Part shown: positions 1 to 64,000 of the stretch, piece by piece
Numbering within the stretch: position 1 is the stretch's first letter
How the letters are laid out: every line of letters begins with the position of its first letter
NCBI GenBank assembly: GCA_946965045.2
Contig: OX337229.1
Coordinates: forward strand, 2,914,001 to 2,978,000
Origin: Epithemia pelagica
Lineage: Eukaryota; Protista; Bacillariophyta
Direction: 5' to 3'
DNA length: 64,000 nucleotides
The notes under the pieces: generated by a model
Told to the model about the DNA's origin: nothing
Seen by the model: only the letters and a program-made list of their open reading frames with translations
Database searches by the model: none
Made by a program: the position numbers and the translations under genes

Positions 1-917
1 ATAAACAATGGCATCACTATTGGAGAATTTAGAAAGGGATTGCGAAATCACAGTCTTTCCGCAACCAAAAGCTCCAGGTACAGCACAGGTACCACCCAAC
101 ACAGAAGGGAAAAGTCCGTCAATCACACGCAGGCCTGTAATCAAAGGTTGGTTACCGGGAAGCTTTTCCGTGATAGGACGAGGGCGACGCACAGGCCAGA
201 AGTGGCTCAAAGTGAGCTTGTGTGTCTTGTTTTGGGTTTCGTTGAAAACTTCCATAACGACATCATCGACCAAAAAAGTCTCCTTGCCATCCGTGCCGGT
301 CGTGTGGATCTTGGTCACTGTACCAAAAACATTGGGAGGACATAGGATTTTGTGCGAATCGATGATTTCGTTTTCAAAGACAACTCCAATGACATCTCCT
401 CCAGCAACTGGCATGCCTTCCTTGAAGTCACCTGGCGTGAAAGTCCAGCGCTTTTCACGAGTCAAGCAGGGAACATCCACACCTTTAGGGACGTAGACAT
501 CGCCAGATTCTTGGAAAATGTGTTCCAATGGACGTTGGATACCATCAAAGATAGTCTCCATGATACCAGGACCAAGTTCCACGGACAGGGGTTGCTTACG
601 GCGGAGGACGGGGTCACCGACAGTCAAACCTGAGGTATCTTCGTAAACTTGAATAGAGGCGGTGTCACCTTCCAACTTAATAATTTCCCCAACCAACTTG
701 GAGTGGCCCACACGGACCAATTCGTACATAGCAGCTGTGTAGCATCAAATAGAACCACATAACGTAGACATCGTAAGTCAATTTCCTGGAAGTTGATTGC
801 GTCATTGCCCATAAAATTGCTCAGAAACTTACATCCACTCATACCATCGGCAACCACAAGAGGTCCCGAGACCTTGAAGATGAACCCATAATCAGACTCT
901 TTTTCTTCGATACTCAT
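1..917 (-). CDS. ATP6V1A: V-type H+-ATPase catalytic subunit A, 5' part (runs off the window start); exon 1 917-833, intron 832-735, exon 2 from 734
   Basis: Spliced translation [28 protein letters not shown]|[42 protein letters not shown] ... WPVRRPRP ... [25 protein letters not shown], containing the P-loop GAFGCGKT. Intron GTAAG...ACACAG. The ORF track missed the main frame because it is open to the window edge. Confidence 0.97.
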
Positions 918-1380
918 TTTGATATTAACTACCGCCAAACTTCTTTCATTGGTTGGAACAAAGGTCACGAAGACAAAGGTTAGATAGGGCAAAGAGAGAT
1001 ACGACGTTCATGATGCTCCTGTGAAGTTATCTCAAGCATAGAGGAGTCTTCCTCGAGCCATAGCTTCGACCACAGCGAATCACAATCTATCATGTACGCC
1101 TCGCCCATAATCGCCGTTGCGGACCGTTGGATCCAACTTTCTCTCAACAAGAAATCAAAGAATATACATCGTCGGGACCGGAAGTCTCTTCTCTAGCAAC
1201 AGGATCGAGACGTATGCATATCAAGTACCAGCCAATCGCATGTCAATTCAGATTTGCTTGTTCGACAATCGAACTTACCGATATACCAACACAAAGTCAA
1301 TGGACTTGTGATTGAGTCTGTAATGCGTTTGCGACGAAACCAAAGACGAAAAGAAGCAAAGACGAAGTTGTGTAAATAAT

Positions 1381-2095
1381 GGGTCCTTACTGAAATGTTT
1401 TTATCATAAACATAACATAAAACATAAACACAACGCAAATTTTTGTAGGGCTCATAACCCGCTCATAACCTATTGGTTATGTTTAAGTTTATGATTCGTC
1501 GCTTGGTTATGAGGCATGAATTCATGCCTCATAACCGTTGTGTTCAAACATAACACAAAACACATCCGAAAATTTCTCAACGCATGCCCAACACCGGGCA
1601 TGCGCATGAAAATGGACACGAGTTCCCCACCAGATTCATGGGACTCTCTGGTTACACTGGTACGCTGGGTATGTCACTTCCGCTCAAAGCTTGATGAGGA
1701 AGGAAGAAGGAAGAAGGAAGAAGGAAGAAAGAAGAAAGAAGAAAGAAGAAAGAAGAAAGAAGAAAGAAGAAAGAAGAAAGAAGAAAGAAGAAAGAAGAAA
1801 GAAGAAAGAAGAAGGAAGAAGAATCATCAAGCTTGACCATCACACCAGCACCTCTTTTTTGATGCCAAAGAAAAGCAAGGCAAAAGCATAGAGATGCGTC
1901 GGATTGAGGTGGGGGGAAACTTTGGAGAATTTTTGTGTTCCCGCTGTTATGTTTTATGTTTCGCTATTATGTTTTATGTTTCAAAGAGTTTCAGTGGCAT
2001 GAGCAGTCATAAACATAAACATAACATAACGAGGCAAAAACTTTGTGTTTATGTTTTATGTTGTGTTTATGATAAAAACATTTCAGTAAAGACCC
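1381..2095. mobile_element. Non-autonomous MITE (715 bp), PIF/Harbinger(PHIS)-like
   Basis: 53-bp terminal inverted repeats (1381-1433 and 2043-2095; GGGTC(C/T)TTACTGAAATGTTTTTATCATAAACA...; 2 mismatches). AAT at 1378-1380 and 2096-2098 is a 3-bp TSD. Subterminal CATAA(A)C repeats; no transposase ORF. Confidence 0.9.
1696..1823 (+). repeat. 128-nt purine-only tract, mostly (GAAGAAA)n
   Basis: Read directly; lies inside the MITE and is bracketed by the inverted repeat AAGCTTGATGA (1687-1697) / TCATCAAGCTT (1824-1834). Confidence 0.95.
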
Positions 2096-2629
2096 AATAG
2101 TGAAGTCAATTGTACGGCTATAGGACCATCTGTAACTCTGTTGATCGTTGTGTACTCGAAGGCCAGACGGAAAGCGGGACTCAGGTGTTTTTTGACAGAT
2201 CCCGGCAAGTGACCGGGACCAGAGCTGGCATGCTTGGCATCAAGTACCATGTACCATGCTGGCGCACATTCATTGCGGATTGCGGAAGGAAAAATCGTCG
2301 CGCAAACATTGGATGACAAGAAGTGACAACAAAGTGATTGTCACGATATAACCAACAAGACCACAGACGACAGATCAACCAATAACGACACAATACAAAT
2401 CATCAGTGTCAGGTTTTGCTCAAGTAATAACATGAGCTGATTGTACTGTCAACCATCTATACGTATACTTCCCACAAAATCCTTCGTTACGAGCTTTGGT
2501 CATTGCCTTGCAGGTACAAACATCCGTTTATCTAACAATACAAATGAGACTGGCTGCTACGCGATATATGGACATATCAACAACTTTTTCTTCCTTTACG
2601 TCTTGTTTACCTGACTCGTTAGCTGAACC

Positions 2630-5600
2630 ATGTCTATGGTGGCCTGCAATCTGTCTTCTTCTTCTGACGATGATGGTGGTACGGTGGCTTCTCGCCGTGA
2701 TTGTGACGGGTCCACCCCAAAAATTGCTTCCGAGACTCCGGGAAAGACTTGCTCCCAAAGATCAACAAAGTACAATCACCAACCCTCTAGTCAACTGTCG
2801 TTTGCGACAGATAGTGGGCATGGCGATGCCGATGGAGTCTTCCTCCCTGCCATCTCCTCCTCCCGAAATTCAAAGACTGGCAAGGATCGAATTCGATTTC
2901 GAAAAATCAATATTGGCTCATCCCTTTCCCCTACCCCACGAGTCATCGAGAAGCATCCCAAACATCGAAAGTCTAAAGACAAGCTACAAGGAAAACAATA
3001 CCCTCCACGACAACATGGCTCCTTTAGCGAGACTTCGGAGAACAACGAAAGGAAAGGAAGAAAGACAGCTGCCCTCCTTTCAAATTCCAAAAAACACGGC
3101 TCTTCAAGAACAGGGAGAACACCGCAGTCATCGTCGTCATCAGGCATCTATTCAGAACAAAAGACATCTGATAGCGACGACGAGTCACTGGACATCCAAG
3201 TTATTCAGTCGTCGGAAACGGGAACACAACCACCTCGAAAACAAAAGCACAGCACCGGTGTCGGAAGTCAAGGCACGCCATTGAATTCTGTGCAACAACC
3301 AAGTAAAACTAAAAAGAAAAGGACAACCTCCAGCAACAAGGCGAAGCGACAAAGGAGGCGTCTTCAGTCCTTGTCCACCAGCAAGTATCGACGGTCATCA
3401 GCCACAAGCTCTCAACTGGTTGATACTGATGAAGATGTCGAACCCGATGCTCCAGAAAATGACGAGAATTCGGTACAAGTGCTAATGAGAAAACCGATGG
3501 AATCAGACTCTCAAATCAACAACACACATGCGTCTCAAAGGGCTATTGGGTGTACAAACAACAAGAAACGGATTTCTTGCTCCAAGATCACAACTTCCTC
3601 AATGAAATCGAGTAGTTGTTCATCTAGAGAAAGGAAGAACCGATTGTCTAAAGAAAATGCTGGTGAAGACAGTGATTCAGTGGAAACGTTGCCCTTGGCA
3701 GCGGAACCGAAGCCTTCGCCAAGCTTTAGCCTGGCAGTACGACCAAAGGAACTTTGTTTACCGATTCATACCAGTTCTGACAATAAGAAAAGAACACAAC
3801 AGAGAGACAAGGCCTACGCGTCTTTTCCCTCCAGCAGCCCAAACACAGAGAAGCATCACGAACCAGCCCCCAAAAAGAGGCGCATTGCAAAGGATATTCT
3901 GAAAGTGGGTGACCGCATCTCTTACTATCATCCGGCTTTTGTTGCTGGAAATCCAATGGGATTCCGCGATACTACTATATTGGCAGTGACGCCTATTCCT
4001 CTGAATGCCAGCGATGATGTGGATTATTTTCCACTGGAATTGGACAATGCCGAAGTTCTTCCTGCCGATACAAGAGTAAAAAAATTCATGACAGGTAGGG
4101 AACGGCCTATTGACGAGTTTGTTCTGATTGAAGGATCAACTAAATCCAATGATGGTCGTCAAGTATCGGGCCTGCAAAGGCAAGGAGAACGTATGAAAAG
4201 TTTTCTTCGTTCGGCTAATCGGGCCTTGTCTACCGTTCCTGAGCATTTGCAAGACTTGAACCAGTTTCGTGACAAGGGCAGTAGCCAGAGCGACTCGTCC
4301 CTGTTGTTGGACGAAAGTGGTGGCAAATCCCAAGTCGGCGGGAAATCTAAGGAAAATTCAGCAAGCGATTCAAGCTCCTGTGAATCGGCTCCAGCATCAT
4401 CTAAGGTGTGTAGAGGGGCCTGTCCGCCTCTCCTCACTGATGTTTTACAACGGTTAGAGAAGAGAAGCAATGACGACTCTAAACATTCGCCTATGGGAGG
4501 AAGCGACAGCGAATCTTCGACTGAAACACCGACAGTGGTCCGATCTCCACATTTCGCCCACTTGAACATGTCGACAAAGGGATCCATTTCCGGGCAGAAA
4601 CCATCGTGGGCTTCAGAGTTGCGACCGAAAAATGACAATCGAAGCAGTGGGCTTCAAACAACCAGTGATAAGAGAAGGACTCCAAGAAAAACTGGTACTA
4701 ACAATGAAGACACCATGCCCTCACATAGGCTGTTCACGCTGTCCAGGGTAAAGAGCCGTCACTCTACGTCGACAAGTGCATCACAGAAGTCATCAACAAG
4801 TGATTGTTTACCGCTTTCGTTACAAAATATCATTAAGCCTTCGTCTTGTCGCGGTAAAGCAGGAGATCTCAAGCAGTCTCCCTCCAAAACATCTACTGCC
4901 GAGGAGTGCCCGTCTTCCACCGCATCTGACGGGAAACTGATCGAGAACGCTGCTGTGATGACGAAAACTCCCGGTTCGGTCCGGAGCTTCAAAGTATCGT
5001 CCTTGGCCAGTCATGGCCACCAGTCACCGACAAAACCCGGTCCCGAGAAGCTCCCTGCTACTGCTCCTTCTTCGACAGGCGATTTGCACCGTTCGACTTC
5101 CCATAGTACGGAAAGAAAGACGTCCAACCAGACACAGGGACACACCTCCATGCTCAAACATTCATCTCCATGCTACTCGACTTCATCATCGGAGGACTTT
5201 GAGCTTTTGTTGCGGGAGCAACCAAAGAGAAGTAATATGGCAAGAAATCTGAAGGGGTCCTCCTGTCTCAAATCTGTGCCCAAGGGCTCTTCAACACCCA
5301 GTTCAGCTGGGAGTTCCAACTTTTTGTCCGTGAGCCGACATGGCCGTAATTCACCGAGGACCACTGAGTCCCAGAGGGTCCTCAATACGTCGGATGGTCA
5401 GACTGATCACACAAATAGAGCCACGGTGAACAAAGGCACTGACAAGCCTTTCTTTTTGCCCGAGTCTCCTTCATCCGATGAATGGTCCATAAGAGAAGAT
5501 GAGAGACCACGGCCAACAGATACTGTGAACGAAGAACAAGAACAAAGGACTTACACGAAAACCTGCGACAAAGTGAAACCAGGACGGCATCGGTCTGGAT

Positions 5601-6406
5601 CTAGATCGATTTTGCGCACGAATTGTGAAACGTGTGGTCAGAGCAGTTCGTCGGCAGAACAGACGTGTTCGATGCATAAGGTGCAAGGTGAAAATACTGA
5701 GGATTTGTCTAGTAGGAAAGATGGGAAAGCAAGTCAATCTTGTGGTTCTGCTCGGAGACCTCCTCTTGTTGATTTGAGCTCGAACTGTCCAAGCAGCGGT
5801 GTTGAGACAAGTTTCAGGAAGAAGAAAAAGAGAAAGAGTAGTTTCGGGGCACGAGCCGAAGCCAGGAGGAGAAATCTGGCGCTACCAACTGGTGTTGAAG
5901 AGAGCAGACTTGAGACGTTGCCATTGGATATGGAGTGCTTGGAAGACGATGACGACATATCTGCTTTCAGTGGCCCCAGAAACAATGTGCGTGGTAAGGA
6001 CGAAGATAATGTGAGGTCGTCCGTTTTCGACCCTTCCGAAATTGAGCCAGCAGACAACCACGTTTTTGGGACTATGGATAGTTCCAGTGATGAAGACGCT
6101 GGAAATGCAGGGAAAAGACAATCGGTGCTTTCGCGAGGTCGTCTCTCCCGTCGAAGCAACGCCAGTTTGGATTCCTCGATTCGAACATACAGCCAGGGTT
6201 CAAATGGAACATTTAGTTCGTCATCTCCGCCATCAAAGCATCGCGGAAGACCTAACCGAACTTCGAAAGATTCCCTAAGACGACTGGCAAGAATGAACGC
6301 ATGTATTGGCGTAGCAGGCAACAACAGGAGACCTGGAGGCTTGATGCCGCTGAAGCTCAAACCTGTCTCGCACTTGAGTTGCGTAGAGGAAGACGAATTT
6401 CTATAA
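2630..6406 (+). CDS. Large Ser/Lys/Arg-rich, largely disordered protein (1258 aa) with one compact central domain
   Basis: Uninterrupted 3.8-kb ORF with low-complexity S/K/R/D composition. One globular-looking segment: ILKVGDRISYYHPAFVAGNPMGFRDTTILAV...FPLELDNAEVLPADTRVKKF...RPIDEFVLIEG. Confidence 0.85.
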   Translation: MSMVACNLSSSSDDDGGTVASRRDCDGSTPKIASETPGKTCSQRSTKYNHQPSSQLSFATDSGHGDADGVFLPAISSSRNSKTGKDRIRFRKINIGSSLSPTPRVIEKHPKHRKSKDKLQGKQYPPRQHGSFSETSENNERKGRKTAALLSNSKKHGSSRTGRTPQSSSSSGIYSEQKTSDSDDESLDIQVIQSSETGTQPPRKQKHSTGVGSQGTPLNSVQQPSKTKKKRTTSSNKAKRQRRRLQSLSTSKYRRSSATSSQLVDTDEDVEPDAPENDENSVQVLMRKPMESDSQINNTHASQRAIGCTNNKKRISCSKITTSSMKSSSCSSRERKNRLSKENAGEDSDSVETLPLAAEPKPSPSFSLAVRPKELCLPIHTSSDNKKRTQQRDKAYASFPSSSPNTEKHHEPAPKKRRIAKDILKVGDRISYYHPAFVAGNPMGFRDTTILAVTPIPLNASDDVDYFPLELDNAEVLPADTRVKKFMTGRERPIDEFVLIEGSTKSNDGRQVSGLQRQGERMKSFLRSANRALSTVPEHLQDLNQFRDKGSSQSDSSLLLDESGGKSQVGGKSKENSASDSSSCESAPASSKVCRGACPPLLTDVLQRLEKRSNDDSKHSPMGGSDSESSTETPTVVRSPHFAHLNMSTKGSISGQKPSWASELRPKNDNRSSGLQTTSDKRRTPRKTGTNNEDTMPSHRLFTLSRVKSRHSTSTSASQKSSTSDCLPLSLQNIIKPSSCRGKAGDLKQSPSKTSTAEECPSSTASDGKLIENAAVMTKTPGSVRSFKVSSLASHGHQSPTKPGPEKLPATAPSSTGDLHRSTSHSTERKTSNQTQGHTSMLKHSSPCYSTSSSEDFELLLREQPKRSNMARNLKGSSCLKSVPKGSSTPSSAGSSNFLSVSRHGRNSPRTTESQRVLNTSDGQTDHTNRATVNKGTDKPFFLPESPSSDEWSIREDERPRPTDTVNEEQEQRTYTKTCDKVKPGRHRSGSRSILRTNCETCGQSSSSAEQTCSMHKVQGENTEDLSSRKDGKASQSCGSARRPPLVDLSSNCPSSGVETSFRKKKKRKSSFGARAEARRRNLALPTGVEESRLETLPLDMECLEDDDDISAFSGPRNNVRGKDEDNVRSSVFDPSEIEPADNHVFGTMDSSSDEDAGNAGKRQSVLSRGRLSRRSNASLDSSIRTYSQGSNGTFSSSSPPSKHRGRPNRTSKDSLRRLARMNACIGVAGNNRRPGGLMPLKLKPVSHLSCVEEDEFL

Positions 6407-6817
6407 TCAAGGCTTATTATAACATGGAGTAAGCTGAAAAACCGATGTAGAGGTTGGTCAGCGGCATGCATTTGTATGACGGATATAGTCTTCAAGGTCT
6501 TCGTCTTGATCCGCAAGCTCTTCCGAAACGCCATGAGAGCATTCCCGCCAGTGCAAGATCTCGTTAGCTGGCAGGAACATATGTAGTGTAACACCGCGCA
6601 AGACTGTTGCCTGCGCGATAATCCCGCGCATCGTGAGGCCGGCGCCCGGCGCACGCCAAGCCTGTGGACACAATCGCTCCCACAAAATAAACCAAATCGA
6701 AAAAGCAACACAGGGGAAGGTCCACAGCACTTATGAGCGAGAGACATTGAACTGAGGTATCTCACTGTCCTTGCTTTTCCTGATTTTCGCATTGGGGATG
6801 CAGCAAGAAAATCCGGA

Positions 6818-8293
6818 ATGATCCGCGGAAAAGCTGTTTCGTATATCGCGTTCTACGCTGTTTTTCAACTAGTTCTTCTACAGTTCCTTCCGCGTTTTGA
6901 CCGATACGGCAGAGAGCTCGATTACCATGAATCAGTCAGCTTGTTTTCAAATGAGACGTTCAATGAAAGCTTTGTTGCTAAAAATCAAAATCATGATTTG
7001 GCGAAGGCGAGGATTCAAACAATGAGACCACCGAAACATGAAAAAAGGAATGCGACTTCCAGTACTTCATCGAAACGACTCGCCAAGAAAGGGAAAGAGC
7101 ATCTACCCGAAACGAGTGTCATAAACTATACCTGGAAGACGCATCCATTCTGGAATGGGGGGATGTCGAGATACTGCAATTTAATTAATGAACGCTTGCA
7201 GCGCTTGAGTAAAGAAAATCATTCGACACAGCGCAAAGTTGTTGTGAACTTCACGATGCACTGTATCGATCCATACAGTCGATATGGGCTGGGAACAGGG
7301 AATATTGTCATGGCGGTGTATGGACTTCAACTGGCGGCAGCGTCGCACGGCGTAGACTTCTGGTTTGATTGCTCGGATGTTTCCGTGAAGGATTCAAGCC
7401 AATTCTTCAGTCAAAAAGACATGAAGCATCGGCGAAGCCCAGCACACGATGTGCATCCTTTTCTTACCGATGTATTGCCGTGGCTACAAGGATACCACAG
7501 TGCACCCACATCGGATGAACAGCACGAAGTTCCTTGGACACGGTTCGATCCTCCAGTTCCGCCCCGCGAAGTATCGTGTCAAGGCTTTGCCAAGCATCCT
7601 CTCCACTATCAAATAGAAGAGATTCGTCAGGATATGAGAACTCTCGCAGTTCATCTTCTGGGTGACCCGTCACATAAACGTCAACACTCTGTGTCGGTTG
7701 ATGGGGCCTACCATCACATGAAACCTTTAGTTGCCGATGCCGTCGTGGACGATGTCGCAATACACTTCCGTTGTGGTGATATATTGCTGATAAAGACAAA
7801 CACGTACGGAATAGTGAGCTTCGATGCTTACCGGCGTTTGATTTCTCCTCATGCAAGAACGATTGGAATCATTACACAGTCATTTGGTCGTGAGAACAAC
7901 CGTGATCGAGACAAACACACAACCGAGGTTTGTAAGTTCCTCGCATTGGGACTTACGCATTATCTACAGCACCATTTTCCTCGAGCATCTATCTCCATCC
8001 GGAATGGCCCTGGTGAAACTCCTGCCACTGCATATGCTCGTTTGGTATTGGCCAACCAATCGTTTAGCGCCTTAAGCACCTTTTCCTCTTTTCCATCACT
8101 CGCTTCTTCGGGAACTGCTTTCATTCCCAAAGGACGATTGACTTACTTTTGCCCAGCCATTTCAGAGCGCTACAGCAACGTCAAAATGTTTGACGGACAA
8201 GTGTTGACCTCAAACAAATTGCGTGAACTAAGTGATCCACGTGAAATTCTGCGTGCTTTGATGAATCCTAAAAACTTCACACTAAAGGCCTGA
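6818..8293 (+). CDS. Type II membrane protein, putative glycosyltransferase (alpha-1,2-fucosyltransferase/GT11-like motif)
   Basis: N-terminal TM anchor (YIAFYAVFQLVLLQFL), then GLGTGN, DDVAIHFRCGD (resembles the GT11 HxRRGD motif) and LANQSFSALSTFSSF. Confidence 0.65.
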   Translation: MIRGKAVSYIAFYAVFQLVLLQFLPRFDRYGRELDYHESVSLFSNETFNESFVAKNQNHDLAKARIQTMRPPKHEKRNATSSTSSKRLAKKGKEHLPETSVINYTWKTHPFWNGGMSRYCNLINERLQRLSKENHSTQRKVVVNFTMHCIDPYSRYGLGTGNIVMAVYGLQLAAASHGVDFWFDCSDVSVKDSSQFFSQKDMKHRRSPAHDVHPFLTDVLPWLQGYHSAPTSDEQHEVPWTRFDPPVPPREVSCQGFAKHPLHYQIEEIRQDMRTLAVHLLGDPSHKRQHSVSVDGAYHHMKPLVADAVVDDVAIHFRCGDILLIKTNTYGIVSFDAYRRLISPHARTIGIITQSFGRENNRDRDKHTTEVCKFLALGLTHYLQHHFPRASISIRNGPGETPATAYARLVLANQSFSALSTFSSFPSLASSGTAFIPKGRLTYFCPAISERYSNVKMFDGQVLTSNKLRELSDPREILRALMNPKNFTLKA

Positions 8294-8448
8294 AAGTCTG
8301 CAAATGGTACGAACCAAAACCCAGAGATTTCAGCTGTGACATCTAAATATTACGTTGTGCAGAATCGAGCAAAACTTGTAAATACGGCAAGATCTATAGA
8401 TCGCCATGAGCAAACTCTTTCTTCCTCGACCATCGATGAAATGTCAGA

Positions 8449-10086
8449 TTACACATCTTGAACGAGATTAACTGCCTTTGACATAAACGAGAAATGAAAG
8501 GAGGTAGTAGTCACTTCTCGACTCAAGATTAATGCTTGATAGATCAATAGACACCACCTTACTGTGAAAATTCGCCTCTCGGTTTCAGGGGTGCTTGATG
8601 CTTTCCGCGAGACTCGACGAACGTCGCGAGCCGGCTTCTTGTGCGAGGTTGAAAGGTCAATCCGATTCTGTTTCAGCTTTGCTTCCAAATCTTCCGTGTA
8701 TGCCAGTAGCTCTTCATACTGTTGACGATTCATGTTGGACACGAGTTCCACCATTCCATCAGGGTGACCGGAGTCTAATTATACCCTCACTTTTAGACCC
8801 GGTCTAAAAGGGTATAATTATTTTAGACAGAGGTCGAGTCTAAAATAAAATTTTTAGACTCCTAACCTTAACCCTTCAGTAGCGCCGCCACCACTGCGTG
8901 AGTACGAGACCGTTCTGCCTCATTCATCTCAATGACATCTCAATGAACAAAGTAAGGTCTCAGTTATCCTCTCTCATGCTTAGAGAGTGCAACAACAATG
9001 TCATACATACCATCCAATAACTTAGATGATGAAGCTATGAGGTCCTCTGGATGTGTTGTCATAGACAATGCTCGCTCCTGGTAGCTGTCTGTCTAGGGTT
9101 AGGGTTATTGCTTCGCCATACAAAACCACGGTGAGATTTTAGACCCTGTTTTAGACATTTTATACATTCTAAAAGTACTTTTAGATTTATTTTAGACCCG
9201 AAATATTTTAGACTGTCTAAACGGTCACCCTGATTCCATGTCCAATTCGAACAAAACGCCAAACTCGACCCAGAATCAACAATCCAATCATGGTGGCCAA
9301 AGTATCGTCATCCAATGCGTGAAAGGTGCTCTCTAGAGCAATGCTCGCAGAGACAATTGTGAAATCCAGTGCATAAAACGCCTGACGGAAAAATATCCAT
9401 GGCTTAATTGCCCACATGGTCACCAAGAGTTCCACCATGAATATACTGAGAGTGGTTATGGTCATATAAAACATTGCCTCTTCTGCGGAATGAACTTTGT
9501 GCCATTTGTGTTCATCGCAACCTGCTTCGTATTCCTTCTTCGGTACTAATGTCGGATCTTCACAATAATAAGAGCCATCTCCGCTTCCCGCCAAAAGCCT
9601 CATTCGCAGGGCCTCATCCTCGTCCCCCGTTGGTGCACAGCACGAAATTCCATCTCGCCGGATCAAATGGCACTGAGGATACGAGGTCATGAGCGCGAGT
9701 TCTGTAAATAGGAGAATCACATCAAAGAGAAGAAGGCCGGCCAAGGTGGACTGTACCCATCGCTGATGAAGAAACGCCAAGGTTCTGTGTTCTAGCGAGT
9801 CTTCTCCGTGGGTTTCATGCGCATGAGCTTGCGCTTGTTGATTGGTTGGAATACCAAAGTGAATTCCTCGTTGAGAGATTCCAGCTACGAGGCGCTGTCT
9901 CATGTGGTCCAAGCGATCGGGAATTATGGATGGTGGCCTGCGATCACGGACACTATCAGGATGCTGTTGTTCATCTTTGGCCGTTTCAGGTTCCGTCGAC
10001 GTCGAACCTTTCGACTCAGGCTCATCGGCAAGTGACGACGCATGCGTAGGAAGTGAATCGGTTGTCGCTAGATTCACCGTTGTCAT
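8449..10086 (-). CDS. HVCN1: Voltage-gated proton channel Hv1, coding sequence interrupted by a MITE at 8760-9232
   Basis: S1 LLLFDVILL (selectivity Asp), S2 ...FMVEL, S3 LDFTIV, S4 GRVWRFVRIGHG (RxWRxxR signature). Removing the MITE and one TSD copy gives ...RIGHG-MVELVSNMNRQQYEELLAYTEDLEAKLKQN..., an in-frame coiled-coil-like tail; 1158 nt = 385 aa + stop. A further in-frame 87-nt intron (ACA|GTAAGG...TCAAAG|GCA) near the 3' end is possible. Confidence 0.92.
8760..9232. mobile_element. Non-autonomous MITE (473 bp) with hAT-like termini and a 7-bp TSD
   Basis: TIR CAGGGTGACCG (8760-8770) / CGGTCACCCTG (9222-9232). ATTCCAT at 8753-8759 and 9233-9239. Many subterminal TTTTAGAC/GTCTAAAA motifs. 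Excision restores the Hv1 frame. Confidence 0.93.
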
Positions 10087-10376
10087 ATCACAGAGTTACT
10101 TGAAATAGTGGCTGGAGAGCTGCACCTTAAACAAGATCTTATATCTCAAAACAGAACGCAAAGAACAATATGCGGTTGGCGTTGGAGGTTGGAGGCAAAA
10201 CATATTATAGTAGAGGAAATGGCCCAGCTCAGACCCAACCCCATATCCACACCGTATCCTTTGCCGACAAAAATGCGACCACAACAAAAAAGGTGATGTA
10301 TGAAGTCGTCACCACCGAGTCAGTCGGAAGATCCAAAATACAAATGAAAAGATAAGGTCAAGACGACCGATGCAAG

Positions 10377-11285
10377 ATGTTGCCTCTCCTTTTCCAATCG
10401 TTGTTGGTGATTTCTGGTATCGCCAGAACTGCGTCCTTCTCGTGTTCAACTCTTTCCTCAGCCGGATTTGCCTTCCGAGGTCAACCGACAGCTTTTGCGC
10501 ATCCGCATCAATGTCGACACACTCCTAATCATGTCCGAAACTATTGGCATGTGGTAGGCAGGAGTTCGTTGACCGTCCTTTCCTTGTCATCCTCCTCCTC
10601 TTCGACAAAGTCAGTGGACCAAAGCTCTTTGAATGCTCGTCGCCGTGAATTGTTAGGAAGGAAAGGGCCACACTTTTTTCTGGACCGTGAGGCACGTCGA
10701 ATTGAATTTGGAGCAACAGCGCGATTGGTGACCGAACTGGACAACGATCAAACCAGTGATTCTCAGTTCTCTTCCGAGGAGCTCATATCGGACTGGCTTC
10801 GAGATGAACAAAGTTTTGCCATGTCGATATGGCGTCCAGATTTGATTGAGCGAAAGAATGACAATGTCTACCGCCTTCAACTGATGACTCTGCAGTTTGT
10901 CACCTTGTCATTGGCGCCATGGGTAGATCTGCGCTTGAAAACTGTCGATGACAGTAAAGGAAACCCGGTCTTCACATTACAATCGGTCGACTTTGATCCC
11001 AATGTCAAAATATTGCCTGGTGTACGGATATCGGCGGAAACATTGGGCATCACTATTGAGGTTGCTGGCCAGCTTCGTGCTTCGGCAGATGGAAAAGGAG
11101 TGACGGGGAGCATTGCGTTTGAGACTCAAGGCAATTTACCTTCTGCGTTTAGACTCATTCCCGACGCAGCACTCAAGGCAGCTTCTGATACCATCAATCA
11201 AACCGTTGTCAATTTCGCCATCAAATCCTTTGAAACAGGAGCCACAAGCAACTACAAAAAATACGCGAAAGAGCGGACAGTTTAA
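10377..11285 (+). CDS. Probably plastid-targeted DUF1997-like protein
   Basis: Signal peptide ending TAS|F, then a Ser-rich transit-like region. Mature part YRLQLMTLQFVTLSLAPWVDL...GITIEVAGQL...GNLPSAFRLIPDAALKAAS resembles DUF1997-type lipid-binding-fold proteins. Confidence 0.6.
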   Translation: MLPLLFQSLLVISGIARTASFSCSTLSSAGFAFRGQPTAFAHPHQCRHTPNHVRNYWHVVGRSSLTVLSLSSSSSSTKSVDQSSLNARRRELLGRKGPHFFLDREARRIEFGATARLVTELDNDQTSDSQFSSEELISDWLRDEQSFAMSIWRPDLIERKNDNVYRLQLMTLQFVTLSLAPWVDLRLKTVDDSKGNPVFTLQSVDFDPNVKILPGVRISAETLGITIEVAGQLRASADGKGVTGSIAFETQGNLPSAFRLIPDAALKAASDTINQTVVNFAIKSFETGATSNYKKYAKERTV

Positions 11286-11535
11286 GGTTAAAACTGAATT
11301 CCAACTAGACGATTGTACACCTGTGGATCCATGATGTCTATCGCCAAAACTTTTGTGTGCATTGGTTTGGGGATGTTTGCCGTATCCCTGTCGACGATTC
11401 TTCATCCTAGGTGACTTCACGGCGCTTGAGAGCACGAGACCATCGAACAATACATGACGATAGCCTTATCCATGTTTCATAGGGAAAAGAGTAATGCGTT
11501 ATACACTTACACAACAGTCCAAGTTCTCTGCATAC

Positions 11536-13830
11536 TCAGTCCTTCTTTGAAACGAGTTCTTCTACATCTCCAGAAGATGCGACTTCAACTTTCCCGTTCT
11601 CTTGGTCCGTTGCTCCGTCTGTAGCCTCGTTTTCGCCAGCAGCTTCGACTTCTTCCTCCTTATCATCATCATCCTTTGCCTCTGGGGTATCTTTCTTTTG
11701 CTTTTCCAACATTGCGTTAGCTGCATCCTTCTTTTCTTGAATTAGACTGTCCATTGCTTGTCGGATGGCTTGATATTCGGCTAGCGCGCGTTTAGAGCGT
11801 CCCATGGCCGTCCACAGACTTCCTCGACAGTATGGAATGATAATCTTGTTCCACAGGGGTACATATTCCAGGGAAATGACGTCTCGAAGCATTTTCCTCT
11901 GATCCTTATGGTGGCTGCTCGTACTGCCGGTCGATGGCGTAGAAGTAATGAGCTGTCGCTCCAGTTGCTTCAATTCTTGTGATACTACATTGAGAACTTG
12001 CTCCTCCAAGGCTTGTTCGAGTCGCGGAAGGGCTGAAGGCAACAAACAACGTCGCAACTCATTCAACCCCAAAAGAACTCCATTCACAAAACGACCCAGT
12101 GGTGGCGTTTGCATCAACACACGCGGTGGTGACAAAGGTTGTTCAAGCAACTCATCGGCAGAGGATGGGACCACAAAATCTTGAAAAGCTTGTTGCACCT
12201 CTTCTGCATTGGAAGTGGACCAAACAACAACGGCTGTCGCCACTCCGCTGCTACTTGCACCCCCGACAGAGCTGGCTATCAAGGGAGTTGCCACATTGAC
12301 CTGCTGACAAATGTTCCAAACTTCATGCAAGGGCTTGACACCCTGTTGTATCCAACAATGATGCACAATCCAGTGGACAAGAGCGTTCTCAAAGATATCT
12401 GGGATCCAGTAAGCCGTGAAATCAGCGCCCAAGCGCCCCATACTAGATGCAAAGAAAACGGTTGCTTCCATCAAATCTCGCAAGTTTGCCGCCCCAAATG
12501 ACAAGACTTGGTGTTGTTGATTACGGCTGGACGACATGGCAGTATTGGTGCTTTTGCCTCCAGTCGATGCGGTGCCTCCTGATGCCATGACAGTTGTATC
12601 CGCGTTCGCTGCGGCATTTGAGATGCCCTGTTGTAAAATTTGTAGAAATCCACGAATTCTACGACATGCCCATAGCGACAATAACGCGGCACTCGATGAC
12701 ATGTCTGCGTTCGTACCAGCCGATGTGTTGGTATTGGTCGATGCGTTCGCTCGAAAAATCGCGTTGAACTGTGTTGCAATTTCAAACACCCGTGTCCGAT
12801 ATCGTTCAATCGTATCGAGGAGGTCCTCCGAAGAGGTCGATGCCGATCCTTTCGAAGAAGAGCCAGGTACAAGAGAGTCCAGCCAGATATCCCGAGCTTC
12901 GAGGAAATCAATTTGCAGTTTGACTTCCATGGCGCGGTAAATTCGATCTTGGTCGACACTGGAGTTCATTTCGTCGTTCGTTGTGACGGATGATGATTGT
13001 GATGACATTTCCAGGTCAATAGAATTAAGACGACGCAGGGCTGTTACAACTTCCAAACAATCTGGCATCGTTACTGTTCCTTGTAAGCGGTATAGTAGAT
13101 GACGGCGCAAATCATCTTGCCGGTTACGGATCTGAGAAACAACGTGACTCACAACCTTGGTGCTATTGCTATTTTCCGATGAACAGCTACTACCATCAGG
13201 GACCGATGACGAGGATCCACGTCGACGTTCCAATGAATTTGCAAGACTGGCGATACTAAGAGCCTCTTCATACAAGTTTGATCGAACGCATGCATCCATC
13301 AAGGAAGGAAGTTCCAAAAGTTCCAACAAGGCTGAATGCTGCAACAGAGTGCGCCGACGAACACGATGCTTTTCAGATAGAATAGCGAGTGATTGGATTT
13401 TCTTCTTGCTCTTCGAATCATTTTCGGACGCTTCATCCGCATCTGGTTCCTCCGATTGGGCTTGCCACACTTGTTCCTGAGCTGATTCCACTTTTTTCTT
13501 CACTGAGGTGATGATGGATTCCAAATCTCGCAACGATTGTTCCATTCGCTGCCCACGCTTTTCGACAGCGACAAAGGTTCCAGCATGTACAGCACAAAGT
13601 GATTCCAACGCATCTTCGGCAGCTTCCAACGCTGCCTTAGCTACGAGACGTTCATCCATTTCGGATCCATGTCCCGCTCCATCTTGGTTCAACGAGGACA
13701 AGATCCACGAAGATGATGAATTGTTGTTGCTGATAACGTTTGTCCGCCTTTCATCTGATAAGGGAGATTCTGTTTCCAAGTTCATACTACCACCGTTACC
13801 CACTAGAGAAGATGTTAGAGTGGATGCCAT
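11536..13830 (-). CDS. COG8: Conserved oligomeric Golgi complex subunit 8 (Dor1-like)
   Basis: LLQHSALLELLELPSLMDACVRSNLYEEAL ... DCLEVVTALRRL ... FLEARD ... FEIATQFNAIF ... SSMGRLGADF are typical Dor1/COG8 motifs. Confidence 0.9.
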   Translation of the reverse strand: MASTLTSSLVGNGGSMNLETESPLSDERRTNVISNNNSSSSWILSSLNQDGAGHGSEMDERLVAKAALEAAEDALESLCAVHAGTFVAVEKRGQRMEQSLRDLESIITSVKKKVESAQEQVWQAQSEEPDADEASENDSKSKKKIQSLAILSEKHRVRRRTLLQHSALLELLELPSLMDACVRSNLYEEALSIASLANSLERRRGSSSSVPDGSSCSSENSNSTKVVSHVVSQIRNRQDDLRRHLLYRLQGTVTMPDCLEVVTALRRLNSIDLEMSSQSSSVTTNDEMNSSVDQDRIYRAMEVKLQIDFLEARDIWLDSLVPGSSSKGSASTSSEDLLDTIERYRTRVFEIATQFNAIFRANASTNTNTSAGTNADMSSSAALLSLWACRRIRGFLQILQQGISNAAANADTTVMASGGTASTGGKSTNTAMSSSRNQQHQVLSFGAANLRDLMEATVFFASSMGRLGADFTAYWIPDIFENALVHWIVHHCWIQQGVKPLHEVWNICQQVNVATPLIASSVGGASSSGVATAVVVWSTSNAEEVQQAFQDFVVPSSADELLEQPLSPPRVLMQTPPLGRFVNGVLLGLNELRRCLLPSALPRLEQALEEQVLNVVSQELKQLERQLITSTPSTGSTSSHHKDQRKMLRDVISLEYVPLWNKIIIPYCRGSLWTAMGRSKRALAEYQAIRQAMDSLIQEKKDAANAMLEKQKKDTPEAKDDDDKEEEVEAAGENEATDGATDQENGKVEVASSGDVEELVSKKD

Positions 13831-14324
13831 GGTTTTTGGTCATCTGGGATCTGGGTTCATTGAAAAAAAAGGGGTCACAATTCACAATCGGTGGATGTGC
13901 GACGTCATACACGGGACCCAATGATGCAGTAAGTCAGTCCTTGGGGGGTAGATAGTAGATAGACTATTCGCTTCCACTTCCATTCCTGTCTCCTCCCAAA
14001 GAGGTTGGTTCTTAGGGGAAGTCAGTAGTCATTGCAACGCCTCTAAGTTTAAGCAACATAACAGACAGCGATAGCTATGGTTCTTGGCGTCCTTTCCTGG
14101 TCTATGAAAGTCTATGAAGAGCTTGGACAACCTATAACATCCTCCAATCAGTTTGTCTGTTTCATGAGGATGGCGATGGGTATACATCATATGACAGAAG
14201 TCGTAGGAGCATTGTCTTGGACAGCAAGAATACAAGATGAAGAAAGAGAGGAAATATATGACGTGTACATAAATTGTTCGCAGAAATAACGACCTGTGTC
14301 GAGAGTCTGAGCCTGGTATACCCA

Positions 14325-14678
14325 TTACGGAACCAAATACCAGGGACCCCATCCACACTGGATTACACAAACACCAAAATAAGTGAGTGAAAACCAGAGA
14401 CATCAACATTTTGATGTTAATAAACTTTCATTTGCACTTACATCCTTCTTTCCAAAGCCGTAGCTTTCCCAGGTGAATTCGGTGTGACGCTGTTTCGTTT
14501 CCTTTATTTCGAGTTGTTGAACCGTCGCAGATTGATGGTTTGGTTCACCGTCCCTCGTGCTTGGTGCCACCGTTTCAGAACATGGCGAGATTCTTGGATG
14601 GGGTTCATCCGATCCATGGCTAACAAGCGATCCGGTTGCCGATGCAACGCCGAGAGCGGAACTCAGAGTGAAAAACAT
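14325..14678 (-). CDS. Small unknown protein, copy 1 of the TWESYGFG-K-CGWG-W-LVP family; 5' end uncertain; intron 14441-14358
   Basis: Exon ends ...FTWESYGFGKKD|GTAAGT; intron ends TCCAG|; last exon TGT GGA TGG GGT CCC TGG TAT TTG GTT CCG TAA = CGWGPWYLVP*. Same motif and intron position as 17914-18475. First in-frame ATG at 14678 (MFFTLSSALGVASA). Confidence 0.65.
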
Positions 14679-14943
14679 TACAAAGAAGGAATGCTTTTCT
14701 TGTTTCACTTGTTACATAATAGAAGCGTTGCCCAAAAGTGGCTTCTAATAGCATTGTAGAGATCTCATTCGATGACATGGACTTCGTTCACTCTTGACAT
14801 CATGCTTCCGAATAATCCCGTGATCAGCTGGTAATGGAAGTCCTGTTGACTGCCAGTCGAAGAACGGGTGAATGGTGAATGCACGCTCTCGTTTTCTTCG
14901 TTACTCATGCCTGGAAGTTCGCATCCCCAGCGGTACAACGGTT

Positions 14944-15492
14944 TTACTTCGTTCCGAATTTCGACGCCATGGAAGTGGTCCCTGGGATACTGGTCACTAC
15001 CACAAGTTGCTCGATGTTAGGCTTGGCTGATTCATGTTCACCACCAGATTTAAATATACATTTGATTGCTTGGTAATCGGTTCTGGGTGTAAGGAATGCG
15101 GGCACATGCGATCGTACTTCTTGGAGCATAAAGACAAGACGCTTTGAATCTCGAATAGCTTCTGTTGCTGCCGACACAATAATTCTTTTTTGTATTCCTC
15201 TTCGCTGTCGCTGTTGGTCTTGCAATTTGCACTCTCGCACCTCTCGTTTTTCCTGCGAGTACACGTACGTGTTCTTGGAACTGTGAATGAATCGATCGGG
15301 AATCGGCACTCGGGAATCAGAACGTAGTAATCCATTCCCAGGCGAGAAATTGTAGGAATAACGCAAAAATACAAGACTGCAGTAGTATTCTTCTTGACTG
15401 GGTCTCGAATCGCGTACTATTTTAGTGGATGCAGGAGTATGCATCAGTCCAGTCAGTCCCATCAGGAGTACGAGTATGTCTTCGTACTTCAT
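14944..15492 (-). CDS. Hypothetical 182-aa ORF; possibly an upstream exon of the 14325-14678 gene
   Basis: ATG start, hydrophobic N-terminus (ILVLLMGLTGLM). Ends in a possible phase-2 donor ACG AA|GTAAAA at 14947, like the phase-2 AA|GTAAGC donor of the paralogue. No recognisable domain. Confidence 0.3.
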   Translation of the reverse strand: MKYEDILVLLMGLTGLMHTPASTKIVRDSRPSQEEYYCSLVFLRYSYNFSPGNGLLRSDSRVPIPDRFIHSSKNTYVYSQEKREVRECKLQDQQRQRRGIQKRIIVSAATEAIRDSKRLVFMLQEVRSHVPAFLTPRTDYQAIKCIFKSGGEHESAKPNIEQLVVVTSIPGTTSMASKFGTK

Positions 15493-15684
15493 AGTGTGCC
15501 TCTAGCTTATCGTTGCGAGAGTATGCCATACAACTAGAAGTTGCCCTTTCAGTTGCGGAAACCATGCCAAAAATACAACTCTGCACTATGAAAGTAAGTG
15601 TACTTCATGACTGAAATACAACTTTTCTCACATTTTTCATTTCACGTACACCTTCGGCCCTTGTGGTGGCAATCCAAAATCCTA

Positions 15685-15714
15685 CAACAGCAACAGCAAC
15701 AGCAACAGCAACAA
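15685..15714 (+). repeat. (CAACAG)4 CAACAA microsatellite
   Basis: Read directly from the sequence. Confidence 0.85.
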
Positions 15715-17913
15715 CCATCCACAAGAGTCGTCGTCGTGATCGTATTCGTTGATCTCCGACAAGGCACTGCTCCTGCATTCCCGCATCTACCAAGTCTTTA
15801 TGGCGCGACAACAAGACCAACCACCAGACCAGGTGGCAGCCGAAAGAGCAACAAGGGCTCCTCCTCCTGCCCGAAAACCTGCGACTGTCGAGCGTCGGGA
15901 ATACTGTTGGTCGGCGTAATGGGCCACCTTGAGCCTTGTCGCAAGAAGCACCCATCGCCATGATGACGATGTCGACATCACAACACCATCATCAACAAGA
16001 CAACAACGACAAGTCGTTGTGCGCACGCAATTGCTCGAGGCCACAAACCAAACGAGCTTCCCGTTCAACCATGTTCTCTACACGGGACGGTTGAGATAAT
16101 AACAAGCCAGGCCGCCGTACACATCACACAAAAGTGGTGGTGGTGGACTCTCCATTCAGTCATCCTTATTGGAAAGGGAGCAACAAACGAAGGAACGAGA
16201 GTATTGTTGTTGGTTGTCGTCTCAAGGTAGAATTTAATCTCACGAGCATGTCCATAAAAAAGAATCACCAAAACACCTCCATGTTCGTCCTTAGGGGACA
16301 CTTTGAATCATTCTGCACTCGGACAATGCCCGTACTACCTAGGTAGGAGTAATAGGTTGGTAGAATAGACCCAAGAGATCCAAAAGAGTCATACCATCCG
16401 CCTCTTTGGTCCATAGAGAACGGTTTTTTCGTCCAATTTCACGGTCGCACTGAAACGGAGGGTATCTAGATACCTTTCTCCCGGACGATACATTCTGTGG
16501 ATGGTCGAGGGGCGAGAATTGTGGTCTTCTCTTCTACTCCTATGAATGAACGATGGACAACACCCAGTGCAGTGAATTTGAGTGAGTGTATGTGCTGCTA
16601 CTACAGGAGTCTCTTAGTGGACGGATATCGGGTGGAGGAAGGGCTATTTTGGCAAATGTTTGCTGCCATGTTGGGAGATTCAAACAACGGCTTCTCCTGT
16701 CCACGAACGTGACGGCTGGATCCTGGTGGTACGATAGATTGGTAGAGAGAAGGAGACTATGGCACCATGTTTGGGCACCTGGAGAGGCTCATACAGAATC
16801 GCCAAGGAGATTTTATTCCGCTCTACCTACAGAGGTGTTGGAGTAAATTGGAAAAGAAGCTAGATAAGGTAGCAAACAGGAATCGTCTTGTGGATGCCCA
16901 CCCACTATGGCGTATAAAGTATCGTAGGAATGTACCAGAAGCTACGTAGTTTTACTCACCGTTGTATTTTGTTCGGATACTACAGGAGTAGAGAATTTCT
17001 CTAAGTTTGTCTCTATTTTAGGAGAAGGAGGAGGAATTTAGGAATAGGCGGGCCAATCATACCTCCGTATCTACTAGAGGATGTCGGATGCCGACTCTTA
17101 GCCAGCCTCGAAACCCGTCTTCGAATACAACATGGAACGTCTAACAGTTGAGAGATAAAACTGAACTGATATCGTTCTAATGTAGAGCTACGACAGCTTT
17201 CAGTATACGCTGTCGTTGTCATTCATCGGATCTCACGGCCAGGAATCCGATTCGTAAACCATATCCAACAAACGTAAGCTCTGCTAGAGAGATTCAATCA
17301 AAACTCACCTATATGGTGTTCAAGATGCAGTGTCTTTGCTTGCTCCACATCGGACCACAGATTCGCATACGGTAGTAACTCCTACCTCAGTGTTCAATTT
17401 AGCGATGGGTCGAAGAAGTCGAAACCCACATGGACTTTCTCCACGTTATATTGTACCATTTCGCTTGCTCCCATGTAAGGACATAGGAAGGATGCGCACA
17501 GGAGGAGGGATACTAGTCGAGAATTAATCCTGGGCCGGATACACAGTTACACATGCCATTTCGACAAACCAGTACCAAGAGCGACACGCGATCCTATGCA
17601 AATATCGATCCGCATGAATGACAAAGACGATCAGAAATGCAAATCACAGGTATGCAGAAGACAAGCGTATCATAAAAGTCATCCATTCATTAAAAAATCA
17701 TATCGACGCCTCCTGTCACTCCCAATCTTTGGTTGTTCCGAGAGAAGACATGGGGAAATGAGGCTTCTTACTTTACGGAAGCGATATCTTGAGATTCTTG
17801 CATATTTCCTTCTAATTTCTTCTAAGATATCATCTATAAAATGTGCCCTTTCGGGATACATAGTGTTTTCCAGCCGATATGAGTCGTATTTGGCATGCGG
17901 CTCTCAACCAGAA

Positions 17914-18475
17914 TCACGGAACAAGGAACCAAGCGCCCCATCCACACTGTTTGAAAGTGATTCAGAAGGACGTGAGAATGACCGGCGCCTAAGGAAACAA
18001 GCAGGACGAAATGACACGTACCTCCTTTCGCCCAAATCCGTAACTTTCCCATGTTTTCTCAGTGTGGAATTTCTGGACCGTCATTGTATTCCTCAGTTTG
18101 AACGTGTCGTATCGGAGAACCACAGGGCTTGTGTTCGATGGTGAAGTCGTGTCTGAAGACGATGGTCTTGTTGCTTCGCGGCTGCGACCTTGTGTTTTCG
18201 TTGAAGAGCCCAGTGAAGAATTCCAGTCAACTGACATCCTTTGGTATTTGGTATATCGTAGCGAGTAGAGAGAAAAAGAGAAACGATTCGGCTTACTTCC
18301 TTGACTCGGGGCTGATAGCAGATGATCTTGTCTTCTGCTTTATTGTGGTCTCCTTACTCGCTATATTGCTGGCATTGTTTGTTGATCTTGACACATCAAC
18401 ATCAATGCCACAACGATTCGTATATTTTTTCGTATTTCTTCGTGAATGTTGCGACTTGCGACTTGCGAACGCCAT
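17914..18475 (-). CDS. Small unknown 142-aa protein, copy 2 of the TWESYGFG-K-CGWG-W-LVP family; exons 18475-18297, 18238-18022, 17946-17914
   Basis: Two GT-AG introns (58 and 75 nt) join three ORF-track fragments in frame: MAFASRKSQHSRR...SPESRK|MSVDWNSS...KTWESYGFGRKE|CGWGAWFLVP*. Confidence 0.7.
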
Positions 18476-18662
18476 CGTGCGAATGTCTGACGGACACAGA
18501 TATGAGCAGATGGCATGATCAGAAGGTTCGGATTGCTTTGACTGGTTGATGGGGGTTGCATGCGAACAGCTGGAGTACAATATGAGTTTATAGTGACAAT
18601 GCAGAGAATACAACCGGTTTTCAACTTATGCCATGCGAATGCGACCGTATCAGCGACCTACA

Positions 18663-18670
18663 TGACGTCA
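18663..18670. promoter_or_regulatory. TGACGTCA palindrome (CRE/bZIP-type site), candidate
   Basis: Perfect palindrome about 190 bp upstream of the 18475 start. A second copy at 41373-41380 lies in a divergent promoter. Not statistically distinguishable from chance by eye. Confidence 0.25.
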
Positions 18671-18902
18671 TAAGAGGAAACATCACCAAAACAGGCTGTC
18701 CACCTTTTTGAGTTTGGAGGAACGCACCAATCACCAATCCATCTTCTTCCTATCATCAACATCACACTCCGAGAATGAAGCTATTTTCAAGACTCCATAA
18801 ATGTTCTTGCAGAATTCACGGAGTCAAGGGTGGCTAGCATCAGGAGGGTGCCCTCGAGATATTGTAGTCATGCGATGACACATGCCTCCATCAGTTGATT
18901 GC

Positions 18903-19931
18903 TCAATCGTTAGATGAGTTATAAGAATGATCCATTCTCTGCGCTGCAGCTGTGGCAAACGGAGCATAAATGGGAGCTGTGACGGAGAGAGGAAGGTTCA
19001 TAGGTTGCTGAGCGTTCATGGCGACAGAATAAGCTGCTGTATGACGGGCCGCGGGAAGTAACAGGGCGACAGGTTGTATTTCACGTCGATGTATTCCTCC
19101 CTGATCTTCCATATTTTTCTCCTTCTTGTTTTTGTTTCCATCATTTTCATCAGGGAGCTTCTCATCTTGTGCCGCTCTCTTCCGTCGTACAGGGTTTATC
19201 ATTTGCCGGGATTGAAACACGCGTGCTTGCTTTCCTGCCCCGTCATCGTCACCTCCACTAAATGATGGAAGTCCCCACTTCTTGGCCCATTTTTGTCTCC
19301 ATCTTAGAACTGTTCGACCATCGCGGCCATACAATAAGGCAGCCCTTCCTGATGTCATCCCTGTTCGATCCATCATTTTGACCGCAAAACACTGTTCGAA
19401 CTCTGAGCATTCGCGAAGTTCCAAATACAAGTCTCCTCTCTTTTTCTGCACTTTGTATATTTGCGGTGGAGTCATGTCCATTGTCGGGAATATTTCTTTT
19501 GCCGTTTTCTTTGCCGCCTCCCACGATTCGAAACCAAACAACTGATTTGCAGCCGATGGATTCGCGACATGCCATTCGTCACTAAGCAAATAGTATCTGT
19601 TGAAACCCGCGAATTTGGATAGAAAGGTCCAGAAAACATGCTCTGGAATATCTTGAGCTCGCTCTTCTTCCTCTTTCTTCTTCTCTTCCTCTCTCTTCAT
19701 TCTCTCGGCCTTGATTTTTTCAAGTTTATCATCATCCAATCCAATCCATCCAACTTGATCCATGAGGTCCAGTATTTTTCTATCCTTTTCCTTGTTTTCT
19801 TTGTTTAGTTTCCGAACTTTTTCATTTAATGCCTTGACTTCTTCTTGAAGTATTCGGATATACTCTTTTTGTCCATCTTCGTTCCTTCTCGCCATATTGG
19901 TTCCATTATCCTCAATTCCTGACCCATCCAT
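18903..19931 (-). CDS. 342-aa protein: N-terminal coiled coil + Harbinger/ISL2EU-transposase-like HTH region, no DDE domain
   Basis: Intact ORF. SEFEQCFAVKMMDRTGMTSGRAALLYGRDGRTVLRWRQKWAKKWG resembles the HTH_Tnp_4-type helix-turn-helix that precedes DDE_Tnp_4 domains. Followed by basic PVRRKR and an A/P/Q/Y-rich tail instead of a catalytic core. Confidence 0.7.
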   Translation of the reverse strand: MDGSGIEDNGTNMARRNEDGQKEYIRILQEEVKALNEKVRKLNKENKEKDRKILDLMDQVGWIGLDDDKLEKIKAERMKREEEKKKEEEERAQDIPEHVFWTFLSKFAGFNRYYLLSDEWHVANPSAANQLFGFESWEAAKKTAKEIFPTMDMTPPQIYKVQKKRGDLYLELRECSEFEQCFAVKMMDRTGMTSGRAALLYGRDGRTVLRWRQKWAKKWGLPSFSGGDDDGAGKQARVFQSRQMINPVRRKRAAQDEKLPDENDGNKNKKEKNMEDQGGIHRREIQPVALLLPAARHTAAYSVAMNAQQPMNLPLSVTAPIYAPFATAAAQRMDHSYNSSND

Positions 19932-20185
19932 GGCTGCAAGTTGTCACGTTGAGTGTCCTTGAGGATGAAGGTCTAATGCGTTGCCTCGAACAAGAGGTTG
20001 CGCCTCTTGATTACGTGATGACGAATCGAGACGAAGTGCGCACTGTCTATTCTGGATCAAAATATCTTTGAGAACTACAGGAGTATCTCTATGTGCCTGT
20101 TCGTCGGGACTAACTTGAGTCCCACGTGTTCGTGTCTGAAAGATCTCAGCGGGCAGACAAAAAATCTTGAAATTGTTCTTCGACC

Positions 20186-21417
20186 ATGGCCTCAAATGTG
20201 TACCGCCGATTGGGTTCAGGGTTGCGACCGATGAACAAAGCGGGAAAGATTGCGAAGATCTTCCCTTTTCATTCGACACTCCAGAAGGGACTGACTTGCA
20301 GTGGCTTTGACGACTACTCCTACTCAACAACTACATGTGTCCAAGAACATGAAGAAACTCTTATCTCGACGCGACAGGAGGGATCACAGGAACGTCTAAA
20401 ATCCGATGGATTTCGTGTTCAACTTTCCAAGTTGATTTCTTCCTACAGCACGAATATGGCAATCAGTCGTAACGAAGCTGCACGTTTGATAGAAACCGGA
20501 AATGTCAAGTTCGCAGGTAAACGTGTCTCTTCACCCGGAATGTTGATCGACCCTTCGACGGCGACGAATGCGGCAATTCAGATCAACGGCAAGCCCGTTG
20601 TCCTCGATACCAGCATTTTCAAGAAGGGAGTAGATGAAAAAATTGGGAAAAGCCTTAGTCGCACTCGCGTATGGGTGGTGAACAAACTTGTGGGAGAACT
20701 TGTATCGGAAAGTGATCCGCACGGTCGTCCCTCCATGATTGCTCGTTTGATCCAACTCGGAATAGGAAAGAACCAGAAAGATAAAACGCGGTCACATCTC
20801 AAACCCATTGGGAGACTAGACATGTCCTCGGAAGGCCTTATGTTGGTCACCAACGATGGGGAATATGCCAGACAAATGGAATTGCCGAAAAATAAGATCC
20901 ATCGAACTTACAAGGTCAGAGTACACGGCCCCCTGACACCTTTTAAAATCACAAGAATTAGTCGAGGGATGACAGTAGACGGTGTGAAATACAAAGGAAT
21001 GAAAGTGCAGCTAGAAGAGCGCAGAGCGCGAAAGTTTTCGCAATCCACCAACCACTGGATCAGGCTAACCTGTGTTGAAGGGAAAAATCGCATTATTCGA
21101 AAGGCACTTCGCCATTTAGGGTGTAAGTGAAACCCTCTACCGCACGAGAAGACCGGGCCATCTGGTCATATCACTCGTTCTCACCACGCCTATTTTGGAC
21201 TGTTTGCCTTGCTCCAGTAACTGTGAATCGGCTTGTTCGCGTTTCATATGGGGACTATCATCTCCCATCCCTTCCTGCAGGTGGAGCAATGGAGGTAAAA
21301 GCCATTGCAATTCGTGAACAAAAAAGTCGTGGCCTCTTATTTCAAAGACAAAAGCGCCCAACGAAGACTGATGTAGAAGCTGAACCACCTGCCATTCAGT
21401 GGGTAAAATACCACTGA
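20186..21417 (+). CDS. RsuA/RluB/E/F-family rRNA pseudouridine synthase, probably organellar; intron 21123-21217
   Basis: S4 domain (RVQLSKLIS...ISRNEAARLIETGNV), VVNKLVGELVS, catalytic IGRLDMSSEGLMLVTNDG, then EGKNRIIRK and, after the splice, LTVNRLVRVSYG. Confidence 0.92.
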
Positions 21418-22012
21418 TTCTTTTTCTTTGTGATTCGTTCTACCTAGTCGATCTGGAGTGGCACCGGCCAATACTGACCATGTCTTTGGACTATTATTGT
21501 CGTGCTCCTAGATCAATGTTTGACGATCCATAGTTCATCCGAGTTCAACTTTGTGTACCTAGGATCTAGGTCACTGCACACGGCAGAATGTTGATCCAAA
21601 TCGAAATCTGGACTCACGGACGTGGATCAGCAATTGGACGAACGTGGGGACAACGACATCGTCAATTGTTGCATAGCGTGGGAACTTGGGAACATGAAAC
21701 ATGGAGTCGTGTGGTTGTGGTGCCCTAGGGAGGCTAGAGGTACGATCTACATACTACAATCGTGCGATCACGAACACGGAACTTGGGTGTTAGGGGTGCG
21801 TGTGCATGGGGGATTTCGCTAGATGTGGATGAACCAATATAAGCCCTGAGGTTCGCCGGGCGACAATCGCTCAGCGTGGACAAGACCGTCCACGTCCACG
21901 AAACGAGTACAGGTGCTCTGAAACCGTTGAAAGCGCTATTTTCAGACCAACCATAAATTTTGGCAACCGTTGGAGCTGCACAAGAGTCACGAAATACTGA
22001 ATATCGCGCAAG

Positions 22013-24552
22013 ATGAGTGCTGCTGCGCCAAAGGTGGATGGCGAAGCAGAGGACGCACCGATTAGAGACGAAGGCACGAAAGACGAGGATTCCAAGAATA
22101 TGAGGGAAGCATCCAACTTCGGTCAAGATGATGAATCAAGTCAAGCAGAATCAAGTGTAATGTCGGCATCGGCAATGCCGACGTTTACGTCGGGGGAGGC
22201 AGAATCAAGTGCCGTCATGTCTGCATCGGACTTACAACCACCCCGGAAGCGCGTGGACAGCGAGGACTTGACGAATCCAGATTTCAATGCTGGTAATTCT
22301 AGTTCAGATAGTGCATCCGAGTCATCAAATGAACGCTTTCAAAACGACGATGGGAAAAAGAAGAAATCGTCAAATTATCGATTCAAAAGGGGCGCGTTGA
22401 TAACTGGTAATGTCGATGAAGACACTTCTGACGTCGAGGACAATTCCGAAAAGGATGGCGAATCCAAAGGAGACATTGAGAGCGGGCCTCGTAGAAGCCC
22501 CCGAAGACCTCCTCGTACTACGCGGTCATTATGGCATGAAGCTAGTCTTGATTCAAGTATCGGTAATAACAACAGGGAAGGTGCAGCTGTTGTTGTTGAA
22601 GAAGAAACGATTGAAACTTCGGAGAAAAAGAAATCATCCAGCAACAGCAGCGACGATACTACGTCTTTTCTTCAACGATACCGAGGTGCTATTGCTGCAA
22701 TTGTAGTATTGCTTGTTGCGATTATCATCGTGGTTGTTTTCACCTCTGGTGGGGGTTCGTCTGGGGGTTCCGGTTCCTCAAATGAAGCAGCAATGTTTCA
22801 GATGCATGAAAAGATCAAAAATACAGTGAGTCAGATCACAACAGACGAGATTCTTTCCAACCATAGTTCGGCGGAGGCTCGGGCACTTAGCTGGTTGCTG
22901 GAGGACGACACGGTATGGACTCATCAACATGAAGACTTTTCAGAGGAGCGAATAGTTCAACGTTTTATCCTCGTCGCCTTTTACATGGCTATGGGCGGGA
23001 CTTCGTGGGATGCAAATAACTGGCTCCAAGGGGACGAATGCGGCGAGAGGAGTTGGACGTTTATCAGTTGCAATGAGAATGGCGAGGTTCGAGCGATGGC
23101 ATTCGGTAAGTTCATTTTCTGTGTAGAAGCGCTTCGTTTCTTTCATACCTCATGTGTTTCATCTGCAGATCATGTTGGGCTCGCCGGACAGATTCCGTCA
23201 TTCATATACCGCCTCGAACAAGTCGAAAACTTCATTATCAAGAAAGAGTCAAAGGTGTCAGGAAGTATCCCGCCAGAAATTGGACACATGCAGAAACTCA
23301 AACAACTTGGGCTCTATTACACGGCGCTGACCGGTTCGATTCCCCGAGAACTTTTCAAAGCCTCTAATCTAGTATTTCTCAATCTCCAGGATAACAGTTT
23401 GGTCGGAGGCATCCCAACAGAAATCAGCAACATCGCAGGCTTACAGACATTGGTATTGATGAACAATAAGCTTGGTGGAGAACTTCCATGGCAAAGCCTT
23501 GCTGCAAGCGGCTTGAGCTACCTTGGACTAAGCAACAATGAATTCCACGGAATCATTCCTGCCACCATCGCTGACTTTAAAACCCTGCATCATCTTTATC
23601 TCGATAACAATGGTTTCAGTGGTGAGATGTCATCCTCTGTTGGAAAAGTGACCAATCTGCAATCGATCAACCTTGACAATAACAAAGTCCGAGGGAAATT
23701 ACCAACGGAAATTGGCCTTCTTACGAACCTTAAGTACTTCTCCATGCAGTACAACGAGCTCACAGGACCACTTCCTGCGTCCATCAGACATTTGCGAGCG
23801 CTGGAAACACTGTCATTGGGTTCCAACAAACTATCCGGCAACCTGCCAGACATACGTACACTCAACAAGCTGCAATATTTATACTTGTTTGAAAATGAAT
23901 TCGGTGGTTCCGTCCCAACGTATATCTTCGATATGAAATCTCTCCGTACGTAACTATTGCAATGCCCGTTCTGTCTGCCTGGACTTTCCTCACAGAGAAT
24001 TTATTGCGATAAGGGGTTTTATTCTTGAGCTCGAACAAATTCAAGGGTGAGCTTGCCCTACCAAGCGTCGTGAACAATCAATTGATTGGACTGTACTTGT
24101 CTGACAACGAACTGGAAGGTGAACTCAATGCGAAACTATGCAATTTGCATTCTCTTCAAGCCCTTTTCATTGATGAGAATGGTTTTTCGGGAAACATTCC
24201 TAGTTGCATCAATGTTCTTGACCAACTAACGCAGTTCTACGCATTTAAGAATCAGCTCACAGGCTTTGTCCCTTTCGAGTTCAGTTCACTTCAAAGTATC
24301 CGTAAGTGCCTTTCTCATTGCTCCTTACAATTAACACATGTGGTCTCATGATTTCTTTGTAATTCAACTTCAGAGGGCATCGGACTGGAGGGGAATGACA
24401 TCGTCGGTAGGGTTCCTGATGGGCTGTGTAACACCGTTATCGATAGAGGTATTGAGTTTTGGGCTGATTGTGCTGGAGATGATCCTCAAGTGGATTGCGG
24501 ATGCTGTTCTCGGTGCTGTGAAGAGCCCGATGTATGCACCATACCAACGTGA
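22013..24552 (+). CDS. Type II single-pass LRR receptor-like protein; introns 23106-23168, 23946-24013, 24302-24373
   Basis: Acidic disordered N-terminus, TM helix (AIAAIVVLLVAIIIVVVF), LRR N-cap (ARALSWLLEDD...QRFILVAFYMAMGG...W...C), many LxxLxLxxNxLxGxIP repeats, terminal CAGDDPQVDCGCCSRCC. First intron is 63 nt and stop-free, so the ORF track reads through it. Confidence 0.92.
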
Positions 24553-25626
24553 AACAAATCTTATCCTTCACATTGACGATTCCACTATGGTTACGAAAGC
24601 TGATTTGAAGATTCTTTCTTCCTCGTGCTATTTTTTATGGGGATTCAATGAAGAGATGTGGCAACTAGTTTATTTTATACCTAGAACGAGCATTGTAAGA
24701 ATTTGATATAAGAGACATCGGGACGATCGCCATGAGCTCTCTCCTTCTATGGATTCAGTTTGTTTCTAGCTCTTTTTTCATTTTATTTGACATGCTGTTT
24801 TGGGGAGAGTCTTCTCAACAAGTTAGCGGTTGTCAGACTCTTGCTCTATACGGTGTGGTTGTGAACGGGGCAACTCCATGTAACACTCCACGAAAAGTTG
24901 GCAACACTAGAGTGGTGGGTAGAAGAACCATATCGGCCATCCCTCCTGAAGAAGAAACACAAAATCGTTAGGGAGCTCAGACGGGGAGGAAGTCATTTGG
25001 CGAAGTTGAGCTTACATAATCGTCAAAACCGAACACTTCATTCGGTTTAGGAGGTGGGGCCTTCGTAGTTGTTGTTGCGGCTCCTCGAACCGCTGTATCA
25101 GTAAGTTTCGACTGTGTCAATGCGGCGTTCCGCGCCCCTTGGGCTTTCGAAGCACCTTTTGGTGCCTCACGGCGTATAAGTTGGGAGAAGTATCCTCCGA
25201 ATGTCATTTGAATAATATTTTCTCTTGCTGGTAATGGTTTTGTTTCCTTTCAGTTTTGTGAGCACATCGACAAACCAAACACCAAAAACGCTGATGTAGA
25301 TGACACGGCGCAAGAAAAGAGAACCCAGCCCAGACGCTCTCCCCCCAAAGCGAACTCGTCGATAGGGGGATTCGCTTGGTGGGATTTGGGATTGGAGTGT
25401 TCCACGTTCCACGCGCCTTCTCTGTGACGCCTCGAACTCGAATCTAGAATGACGCGCGGACCTAACGTAGCTAGCTTTATAGCTACCTCTCCCGGCCTCG
25501 TACTGAACCATGGCAGGGAGACGGGAGTACCCTAAAGAAGTGAAATGAACGAGGAGAAGCTATTGTGTGGTTTGTGGTCCTTTCCAATCCTTCGACAAAC
25601 TACAGTTGATTCCAGAAAAGAATTTG

Positions 25627-25810
25627 ACACGTTGAATGAAAGAATTATGCGATTTCCTAAGAAAAAGTCGCTGTCAGAGGACCGACCAGGGTCCTCAGGG
25701 TCTACTGTTGAATCCGGAGAACAGAATTACACGTTGAATGAAACAATTATGCAGTTTCCTAAGAAAAGTCGCGGTCAGGGAAAACACGAGGAGCGACCAG
25801 GGTCCACAGG
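25627..25810. repeat. Degenerate tandem duplication (period 102 bp) of the SERINC 3' end
   Basis: ACACGTTGAATGAAA-AATTATGC-TTTCCTAAGAAAA-GTCGC...GACCAGGGTCC occurs from 25627 and again from 25729. The SERINC stop (25759-25761) has a homologous copy at 25657-25659. Confidence 0.85.
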
Positions 25811-27252
25811 TAAAGAAGAATTGCAGTCCATTGGCTGATCCCAATCATTGCCATGTTGACTCTTCCTACAGTTGGATTGGCCGCGTTGTTTTCATCCTCT
25901 TTGATTTCGGTGATTGTTCCCCAACCAGTCAATATCATGGCAACAAAGCAACAGATCAACGCCATGACAACGTTTAGTTTCCACACACCAGCACCAGCCA
26001 AACGACCGTTGGCCGCAGATGGCATGCTATCAGATTCTGTGACCAACCCAGTAGCAGGTCGATCTTCCGGATCCAGAAATGGTTGGTCGAGATTGACGCT
26101 GGTCGAATTTGATTCGGGACTGAGGCCGGTGACGGATCGAGCTGACTGAACATTGTCAATATTCAACCTCTCTTCGGCGGTCCACGAGAACCCAGTCCAC
26201 GCCAAACTCACAGCTGTGAGCGTAAGTCCAATGGCAATTCCCCACGCATCACTTCCTCCAAGTTGTGGATTGCACTGCCCATCCGGGTTTTTCGAAACCA
26301 TCGAATACGCCAAGTAGACAACGTACACGCTCATAATACTGCTGGTAAGAAGACTTCCGTCTGTTCCAGAAAGCTGGACAGCTGTGAACGCCACAAAACC
26401 GATGAGTGTCAGAGTGATGATCCACGTATTTTCCGAACAACCCGCAAAGTAGTGGTAAAGCAATCCAATTCCAGTCAACGCCAGAAGGTAAAAGATACCG
26501 CATGTGCATACAATAGCATGCAACCACGTATTGCCACTTCCATAGGACAAGCGATCTTGTTGATCTGCGCGGTCAATCCAATCTTCATTCCAATCGTAGG
26601 CAATATCAATAAGAATGACCTGTTGAAGAATCAAGAACAGTGCCGCCCCAAATCGTCCTACCCAAAGAAAAATACCAGTGAACCACGGCGAATTATTGAA
26701 GAAAACAGTGATTCCAACAAGAATCAAGTATATCGCGTATTTCGCTGGCCAGGCTTCTTTATTCAAAGTTGGTTCGGCATATGTTGCAATAGCTTGGACT
26801 GCAAAGAATATTAGGGCAACAAACATGGGACGGAAAACACCTGCATTTCCAGCACATTGGACCAGCAAATGTTGTGATTCTCCGTCATCACCGTAATGTT
26901 CACACGAATCATACCACGAATGGTATACCATTTTCCCCATGCCTGGTATGAAGCGATACATTCTCCAGAGGAATCCATCCGTCGTGACAATGGACGGGCC
27001 GAGTGAATATTGGAACCATAGAGCCAGAGCGGTCGCCGCAGTCAAAAGTAAAACAGAGCGCTTCCGTCCTGTTGTTCCCTCTGCGGTTGTCCCAAAACAA
27101 GATTGACAGAGGCTGCCTGCTGCTGTGCAGCAGCACCAGGTCAACCCCATCATTAACGACGAACTGATCGCAGAAGCCTATCAGGAGTATTGGACAACAT
27201 TCGTGAGAGCTACGCTGAAGGGAAAGGCTATCAGACGACGTATACGTACCAT
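25759..27252 (-). CDS. SERINC: Serine incorporator (SERINC/TMS1) multipass membrane protein; exon 1 is only ATG (27252-27250), intron 27249-27178
   Basis: N-terminal Cys cluster (WCCCTAAGSLCQSC), QVILIDIAYDWNEDW, GSLLTSSIMSVYVVYLAYS, YLWTLVAPRVFPDRDFS C-terminus. ATG|GTACGT...CTGATAG|GCT. Confidence 0.95.
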
Positions 27253-28269
27253 GGTCAAAACTGTCAGGGTGTGATTGAGAAATCAGTTCTTTGGATTAAA
27301 CGAATTCCATTCTTGTTTAGGCTGTATTGGGCACTTCTCAATCTACAGTGACACGACACTGGATCTTAATGTACCAACAATATTCATGTTCCACCTTTAA
27401 CCGACCGTTACCTGACAGCTAAAACGGAAACGGAAACAGAAGCGGAAAACAACTACTCCTACTCCTACATTAAGAGACACATAGACATAGCCTACCTACA
27501 ACCTCTACCTCTCTAGAGAGGAGTACTCGAGAGCGTTTGACGAGAGTCAAAGCAATCGAGTCGACCCTCTATCCTCTATCCCTCTTGCACACAGGGTATC
27601 AAAAACATGTTTGGGCCGATATGATGACTGACTGTCTCAGTTTGGGTATTGGTCACTCTTGGCGAACAAAGACTCTTTTGGTGCAACCCGAAGACGACCG
27701 TTTCACACGACATCCCCATGTCCCGGTTGCCCATTTCAAAAATTTGGGTGGTGGGGCGCTTTGCAAGACTTACGTCGATGTTCCGTGTGCGCCATGTGTG
27801 TTGTGTTCAAGAGCAGACACGCGCTAGCGTAACGAAAAAAACGGAATGCTATTTCGAATAGAAAACTCGATGAAAATCCGCGTATTTGGCGAATTCAAGC
27901 GCTGGGATTTACGTGGTTTTGCTTCCGTTGCACTTTTCCTCTCTCCCCGCTTTGTAGTGCCGCGTCGTCCTTGGAAGACGAGTAAAATTAACTTTCGCGT
28001 GCTTGCGTGCTTTAAAACGCTTATCTTCTCACCTTCTGCTCGTTGTTGTGCTCATCGGCCGGCCAGTTCATCCGAAGCTCTCTCCTTCTTGTTGGCGAAG
28101 CAACGAGAAGCTGTTTGATTCTTGGAAGACAAGTTACAAGAAGTGTGCTGAGCAGGATTAATCGCTTGAGACGGCTTCCATCTCCTTCTCATTGACTTCT
28201 TCCAGTTTCAAACCTTTCTGCATTGGATCATTGTTGGATTCGCCAATACGTTGAGTAAGAGTACCAACT

Positions 28270-30493
28270 ATGACCATGCTTCATCAGCATCATATTATTA
28301 TCTACACAACCTGTTACAATGTGCTTGATGGGTAAGTCAATCTGTTGTATCACATGCTCTTGTTTGGAGTGCAGTGAATCTGTTGTTTTGCTTGTTTGGA
28401 CTGCAATGCTACGTTTGAAATCTGTTTGTCAAGATACGAGAACCCACCTCATCCGTTGGGGCTTTGGAGCCCAGGAAACTTTGTAATCGTCTCACTTCCG
28501 AATCTCATGATCGATCATCTCACGTATCTATCTTCTTATTGCGTTGATTATGTGCCGCTTCTGTTGCTGACTAACACGTTTGTTGGATTCGTTCAGTGTT
28601 ACACTCACCATACGGAAGCTGGAACAAGAGATTCTAGCCGCCGGTCACTCAGTATGTATACTGACGACTCTGTCAGGAGATTCGGCCAACAGTCATTTGG
28701 ATGGTCAACACCCAAACCGCCGAGTTATGTTCATGGACAATGCTATCCCCATTCCATTTGTCCATGACCCAAACAATCCTGATCTCACATATCAGCTAGG
28801 ATTCAGTCTTAGCAAAAGTGTGCAACGGCAGCTGAATGAGTTCGACCCTACTCTCATACACATTACTGTTCCGGACTGCACGGCGCTTCATCTGATTGAA
28901 TACGCAAGACGCAGAGAAATTCCCATCATGGGAACTTATCATTCCAACATCCCAGAATACATGGATCACTACCCTGGAATGGGATGGTTAAAACCAATAT
29001 TGGGCGGATTTTTCCGTCATCAATACAACTTCCTCCAAGCGCTTTTTGTTCCCACGCCCTTTATCGAACGTCATCTGACAGATACTTACCAACTTGATCG
29101 AGCAACTCGACTGGGTATCTGGGGTCGAGGTGTGGATGTGGAGCGTTTTCATCCGGATCACCGTTTTGCTGCTGGTGGCAAGTTCCGAGCGCAACTGGGG
29201 TTGGAAGAAGACGACGTTGTCCTTTGTTGGGTGGGACGTCTCGTACCGGAAAAGCGTGTTGACATTTTCTGCGACACAGTTCGTCGATTGGATGCTGCAG
29301 GCCTTCGATATCACGCGATTGTTGTTGGCGCAGGCCCATGCGAAGAAGAGATCAAGACTCTTCCAAGGACGACCTTTTGTGGTTGGATGAATGCTGACCA
29401 ACTCGCTGTGGCCTACGCATCCTCGGATGTCTTTTTGTTTCCTTCGTCGGTCGAGACATTTGGTAATGTAACATTGGAAGCAATGGCTAGTGGTTTGCCT
29501 GTGGTTGTCGAAGGTGGATGTTCGGGCCATTTGGTGGAAGAAGGTGTTAATGGATATGCATGCCAAGCGGGCAACGCCGATGCCTTTTATGAAGCCACCG
29601 CCGAACTTGTTCGCGACAAAACAAAGAGATTGCTCTTTAGCAGAAACAGCCGTGCCAAGGCCATGCAGCTTGAGAAGCGATCGGTTGTACGTCGGATGTT
29701 GAACAACTACCAGAGCGTGTCCGATGAGTTTTATCACGAATATGGCGGACACCACGCCAACCGAGACAAGGCCTACAGTTTCTTTGCGGGAAATCACCCT
29801 CGACCCGTCTTGTTGATCATGGTTGAGTGGTTGTTTATTGTTCTCTTCCAGGTTCTTTGGAACATGTCCCAAATCTTTTTCTCGGTGCAAGATGCCATTC
29901 TACGCAGACGTGCGTCTTCGGCATCCGCCGTTCCCATTGTTACACCAAGTTTGCAGGTTCCCCAAGACTCGCCCAAGTCGTTGACGAAAACAGTCGTGAC
30001 AGACCATAGTGATGCAGGTAGCGCCAGTGGTTCCGAAGACAGGTCATCGCCGGCACCCAGTGAACCATCTTCCACACAAAGGGCCGAGAACTCGTCAAGC
30101 ACGAACAGCCGCTGGAAAAACATTGATGTTCCTACGTCAATGGCATTGTCATTTATCCGCTCCATGGAATTCATTTGTCGTTTGGAAAGCCATGTGCGTC
30201 ATGGAGTGTCGTCCTGCCGAAGTAAGACCATCCGGATTCGCAAGAGGAAACATTCGTTTGAAGTCTTCTCGAGAAAAGCCAAATCAGCGGAAATCTGTAG
30301 CGCAAAGACCCATACTCTGGACTCTTTGGATAGCAGCGCTCATCGACATGGTGGCAATTCTGCTGCTGTCAGGAGTCGTGGCGGTGGCAGCATGTCAGCC
30401 TTCAACATGAAAGAATGCCTTGACAGTGTCTATCGAGAACCCATCTCTTCGTCGTCCGGATCAGCGGACTCCAGTTTGGTGGAAGTTGTTTGA
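28270..30493 (+). CDS. GT4 (GT-B) glycosyltransferase, SQD2/mannosyltransferase-like; intron 28332-28596
   Basis: Exon 1 MTMLHQHHIIIYTTCYNVLDG|VTLTIRK; GTYHSNIPEY, IWGRGVD, VGRLVPEKR, DVFLFPSSVETFGNVTLEAMASGLPVV (E-x7-E). Intron has a CTGACTAAC branch site. Ser-rich C-terminal tail. Confidence 0.9.
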
Positions 30494-30850
30494 GTATGAA
30501 TCATTTGTGGACACATTGTGGCCCCACAGTTCCTGGTTGCCTTCTGTTTGTTTGCTTGTCCTATTTGGAATAGTTGTTTTGTTAACTACTAGCTAGTGGT
30601 TCATTTGTACTTCTGTTGAAAGCCATCTCCACCCATGGAACATATGGGGTGGAAACTTGCAGTTTTGGGCGAAGGAATGCACAACGCCAGTATAGCTCCC
30701 TGCAAACATGAGACATTCGATCCCTAGGACTGTAATGTGGCTTACAGGAAAAGAAGTTGGTGGTGCTCTTTTTGTCTTACCAATGCAGCAACAGTAATCT
30801 GTTCTTGAACAGCTTGGCAGGAAGTCCCTTTCGTCTAGGTAGTCGACAAT

Positions 30851-33700
30851 TCACTTCTGCCAAGCTGACCTTTTACTAGTCATAATTTTGAGAATGCGAT
30901 TGCTCTTGTTCAGCTTTTGAGTTTTGGGGACCGGTCGGGATGGCGCTCCAATACAGCTTGTGGCCTCTGCTCGGAAAAAATCGCCGCCCAGCGCACCCAA
31001 ACGTTTCAATGTCAGAAAGACGTCGTCAACGGTAGAGCCAGGCTTCATCGTGAGCGCTTCACACAAAATGGGGCCACTAGATGATTTGGTGTTATCAGGT
31101 GAGGTTTGATAGGACGAAGTTTCTGGTTTCCAAAGCGACGGTGCAGCACCGCCAGCAGCTTCGAGGCATTGAATCATTCCGGCACTTGGTAAAGAAGGAT
31201 CGGATGTTGCATATTTGAACAGGCCTGGAAGCGAGCGGTAGTGCACAAGATCTAAAACTGGAAACACCAAAATAGGTTCTCGAAGTTGTAGCGCGGATTG
31301 AAGACAATCCCACACTCCTTTGGGAATCTGACGATCACAAGTTTCCTCACTTGTTGATTCTTCTTTTTCAAGTCCCCGTGATTTCAGAATATGGTGACGG
31401 ATAAAGTTCATCTCACTTCGGGATGACAAGGGAGTGCCAGCATGAGCACCGTGGATTGGCAATGCCGCCCGAATTTCAGCAGCCTTGTCTGAGCCGGTGG
31501 GAATATCGCATTTGTTTAGAGCAAGTGCCATTGGGAATCGCACGCCCAAAAATGCGGAAACGAGCCGATGGACATCAGCTTCGTCCCATGAACTCAGGTT
31601 ATCAAGGGCACGTTCCTGACCAGTGCAACTTTCCATGTATTTCTCGACCGCCATGAGGACATTGTTCGTAACAGCTTGAGTTTGGCCATAGCCTCCAAAC
31701 ATATCAGCAAGCTTCGAGCGTCCTCGTCGCTTTATCGTTTCCCATTTGAACATGAGGTTTGAGAAGACCCATTCAACTAGTTCAACTCTTATCCACTGCA
31801 TGTCGTTCAATGGGTTGGAAGATTCGGGGTTGCTAGTACCATCAATGTCCGTTCCCATACTGTTGCCTTCCACGTCCGCTGACCCGCTTGCATCAAGCAC
31901 GTGAACGAGTACGTCGGCGTCCGTCAGGTCATTCAAAAACTTGTTTCCTCTCCCACGACCCTGGTATGCGCCTGGGACAAGACCTGCCACGTCTTTCAAC
32001 AGAACAGGAAGGAGACGGCGTCCTTGATGGTCTCGACCATGGGTTGACCCCATCACGTATGCCGAGTCGTTGTCATTCAACTCGTCCTCTGGGCAAGAAC
32101 CTGGTGGAGCAGGTACAAGACAATATCCTACATTTGGATCAATGGTAGTGAACGGGTGTGGTGCCATGGTTGCTCCGCCCAGTAAATTGTCTGCGTCGTC
32201 ACGTTGACGAGCAAAAGCTGTTGCTGCGTTGAAAAAGGTCGATTTGCCCGCCGAAGGCTTTCCTATCAAACCAATTGTAAACGTCTTATGTCCACCTTTC
32301 CCATGTGAAATATCGTTGTAATTGTCCTGGTTTTCGCTCAACACACTCCTCATTTGGTTTAAAACTTCCTCAGCTATTTTCAGGCCTTGTAAATTGAGTT
32401 CTTCAATTCGCTCCCTCGATGATGGAGAAACCAATCCTACGACTTGCTCCTGCTGGTCATCACATGAAACAACTCCTTCTTCCTCTCCGGACTCATTTCT
32501 TCGTTGGTCGTCTTCAACGTCTGTTTGGATCTTTTCTGAAGAAGCTTTCACGTTAACCATAGTACCCGATTCGAAGAATTCTCGAGCTGCATAGATGCAC
32601 GACATTACTGAAGGCATCCCTTCTTCCAATTGTGCGGCATCCTGCATGGATTTAAGCAATGCCTCTGCGTGCCCAGAACTAAATTCCATCATGTTATTAT
32701 CGTGAATCAATCTCATCTGAGCCACTGATTCCTGAGGATAGTTGTGAGGATACTGCACTTCAATTGAGATTTGATGGGGAGGCCAGATCCCTTCATCCGA
32801 GGCCACCAAGTCCACCTTAAAGCGAATAGGATGTTCGTACTTGTCTTCACTCTCTGAGAAAGACGACAGCAGGTGAAACTCCTCCGGGAAAATTGCAGTC
32901 AATGCCTCCACTTCATCTCTCTGAAGTTGGACAGTTTCCTCGTCTGGAACTGGAGTTGTCGATACTGTATTTTCCGTGGAAGGCGCATTATTCATTGTGG
33001 CGGATGCTTGGTTTTCTGTTCTCGTCGTTCCGCGTTTTCTGGAGGCAGCGATAAAATCTTCATAGGCCCGGACACTTCCGGATCGCATTGGAACGTGATG
33101 ACCACCCTCGTGTTCGTGAGTTTGGGGATTGCTATAATAGGGCAGGAGGCCTCGACTCTGTTGAGGAACGATAAGTTTGTCTGAACTACCATAAACATGT
33201 AACGATGGAGTCTTCACAAATCCTTCCAGTGTTTCCTCTTGGCCTTGTAGGTAAGTCTCTCGAAATCCAGTTGGAAGCGTGGCCTCGTAGCCGGCAACCA
33301 TCAGCACGAACTGAAGGCCTGGAAATATTTCTGAGGGTTGGGCGGAGTGTGCAAGGCAGCACAAGTGTGACAATCGGGCTCCTTGTGAGAATCCCAATAT
33401 TCCAACAAAAGGACTCTTCGTGTCTTTCATCTCGTCCCATATTTTCAACAGGTCAGGAAAAGTTTGTTCCAAAAGACCTTGGTAGTTGTCACCAGATCGA
33501 TTCCACCATTGACACAGGTTTGGATCCTCAGGATGGGGGAATGCGGCGGTGGGAGCCACAATTTCCAAGTTTTGTTTTTCCAACCGTTTCCTAAGCTTAT
33601 CCATTCTTCCCAGCAGAAGATCTCCTGTTTGACGACTCCCATGGAGCAAAAGAACCTTGCCTCGGCCATGTTGTACCGTTGCCGTCGCCACCATGGCCAT
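30851..33700 (-). CDS. Fusion protein: FSH1/DUF341 serine hydrolase + RWD domain + Obg-family (Ygr210-like) GTPase with C-terminal TGS-like region
   Basis: One ORF: LLLHGSRQ, GILGFSQGA (nucleophile elbow), LHVYGSSDKLI, HEGGHHVP; RWD DEVEALTAIF...YPHNYP; GTPase G1 GKPSAGKST, G2 PFTTIDPN, G3 DVAGLVPG, G4 NKCD. First ATG at 33700 (the track start 33757 is GTG). Confidence 0.92.
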   Translation of the reverse strand: MAMVATATVQHGRGKVLLLHGSRQTGDLLLGRMDKLRKRLEKQNLEIVAPTAAFPHPEDPNLCQWWNRSGDNYQGLLEQTFPDLLKIWDEMKDTKSPFVGILGFSQGARLSHLCCLAHSAQPSEIFPGLQFVLMVAGYEATLPTGFRETYLQGQEETLEGFVKTPSLHVYGSSDKLIVPQQSRGLLPYYSNPQTHEHEGGHHVPMRSGSVRAYEDFIAASRKRGTTRTENQASATMNNAPSTENTVSTTPVPDEETVQLQRDEVEALTAIFPEEFHLLSSFSESEDKYEHPIRFKVDLVASDEGIWPPHQISIEVQYPHNYPQESVAQMRLIHDNNMMEFSSGHAEALLKSMQDAAQLEEGMPSVMSCIYAAREFFESGTMVNVKASSEKIQTDVEDDQRRNESGEEEGVVSCDDQQEQVVGLVSPSSRERIEELNLQGLKIAEEVLNQMRSVLSENQDNYNDISHGKGGHKTFTIGLIGKPSAGKSTFFNAATAFARQRDDADNLLGGATMAPHPFTTIDPNVGYCLVPAPPGSCPEDELNDNDSAYVMGSTHGRDHQGRRLLPVLLKDVAGLVPGAYQGRGRGNKFLNDLTDADVLVHVLDASGSADVEGNSMGTDIDGTSNPESSNPLNDMQWIRVELVEWVFSNLMFKWETIKRRGRSKLADMFGGYGQTQAVTNNVLMAVEKYMESCTGQERALDNLSSWDEADVHRLVSAFLGVRFPMALALNKCDIPTGSDKAAEIRAALPIHGAHAGTPLSSRSEMNFIRHHILKSRGLEKEESTSEETCDRQIPKGVWDCLQSALQLREPILVFPVLDLVHYRSLPGLFKYATSDPSLPSAGMIQCLEAAGGAAPSLWKPETSSYQTSPDNTKSSSGPILCEALTMKPGSTVDDVFLTLKRLGALGGDFFRAEATSCIGAPSRPVPKTQKLNKSNRILKIMTSKRSAWQK

Positions 33701-34104
33701 GGTGGCAATGGAGCATGGAAACGCGCCCACACACGCATTCTCAACTCTCAATCGCACTTTTTCAGAGGGGGTGTATTCGGGGCATATGTAAAGTGCATCC
33801 GTGCCTTATCAAGACCAAGACTTATCAAGAATAAAGCGTCGGGTCGGCCTCATTTTTGCGCTCCACGATCCACGACACAAAGTCGGTGCGCGTCTCGTTT
33901 TCAAACGCAACCCCAAGCAAAAACAAAACCAATCCCTGCAAAAGGTAAACGAGAACGGAAACCGATCAAAAACACTTCTGCCATGAGAACTAGAAACAAA
34001 AGTTCATTATCTTGCATCTAGATCCCATAATCTGTTTGCGGAGACAGCTACTTTTGCAACTATTTTCCACATTTTGTTTTCTACGAGAAGAGAAAGCCAA
34101 AGCT

Positions 34105-35058
34105 ATGAACCAGTGCTTCAACGAAAATAACCAACCCTCTGAAAGTCACTGGGAAGATCCGTTCCCTTTATGGAATCCAGAAAAGATCCGGTATGATCAT
34201 GAGTTGTGGATGAAGGCACTTGGTCATCGTGGAAAGATCTTCAACAAAAGTTTGTTGGGGACAACTTCTGTCGAATCGGATAATGAGTCTTGTCCAACAT
34301 CACTGGACAGTATTTTGGCCGAACCAGAAAAACCATCAGTTGCACCCTTGACAGAACATACTTGCCGTGACAGCGATGGTGAGGAGTATGTAACCGATAC
34401 GGAACGAGCCTTGAAAGAAAAGGCATGTCGCGACGGCGATGGTGAGGAGTATGAAACCGATACGGAACAAAATGCCAATAGCACTGGATACACCCCCGAC
34501 GATACTGACGAGGAAACAGATGACGACGATGAAGAAGATTGGAACACAAAACCAGAGAGTCTCGAGAGAGTCCAGGCAGAAAGCAATCTCAACGAGTTGG
34601 ATGCAGGATATGAACCAGACTATGAAGATAATGACTTCGAATGCGAGGACGACGTTGAAGATATGGATCTCGAAGATGAAACAGATTGTCAACCATGTCA
34701 GGAGGAGCAAACGACAATTCTATCCGATCCACAGTCCCTCGGCATTTCTGAGGACTGGTTAATGGATAGAAACATGCAATGTGCATCATCTTGGGATTAC
34801 ATTCGGGACAGCGGTGAAAGCTCAGCTTCTCCACATCCAACTGGATTCGACAAGGAATCTCTCGAGATGGCCAGAAAGTATGGTGTGAGTCCCAATCACC
34901 CTGCAGCCTGTCCATATCCGCATCTTGATCTGTCATTGGCAAAATCCATGCCTCCTGATGCACACCAATGGACTCCATATGATTCTGTCTTCGAATACGA
35001 CGGATACAGGACACCGACGGAACAAGAGACTCGGTGTTTGATCTTGCTCAATTCCTAG
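34105..35058 (+). CDS. Acidic hypothetical protein with a 21-aa internal tandem repeat
   Basis: Open ORF, D/E-rich, CRDSDGEEYVTDTE / CRDGDGEEYETDTE. First ATG at 34105. Confidence 0.65.
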   Translation: MNQCFNENNQPSESHWEDPFPLWNPEKIRYDHELWMKALGHRGKIFNKSLLGTTSVESDNESCPTSLDSILAEPEKPSVAPLTEHTCRDSDGEEYVTDTERALKEKACRDGDGEEYETDTEQNANSTGYTPDDTDEETDDDDEEDWNTKPESLERVQAESNLNELDAGYEPDYEDNDFECEDDVEDMDLEDETDCQPCQEEQTTILSDPQSLGISEDWLMDRNMQCASSWDYIRDSGESSASPHPTGFDKESLEMARKYGVSPNHPAACPYPHLDLSLAKSMPPDAHQWTPYDSVFEYDGYRTPTEQETRCLILLNS

Positions 35059-35348
35059 TCCATTCGTGAAATTCTCATCTCCTCTTGTCATGGCTCAATA
35101 AATTACTTTGCCTTGTGCATCCTGAACCTTGTAAAGGTTATGCCGTAATCCTTCTTGTCACAAATCTTTATAACACATCGGTTTTAAATTCCTAGATCCC
35201 CTTGCCAGATCCCTTTGTAGAGGCTACCTCTTAATCGTACATATCGCGTCGACTGCAGAAAATTGTACGTTACGAGGTTTTTCCACACTAGTGAGACGAA
35301 CAGCCTCACACTTCAATTCTTCATATTCAAGTTTGCCAGTATCGTTTT

Positions 35349-38300
35349 CTATGTCTTTTCGAATCTTCTCAGTCGAATTGTCGGGAGCTCGACTTCCTCT
35401 TCTGATCCGTCATCTTCTACCACAACCGATAAATCAAATGTTTTGTCGTCCATACTGTACTGCTCCACTGGTGTGTCTCGAGCATCTTCATCGTCTTCAT
35501 CAGAGGAGATTGCTTCATGAATCACTTCCCAGATGGCTGTTTTCATCAACTCTTTGTCATCTTCATGGAGAAAGTTTGCATATAAAAGGTATGGTCCTAG
35601 AGAGACGGAAAGAACTCGGACGTTTTCGGCATTCTCAGAATCGGCTAGCTTCTGAATTCGTTTCAGGAGGGACTTCATCGTCATTCCTCCGCTTTTGTTT
35701 GCTGCAGTCTTGGCCGATTCGGAAATTGACAATTGATCCCAAAGAGTATATTCTTGTCCATTCAGTCCAGGGATAACTTCCGCTGGCATTGGTACCGTGA
35801 AAGCAAAAAACGGAAGTGCAAGGTTGACAAAAGCATTGCGATATTGATTCAAGGGTGCTTTTTGTACCAACTTGACCAGTTCCAGGCAAGAAAGTGCTGA
35901 AACCAAAGCAGTCGTTGTGATCATGGCCGGAATAATCTTTCCTGCCACTCGACGCGTTTCCATCGCACTGACAGGAGGAATGCCATAGCTAATTGCACGA
36001 AGGTTGCTTGCGGCCGCGATAAAGGACACATGGCCATTCGAATCGTCATCTTTCTCGAAATCAGCTAAGTTCAGTTCCACCTCTGATCCGGGTGGTATGG
36101 AGGACAGATAACGGAAGATTTGTTCTTGCTTCGATAACGATGAGCCGTTCGCAGTATCTGAATGGATACTATCCACATCATGCGATCCAAGGAGCGTTTC
36201 CACAGCCTCTTCAGAAGAGAATAACACCTCTGTAGAAGACGGAGGGAGAAATGCCTCTGCTCGCAAACGTGCACCATGGCGAACAAAAGATACTAGATTG
36301 CGATTCACCTGAACTTGTTCCAGGGAAGCATTCTCCGAAGAGTCATAGACCAGTCTCGTTGGAGCTCTTCTCGTTCCTGTCCAAAAGTCTTCTCCGTCTT
36401 CATCCTTGCTGCCGAGGGGATGCTGCTCAAGAAGCTCGTCCACAGATTCAACATAGAGCTTTCGGGCTAGAGATACGGCCCATTTCAACGAATGGGATCG
36501 AATATTCGTATGGCCTACAATCAATGTGGCTGCCAATATATCCTCCTTTAGCTCCTCGGCAGTACGAATAGCAGCCTGTTCCCCTGACTCGTGCAACAAC
36601 TTATGAGCCATGGTGCGTAGGGCATTTTTGTGGACCTCTAAACTATCTTCAAGTTTGCCGCTGTCTTCTTCAATCTGCAGCGATGTTGCGAAGTCATTGG
36701 CTTGCTGTGGACGTTGAACAAACAAGCCGTCAAACAAATCCCGCGACCATTGGATAGTGTGTGAAATAGCGTATGGGAAATTCTTGAGAGTGCATACTGG
36801 AATCGCTTCCTCTGGAGGGTCAGCACTGGAAGCATATGACTCACTCAATTTCGGTATCACCACCTGCACATTGCCCTTCGGTCCCAATGTCCCGGCATCA
36901 ACCAGAGCAATATGGTTCGTAACGCATTGCCCATCCATGTACAAACGAGCATCGACATTGTCCAACGCATTCAAAACAATATCCACCTGATGCGACCAAA
37001 ACGTATCGTCGTCTTCAAACACGTTTCCACTTGAGTCTTCTCCTGTGCGCTTACCCAACTTGCTCGAATGCGCTTCAATTTCACAGTCCGGATTAAAGAG
37101 AAGAGTACCCCTCTTCGCAGCCACGCTCTTGAAATCTCCCAGGTCTGTTTCCCGAAAGAGTAATTGCCTACTCAAGTTTGATTTTTCAATAGTGTCCATA
37201 TCGGTCAGCATAATTTTACCAATCTTTGCAGTTCCGGCCCCCATGGCGCCCAAGTTTTTGAGCAATTCGCAGCCAATTGCGCCGGCGCCGGCTATAAAAA
37301 TTTTGCGGCCATGCAATTTCTCAACAACATCGTCACCCAGTATGTACCGAAGGCCTTTGGAATAGATTTTGGCGTTCGAACTTGCAGCGTCTGTTGCCAC
37401 GCTCGTTCGAGGGCCGTCGGAAACCATCAACTCTTGACAATCAAACAACAGAAATTGGCGAATGGGGGTGTATAATCCAGAAACTGCTTTCAGCGCTTCC
37501 TGTGCCGCAATGGCACCAATTATCCCTTGCAACGGGACCAACTTTCCCGAACAAGAGCGTACAAAATCAGCAACAATCGCTTTGTCTTGGTCAGATTGCA
37601 CGTCCAAGTTCGAGCTGGCAATGAAATCTTGTTCATCATTGGACAAAGGCAAGCGACTTTGCTCTTTCACGAACGTGTTCAAACTCGAGAAACACGACAG
37701 AACGATTCGCTGTCTTTCCGTGTCCAGGGACTTTTCCAAATCTGAGGGTGTTACCAATGATTGGCCATCGGTACTCTGTTGCTGTTGCAAGGCTTCCCTC
37801 AATGACACGAACGATAGAGTCTGGGGTTTCTTGATTCGTGAAAAAGCGACTGGCTGTACCGTTTGGATTTGTTCCAAGATTGCTTTGCTATTTTCCACCC
37901 CTTCTTCGCCGTCGCTGAATCGGACTCGGACCATAAAGGGTGAGATAACTCTCTCGACCGTACACGTCCAAGGAACTTCCAAGCACTCGCCATTCCGTAA
38001 ATGGAACTGTAAGTCGTCACCTTTTGATACATCATGTTTTTCTCCAGGCAAGCACTGAACGTTGTAAAAAGTCGCACCTTCATCACCTTCAGCTTCACAT
38101 GACACTTGCAACAATGGAGTAAGAGCGGGTTGTTCACCATCTGAATCATGGACAACAAATTCATCTCCAAAGTCGGTAAATATTCTTCCAAAGACACCAG
38201 CCGTTTCTACAGCAATAAACGTCAGCGGGTTGTCCACAGATCTATCACTTTGTTGTTGTCGAAGCCAGTCATTGATCTCCTCGCAGGTAGATTGGCACCG

Positions 38301-39041
38301 ATCAATTGCCATGTACACGATAGGTCCATTGTCTCCAACGAACTGATGTGAAGAAATGTGTGGGCGTGCCTCATCTTCGTCCTTCTTCTGAGATGAAAAG
38401 TCGAAAGAAACATCTTCAACGGCTCGTTGTTCGACCAACAGAGATGGATTGAGTCGTTTCACATACTCCAAAAGAAGTTCACATTGATTGATTGTATTAT
38501 CATTTTGGTTGTCTGCTTCTGTAGTTTCTCGGGTCGCTGCACTGATGTAGGCACAACCGAGATCATCCAGCTCTGGATTGTGGTAAGCGCTTGGGTTATT
38601 GTAGCGTGGTGATGTTGGAGAGGGCACAACCAGAACAAGGCGACGGATTCCAGACAGTGCCAAATTCTTGGCAATTTCGTACATCAAACCTGAACTGGGT
38701 GGACCGTCAAGGTAAACCGTGGAGGATCGAATCAGGCCGTGTGCACGATGGCCCAAAGCGTACACTTGACGGCTATATCGTTCCTCATCACTGTCTTCCA
38801 CCTTGCTCGGACTGATTACTTCATCTTGCAAGTTTTGAGACCCTCCTCGAAAGCGATGGCAAGCTGAGAGAGCATGTTTTCTCCTCCCGCCGATTACGAA
38901 TCGTTGTGCAGCTGGCTTGAATGACGGGGAATGAAACAAAGATGCTTCAGCTTGTATCACCCAGACTAGTAGCGTCAGCGGCAACAGGAGCCGAATATAG
39001 AAGAAGAGAAATTGATATCTCGTCGACATTGCACTGCCCAT
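35349..39041 (-). CDS. UBA1: Ubiquitin-activating enzyme E1 with bipartite presequence (probably the symbiont-specific SELMA E1, sUba1)
   Basis: RYSRQVYALG, IAGAGAIGCELLKNL, DMDTIEKSNLSRQLLF, NALDNVDAR, catalytic IPVCTLKNFP, DFEKDDDSNGH, AGKIIPAMITTT, C-terminal UFD. N-terminal signal peptide (FLFFYIRLLLPLTLLVWVIQAEA|S) followed by a basic transit-like segment. Confidence 0.95.
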   Translation of the reverse strand: MGSAMSTRYQFLFFYIRLLLPLTLLVWVIQAEASLFHSPSFKPAAQRFVIGGRRKHALSACHRFRGGSQNLQDEVISPSKVEDSDEERYSRQVYALGHRAHGLIRSSTVYLDGPPSSGLMYEIAKNLALSGIRRLVLVVPSPTSPRYNNPSAYHNPELDDLGCAYISAATRETTEADNQNDNTINQCELLLEYVKRLNPSLLVEQRAVEDVSFDFSSQKKDEDEARPHISSHQFVGDNGPIVYMAIDRCQSTCEEINDWLRQQQSDRSVDNPLTFIAVETAGVFGRIFTDFGDEFVVHDSDGEQPALTPLLQVSCEAEGDEGATFYNVQCLPGEKHDVSKGDDLQFHLRNGECLEVPWTCTVERVISPFMVRVRFSDGEEGVENSKAILEQIQTVQPVAFSRIKKPQTLSFVSLREALQQQQSTDGQSLVTPSDLEKSLDTERQRIVLSCFSSLNTFVKEQSRLPLSNDEQDFIASSNLDVQSDQDKAIVADFVRSCSGKLVPLQGIIGAIAAQEALKAVSGLYTPIRQFLLFDCQELMVSDGPRTSVATDAASSNAKIYSKGLRYILGDDVVEKLHGRKIFIAGAGAIGCELLKNLGAMGAGTAKIGKIMLTDMDTIEKSNLSRQLLFRETDLGDFKSVAAKRGTLLFNPDCEIEAHSSKLGKRTGEDSSGNVFEDDDTFWSHQVDIVLNALDNVDARLYMDGQCVTNHIALVDAGTLGPKGNVQVVIPKLSESYASSADPPEEAIPVCTLKNFPYAISHTIQWSRDLFDGLFVQRPQQANDFATSLQIEEDSGKLEDSLEVHKNALRTMAHKLLHESGEQAAIRTAEELKEDILAATLIVGHTNIRSHSLKWAVSLARKLYVESVDELLEQHPLGSKDEDGEDFWTGTRRAPTRLVYDSSENASLEQVQVNRNLVSFVRHGARLRAEAFLPPSSTEVLFSSEEAVETLLGSHDVDSIHSDTANGSSLSKQEQIFRYLSSIPPGSEVELNLADFEKDDDSNGHVSFIAAASNLRAISYGIPPVSAMETRRVAGKIIPAMITTTALVSALSCLELVKLVQKAPLNQYRNAFVNLALPFFAFTVPMPAEVIPGLNGQEYTLWDQLSISESAKTAANKSGGMTMKSLLKRIQKLADSENAENVRVLSVSLGPYLLYANFLHEDDKELMKTAIWEVIHEAISSDEDDEDARDTPVEQYSMDDKTFDLSVVVEDDGSEEEVELPTIRLRRFEKT

Positions 39042-39497
39042 CGTCGGTACTCGTACTCCTATTTGATTTTGTGTTGAACATCAAAAAAATCTGTCTCCAG
39101 TCTCCAGATCCGTTCGACATGTTGCTCCGCGTGGAACCTACCCCACACTTCAGAGTGCGACCAACTGAAGAAGTGGTGGCTCGCCTGGCGCGAGAATGCT
39201 TCCAGATATGCCCCTGCGTGACCAAGGTGGTCCCGCAATTGAACGTGGCTATGCGCTAAAACTTCATCTACCTACTCGTACTCCTCTAGTAGTATTGTGG
39301 CTTGTACTCCTACTCCTAGATTGGATTTTGTTGGTTTTCTGGTATCATCAAAAGCTCAAGAGCAGTAATTATATTGTGTAATATCAATGGCAAACAGTCA
39401 AAGCGTCAATTGTTGGTTGACACCAGAGTGTGTTTGGAGCATCAGCTTCATGATCGGTTACAGAGAACATACTTCATAATGTCCCTTTTGGTTGTTA

Positions 39498-41121
39498 TCA
39501 CGCCAAAGAAATGGCGGACGAGGCAGGGAGGAGTTCAATTTCCTTTCCAGCTACTAGTTTGTCCTTGCCATTGGTTTTGTGCCTAGCAATGAGAAATCCA
39601 GTCGTGATGAGTGCAAGTCCTGCCATGATTCCATAACGCAATCCTGCTTTTTTGTAGCTCAAAATAGACTGAAAGTGCTCTGTTGAATAGCTGCGGTCAC
39701 GATAGAAGCAAGAATCGTAAGGCTCACACTCTTCAGATATTGAATGCTGGAATCAAATTAAATACGTACTAGTCCACAATGTAGGCGTCACATGTGTCGC
39801 AGTTTCCGTAGATGTTGACGAAAGGCCATTCATCGGATCCCGGAGGATCGTTTTGATCGTATGTCTGGCCTCCAATGTCGGAGTCAAAAAGATCTTCACA
39901 AGCGTATTCGCCCCACACATCATCCCATGAGGTCTGTCCCCAGTATTCATCATAGTACATGTCATCGTCGAAAGAATAAATTTCCTCTTCCTCGTCATAC
40001 AACTCTTCAACCATGTCCTCTTCTTCGGATGCATATTCCTGGTATTCATCAACCTGTAAAACAAGATAGTTTGAGCCGACTCAAGTCCAAATCCATTCGT
40101 AAAATCTACCATAGTTTTTTCAGTGACCTCTCACCTCAGATTGCAACTCCTCATTTTCTGCTTCTAATTGTTCATTTTCGGCCTCCAGCTCTTCATTCTC
40201 TTTTTCCAACTCTGCGTTTGCAGCAGCATAGTCTGTTTGGTTTGACGCTCCAGAACTGTCTTTGTTGATAGTGACGTTTTGGTTAGAGTTATCTGAAGCT
40301 CCTCCGTCCAATTTGCGGTAGGAGCTGGACCGACTGAGCCGAAACTTTTGCTTTGGCGAGAGCAGGTGACGTTTGCGATTTCCTGAATCGTCTTCCTTCA
40401 CCTCACAAAGTGCCCCAGCGACCATACCATGACAGGTCATGTCTTCTGGCAAGTTCGGACATCCCCACCATCCTCCCCACTCAACTTCCAAGTCTGTGCG
40501 CAGAATTTTGTCATCTTTGTCTTGGGTGTACGATCCAAAGTCATAACCAACAATTCTGGCTTTCCCCTCGTAGATATCACCTTGTGCATGTTGTCGGTTT
40601 GCGTAAACGGCTAAATTGAGGGCCATGGCCAAGATCAAAACACAGGAAAAGATCCCAGAAAGACGGTCCAAGCGTTCGCGACGAACTTCGTCAAAGATGG
40701 ATTGTCGAAGTAAAAGACCAAGCATCGTGAACATGCCAATCCAACACAGGACGACATTGGCATTGCTCAAAGCTAGCAATAGATAGGTCATGAATGTGAC
40801 AATACCAACTACGGCAGCCAGGACACCACGGCGAAACCGGGGCAAATGCATTCGACGGGAAACACTGGATTCTTTGTCCGAGGGTTCACTTCCATTTTCC
40901 TTGCCGTCCATGGGTTTACCTTTAGCAGCGGTTTCTCCCTGATCCCCATTCTCCTCCAATCCAACTTCATCGACAGAATCTGCAAAGCTAAGAGTACTTT
41001 GTAGCTCAATTTGCACTAATAGCACGTAGAAGGCCAACATTGTGAAAAAAATGGTTAACAATGCCGCACCCATGAGGGCCGCCAGGCCGACATGGGTAGG
41101 GAAGTTTGAGTAGGATTGCAT
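39498..41121 (-). CDS. Unknown multipass membrane protein, paralogue A; exons 41121-40135, 40053-39770, 39690-39498 (approx.)
   Basis: Four N-terminal TM helices, a Cys/Trp-rich domain (EVEWGGWWGCPN...C..C), an acidic coiled coil, YSFDDDMYYDEYWG...WPFVNIYGNCDTCDAY and a final TM helix. Introns match paralogue B. Confidence 0.85.
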
Positions 41122-41436
41122 AATGTTGTTCTTTTATGTCGTCGCCTTCCTGTTGTCTTTCTTCGTTCTCATCCGGAACGAGAAGGACAATGCATCCAGA
41201 ACTGGCAAGTGGCAAGACAGCAGATGAATTGATGGACAAAAAAATGCGGGCGAGAATGTGGTCGTGTATGCGGGAAATTCAAAATGTGTGCATGCGCGCA
41301 GCGGTAGGTAGCAAAGCGGAATTCGGAACCAGAGACCACATAGTTTTTAGTCGCGATTGGATGGGCCCCGTATGACGTCACCTATATCCTGTTTCATGTT
41401 TCGCATCGTGTATCGTGTGGTGCATTCATTTGCACC

Positions 41437-43092
41437 ATGAAAAGCAGCATCGCTACCAACATGCCAGCGTCTCTGAATGTGTACAAGAAGATCGCAGTGA
41501 TTCGAAAGCTAAGTGATAGCTTGACATATGAAGATACGGAGGGACAACTCAAATCTGTATCAGCCGAGCAACTGGGGGATGCCATTGCGACGGCTACGCC
41601 TCTCACTACTACGAAACTAAAACATGACATTCCGGTTCCCTTGATCCGGACGGTTGGTTCGTATGAGTGTGACGTTTCTGCGGAGTATCAAGCCCCACTT
41701 TCGTATGTCCGAAGCCATCGACCTACCCCAGAAGAACTGAAAGAAAAATTAGAATATGTACTCGATGCAGAGGACGAAACGTGGCTAAACAACAATCCGA
41801 AATTCGGTGGCAAGAACGACAAGAAAGACGCCAATGGCCACCCGCTACCACGCCTGAGCAGGGATATGCTTGAGAAGATGATTGATATTCTAGAAAAAGA
41901 GACTGGTTTTGATTCAATAATAACCACTAACAAGGCAGAGGAAGTCTTTCGGGTGCAACTACCAGAATTTTATCGACTATTTCCTTCTAAACCACGGAAT
42001 GGTGTTGTCGCCACCAAACACGTATTGAATGATGTCTATTCGTACTGGATGCAGAAGCGGTCACGATTAAAGCGGCCATTGTTTCGGAGGTTCTGGCCTG
42101 TCACCTCCTTAGACGACACCAATCCACATCTGGTCTTTCGTCCCCGGGAAAAAGAAAAATACAAGCTTCGAAAGAAGCGACAAAATGACATGGATGCATA
42201 TCGGAAATTGAAGCAATTGCGGCAAGACTTTGACACTATCCGGTCTGTTATTTCACTCATTCGGAGACGGGAAGAGCTGAGTCACCAGCATTTGAGAATA
42301 CAGATTGAACTGTATCGACAGAAAACGCACAATCTGCTCGACACATCGGGGCAACACAGAGAATCTTCACTGTTGGATCGGACGTCAATGGACTCATTAC
42401 TGTCGATTCCCACGTTCTTCGACATTCATAGTGGAGGAAGGAACAAGAGTAGAAACGTTCGAAGCGCGAATTTTAACTTTGGGAGTAGAGGGGCAATCGA
42501 TATCTCTACGGGATTGTCTACGAGCGGAGCTGGTGGTGGTCCTGAGTTACCAGATAACGTCATGGTAGCAGGTCATAACCATGGACAACCTGCACCCAGT
42601 TTCATGGACCCATTGTCGACACGAGATTTGTATGTGACATCTTGGGAAGGGGCAGTCCCTCATGTCTCAGCTTACGTAAATTCACATCCAGAGCCGACAC
42701 ATACATTTCGATATCGTCCTCGGGTCGGCCGTGGAGGTCGAATATGCATTGACCGGTTACCACGACCACCTCATCCCAACGTTAAGCCTGTGACTGTTTT
42801 CACGGCTGGGAAAGCTTTGCCATTGAAAGTAGCTCAACCAGGTGAACCAGATACATCACGCCTGTTGGACGTACTTCCTCGTCCATTGGATACCGAACAC
42901 CTAAGTCGCCGACTAGAAGATATTTGCGTTGCATCTATTTATGAAGATCACCAAAACGCGCTATCAGCTGCTCAGCACCCATTGGGAGATGACGAAAATG
43001 ATGGAGAGGAAGTGATTGTTCGTTTGGACAATTGGTTAGACTCTGATGACCATTTGTGGGGGGAAGAAAGACATTCACTGGGCCCTTTATGA
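41437..43092 (+). CDS. EPC1: Enhancer of polycomb-like protein (NuA4/TIP60 subunit)
   Basis: IPVPLIRTV, EYVLDAEDETWL, VYSYWMQKRSRLKRPLFRRF, FRPREK, KLKQLRQDF, FRYRPRVGRGGRICIDR. Confidence 0.9.
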   Translation: MKSSIATNMPASLNVYKKIAVIRKLSDSLTYEDTEGQLKSVSAEQLGDAIATATPLTTTKLKHDIPVPLIRTVGSYECDVSAEYQAPLSYVRSHRPTPEELKEKLEYVLDAEDETWLNNNPKFGGKNDKKDANGHPLPRLSRDMLEKMIDILEKETGFDSIITTNKAEEVFRVQLPEFYRLFPSKPRNGVVATKHVLNDVYSYWMQKRSRLKRPLFRRFWPVTSLDDTNPHLVFRPREKEKYKLRKKRQNDMDAYRKLKQLRQDFDTIRSVISLIRRREELSHQHLRIQIELYRQKTHNLLDTSGQHRESSLLDRTSMDSLLSIPTFFDIHSGGRNKSRNVRSANFNFGSRGAIDISTGLSTSGAGGGPELPDNVMVAGHNHGQPAPSFMDPLSTRDLYVTSWEGAVPHVSAYVNSHPEPTHTFRYRPRVGRGGRICIDRLPRPPHPNVKPVTVFTAGKALPLKVAQPGEPDTSRLLDVLPRPLDTEHLSRRLEDICVASIYEDHQNALSAAQHPLGDDENDGEEVIVRLDNWLDSDDHLWGEERHSLGPL

Positions 43093-43429
43093 ACCTGTTC
43101 TTCACCTCTGGTGTGTCCGCTCGTGTCTATCGCCGGTTGTTTGCAGAACAACCATAAAAAACCGCGATGGATTCGACTTCCGTAGTAACGATTTAGTCCA
43201 TGCTCCAATTTTGATTGCAGCCATCAAGTTTTCAGAAAGGACTCAGTAGTAATTAGCACCTATGCAAGATTAGTAGATCCGTATTAAGGTCTACTAAGAA
43301 GGTAAGAAGGTGGCCTCTAAACAACACAATACAAAGGGATTCTCTTTCCAAGGCAAGACTTCAGGGCCGGCAAATGAAAAATAGACACGCCCAGTAGAAA
43401 GATGGGAGATTTTCGACTGCTTGTTTTTC

Positions 43430-44197
43430 TTATGTGAAAGCACAGCACAGCACTCCAGATGCATCTTTTTGCGCAGTGTCGTCGGTATCGTCGATCGCTC
43501 GCGATGCTGCTTCCTCTTGCGGCTCTTCTGGGGTTGGTTGTGCTTCTTCTACTTCCTTGTCTTCTTCAGCTGATGTTGGTTCAGGGTCAGCTGGTGCTTC
43601 TGGTTCCTCTTCTTTCACGGGTTCTGGCTCAGGTTCAGGTTTTGGTTCCTCTTTCACTTCTGGCTTTTCCTCTTCCTCTTCTTCCTCGGGCTCTTCTTCG
43701 TCTTTCACCGGAGTCGGCTCAGCTGAAGGCACTGCAGATTCTTCTGCGTCGTCTGTGGTATCAGCAGCTGCTTCGTCACTCTTCACAGTTTCCTCTTCAG
43801 ATGGCTTTTCCTCTTTTTCATTTTCTACAACAGGTGATTCATTAGCATCAGTCGTCTCAGCGGCAGGGGTGGCTGCAGCAGCCACATCACGGGCCGACTT
43901 TCTCTTCTTAAATTCTTCCTTCTTTGCCTCTCTCTTCTGCTTAGCTTCTTGTCTCATCTTAGCAGAGTATTCACGCTTTGCCTTGTTTCTTGCAGCGAGT
44001 GATGAAAAGTATCCACGAATACCCTTCTTCTTAGAAGGGGTGGTGGGCTCTTCCTCCTTCTTCTCATCTGCAAATTCCGTTGGTGCCATCTCCTTCTCTG
44101 GAGATGATTCCTCTGTTCCAGCTGTGTCAGTCTCCGGTTTCTCTGAGGAAGCGGTCTCAGTGGGTTGGTTTGCGGTTTCTTCCATTGTATCAGCCAT
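43430..44197 (-). CDS. Glu/Pro/Ala-rich disordered protein with a basic helix and C-terminal CCAFT
   Basis: 255-aa ATG-initiated ORF with protein-like low complexity; ends GVLCCAFT*. Confidence 0.8.
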   Translation of the reverse strand: MADTMEETANQPTETASSEKPETDTAGTEESSPEKEMAPTEFADEKKEEEPTTPSKKKGIRGYFSSLAARNKAKREYSAKMRQEAKQKREAKKEEFKKRKSARDVAAAATPAAETTDANESPVVENEKEEKPSEEETVKSDEAAADTTDDAEESAVPSAEPTPVKDEEEPEEEEEEEKPEVKEEPKPEPEPEPVKEEEPEAPADPEPTSAEEDKEVEEAQPTPEEPQEEAASRAIDDTDDTAQKDASGVLCCAFT

Positions 44198-45231
44198 CTT
44201 CCACGGTCAGTGCGCCTTGATCGTTTCAAACGGAGTGGGATTAGAGAAAAATGCCAAAATGTAGCAGAAGAGAAGAATGGCGAAACGAGAGACTGAACAA
44301 AGCCCCTGCTCGCTTCTTTTTGTCCGGTCGTCCTGCATGGCCACGCCATGGCAGGCATGCGTTCTTGGGAGTCGATAGCAATTGTAAATCCTCGATCCGT
44401 TGAGCCCTAGTAAATTTATCAAATAAAGTTACTTAAGGGTCTTAGCTAATTGACTCTTGCGCGCGCACTCCTCATTGGATGGAGAATGTTCGGAGAGACT
44501 AAGTTGCTGCCAATGTTTTGCTGATGATGCGTGTTTCTCATTCCGATCCGGCCAACCCAACAATTTTCTGTATGTGGAAGGGTCCCATGTACTGAAAAAA
44601 TGGCGATACTTATCGCCAGCCGCGCTCGTGAGTCGCTCCAGCTGCGCGTCGGAAGCATCCTTCGCGCCAAATCATAGTGGAGAGATTTAACAGTGTAATT
44701 ACGACAGGACTGATGGGACAGGAGTGACCGGTGCGCCAATCACATGCTATTGGCTATTTTGGCGTGTCTTTCCAGTGTGGATGACTCGCAAAAACCTCGC
44801 AAAAACCATTGACAGACAGTTTGACAATTGGAAAATTATGCCCGCTTTTTCCCATATATATTGTACCATCTACCACATCTACCATCACAATCACAGATCA
44901 CATCAGCTGCAGAATGCTGAACATCTCACCATTTTGCATTTTGTTGGTAAGTTGCAAGCCATTTAGCTTTGCTGGCCTTCTCTTGGGCCTATGAAAATAA
45001 AATATTATATTGCTGCAGCCGAGTCGTCACCGTCTTGCGCAGCTCAACCATATCATTCTGCACTTAACTTCTTTACGAACCAATAGTGAAGGTCGATCGA
45101 TGAGCTATCCTTGCAGGATTTGCCTCTTTAGGGTTTATGGATAGATTTTCACATGGCAGAGGTTGAGTGCCGAGAAGAGTGATGCCAACTACTCGAATGT
45201 ATTAGGTTCTAAAGTAATACGGGTGACAGTC

Positions 45232-46579
45232 TTAGGCGGCAGCGGGCACTTCCATCTCCACTACTGCTTTGGCAACGGCTTCTCCCATTTCCTTGCACCC
45301 AACAAGTTGACATCCATCTCCTTCTTGTTTGATATCTGCCGTTCTCAGACCTTGATCCAAAACAGCTTCAACCGCTGCTTCCAAGATCTGTGCCTCTTGG
45401 GGACGATCTAAATCATACTGCAACATCATCGCCGCTGAGAGAATCATGGCCAATGGGTTGGCCTTGTCTTCACCAGCAATGTCTGGTGCTGATCCATGAC
45501 AAGGCTCAAATACACCAGGACCCGACTCTCCAATTGAGGCCGAGGGTAGCATACCCAAGCTGCCAACCAACATGGAGGCCTCATCGGACAGAATGTCACC
45601 AAATATATTCCCACATACAATAGTATCGAATTGTTTTGGCCACCGAATCAATTGCATCGCAGCGTTATCGACATACATGTGACTCAATTCCACATCCGGA
45701 AAGTCCGTGGTCATGACCTTGGTCACGACATCTCGCCAGAGCTGCGATACATCCAGTACATTAGCTTTGTCCACACTGCATAACTTGCTATTGCGCTTAC
45801 TTGCCACATCACCAGCTACACGAGCAATCCGGTCAATCTCTGATTCGGAATAAATCATATTGTTGTAACCAACGCGTTCGCCTAGGGAAAAAGTACAGCA
45901 CGTGTAAGTTGGACGGAAACGACAGACACACATAGAGACATTGTCAAGTCGCCTTACCATCCACAACATCAATTCCCTTCGGTGTACCAAAATATACATC
46001 ACCAGTCAACTCTCGAACCACCATGACATCAACGCCTTCGACAACCTCAGGTTTCAACGTCGACGCTTCAATCAGTTGTGGAAGCACCTTGGCGGGACGC
46101 AAGTTGGCAAATAATCCCATTTCCTTGCGCATCCGAAGCAACCCAGTTTCAGGCCTCAATTCACGTGGATTGGTATCCCATTTATATCCTCCGATGCAGG
46201 CAAGCAATACCGAATCGCTGGCCAAGCATTGCGCCAGTGACTCGGGTGGGAACGGGTCGTTCACAGCATCAATGGCCGCCCCGCCAATCAAGGCTTCTTT
46301 GGTATTCAATTCAAATCCACATCGCTGGCATAGAGATTCCAATGCGACTTTCGTTGCTGTCGTAATTTCGGGGCCAATCCCATCACCAGGAAGCAGTGTA
46401 ATATCATAGGAATCTTTCTTGGCCACTGCCGCATGTGGTTGACCGGCGGATGCGGCGGGTGAGGAGAACCGTTGCGCAGACGGGGCACACCCAAACGGAG
46501 CAGCGCCTCCCTTTGTCACGAACGCGAACGTCCTGGAGAATAGAAGCGATAAAGCGGCAAATGACAAAACCACCTTCAT
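45232..46579 (-). CDS. leuB: 3-isopropylmalate dehydrogenase, plastid-targeted; intron 45957-45882
   Basis: [68 protein letters not shown]. Presequence [19 protein letters not shown]|FVT. Confidence 0.97.
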
Positions 46580-46812
46580 GGTCACACACACGGCGATCTT
46601 CTTCAAACGCAGAACCACTACGACGACGACGACGAAAGTGCCAACGCGGGAGCGAAAAATGAGACGTACTTCCATAGAAATCTTCCACGTGGAAGTGTAG
46701 TGGGTGGGGCGTGTCGTCTCACTATTGCCCCTCCTCTGTATCTTTGAATGTCATGATATTGCATGCCAACAACGACAACTACAACGACAACGAGATCGAA
46801 AAAGAGATCACC

Positions 46813-48585
46813 ATGCAGCGTTCAGGTCGTCATGCATGGATCGTCACGATTTGCTTAGTTGTGGGACTTTTCCTAAGCAACACATCGTGCGAGGCATGGA
46901 TTACTCCTCCGCAACAGAAAGCTTTGGGGCGCATCCCGAGGACGAGCATCGTCTCCTCAACTCGTCCGACACTTGACACATCACTTTCATCCCATGAAGA
47001 TTCATTGCAGAAACAACATTCCTGGCTAGGGGAGAAGAAGTCCCTGGATGATTTCCTATCTCACCAATTTCGTCGTGGATGCAGTTACGGTTTCGCGATT
47101 TGCGTCATGGCGTCGACTCTGTTTTTGGCATCTCCACCACAACCGTGTTACGCCGATACTGCAATGGAGAGTCACTCAACGCAACAGCATGCACTTGCAT
47201 CTTCGTGGAACTCCAATAAGATTTTTGAAAGGATGAATCGTCGATCGATCACCAACCAACCGTCGCTGGAAAGGCAAGCAACCATATCGACGTCTGTCTC
47301 CACAAAGTTGACCTCGTTTGGAAATGGTTCACCACATCTTTTACTTTCCAGTACTGTTCAAGCACCAGGTGCAGTGATAGATGAGGTATGGACACTGGTT
47401 GATAAGTACTACATTGACCGCAGCTTCAACGGACAAGATTGGACCAGCATGAAGGAAAAATACCAAGGTCAACTCAAAAGCAAGCTTGGTGGACGCACGG
47501 AGCCGCAAGATGACCAAGACGAAATGAATCTTGTCACGAACATGGTTAAAACGTTGGGTGACAAGTATAGTCGAATGCTCACAGTGGAGCAATACACAGC
47601 CATTCAGAAATATGATCTTATTGGGGTCGGTGTTACTCTCATGCCAGATCCCAACGGGGCAGCCGAAAAAGGAAAAACTCCCGAGATTATTGTCGGAGCG
47701 CCACCGATTGGTGGTTCCGCAGCCGATCGTGCTGGACTACAGGTCGGTGACACGGTGACCAAAATCAATGGTGTCTCAACCCAGGGCAGAACCGCCTTTG
47801 ACATTATCGATCAAATCTCGGAAAATCCCAATGCCAAAACCGTCACCATGACCATCCGATCCGGTGATTCTCCAGAGCGTGACGTCGTCATGGAACGACA
47901 ATTTCAAGAAGTCAAGAATCCAATCCGCTACGCAATCAGCGAACGGAGAAAAGATGGTACTACTGTAGGGTTCATCCGTATCTCCGAATTCAATTCTCTC
48001 ATCAAAGCCAATCTAGAAGACGCCTTGAAAAACCTGAAAGCACAGGGTGCCAACGCGTTTGTCATTGATTTGCGGCGCAATGGGGGAGGTGCCTTCCAGT
48101 CGGCCGTGGAAGTTTCGGGGTTGTTTTATGAAGATCGTGTCGCGACCTATGTTGTGGATGGGACAACAGCTACCCTTCCCTTCAAGACAGCCAAAGGACA
48201 AGTGTTGATTGATCCCAGTGATCCGGTTGTCTTGTGGATTGATGGTGGTTCAGCTTCGGCCGCCGAAGTGTTGGCTGCGTCGCTGCATGACAACTGCAAG
48301 GCAGTCACAATAGGAGACAAGTCGTTTGGAAAGGGTCTGATTCAAGCCGTTTATGGTCTCAAGAATGGAGCTGGTTTGGTCCTTACCGTTGCCAAATATG
48401 TCACACCCACACAAAGTGAAATTCAAGGATTGGGTATTCAACCAGATATTGCTGGTCAAGATATTGTCCCCCCGCCGTTGCTGAGTCTGCTCACTGGAAC
48501 GGCAGATACCTCTCGCATTGATTTTGCCGATGTTCGAAATCGATTGTCGCCTGAAATGTGCCCATCAATACTTTCCAAACAGTAG
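46813..48585 (+). CDS. ctpA: Carboxyl-terminal processing peptidase (S41A, D1-processing CtpA family)
   Basis: PDZ domain, DLRRNGGG, catalytic SASAAEV and FGKGLIQ, KYVTP. Signal peptide ending CEA|W plus an RR-hydrophobic-CYA lumen-type segment. Confidence 0.93.
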   Translation: MQRSGRHAWIVTICLVVGLFLSNTSCEAWITPPQQKALGRIPRTSIVSSTRPTLDTSLSSHEDSLQKQHSWLGEKKSLDDFLSHQFRRGCSYGFAICVMASTLFLASPPQPCYADTAMESHSTQQHALASSWNSNKIFERMNRRSITNQPSLERQATISTSVSTKLTSFGNGSPHLLLSSTVQAPGAVIDEVWTLVDKYYIDRSFNGQDWTSMKEKYQGQLKSKLGGRTEPQDDQDEMNLVTNMVKTLGDKYSRMLTVEQYTAIQKYDLIGVGVTLMPDPNGAAEKGKTPEIIVGAPPIGGSAADRAGLQVGDTVTKINGVSTQGRTAFDIIDQISENPNAKTVTMTIRSGDSPERDVVMERQFQEVKNPIRYAISERRKDGTTVGFIRISEFNSLIKANLEDALKNLKAQGANAFVIDLRRNGGGAFQSAVEVSGLFYEDRVATYVVDGTTATLPFKTAKGQVLIDPSDPVVLWIDGGSASAAEVLAASLHDNCKAVTIGDKSFGKGLIQAVYGLKNGAGLVLTVAKYVTPTQSEIQGLGIQPDIAGQDIVPPPLLSLLTGTADTSRIDFADVRNRLSPEMCPSILSKQ

Positions 48586-48692
48586 AGACACTTTGGGATT
48601 CAAACAAAACCTCATTCTTTTGGTTCGTTCGTTTATTTCTATATTCGATGATGTTCGTATCATTTTGATGTCGTGACGATATGATTGAAAAG

Positions 48693-49607
48693 TCATCCTT
48701 TAGGTTTGCGGTTGGACTGCTGCTGCGATGGAGGTGATTGTTGAGTAGATCCTGCTGCTTGGGAGATGACCTGTCGATGAAAAAAGGCCCCATCGCCCCG
48801 CGTAGCTTGTCGATTGATTGCTTGATGCTGAGTCCTTGATACAATGCGCTCTACGATTTCTCCTGTTCCCCGTACCAAACGCATTCGACCGGTTTGAGGA
48901 TCAAACTCCTCTCGCAATTGCGACTGTAATGCCTCGTAGTGCTCGCGCGTCATGGGAGCAAAGTTTCTTCCTCCTTGTGGCGGTGGTTCCTTTTGTTCAT
49001 TTCCGATGGTTGCAGTGAGTGGACCAGGCAACGCAGAAGAAGCTTGACCTTTACCACCGTATGGCAGGTCTGCTCCTTGTGATATTGCCTTCTCAGAGGA
49101 CTGGTCGTTGCATGATGATGGCACGGTGGGATTCATGCCCTCCTCTCGCGTTCTTGGATCGGATTTCGTGCGACGGCTCCTTTTCTTGGGTGACTTTCTT
49201 TCCTTTTTACTTTTCTTTGTTTTCGAATGTCGCTTTCTAGCTTTGGTTGATTTCCGAGCTTCTCGAGAAGAATCGGTAGGTATGGAGTCGTTGTCATCAG
49301 ATTCACTTGGTTCTTTGTCGCGACGGCGATACTGACGCTCCTTGGAACGTTTGGAGGAGTTTTTGTTTGATCGTTTTTCTTTCCGCTTTTCTCGTCTCCT
49401 GACATTCGAGGTGCTCGAAGAGGAGCGAGAGAATGAGGAGTACGACGACTGCGAGTCGTCGTCATCGTCCGAATCGACGAATCGATGTCTAGATCGTTTT
49501 CTCGGTCTCTTTTCGTGCCGTTTTCTCTTCCTCTTTGACGATGAAAGCCTCGGGTTAGGCGATTCGTCTACACGCTCTCGATTCCTGTTGCTGCATTCGC
49601 TATCCAT
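48693..49607 (-). CDS. ARL6IP4: ARL6IP4/SRrp37 (SR-25)-like Ser/Arg/Lys-rich protein
   Basis: RS/K-rich N-terminus and C-terminal APMTREHYEALQSQLREEFDPQTGRMRLVRGTGEIVERIVSRTQHQAINRQATRGDG. Start taken at MDSEC. Confidence 0.85.
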   Translation of the reverse strand: MDSECSNRNRERVDESPNPRLSSSKRKRKRHEKRPRKRSRHRFVDSDDDDDSQSSYSSFSRSSSSTSNVRRREKRKEKRSNKNSSKRSKERQYRRRDKEPSESDDNDSIPTDSSREARKSTKARKRHSKTKKSKKERKSPKKRSRRTKSDPRTREEGMNPTVPSSCNDQSSEKAISQGADLPYGGKGQASSALPGPLTATIGNEQKEPPPQGGRNFAPMTREHYEALQSQLREEFDPQTGRMRLVRGTGEIVERIVSRTQHQAINRQATRGDGAFFHRQVISQAAGSTQQSPPSQQQSNRKPKG

Positions 49608-50119
49608 TCTGTTTGCATGCGGCTTCTGGATCTCAAGTTCGTCCCAGATGAGAAAAAAAAGATCGGTCGCAGAAATTCGTCCAAAGCTTTCTCTCGAGGG
49701 CGGATGCGAAGCTCCCCCGGCGATTACCGTGCGGTACGTTTTTTTATTATGTACCGATTTGAAGACGAATAAACGCAGGATCATCTTGTCTTGTCGCCGG
49801 CCGAAACATGGCATTTCAATCCCGTCCAAAGATGCCCGCACGCATTGCCCGCAAGGACAATGATCACGGAACGAAACAAAAATTGGTGAAGCTTGAATGA
49901 AGAGCAGCTGGGCAAAGACAACGATATCATCATATCGGTCGTTGCATCTCCTTGAAGACTTCTTTAGAGAATCTCCTCAGCAAGACTTGGATAAAGATTG
50001 GCCTGTATCTTTCCCAATAGCAACACTCCAGCCTCATCATCAATCCTCCCGGAGACACGACTCTTGTGGTTCCAAGAACAGCAGAGTAAAAAGTACAACT
50101 CCTTTTGCTACCATCCATC

Positions 50120-51858
50120 ATGAGTTCGTCCTCTCTATCTTCCATGTCATTTCCTACCGAAACAGGTTTGGCTACTCTGTTGGCCGCGTCATTGTTGGCT
50201 ATCGGTTCCACGGTGTTGACCATGTACATCATTCTTGTTCAAATTGAACTACAACGAACTCTCAGCTTTGCATCTGAAGAGGACGAAGTCCAACTGGAAG
50301 AGAGTACGAACGAAGACGAAGGGGTCTCCCCTAACGTTGTAAAGAATGGAGATGCTTCAAAACCCGCAAAACAATCTCCAAGCAGCTCCAATGAGGTTGA
50401 CACAGTTTCGCGTCGTTTGTATTTGCCCAGATATCGAAGGGCGTCCTTGGCGGCTTCTGTTGTTCTTATCACCTTTATGGCGTATTTGTTGCTCGCACGA
50501 AGTAATGCCAATGTTGTGCTCAATTGGTTGGGCATGATCACAGTGCTAGGACTTTCTCTACGATCATCGATTGCCGAGGAACTCCAACGCGATCGTTTCG
50601 AGCGACTGGCCTGTATTGCTTCCATGGTTTTGATTTTGGCCATGGCTATGAACCTTGCTGTGTACGCCAATCAGCAGCATGCACAGGGAGATATTTACGA
50701 AGGAGAGGCTAGGATTATCAGCTACGATTCCACGTCGTACTCGCAAGACGAGGGAAAGGACTCCACGTTGCGCATGGATTTGCGAGTGGCGTGGGGCGGC
50801 AGTTGGGGCTGTCCCAACCTGAAAGATCAATGGTGCGAAGCACCAGTTGCCGGAACTCTATGTGAAACTACGGCCAAATCAGTTCAAGGCGGAAATCAAC
50901 GACGCACCAACTTCTTGCCGCAGAGCCCAAGGTCACCTCGACGACAACAACAGCTATCTTATGGGCATTCTCACCATCGAGTTCTCACAGATGAAAAGAC
51001 TGAAGCGGAGCAAGAGTTTGAACAAGATTTGTCGAAGACCGAAGAATATGTGTTCGACGAGATTGAAGAGGCACAAGATGCCGCACAAGGGAATCAAAAC
51101 GAAGAGGACGATGCGGGGAAGAACCAAGATTTGAAGGATCAAAACCAAGACCTAAAAGAAAAGAACCAGGAACTGCAGGACACACATGACGAACTTGAAC
51201 AAGAGGTAAGAAAAGAGAGACGCCTGCATCCCTTTGTGGTACCTTTCGTCCAACAGCTCACGCCATCATGTATTGTCCGTCGTACATCTTCAGCTGGAAG
51301 ACCTCGAAAATACTGTTGTCGATGAAGAGGAGGAAGAGGAAGAACTAGACGAGGCAATAGAGGAAGCCTACTCTTTCGACGACGACGTCTGGTATGATGA
51401 CTACTGGTCTCAAACTACCTGGAATGACGTATGGGGAGACTATTCGTGCGAAGATCTATTTGATTATGATTTGTCTGGTCTCGGCTTTGACAATGACGAA
51501 CCGCCAGGTACAGATGACTGGCCGTTTGTCAATATTTACGGAAACTGTAAAACTTGCTCTGCCTATGTGATCGACTAGTAAGTTGGACCGAATGTGTTGT
51601 GAATTCTTGTTTCACTCTCTCTTACGTTGTTCCGTCGTTTCTCTCTTGTGTGCACCAAACAATAGCTACTCCACAGAACACTTTCAGTCTATTCTGGATT
51701 ACAAAAAAGCGGCGCTGAACTATGGTATTCTTGCTGGGCTCAGTCTTTGGGTTACGGCGTATTTAGTTTATCGAGAACTCAATCGTCCCAACCGTGGTGC
51801 GCCGTCGGCCGAAAAGGAGATTGAGCTTCTCCCTACAATCAACGGAGCATTGGCATAG
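50120..51858 (+). CDS. Unknown multipass membrane protein, paralogue B; exons 50120-51205, 51294-51577, 51666-51858
   Basis: Colinear with 39498-41121 (LVQIELQ.TLSFA, AVYAN.QHAQGDIYEG, WGG.WGCPN, WPFVNIYGNC, YSTEHFQSIL, KEIELLP), with the same two intron positions and phases. Confidence 0.87.
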
Positions 51859-52880
51859 AACAAGGTTCGGTATACATCGATCAGGTATAGGAGTTTGGGG
51901 CGGGAAAACAATGACTCGGTATAGATCACCACGGGTGGTTCTTTTTTTTATTCAAACCATTCGGAAATTCCCTCAGGGGTCCTTCCAAAGCATTTGAATA
52001 CTTTCCAGCTAGTAGGTTGCCGGCCGCACAGTCTGACTGGTAGACCGAAGACACAAATGTATTCTGGTAGTTGACAACCGTCAGTGATTTTTTGCAAGAC
52101 ACTCTTAATTGGTCAACATAGAATTGGTAACTGGAGATTAAAGGTACACATTCTGTTCACACGAGGTAGGAGTAGCTCATTAGCCACTTAATACCCTCTT
52201 CCGTAGCTCTGGAGTCTCTTCGTATATGTTTCGAGTTACAAGGTTCTCCGAGTTGGAGAGATAGAAGCAAGTAGGAGTATTGCTCTTGCCTAGTGGAGTA
52301 GCTAGAGGTAGCTACTTCTCCTGAGGAGTAGCTAGCTGCCACTCTGTCTGGTCGGGAATCGGGACCCGTGATTCAATACTTTTTGCGGCTTCTCAAGAAA
52401 TAATGAATACCGCCACGTCTCGGATTCCGTATGTGCTTAATTCATTGATGATACGAGCTCCACCAATCGATATGGGTAACCGTAGTGGCCCGTGCTTCAC
52501 GTTTCCGATTCTCGGTGAAACTTCCGGCCCTACGAGATTCACTACACCATACATTTTCCTAGAGTACGAGTACTCGTAAGATGAATTAGTCCGTGAACTG
52601 ATGACATCGTTCCTCGGCACAACGATGCACTCTCTTTTGCCCTCAACATTCACCTTTGCCCTCAACATTCACCATGGTGAGGAGGCGCTTGCCCATTCGG
52701 TATCAAACAGTACAAATCGCCTCATCTACTCTATTAGTTACATAGATCTATAGGAAATCTAACTTGTATGTGCTTCGTAGTGCATCGTTCACGATCCTCA
52801 TCCATCCGATGCGTTCATCCATCCGACGCTCGTCAACCCATTTTGCCTTTGTTGTTTGTTGATTGTTGTTCCATCCAATC

Positions 52881-55293
52881 ATGTCAAACAAGGTACGAAA
52901 AGGGTCCTTCGTCTCCGTTGCACGCAGCGACCAGGGATCAATGGGTGGTTTTGGCTTCGTCCGAAAACTCAAACGAAAAAGAAAGGACGACAGTGACGAC
53001 GAAGCTGTTACTGTTGTTGACTCGCAGTCAACAGCACCCGACCAAACCACATTGGTTGACGTCGAGTATACTATCGACAATCGATGCTCCCAGGATGTTT
53101 CATCCGATCGTGTCTCTCACGCAATGATCGAGCCAACGGCTCGTCGCCGCCCTGGCGACCAAACGACCCGCCCCTCGCTTTGTTCAACTCGTCATGATCC
53201 CCGACTGCAAGCCAGTTTGATTGCTGCGACGACAGCGACGGCAGATGAACCCACGCCTGATGATCCTCCAGGACCCCCAACCAATTCAACCACCTTCTTG
53301 CTTGATCTTTGCACCAAGAACAATCACGACAAGGCCTTCGAGATCCTTGAAGATAAGTGCAACAAGGAATGTGGATACGGTTGGTTGAGAAAGATTGAGC
53401 ATACAACGAACAGATCTGGTGCATTTGACTCAAAATACGACCCAAACAAATCATCCGATGAAAGGCAGCCGCTGCACTCTGCCTCCGAAAAGCAACTTGC
53501 TTGCATGCTCAACCTTGCAATGAAGCCTCATTGCTACAATGTGCGCTTTATTTCATACGCATGGGGGATCAGCCGTAAAGCTCTATACAAATGGATAGAC
53601 GACTTTTCCAAAAATCCCTTGCCGCAACCCCGAAAGACTCGAAGTGACAAGGGCTTAACGCTGTTGACCTCAGAGAAGAAACGACGATCCACGTGGACCC
53701 CTAGATTTATCTTTATGAAAGACTATCAAGTGAAAAATCCTGACTCAAATATGACTCAAGCTAGGGATGCGTGGAAAACTATCAAAGATGATGAAGATGC
53801 TATATCTCCCTATAAGGCCTTGAGTGATCAATGGCATCGTGATCAAGGAGCTTTTCTTCTATCGGAGATTCAACGACTTCTCAAGGATACTGGCGGCTCT
53901 GTCTCCTGGAATACGATAGCAACCTTGGTTGCAGGCTCTGGTAACGCACAACTTATCAGTGGTGAAACAATCCGAAAATTCTGCATGTCATTGCCAGACT
54001 CGTCATATAAAAGCACACGGATCCTACCCCACCTAGATCAAGCAAATAAAGAGAGACGATACTGGTGGGCAATTCAGTTTTGGATCTTCTGGAAGTCAGC
54101 GAAGACCTTTAACAATGTCCAAGTTGTTCTTGTTCATATGGACGAGAAATGGTTTTGGTCAATCGTGGTGCGGCGAAACAATAAGTCTATTCCGATGTTG
54201 GGAATAAAGCCAGTTGTGCATTCAGTCCATCACAAGAATCACATCGAAAAGACAATGGGGATTGTTGCCGTCGCATATGCCCCAAAGCAGAACGACTGGA
54301 AGCAAGGTGGAACACCATTCACGGTTAGCCTGGTACGAGCAGGCCGTAAGGTCAAAGCGTCGCGCGATACCTACCGGCGTGTCTACAAAGATGACGGGTC
54401 GTATCACTATCCAACAATCCAAGAAAACTTACTTCGTAAGAAGGGTGAACTCTACTTCAAGGGCATGGAAGTTACGGGTAGTTCTAGAGGAACACGGAAA
54501 GAACCCAAGTTCTTCTCTACTACATGATTTTTATGAGTCGGTTCATCTACCGAACCTAGACATGTTAGCAGAAGAAGTGACTTCAATGGTCGGATCGCAT
54601 TGCCGAGTGGTGATTGTCAAGCAATTTGATGGAGCGGGTCCTCATAAAGAAGACAAGCTCACCAGGTACATCGAAGGCCAATTTGCGGCACGTCAATGGT
54701 ATCGAGCTCCACAGCCTGCCAACTCGCCCCTTACCAATGTCCTAGATGATTGTGTCTTCCCGGCACTTTCGAAGCATGTGTCTCGGGAACAGGGAATATC
54801 AAACAAGTGTCAAGCGTATTCTAACGATGAAATATGGGAGTCGGTCCAAAAGTGCTATGAATCCTTTCCCATGGATGTTCTCGCAAGAGCATTTGTGCGA
54901 CATCACCAGATCGTAAACGCAATTGCAATCGAAAAGGGTGGGGACAAGTTTGCTCAAGACCATGATCTACATTTCAATGTTCGGAATTGTTGTTCACCTA
55001 CTTTCAGCGAAGATGGAGTTGCAACTGGAGTTGAGATGGTCCCAATTTTTGATGAACATAATGAACGCGATGACAGACCAAGTTTTCGCCATCCAGATCC
55101 GATGATTACGCAAGATCTCTTGGAAGAAAATCTTTTGCGAATGAAGACCATTCAGCTTGAAAGGCTGATCGACTGGATGCCTGAAGATCATGAATGGTTT
55201 GAAGATGTCGCTGGTGCCCATGCCATCCTGAGAGCGAGAGAGGACGGAGACTTCGAGTCAGACGGAGAAGTAGAAACAGAGGATGAACTATAG
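52881..55293 (+). pseudogene. Mariner-like (DD38D) transposase, about 803 aa when corrected, split by one extra T near 54513
   Basis: HMDEKWF (D at 54141), KQFDGAGPH (D at 54628), QPANSPLTNVLD (D at 54745; 38 residues between the last two Asp). Removing one T from AAG TTC T TCT CTA CTA joins the two track ORFs as EPKFSLLHDF; 2412 nt. Confidence 0.9.
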
Positions 55294-56120
55294 TTTGATT
55301 GTTGCATGTTGTCTGTTGTCATCATTGTCTTGTTGTATCTAGTTTTTGATTGTTGTGGTCGTCGTGGATTGTTTCGTTTGCTTGATTACTGCGACTGTTG
55401 TTGTTGTCGAGCCAAGGATTTGATTGTAGTAGTTGCTTGTTGTGTTCATCGTGTCTCTTCTATTTGATTGTTGCCCTAATCAATGCGAGTTTTCGATTCG
55501 CTGAGGGCGTGAGAAAGAAGGAGTTGATTGTCGCGTGTTGTTTTCGATGTTGCCGTCGGCGCGTGTTGTCGTTGTTGTCGTCGCCTAGAGTTTCGTGCGG
55601 CGGCAGTGAGAAGTTGATTGTTGTGTTTAGGTTGTTGTTGTTGTTGCTGTCGCCGAGTGTTGTTGTTGTCGTCCGTTCGTTCATTCGTTAGTTCGTTCGA
55701 TCAGTGGCGGTGAGTAGTTGATTGTTGTGTTTGGATTTTTGTTGTGCCGAGTGTTGTTGTTGTCGTTCATTCGTTCTTTCGTTCGTTCATTCGATCGATC
55801 AGCTGTGACATCGTCGCCGATTGTTTCGCCATTTGTAGTTGAGCCGCTTGTGGTTGTCGTTGTCGTCGCTTGTTACCACCAGTGGACGAGGCTTCGATTT
55901 GTTGGGTGAGGGCAACGAAAAGACGAGGAGTTGATGGTTTCGTCGCACGGTAGAAGAAGGAGGACGACCACACCATCTTGTCGCCGAGTCTTGCCGCCGA
56001 GTGTCGTTGTCGAGTGTTGTTGCCGAGTGTTGTTGTTGTTCGTTCGGTGGCAGCGAGGAGTGAGTAGTTGATTGTTGTGTTTGGGTTTTGGGTTGTTGTT
56101 GGTGTTGCCGAGTGTTGTCG
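55294..56120. repeat. GTT/GTC-rich low-complexity region with imperfect internal repeats, inside the transposon
   Basis: GTGAG(T/A)AGTTGATTGTTGTGTTT near 55607, 55710 and 56060; GCCGAGTGTTGT near 55652, 55746, 56023 and 56107. Confidence 0.8.
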
Positions 56121-57121
56121 ACTCGCAAGGCTCTTCGACCACCGCCCATCAGCTTCACGGCATCCCCTCCTTCTTCCAGTCAAATTGTGCTGTGGGAATC
56201 AGCCGCACCACCGGCACCACCATCGTCTGTCGCAGTAGAAGCAGTCCTTCCACCCACGGTTCACGTTTGTTTTGTCTGGACAAATCAGCTTTTGTTGCGT
56301 TTGAGCCACCAACGGTCGAGGCTTTCCAATGTTGTGCTCGGTCTATTAAGTGACGAGGAGTTGATTGCTGCATGCGGACGTATGATCGGTGACTTGCTGG
56401 ATGCATTCTATCGGTTGTCGTCGTCGTCTTCTCAAGGTCACTTCCTCTATTTCGGATGCCAAATAAGGAAGACTTCAAAACCTTGCCGTAGGTCCATAAA
56501 AAAAGCCAACTCATCCCTGCCCGCCCATTCCCTCACGGTACACTTGATTCTTAGGCATCCTTGATGGTCGCAAGAGAGCTAGCGCCTTTCGTTGGAGGTG
56601 CACACCGGCTTGAGTGTGCCATGGTGGTGTTATGCAGTGCAAAATGACCGTAGTGGTGTCCCTACGAAGTTAGAATCACTGTAGAAAAAACAGTAGGGGT
56701 ATGAAAAGCACGGGCCACTACGGTTACCCATATCGATTGGTGGAGCTCGTAATATGGGCTTGGTTATACAAAGTTAATATGAGACAACTCATGGTGTCGC
56801 CAAAGACATTTACATGTTTATGTATCATGACAGTTGGATTTTCTCAATTAATTCCTCGAGAACTGGTCTGTACACCTCGCCGCCAGTCGACACCCCAAAA
56901 TGAATGTTGGCGAAAACGGCCACACAAATTTCGCCAAAGAAAAATACTGCGATCGTGCACAGCGATCCACAGCTTCATTGCGATCAAAGGATCCCTTTCA
57001 ACGTCGCTAAATCGGAATTCAAAGCCGGTGGGTCACATCTCATGCATGAAAGATAAGTGCTATCACATAATAGTTAGTGCTCCGCATTTTTCCGGTGGGA
57101 AAGAGGTCTTTGATCGGAGCG

Positions 57122-60100
57122 ATGGATCCCAACTCTGTCGAGAATGAGGTCTCGGACCTTTACCGTTCGAGTGGTGAACATCCCGATGGGAAAATTTTTT
57201 GGAGCATGGTTCATGAACATCACAAGAATGGAGGAAACGAGTCTCTGGCAAAATCCTTTCAGGCAGTTGCTCTGTCTAATCCGGAAATGTTCCAGAAGGT
57301 AGTTGACCATATCCTTGATGATTGTCACATGTCAAACGATGAAAAGGAAGATCTCAAACAACAGGAATACGTCTCTTCTTCTGCAAGGAGCCATCTTCCC
57401 GTGGCTTCTAAGGTATTGCTGATATCAGCGAGTGATTTATCAATGCAAGAAGAGTTTTTGAGATTCAATGCCAATTCAGCTCCTTCGGCCACAGATGAGA
57501 CGATGCTGAAGACGACAATTTCGAAGGAGTTTCTCGATACTCAAGGCAAAATGGAAATAGAGAAAGCGACTGAGACGCTCCGTTCTGTTCGCCGGACACT
57601 GTCTACAAACTCAAGCGTCGCTTCGAAGCTTTCTAAACGACTTGACCAAGCATTCGAAAGATCATCATCGTACTCAAGCAGTCCGAAGCCTACTGAACAG
57701 TCGGTTTCCCCTGAACCCAAACCCCAGACAATGGTTGATGGGAAGCTCTCACATTACCATATTGTTCAAGCATCCTCTAATGCAGAAACATCTATCGAGA
57801 TGTCAATCAAAGAGAAAAAAATATTCAGTTTTTCCGAGCAGCTGGACGAAGTCGTGGAGCGACTCCGGGCCATTTCGTCTTCTACGTCGAACCACGGATC
57901 CATGTCAACTACTTCAATATCAAAAGAAGATGGAGATACAGGAAGCAGACCTGGAATGACCTTGTCGGAATGCAGCCCATCAACTTGTGATGACGGTTCA
58001 GCTAATGATGCACCAAGAGAGAATATGTCCTTGTCACAAGGCTCAAGTCTCACGTCGTTGTCTGAAAAATCAGAAGAGAAAGGCAGATGCACCGTTCATC
58101 TTCCCAACCAAATCAGCAGACCAGAAGACTCTCCATCACAAATGGAAACGGCACCACTCGCCAGTGCTGCACCGTCTCCTAGTCAACGCCACAACAGGTT
58201 TTTCTTCGGACCTTTGTCATCCCCTAAAAGACTACCGCCTCGCTCGCCACGACCCCGGAAACCTACTCTCAAGAAAGAGACCAAGGAAGCAATCACGAAA
58301 TGGATCCAACGGTCGCCGAGAAATCAACCAAGTGAGTCTCACATGGTTCATTCCCCGCAACATGGTCTAGAGCAATCGATGCGTGTAGGTCTGGATGATA
58401 TTGTCCACGATGACAACCGCAGCAGCGAACGTGAAGGAGCTTCAAACGGTGATGGACCGTGCCAGGCAAGTACGCTCGTCGAAGAATGTTATGATGTTCC
58501 ACCGGGACCCCTTGATTTCCACCGAACCGATGGTGCGACAAAACAAGCCAGGAAATCTATTCTGAAGACAGAGACGAAGCACGTGAGACCCATAGCCAAA
58601 TGGATCCAACGATCACCGAGAAACGAACCAGTTGAGTCACCAAAATCTCATTCCACGAAACCAGGCCAAACTGGTTTGCAACTGAATGATGAAGTTGCCC
58701 AGGATGGCCACGGCTCATCGAGGGACGAGGCAAACCCTGATGACCAATGCATGACGCCCAAACATAAACATGCATCAAGCGAGTTCCATGCCGCTGCATC
58801 CCCAATCAGTGTACACGGACCAGGTGGTGCGACAACAACTGGTGGCGATGGCAACGGCTATACATGGCATTCATATTCTCCGTCAAACATGAATCGTTTG
58901 TCTACAGAAAACGTTGCCATGGCTGCTCCTCCCAATACTACACAAGGTATTAATAACCCAAACCATTTTGCATCTCATCCTTCGGTGGTCTCGTACGGTG
59001 ACGGTGCATCCAAGGCAGTTCGCAAAGACATTCTTTCTCCACCTTCCGGTCATTTGGGGCCCGTTCAACATAACAAAGATTCGAATGATAGGCATTCGGG
59101 AGCGCACGTTCTTGGTCAACGTCTAACAACTTCAGCACCCACGACACTGGTGTCACATGACAACTATGGATATATCGAAGAAAATATGCATCCCGGAACC
59201 ATTCTCTCGATTCATCCCATGAATCCGCGATCCCATCAGAAAGAAATTACATCTACACATATCTTTCATGGGCTTACCTCGCGCGAACGAACAGAAAATA
59301 TGAATGTCAACTCCCCGTCGGATGGGATATTCACTCGTAGTAAGATGAAAGTACGCAGTCCTTCGGTCAGGCCTAATGAAGAAGGTGATGAATCAAAAAG
59401 AGTATTACTATCTGAAACCACGCAACAAATGTTCACAAAGAGAACCAGGTCACCAATGAAGTTGTACCAAAAAATTGTTTCTCGTACCCGAAGTATCTCA
59501 CCAGCACTCGCTTCTCGGAAATCTGCTGAAGGGTACTTCAATTTTGAGGACATTGATAAAGACGAACAAATGGTGTCCAAAGATGAGCACCCTGGTGTCG
59601 CCCCAAACCAGGATTCGCCACCATCAGAAAGTCTCGTCAAAGAAGAAAGTCCTCCTCAGGACACAAGAGCATATGTCTCTGTCTTCAGGGCACAGGTCGT
59701 ACCAGGAGCACTGGCATCTCCCAGCAATCCCACGTTTGATCCATCCTCTTTCAGATCACAAGCCCAACATATGGGAATGTCGGGTGTTGGGGATTCGCAG
59801 CTGATTGACCAACAGGGATTTCCTCCAAATTATGAAACCAGCGGCTGGGGGGACTTCTTCTTCACTGACTTCCCATCTCCGAAGAAAGCGGGGAACCAAA
59901 CTGTGGGAACAAGTGGGCGTCCCAAGAGAGGTAAAAAACTCAGTGGTGCTGAAGGTGGGTCTAAGGTGGTGAACGAAGTTGATAGATCACCCGGAACACG
60001 AGAGACGAGGATATCTGCTATCAAGAAAACAGCAATTGCGTCCGCACCGTTTGGAGCCCCCGATGTAGACAAGACAAACAACATAGCTGGACAGGACGCG

Positions 60101-60475
60101 ACCAGTTTAACCCCTGCTTTGGGGGCACTGACAGAACTTCCCAGACCTGTGGCAGATCTTGCTGCGTGGATCTCTAGAGGATTTTCTTCCACAGATGATG
60201 GGACTGATACTGACTATTCATCAGATATACCTGGCTCTGATACTGATGATGATGACGATGACGGCCACGGACGTTCTGTGTCAACCCGATCAGGAAGCCT
60301 CACGTGGAACACAAACATCGAGTCAACGTACTCAACGTACACTGATGACTACACCAACCAAAACACAGACGACGGAAAAAGAGATGAAGGTTTCATGCAG
60401 TATGATGATCCTTGCTTCCCGGAGGACCACAAGCAGTTTGTCGCGTCTAAGAGCGAAGGTGGCAGTCTCATATGA
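57122..60475 (+). CDS. Large Ser/Pro-rich, largely disordered hypothetical protein
   Basis: 3.35-kb open ORF; helical-looking N-terminus, duplicated KWIQRSPRN, acidic C-terminus. First ATG at 57122. Confidence 0.85.
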   Translation: MDPNSVENEVSDLYRSSGEHPDGKIFWSMVHEHHKNGGNESLAKSFQAVALSNPEMFQKVVDHILDDCHMSNDEKEDLKQQEYVSSSARSHLPVASKVLLISASDLSMQEEFLRFNANSAPSATDETMLKTTISKEFLDTQGKMEIEKATETLRSVRRTLSTNSSVASKLSKRLDQAFERSSSYSSSPKPTEQSVSPEPKPQTMVDGKLSHYHIVQASSNAETSIEMSIKEKKIFSFSEQLDEVVERLRAISSSTSNHGSMSTTSISKEDGDTGSRPGMTLSECSPSTCDDGSANDAPRENMSLSQGSSLTSLSEKSEEKGRCTVHLPNQISRPEDSPSQMETAPLASAAPSPSQRHNRFFFGPLSSPKRLPPRSPRPRKPTLKKETKEAITKWIQRSPRNQPSESHMVHSPQHGLEQSMRVGLDDIVHDDNRSSEREGASNGDGPCQASTLVEECYDVPPGPLDFHRTDGATKQARKSILKTETKHVRPIAKWIQRSPRNEPVESPKSHSTKPGQTGLQLNDEVAQDGHGSSRDEANPDDQCMTPKHKHASSEFHAAASPISVHGPGGATTTGGDGNGYTWHSYSPSNMNRLSTENVAMAAPPNTTQGINNPNHFASHPSVVSYGDGASKAVRKDILSPPSGHLGPVQHNKDSNDRHSGAHVLGQRLTTSAPTTLVSHDNYGYIEENMHPGTILSIHPMNPRSHQKEITSTHIFHGLTSRERTENMNVNSPSDGIFTRSKMKVRSPSVRPNEEGDESKRVLLSETTQQMFTKRTRSPMKLYQKIVSRTRSISPALASRKSAEGYFNFEDIDKDEQMVSKDEHPGVAPNQDSPPSESLVKEESPPQDTRAYVSVFRAQVVPGALASPSNPTFDPSSFRSQAQHMGMSGVGDSQLIDQQGFPPNYETSGWGDFFFTDFPSPKKAGNQTVGTSGRPKRGKKLSGAEGGSKVVNEVDRSPGTRETRISAIKKTAIASAPFGAPDVDKTNNIAGQDATSLTPALGALTELPRPVADLAAWISRGFSSTDDGTDTDYSSDIPGSDTDDDDDDGHGRSVSTRSGSLTWNTNIESTYSTYTDDYTNQNTDDGKRDEGFMQYDDPCFPEDHKQFVASKSEGGSLI

Positions 60476-60614
60476 TTCCGGTTTTCTAGAGCTAGGGAAA
60501 AGAGATTCAATGGGACGAAAAGTATGGGGTCACGCAAAATTAAGAAGTCACAATTTTTTAGAAATATCTTGATTGTTCCAACACTAGATTTGACTAAATG
60601 TGAGGAAAAGAGTT

Positions 60615-63600
60615 CTATTCCCCAAGACACAGTACGTACACTCTTCCAAGTCTCTCCAGTTCCTCCAAGGCAGCCAAACCGTCCGGACCGTTGCCTTGAT
60701 AATCTTGACCCCGTCCTGCCTTAGTATTTGCCATGTTCAGGGTTGACTCCAGAAGGCTTTTTGTTTCATTTCCGAGAAACTTCTTCAAAGTATTGTTCAA
60801 GAATTCCAGCTCATTTGCGAGTTTGTCAGCTTGACGAACTTTCAGGTGGGTCTTTCGTTGTAATATTTCGTTGCAGATTCCTTCCACAACCCCTTGGGCA
60901 ACAGTTGACATACATGATCTTTGATATGGGACCCCGTCAGCCAGCCTGACTTTATCCCCGAGAGTTTGTTCAACCTGTGCACGACAACGCACGATAGCTA
61001 GAAGAGAAGCAGACAAGTATGCCGGGAAATTATTTGTCGAGGCACTTCCTTCTCGCGGATCGGCATGAACATCCATCCATCCAATTTTGACACTGGCAGC
61101 AACTCCCTGGTGAAGATTCTCCATATACTCCTCAAACATAGCATTTTCAAGCCCTACAACATCCTCCATCAGTGCTTCCTCCACAGCGTCTGCGTCTGAA
61201 GTGAGGGCACGAACTTCTTGAACTATATCTTTGATGCGAAAGGATATCACATCCGCACATTCGGAAACCGCGGCGAGTCGCGCGTCATCTCCCCGATCAC
61301 GAACATAGCTCGCCAATCCCTCGCAACATCGGCGCACAACCAGTTGGCATCCCTTTTCAACCTCGGATGAACACTCCTCCGGGCGAGACAGCTGCTGAGA
61401 CAAGGTTCGGAGACAGTTCAACAAAGATTCAGCATCGAACTTGCCGCTACCAGATGCCCTGCTTCCACTTGCTCGAGCACATACATCGAACGCATAGATA
61501 CATCGCCGCTTCTCTACCGTGATAACTGCTGATTCACCACGTGTCTTGCATTCATCAAACGGCGAGAGTTTCAGCATGGAGGTATCCAATTCCGAACGCA
61601 ATGCGTTGACCTCACCAGAATGCATTCCAACGATATCAACCAGATCGGCAAGTTCCTTCCCAACTTTTGAACTCTGAGCCGGGGGAAGAGGCGATTTCAA
61701 TAGACTGCGTAAGCTGTCATGGGAGTTCTGCCCGAATGTCATCACAATGTCCGTGGTGTTACCTCGAGTGTTTGACCCTAATGCGCAGAAAGAAGCGTGT
61801 TCCATAAGTTTCGCAAGTGCTGGGGCAACGTTCGTGATGAACACCTCGAAAGCTCGCAATAATACTTCGTTTGAATTTCCCGCAGCACGACGTCTCCCCA
61901 TTCGAGCGGCCTTGCGCTTTTCGTCTTCTCTTGCCGCTTGTCCAACACGGAGAAGGCGGGGCAACCACGATCTGGCAATTGCGACCGCATTCACCGTGGA
62001 TAGAACCCTTGCATCAAGGACATCGTACTTCCACTGATTGCTTGAAGACTTGTTCGTCTTAGTTTCGCCTGAGTCAGTTGAAGCGGCAATGCGAGGTTCT
62101 TCATCATCCACAGATAACTTGACTGAGGATTCACCCGAGAACAGCCTTTCTGTTGTTTCGTCGATGTCAGAAATCATTTTCCTAACGCTATGTGAAAAAT
62201 GTGCGGACTGTAACAGAAGACAAGCCATTGCCGGAGAGTGCTGACGAATGCTTATCACATCGTCACCGATTCTATAAAACCCGTTCTTTTCTGTCTTGTC
62301 GTCCTTGTTCAGAGATTCAGATGATGGCACATCTAGCTCCAGTAGTTCCCCGAGCTGCACCGAAAGATTGAAAAAGCGAAAAAAAATACCACGGTTAGTC
62401 GACAACCAGCAAGTATGGAATCTACGTCATAAAGACTGTTCCAGAAAGTGCCTTACATCCCGGATCCCATCCAATAGGCCGTCGACAGGAGCTTTATCAT
62501 CAGCAACGCGACTTTCGAGTTCTCTCTGGGCTTCTCTCACACATTCTTCAGCTTGCGCTTTCACTCTTCTCAAGAGAACAATCTTACATGTGTCATCAAC
62601 CACAAGAACACGTCGGTACGTCTTTAACGCTTCAGAGAACCTCCTATTCTCTAGGTGCTGCCTCATGATCACCGGGGCCTGAAGTACGGGCGCCACCCGT
62701 TGCAAAACAGAAATGGAAGATTGCACTTTTCTGACTTCGGTGGTGTTGTCCAGAAGAGGACGAAATGACTTTTTCGCCTGAAACGCACATGACTCGGATA
62801 TACCGTCAAGCTTGTCAATCCTTGCATTGAGACCTAGACCTACATCATTTTCCGAATTCGAACGGAACTCGTCAAAGCCCTCAGCGCACTTCACAAACAA
62901 TGGGAAATTCTCACGGACAAGATTCTCAAGTTCCAGAACTTGGTTTTCCGTCTTGCCTGTACAATAAAGAAGACAAGGTTGAGTTTCCACAAACCAGAAG
63001 CATGGGGGGGGGGGGGGGAATGAAATGAGGAGAAACTTGTACTTACTGGATAATCTGTCAAGAGAACCCACCAACTTGTCAAAGCTAGCATTTCGATGGA
63101 CCAGCGTCAAGAAGAGAATGGGATCGAACTTGGGTGATGTTGGAAGGACAGACTTTTTTAAATTGCTACTACTCTCCATTGCTTCCAGTCCACCCAAATC
63201 TTCAATCAAGGCTTCGATCGATTCCTTCTTCGCTGCAACATTTTGCACGGTATCTTCTTTTCCAGTCGTTTGAGCCTTTTTTAATTCCTCTTGAACTTCT
63301 ACCAGGGCTTTTTCAATTTGTTCCGCCTGCTTCTTTTCAATATCACGAAGATCAAATTCATCCTTCACGATGCCTAGCGGATCCTTCCCTAGAACTTTCT
63401 TCTTTTCTGATTCTCTTTCCTGCTCTTCCTTTTCAGCCTCTTTTGAGTCTCGGACAGTCACATGCTTACCCGCCCTCGCAGCAGAGGCAGCCCTTGCTTT
63501 TTGCTCTCTAGCTAGCTGACAGTCTTCCCATCTTACAGCAACGGCACCTGCTGAAACTGCTGACACGTCTCCAGCCTTCACGGCAGACTTTAATTCCTTT

Positions 63601-64000
63601 GCCATATCTTTTCGCCGCTTCCGCAAAGCTCCCACGACGTCGTCATCGTCTACATCACCAACATCTTCATCTTCTTCCTCGTCAAAGTCATCTGATTCAT
63701 CATCATCATCATCTACATCTTCTACAAGGTCATTCATTCCTTTCGATGTGTTGACTTTGGTTGCCACTGTGTCTTGGCGATTCTTGTTAGAGCGTTCCTT
63801 TGCTTTGGCCGCCGCGTTCTTCTTCAATATTTCACGGTCTGCGGCTGGAACATGACGCGAAACCCACTCTGTTTGTCATAAAAAGATTTCGTGTTGAGAG
63901 AAGCCATCATCCAAGTTAGTGAGAGGTTATTGTCTTACTTTCAAACTCTTGTTGAGCCTTCGTGCTCCGTGGAAGAAGCTCATCAAGCGTGATGGGCGAC
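60615..64000 (-). CDS. EXOC2: Exocyst complex component Sec5/EXOC2 (5' end beyond the window); introns 63938-63869, 63046-62957, 62456-62355
   Basis: PTSPKFDPILFLTLVHRNASF, LENLVRENFPLFVKCAEG, FRPLLDN...VLQR...F.EALKTYRR match Sec5. GT-AG introns keep the frame. Confidence 0.9.

Follow-up and report, generated by a model that had tools for sequence, protein, structure and literature searches.

A polymorphic hAT-derived miniature element in an Hv1-type gene of a raphid pennate diatom

Features of the interrupted gene

The window, the whole 64-kb stretch of DNA analyzed here, carries on its minus strand an Hv1-type gene whose two coding parts are separated by a 473-bp element (Table 1). In the list of open reading frames, these parts appear as two separate entries: a frame at 10086..9217, encoding 289 aa with the C-terminus ...RIGHGIRVTV*, and an orphan frame at 8754..8449, encoding 101 aa with the N-terminus MVELVSNMNR. 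The first part encodes a disordered N-terminus, S1, a Cys/His-rich S1-S2 loop, S2, S3, and S4. The insertion point follows the invariant RIGHG that closes S4 and precedes a conserved cytoplasmic helix that prolongs this segment. Together, the coding parts amount to 854 nt (9233-10086) plus 304 nt (8449-8752), or 1158 nt, equal to 385 codons and a stop. The predicted product of the filled allele keeps all four transmembrane helices and the three S4 arginines, stops about 10 residues past the third of these (R3), lacks the last 101 residues, and ends in five foreign residues, IRVTV.

The host diatom is a raphid pennate, and the nearest named relative seen is Entomoneis, with a neighboring protein 83% identical. 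An exact look-up of the window's neighbor proteins in the protein collection gave no match; the assembly of the window is thus not part of that collection.

Table 1. Features of the Hv1-type gene and the inserted element (positions in the window)
Feature	Position	Strand	Remarks
Non-autonomous hAT-derived element (MITE), 473 bp	8760..9232		Absent from empty allele; copies in L023 and L024, parent in L025
Left terminal inverted repeat, CAGGGTGACCG	8760..8770	+	11/11 bases perfect
Right terminal inverted repeat	9222..9232	-	Perfect complement of the left one, 11/11
Target-site duplication copy 1, ATTCCAT	8753..8759		Single copy in empty allele
Target-site duplication copy 2, ATTCCAT	9233..9239		Single copy in empty allele
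Left subterminal region	8771..8862		TTTTAGAC / GTCTAAAA motifs repeated, both orientations
Right subterminal region	9108..9221		Same TTTTAGAC / GTCTAAAA motifs repeated
Telomere-like stretch, CCCTAA-type	8863..8875		One arm of internal inverted repeat (pair I7)
Telomere-like stretch, TTAGGG-type	9095..9107		Other arm of internal inverted repeat (pair I7)
Hv1-type gene, first part	9233..10086	-	From ORF list; start codon to insertion point, codons 1-284 plus 2 nt
Hv1-type gene, second part	8449..8752	-	Post-S4 helix (285 to ~318), non-conserved tail, stop codon
Premature stop, TAG	9217..9219	-	Within element, 5 codons past RIGHG; 289-aa product
Codon 212 (S2)	9451..9453	-	ACT (Thr) in filled allele, ATT (Ile) in intact allele; SNP at 9452
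S4 signature RVWRFVR, residues 274-280	9247..9267	-	R274, W276, R277, and R280 invariant in 41/41 homologues
Asp122 codon, S1	9721..9723	-	Invariant 41/41; counterpart of Hv1 selectivity-filter aspartate

The 473-bp element, its 11-bp terminal inverted repeats and the 7-bp target-site duplication ATTCCAT were all found as originally predicted. The duplication is exactly 7 bp long, since the adjoining bases differ on either side. Within the 64-kb window, the inverted ends have no further match beyond these two, even when one mismatch is allowed, and no second copy of the element was found. Inside the 473 bp there is no open reading frame with a family match.

An uninterrupted allele

The ENA assembly ERZ21939226 contains the same locus without the element: contig L001 (4001-5158) encodes an uninterrupted protein of 385 aa (P0001). 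Relative to the window, exactly 480 bp are missing from this contig, with one ATTCCAT kept, and the two are 97.2-99.8% identical across 9 kb. The protein of the orphan frame is identical to the last 101 residues of P0001 (285-385). The original prediction, according to which a single Hv1-type gene has been cut right after S4 by a MITE and is restored in frame to 385 aa by removal of the element with one copy of the duplication, is thus confirmed by a natural allele that encodes the 385-aa protein. The same assembly encodes a paralogue, P0006, that is 52% identical.

The empty joint (8752>9233) is also present in all four public runs, which come from one organism, and one contig of 1,234 nt crosses it, extending 454 nt to one side and 779 nt to the other. 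With a filled site in the window and an empty site in both ERZ21939226 and the public runs, the insertion is polymorphic, as had been anticipated. Because a natural empty site lacks exactly these 480 bp, the observation is more than chance, and with the intact copy found both in another assembly and among public reads, it is an ordinary but clean transposon insertion polymorphism. The case reveals no new kind of system.

The filled and intact alleles differ at five non-synonymous positions and one synonymous position. L001-type SNPs lie at 9452 and at 9887-9989. All 41 diatom homologues carry Ile at residue 212, where the filled allele has Thr. This one substitution, I212T, could be a neutral polymorphism.

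Hv1 identity and the post-S4 helix

The only Pfam match in the 385 aa is to Ion_trans, and it covers profile positions 31-117 of 241, the voltage-sensor part. The architecture is that of a voltage sensor alone, with S1-S4, no S5-S6 pore domain and no phosphatase domain. The AF2 model comprises four long helices and a C-terminal helix, the latter forming a single helix with S4 (264-313). All structural matches of this model obtained with VIA-align are voltage-sensor domains, including Ci-VSP (Z 14.5) and Hv1 3wkv (Z 11.4, residues 98-314); a Foldseek search with the whole model gave no match at E 0.001. By sequence, just two PDB entries were matched, 3WKV (mouse Hv1 chimera, E 1.1e-6) and 5OQK (human Hv1, E 1.7e-6), in both of which RLWRVAR aligns with RVWRFVR, in agreement with the RxWRxxR pattern.

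In human Hv1, D112 in mid-S1 confers proton selectivity. D122 was matched to this residue by hand, because phmmer aligned only S2-S4. E129, seven residues past D122, is likewise invariant (41/41), and the same D-x6-E spacing recurs in S1 of the solved human and mouse Hv1 chains, in the stretch LVVLDALLVLAE. By its sequence signature, the protein is of the Hv1 type.

The original prediction depended on orthologues continuing past IGHG, and in all 41 diatom homologues RIGHG indeed runs on into a conserved helix, (I/L/M)VE..Y..LE..L. Conservation is high at E287 (36/41), H294 (33/41), Y303 (40/41), L307 (32/41), and P319 (36/41), and the 35 residues lost here by the insertion rank with the best-conserved ones of the family. 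Being strongly conserved over 41 homologues, the helix is therefore under selection. The stretch 285-318 is amphipathic, with hydrophobic residues recurring at 286/293/300/307 and 303/310 and a periodicity peak at 3.6 residues. No coiled coil was predicted for the Phaeodactylum channel (review PMC10377628), and a role of the diatom C-terminal helix as a dimerizing coiled coil is putative. The filled and intact alleles thus offer a natural experiment on the role of the post-S4 helix in diatom Hv1, which is not known to dimerize.

The element family and its hAT parent

Two further copies of about 460 bp, located in L023 and L024, are 95% identical to the window element. A longer parent element of 4,445 bp (L025, 8582-13026) has ends identical to those of the MITE; the MITE matches one end of it over positions 1-296 and the other over 310-473. 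In each of the four elements, the flanking duplication is 7 bp long (ATTCCAT, GTATATT, CTCTATC, and GTGCAAG). Moreover, the summed contig depth of the element in runs X1-X3 is 17-50x that of its flanks, with many distinct flanking sequences.

The open reading frames of the parent match Pfam Dimer_Tnp_hAT at 35.3 bits (cut-off 21.4) and, weakly, DUF659 at 23 bits, which is under the cut-off of that profile. The ten named Atlas clusters nearest to them are, without exception, DUF659, hAT-like RNase-H or ZBED. The transposase reading frame of the parent is broken into several pieces, and a sequence search with its 337-aa and 258-aa frames against solved structures gave no match.

Terminal inverted repeats of hAT elements begin with YARNG, and target-site duplications in this superfamily are typically, though not universally, 8 bp long. 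The 11-bp ends found here start with CAGGG and so are of the YARNG type, and TTTTAGAC/GTCTAAAA motifs recur within about 100 bp of either end; the duplication, however, is 7 bp in four of four copies. Because the parent carries hAT transposase domains, the element is filed as hAT-related with an atypical duplication length. With a length of 473 bp (below ~800 bp), a non-coding interior, inverted ends, a duplication, many copies and a longer parent, it has the features of a MITE and is a miniature non-coding deletion derivative of a cut-and-paste transposon of the hAT superfamily. The family has been recently mobile in this diatom lineage and makes 7-bp instead of 8-bp duplications. Since filled site, exact empty site, sister copies and longer parent have all been recovered, the polymorphism is textbook-clean.

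Eighteen JGI metagenome loci matching the ends of the element (18 specified bases) were discarded as chance matches, none of them matching beyond the pattern. Literature searches yielded nothing specific, either on hAT MITEs of diatoms or by way of a genome paper for Entomoneis.

Probable presence of both haplotypes

Besides L001-like contigs, runs X1-X3 each yielded a 178-nt contig (10067-10244) that is identical to the window in a region with more than 15 differences from L001. Contigs of these three runs break exactly at 8759, and those of X3 also at 9233. In X3, depth at the empty joint is 79, compared with 114-136 in the flanks. No contig across the filled junction is among the listed public contigs, which as contigs cannot show absence. 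The strain likely carries both alleles, as indicated by the contig break points and the nearby haplotype-specific contigs. Of the predicted heterozygosity, the presence of both haplotypes in the sequenced strains is thus suggested, but indirectly only: because no listed contig spans the filled junction, we infer heterozygosity and do not see it directly. In X4, which is RNA-like and by inference an RNA run, only the intact allele was found, with no read-through into the element.

Interpretation of the filled allele

In our opinion, it is probable that a hAT-derived MITE inserted into the Hv1-type gene of one haplotype, that the filled allele, being sheltered, is weak or null, and that the other haplotype has the ancestral empty site. 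The insertion itself is established, as are the family and parent of the element, the empty allele and the Hv1-type signature: a miniature hAT derivative entered the coding sequence of an intronless gene, duplicating 7 bp of target between RIGHG and the cytoplasmic helix. Translation of the filled allele would proceed for 5 codons into the element and then stop, and the other haplotype, an untouched ancestral site, would continue to provide the full 385-aa protein. The filled allele would then be a loss-of-function or weak allele in which decay has begun, and not a selected channel variant, sheltered by the intact allele and by the paralogue P0006. This reading is favored because the lost helix is conserved and because Thr occupies the otherwise invariant position I212; I212T at an invariant site, together with the 5:1 ratio of non-synonymous to synonymous differences, hints at decay.

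The filled allele might instead not be null, but specify an S1-S4-only channel with monomeric proton conduction or altered gating, working beside the full-length form. Experimental Hv1 delta-C constructs are cut close to the position of the filled-allele stop. C-terminally truncated animal Hv1 channels conduct as monomers, and even truncation inside S4 leaves voltage dependence (review PMC10377628). By analogy, the 289-aa product, with its four helices and three S4 arginines retained and some 10 residues beyond R3, could work if made and delivered to the membrane; the gene, moreover, is intronless, as a collinear contig indicates, so that the stop effectively falls in a last exon. We nevertheless regard such a channel as unlikely, given the strong conservation of the lost helix in 41 diatom homologues, the Thr at invariant Ile212 in S2, the exclusive detection of the intact allele in X4, and the unnatural 3' sequence, over 900 nt long, that its transcript would bear. 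Still more doubtful is the specific proposal that the strain is heterozygous and expresses the filled allele, with I212T, as a stable monomeric S1-S4-only channel beside the full-length form. If true, a transposon would have made in nature the delta-C channel that physiologists built in the laboratory, and a single locus would supply the diatom with two proton channels of different kinetics.

The remaining explanations concern the insertion itself. Splicing of the element as a new, introner-like intron would let the filled allele still give a near-full-length channel, and frame-keeping GT..AG pairs do exist, for instance donor AGG/GTGACC (9228, in the element's own end) with acceptor CAACAG/TAT (8719, in the downstream coding part). 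Enumeration of splice pairs, however, gave no in-frame pair that restores the natural protein: those keeping the three S4 arginines have to use an acceptor lying downstream of the element, at the cost of 12 or more conserved residues, and the one acceptor that the element itself contains is not in frame with those donors. The only joint in the four runs is a 480-nt AT..TG skip, which represents the empty allele and not splicing, because it is non-canonical and also occurs in a DNA assembly. Splicing is accordingly very improbable. We give slightly less credence to a secondary origin of the empty allele, by precise excision from one haplotype of an element once present in both; this is conceivable because the ends are perfect here and the genome may hold an autonomous partner. 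Excision of hAT elements usually leaves footprints, whereas this empty site, an exact and in-frame one, agrees with the orthologue consensus RIGHG(I/L/M)VE. Least credible of all is an assembly artefact, with a repeat misplaced in the contig, even though the filled junction is spanned by no listed public contig. An exact 7-bp duplication flanks the element and three other copies have 7-bp duplications of their own, which assemblers do not create; the contigs of three runs, furthermore, break exactly at the junction, as expected with both forms present. The artefact named in the original prediction as its possible undoing is hence spoken against by duplications in four independent copies.

Comparison with known systems

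Introner elements are transposons that give rise to new introns in certain marine protists. The present case shares with them a short inverted-repeat element with a duplication within coding sequence and a possible GT donor in the element's end, but none of the enumerated splice pairs restores the frame exactly, the four runs show no spliced joint, and the host gene is otherwise intronless. Further parallels are the hAT MITEs Mar of Drosophila (PMC3517528) and BniHAT of Brassica nigra (PMC7385995), which are likewise short non-coding deletion derivatives of a longer hAT element, with ends and subterminal regions as in that element, short inverted ends starting from CAG, many copies, and insertions in or near genes. 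The diatom element differs in its host, in its 7-bp duplication (4/4 copies) as opposed to the usual 8 bp, and in its internal telomere-like inverted stretches.

Laboratory delta-C constructs of Hv1 are monomeric channels that are still selective and voltage-gated (review PMC10377628); the present cut was made in nature by a transposon and is accompanied by five foreign residues, IRVTV, and by I212T. With known Hv1/HVCN1/VSOP proteins of animals, the coccolithophore channels EhHv1 and CpHv1 and diatom homologues (Taylor et al. 2011; PMC3119654), the uninterrupted protein has in common the four-helix voltage sensor without a pore domain, the S1 Asp, RxWRxxR in S4, and the prolongation of S4 into a cytoplasmic helix. 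Its channel activity and dimerization are putative. Conserved histidines of the S1-S2 loop are shared with algal Hv1, whereas the length of this loop (~60 residues) and its five conserved cysteines set the protein apart from known Hv1, as does, relative to the mammalian channels, the residue after R3, which is His in the diatom and Asn in mammals.

Assignment of the gene to the Hv1 type

Pfam matched only the voltage-sensor part of Ion_trans, and a sequence search of solved structures matched just two, 3WKV (mouse Hv1 chimera) and 5OQK (human Hv1), at E about 1e-6, with an alignment spanning S2, S3, S4 and, for 3WKV, also the next helix. The best Hv1 matches were diatom sequences, Epithemia and Amphora among them. 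When 41 diatom-type homologues are aligned, Asp122 (S1) and Glu129 seven residues on, spaced as in the S1 stretch of human Hv1, are invariant, as are R274, W276, R277 and R280 of S4 and the I-G-H-G that follows; these invariant positions are those defining Hv1. An AlphaFold2 model (mean pLDDT 72, membrane core >90) has four long helices, S4 running unbroken into a cytoplasmic helix (264-313). Foldseek alone returned no match to this model at E 0.001 or below; VIA-align gave Z 14.5 against the Ci-VSP voltage sensor and Z 11.4 against Hv1 3wkv over residues 98-314. On this sequence signature and architecture, the gene is filed as an Hv1-type channel with a predicted proton current.

Members of the diatom Hv1 family share a long S1-S2 loop in which cysteines and histidines are conserved. 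Here it occupies residues 136-200 (window 9480-9680, minus strand), with C139, C149, C150, C175, C190, H193 and H199 invariant or nearly so, and is modelled at low confidence as a small beta-hairpin. It probably forms a disulphide-bonded extracellular module with a zinc site. Loop histidines are conserved in coccolithophore and diatom Hv1 and are required for zinc block in EhHv1 (Taylor et al., PMC3119654).

Structure of the split gene and of the insertion

The original prediction described a truncated channel ORF and an orphan ORF separated by a 473-bp element with inverted ends and a 7-bp target-site duplication. All of these features were borne out by reading window positions 8200-10400 together with the ORF list (see table).

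Features of the split gene, its insertion and related elements in ENA assembly ERZ21939226
Feature	Sequence	Position	Strand	Description
Hv1-type ORF, first part	window	ATG at 10086 to TAG 9219-9217	minus	289 aa, C-terminus RIGHGIRVTV
Orphan ORF, second part	window	8754 to 8449	minus	101 aa, N-terminus MVELVSNMNR
Inserted element	window	8760-9232		473 bp, between both ORFs
Target-site duplication	window	8753-8759 and 9233-9239		ATTCCAT, abutting both element ends
Element copy	L023	4088-4559		95% identical to the window's element; duplication GTATATT
Element copy	L024	4094 to ~4553		95% identical to the window's element, right end deleted; duplication CTCTATC
Parent-type element	L025	8582-13026		4,445 bp, ends the same as the window's element; duplication GTGCAAG

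The element opens with the 11 bases CAGGGTGACCG and closes with their exact reverse complement, and this end has only two matches within the 64-kb window even when one mismatch is permitted. Since the bases outward of the two ATTCCAT copies differ, the duplication is exactly 7 bp. Less than ~100 bp from each end, the motif TTTTAGAC / GTCTAAAA is repeated many times in both orientations. Deeper inside, a telomere-like (TTAGGG)2 inverted pair (8863-8875 and 9095-9107) flanks a 219-bp core.

The insertion point lies after Gly284, within the unbroken S4-plus-C-terminal helix. In every one of the 41 homologues RIGHG continues into (I/L/M)-V-E-(V/L/I)-T, followed by a helix whose conservation extends to about residue 319 (E287 in 36, H294 in 33, L300 in 33, Y303 in 40, L307 in 32, E308 in 31 and P319 in 36 of the 41); the condition that would have refuted the original prediction, orthologues failing to run on into this helix, therefore does not hold. 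The hydrophobic positions of this helix are heptad-compatible, yet its periodicity peaks at 3.6 residues; a coiled coil is plausible here. For the Phaeodactylum channel, no coiled coil is predicted (review, PMC10377628).

A natural uninterrupted allele

With the 289-aa product as query, a 385-aa protein (P0001, 98% identical) was found on a 1.52-Mb contig of ENA assembly ERZ21939226, its gene uninterrupted at 4001-5158 of the retrieved locus L001. Aligned with the window, L001 lacks exactly 480 bp (473 + 7) and retains one ATGGAAT (gene sense), and the orphan ORF recurs without a difference as the last 101 residues of P0001. The proposal that excision restores a single in-frame gene of 385 aa thereby finds a natural counterpart. 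L001 and the window share neighbouring genes and 97.2-99.8% identity over 9 kb, indicating that L001 represents either the second haplotype or a different strain, the organism being the same or very closely related. The window's neighbour proteins have no record in the protein collection, from which the window's assembly is therefore absent.

A neighbouring gene encodes a Serinc protein that has a 100% identical counterpart on the same ENA contig and matches an Entomoneis paludosa transcript at 83% identity. Together with the diatom Hv1 matches, this places the source among the raphid pennate diatoms, near Entomoneis and the Surirellales. A second long-read assembly (ERZ25042306, ctg3472l; locus L021) holds an 88% identical orthologue, probably from a related species, and could help to date both the insertion and the MITE family. 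Two further haplotype differences were seen: 30 bp of the window (8301-8330), in the interval from the 3' end of Hv1 to the next gene, are absent from L001 and from contigs of sequencing runs X1-X3, and the stretch just upstream of the start codon (10097-10214) is the most diverged between haplotypes. It carries numerous substitutions and an indel of 9-10 bp, a divergence that could affect allele-specific expression.

Probable coexistence of both alleles in sequencing runs

Contigs of the four best public runs (X1-X4; one organism, one study) were compared with the window/L001 variant list. All four contain the empty joint 8752>9233, a 480-nt skip whose AT..TG ends are non-canonical. X1-X3 each contain a 178-nt contig (10067-10244) equal to the window in a stretch with >15 L001 differences, and L001-type contigs at other positions too; X1 and X2 come from one sample, yet their alleles at 9887-9956 and at 9989 are opposite. 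These samples therefore carry both haplotypes. Contigs of X1-X3 end exactly at 8759, those of X3 resume precisely at 9233, and depth on the empty-joint contig of X3 is 79 against 114-136 in the flanks, the pattern expected from coexisting filled and empty junctions. None of the contigs listed for X1-X4 crosses the filled junction. Taken together, filled/empty heterozygosity is likely.

X4 looks like RNA from its contig pattern: depth is zero within the element and the intergenic stretch, and one collinear contig of 1,234 nt (8299-10011) combines the empty joint (454 + 779 nt either side) with all six L001-type SNPs. On that reading the gene has no introns, its 385-aa form is expressed, and assembly yielded no filled-allele transcript.

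Possible fates of the filled allele

The predicted product of the filled allele keeps S1-S4 and all three arginines, ending 10 residues past R3 with five foreign residues. Animal Hv1 cut at a comparable point conducts as a monomer (PMC10377628), so a working product is possible. That the allele is a natural monomeric channel nevertheless seems improbable, given that the lost helix is conserved, that five of the six coding differences from the intact allele are non-synonymous, one of them placing Thr at S2 position 212, where 41 of 41 homologues have Ile, and that RNA-like X4 shows the intact allele only. A second Hv1-type gene lies on a different contig of ERZ21939226 (P0006, L020 1001-1894; 297 aa, 52% identical), with the S1 Asp, the S4 motif and the post-S4 helix. 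Combined with helix conservation, I212T and intact-only X4, this paralogue favours a sheltered weak or null allele over the monomeric channel.

Removal of the element from the transcript as an intron is unsupported. Among the GT/GC..AG donor-acceptor pairs enumerated around it, none restores the natural protein; donors that preserve S4 (9228, 9222) are in frame solely with acceptors downstream of the element, at a cost of at least 12 conserved residues, and no such joint occurs in X1-X4.

A hAT-derived MITE family

The family was traced through a small translated ORF within the element, which led to three ORF calls in ERZ21939226 (see table). MITE positions 1-296 match the left end of the parent (81%) and 310-473 its right end (93%), identifying the MITE as an internal-deletion derivative. 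Same-strand parent ORFs match Pfam Dimer_Tnp_hAT (35.3 bits, cut-off 21.4) and, weakly, DUF659; their Atlas neighbours all fall in DUF659, hAT-like RNase-H or ZBED clusters, and the first ORF gives a weak BED-finger lead. Past the dimerisation-domain ORF, two more same-strand ORFs (11365-12081, 238 aa; 12117-12878, 253 aa), without a match in a Pfam search, are possible cargo. In the L024 copy, a deletion has taken away 10 of the 11 bases that form the right inverted end, while both 7-bp duplication copies remain; this MITE is immobilised by its terminal deletion.

In X1-X3, contig depths summed over the element exceed those of the flanks 17- to 50-fold, a measure that is not a copy number, and contigs exit it at 8756-8759 and 9230-9235 into many differing sequences; together these point to tens of family copies.

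The structural reading of the original prediction is thus supported and now extended by the MITE family, its parent, the 7-bp rule and a natural empty allele. The locus provides a clean natural delta-C allele of an Hv1-type gene and evidence that hAT/MITE elements have moved recently in a diatom. The element ends start with CAGGG, which fits the hAT end pattern. The duplication is 7 bp in all four copies (window, L023, L024 and L025), whereas 8 bp is usual for the hAT superfamily, the single departure of this family. The case is an insertion polymorphism, produced by a hAT-derived MITE within an Hv1-type gene, both being of kinds already known.
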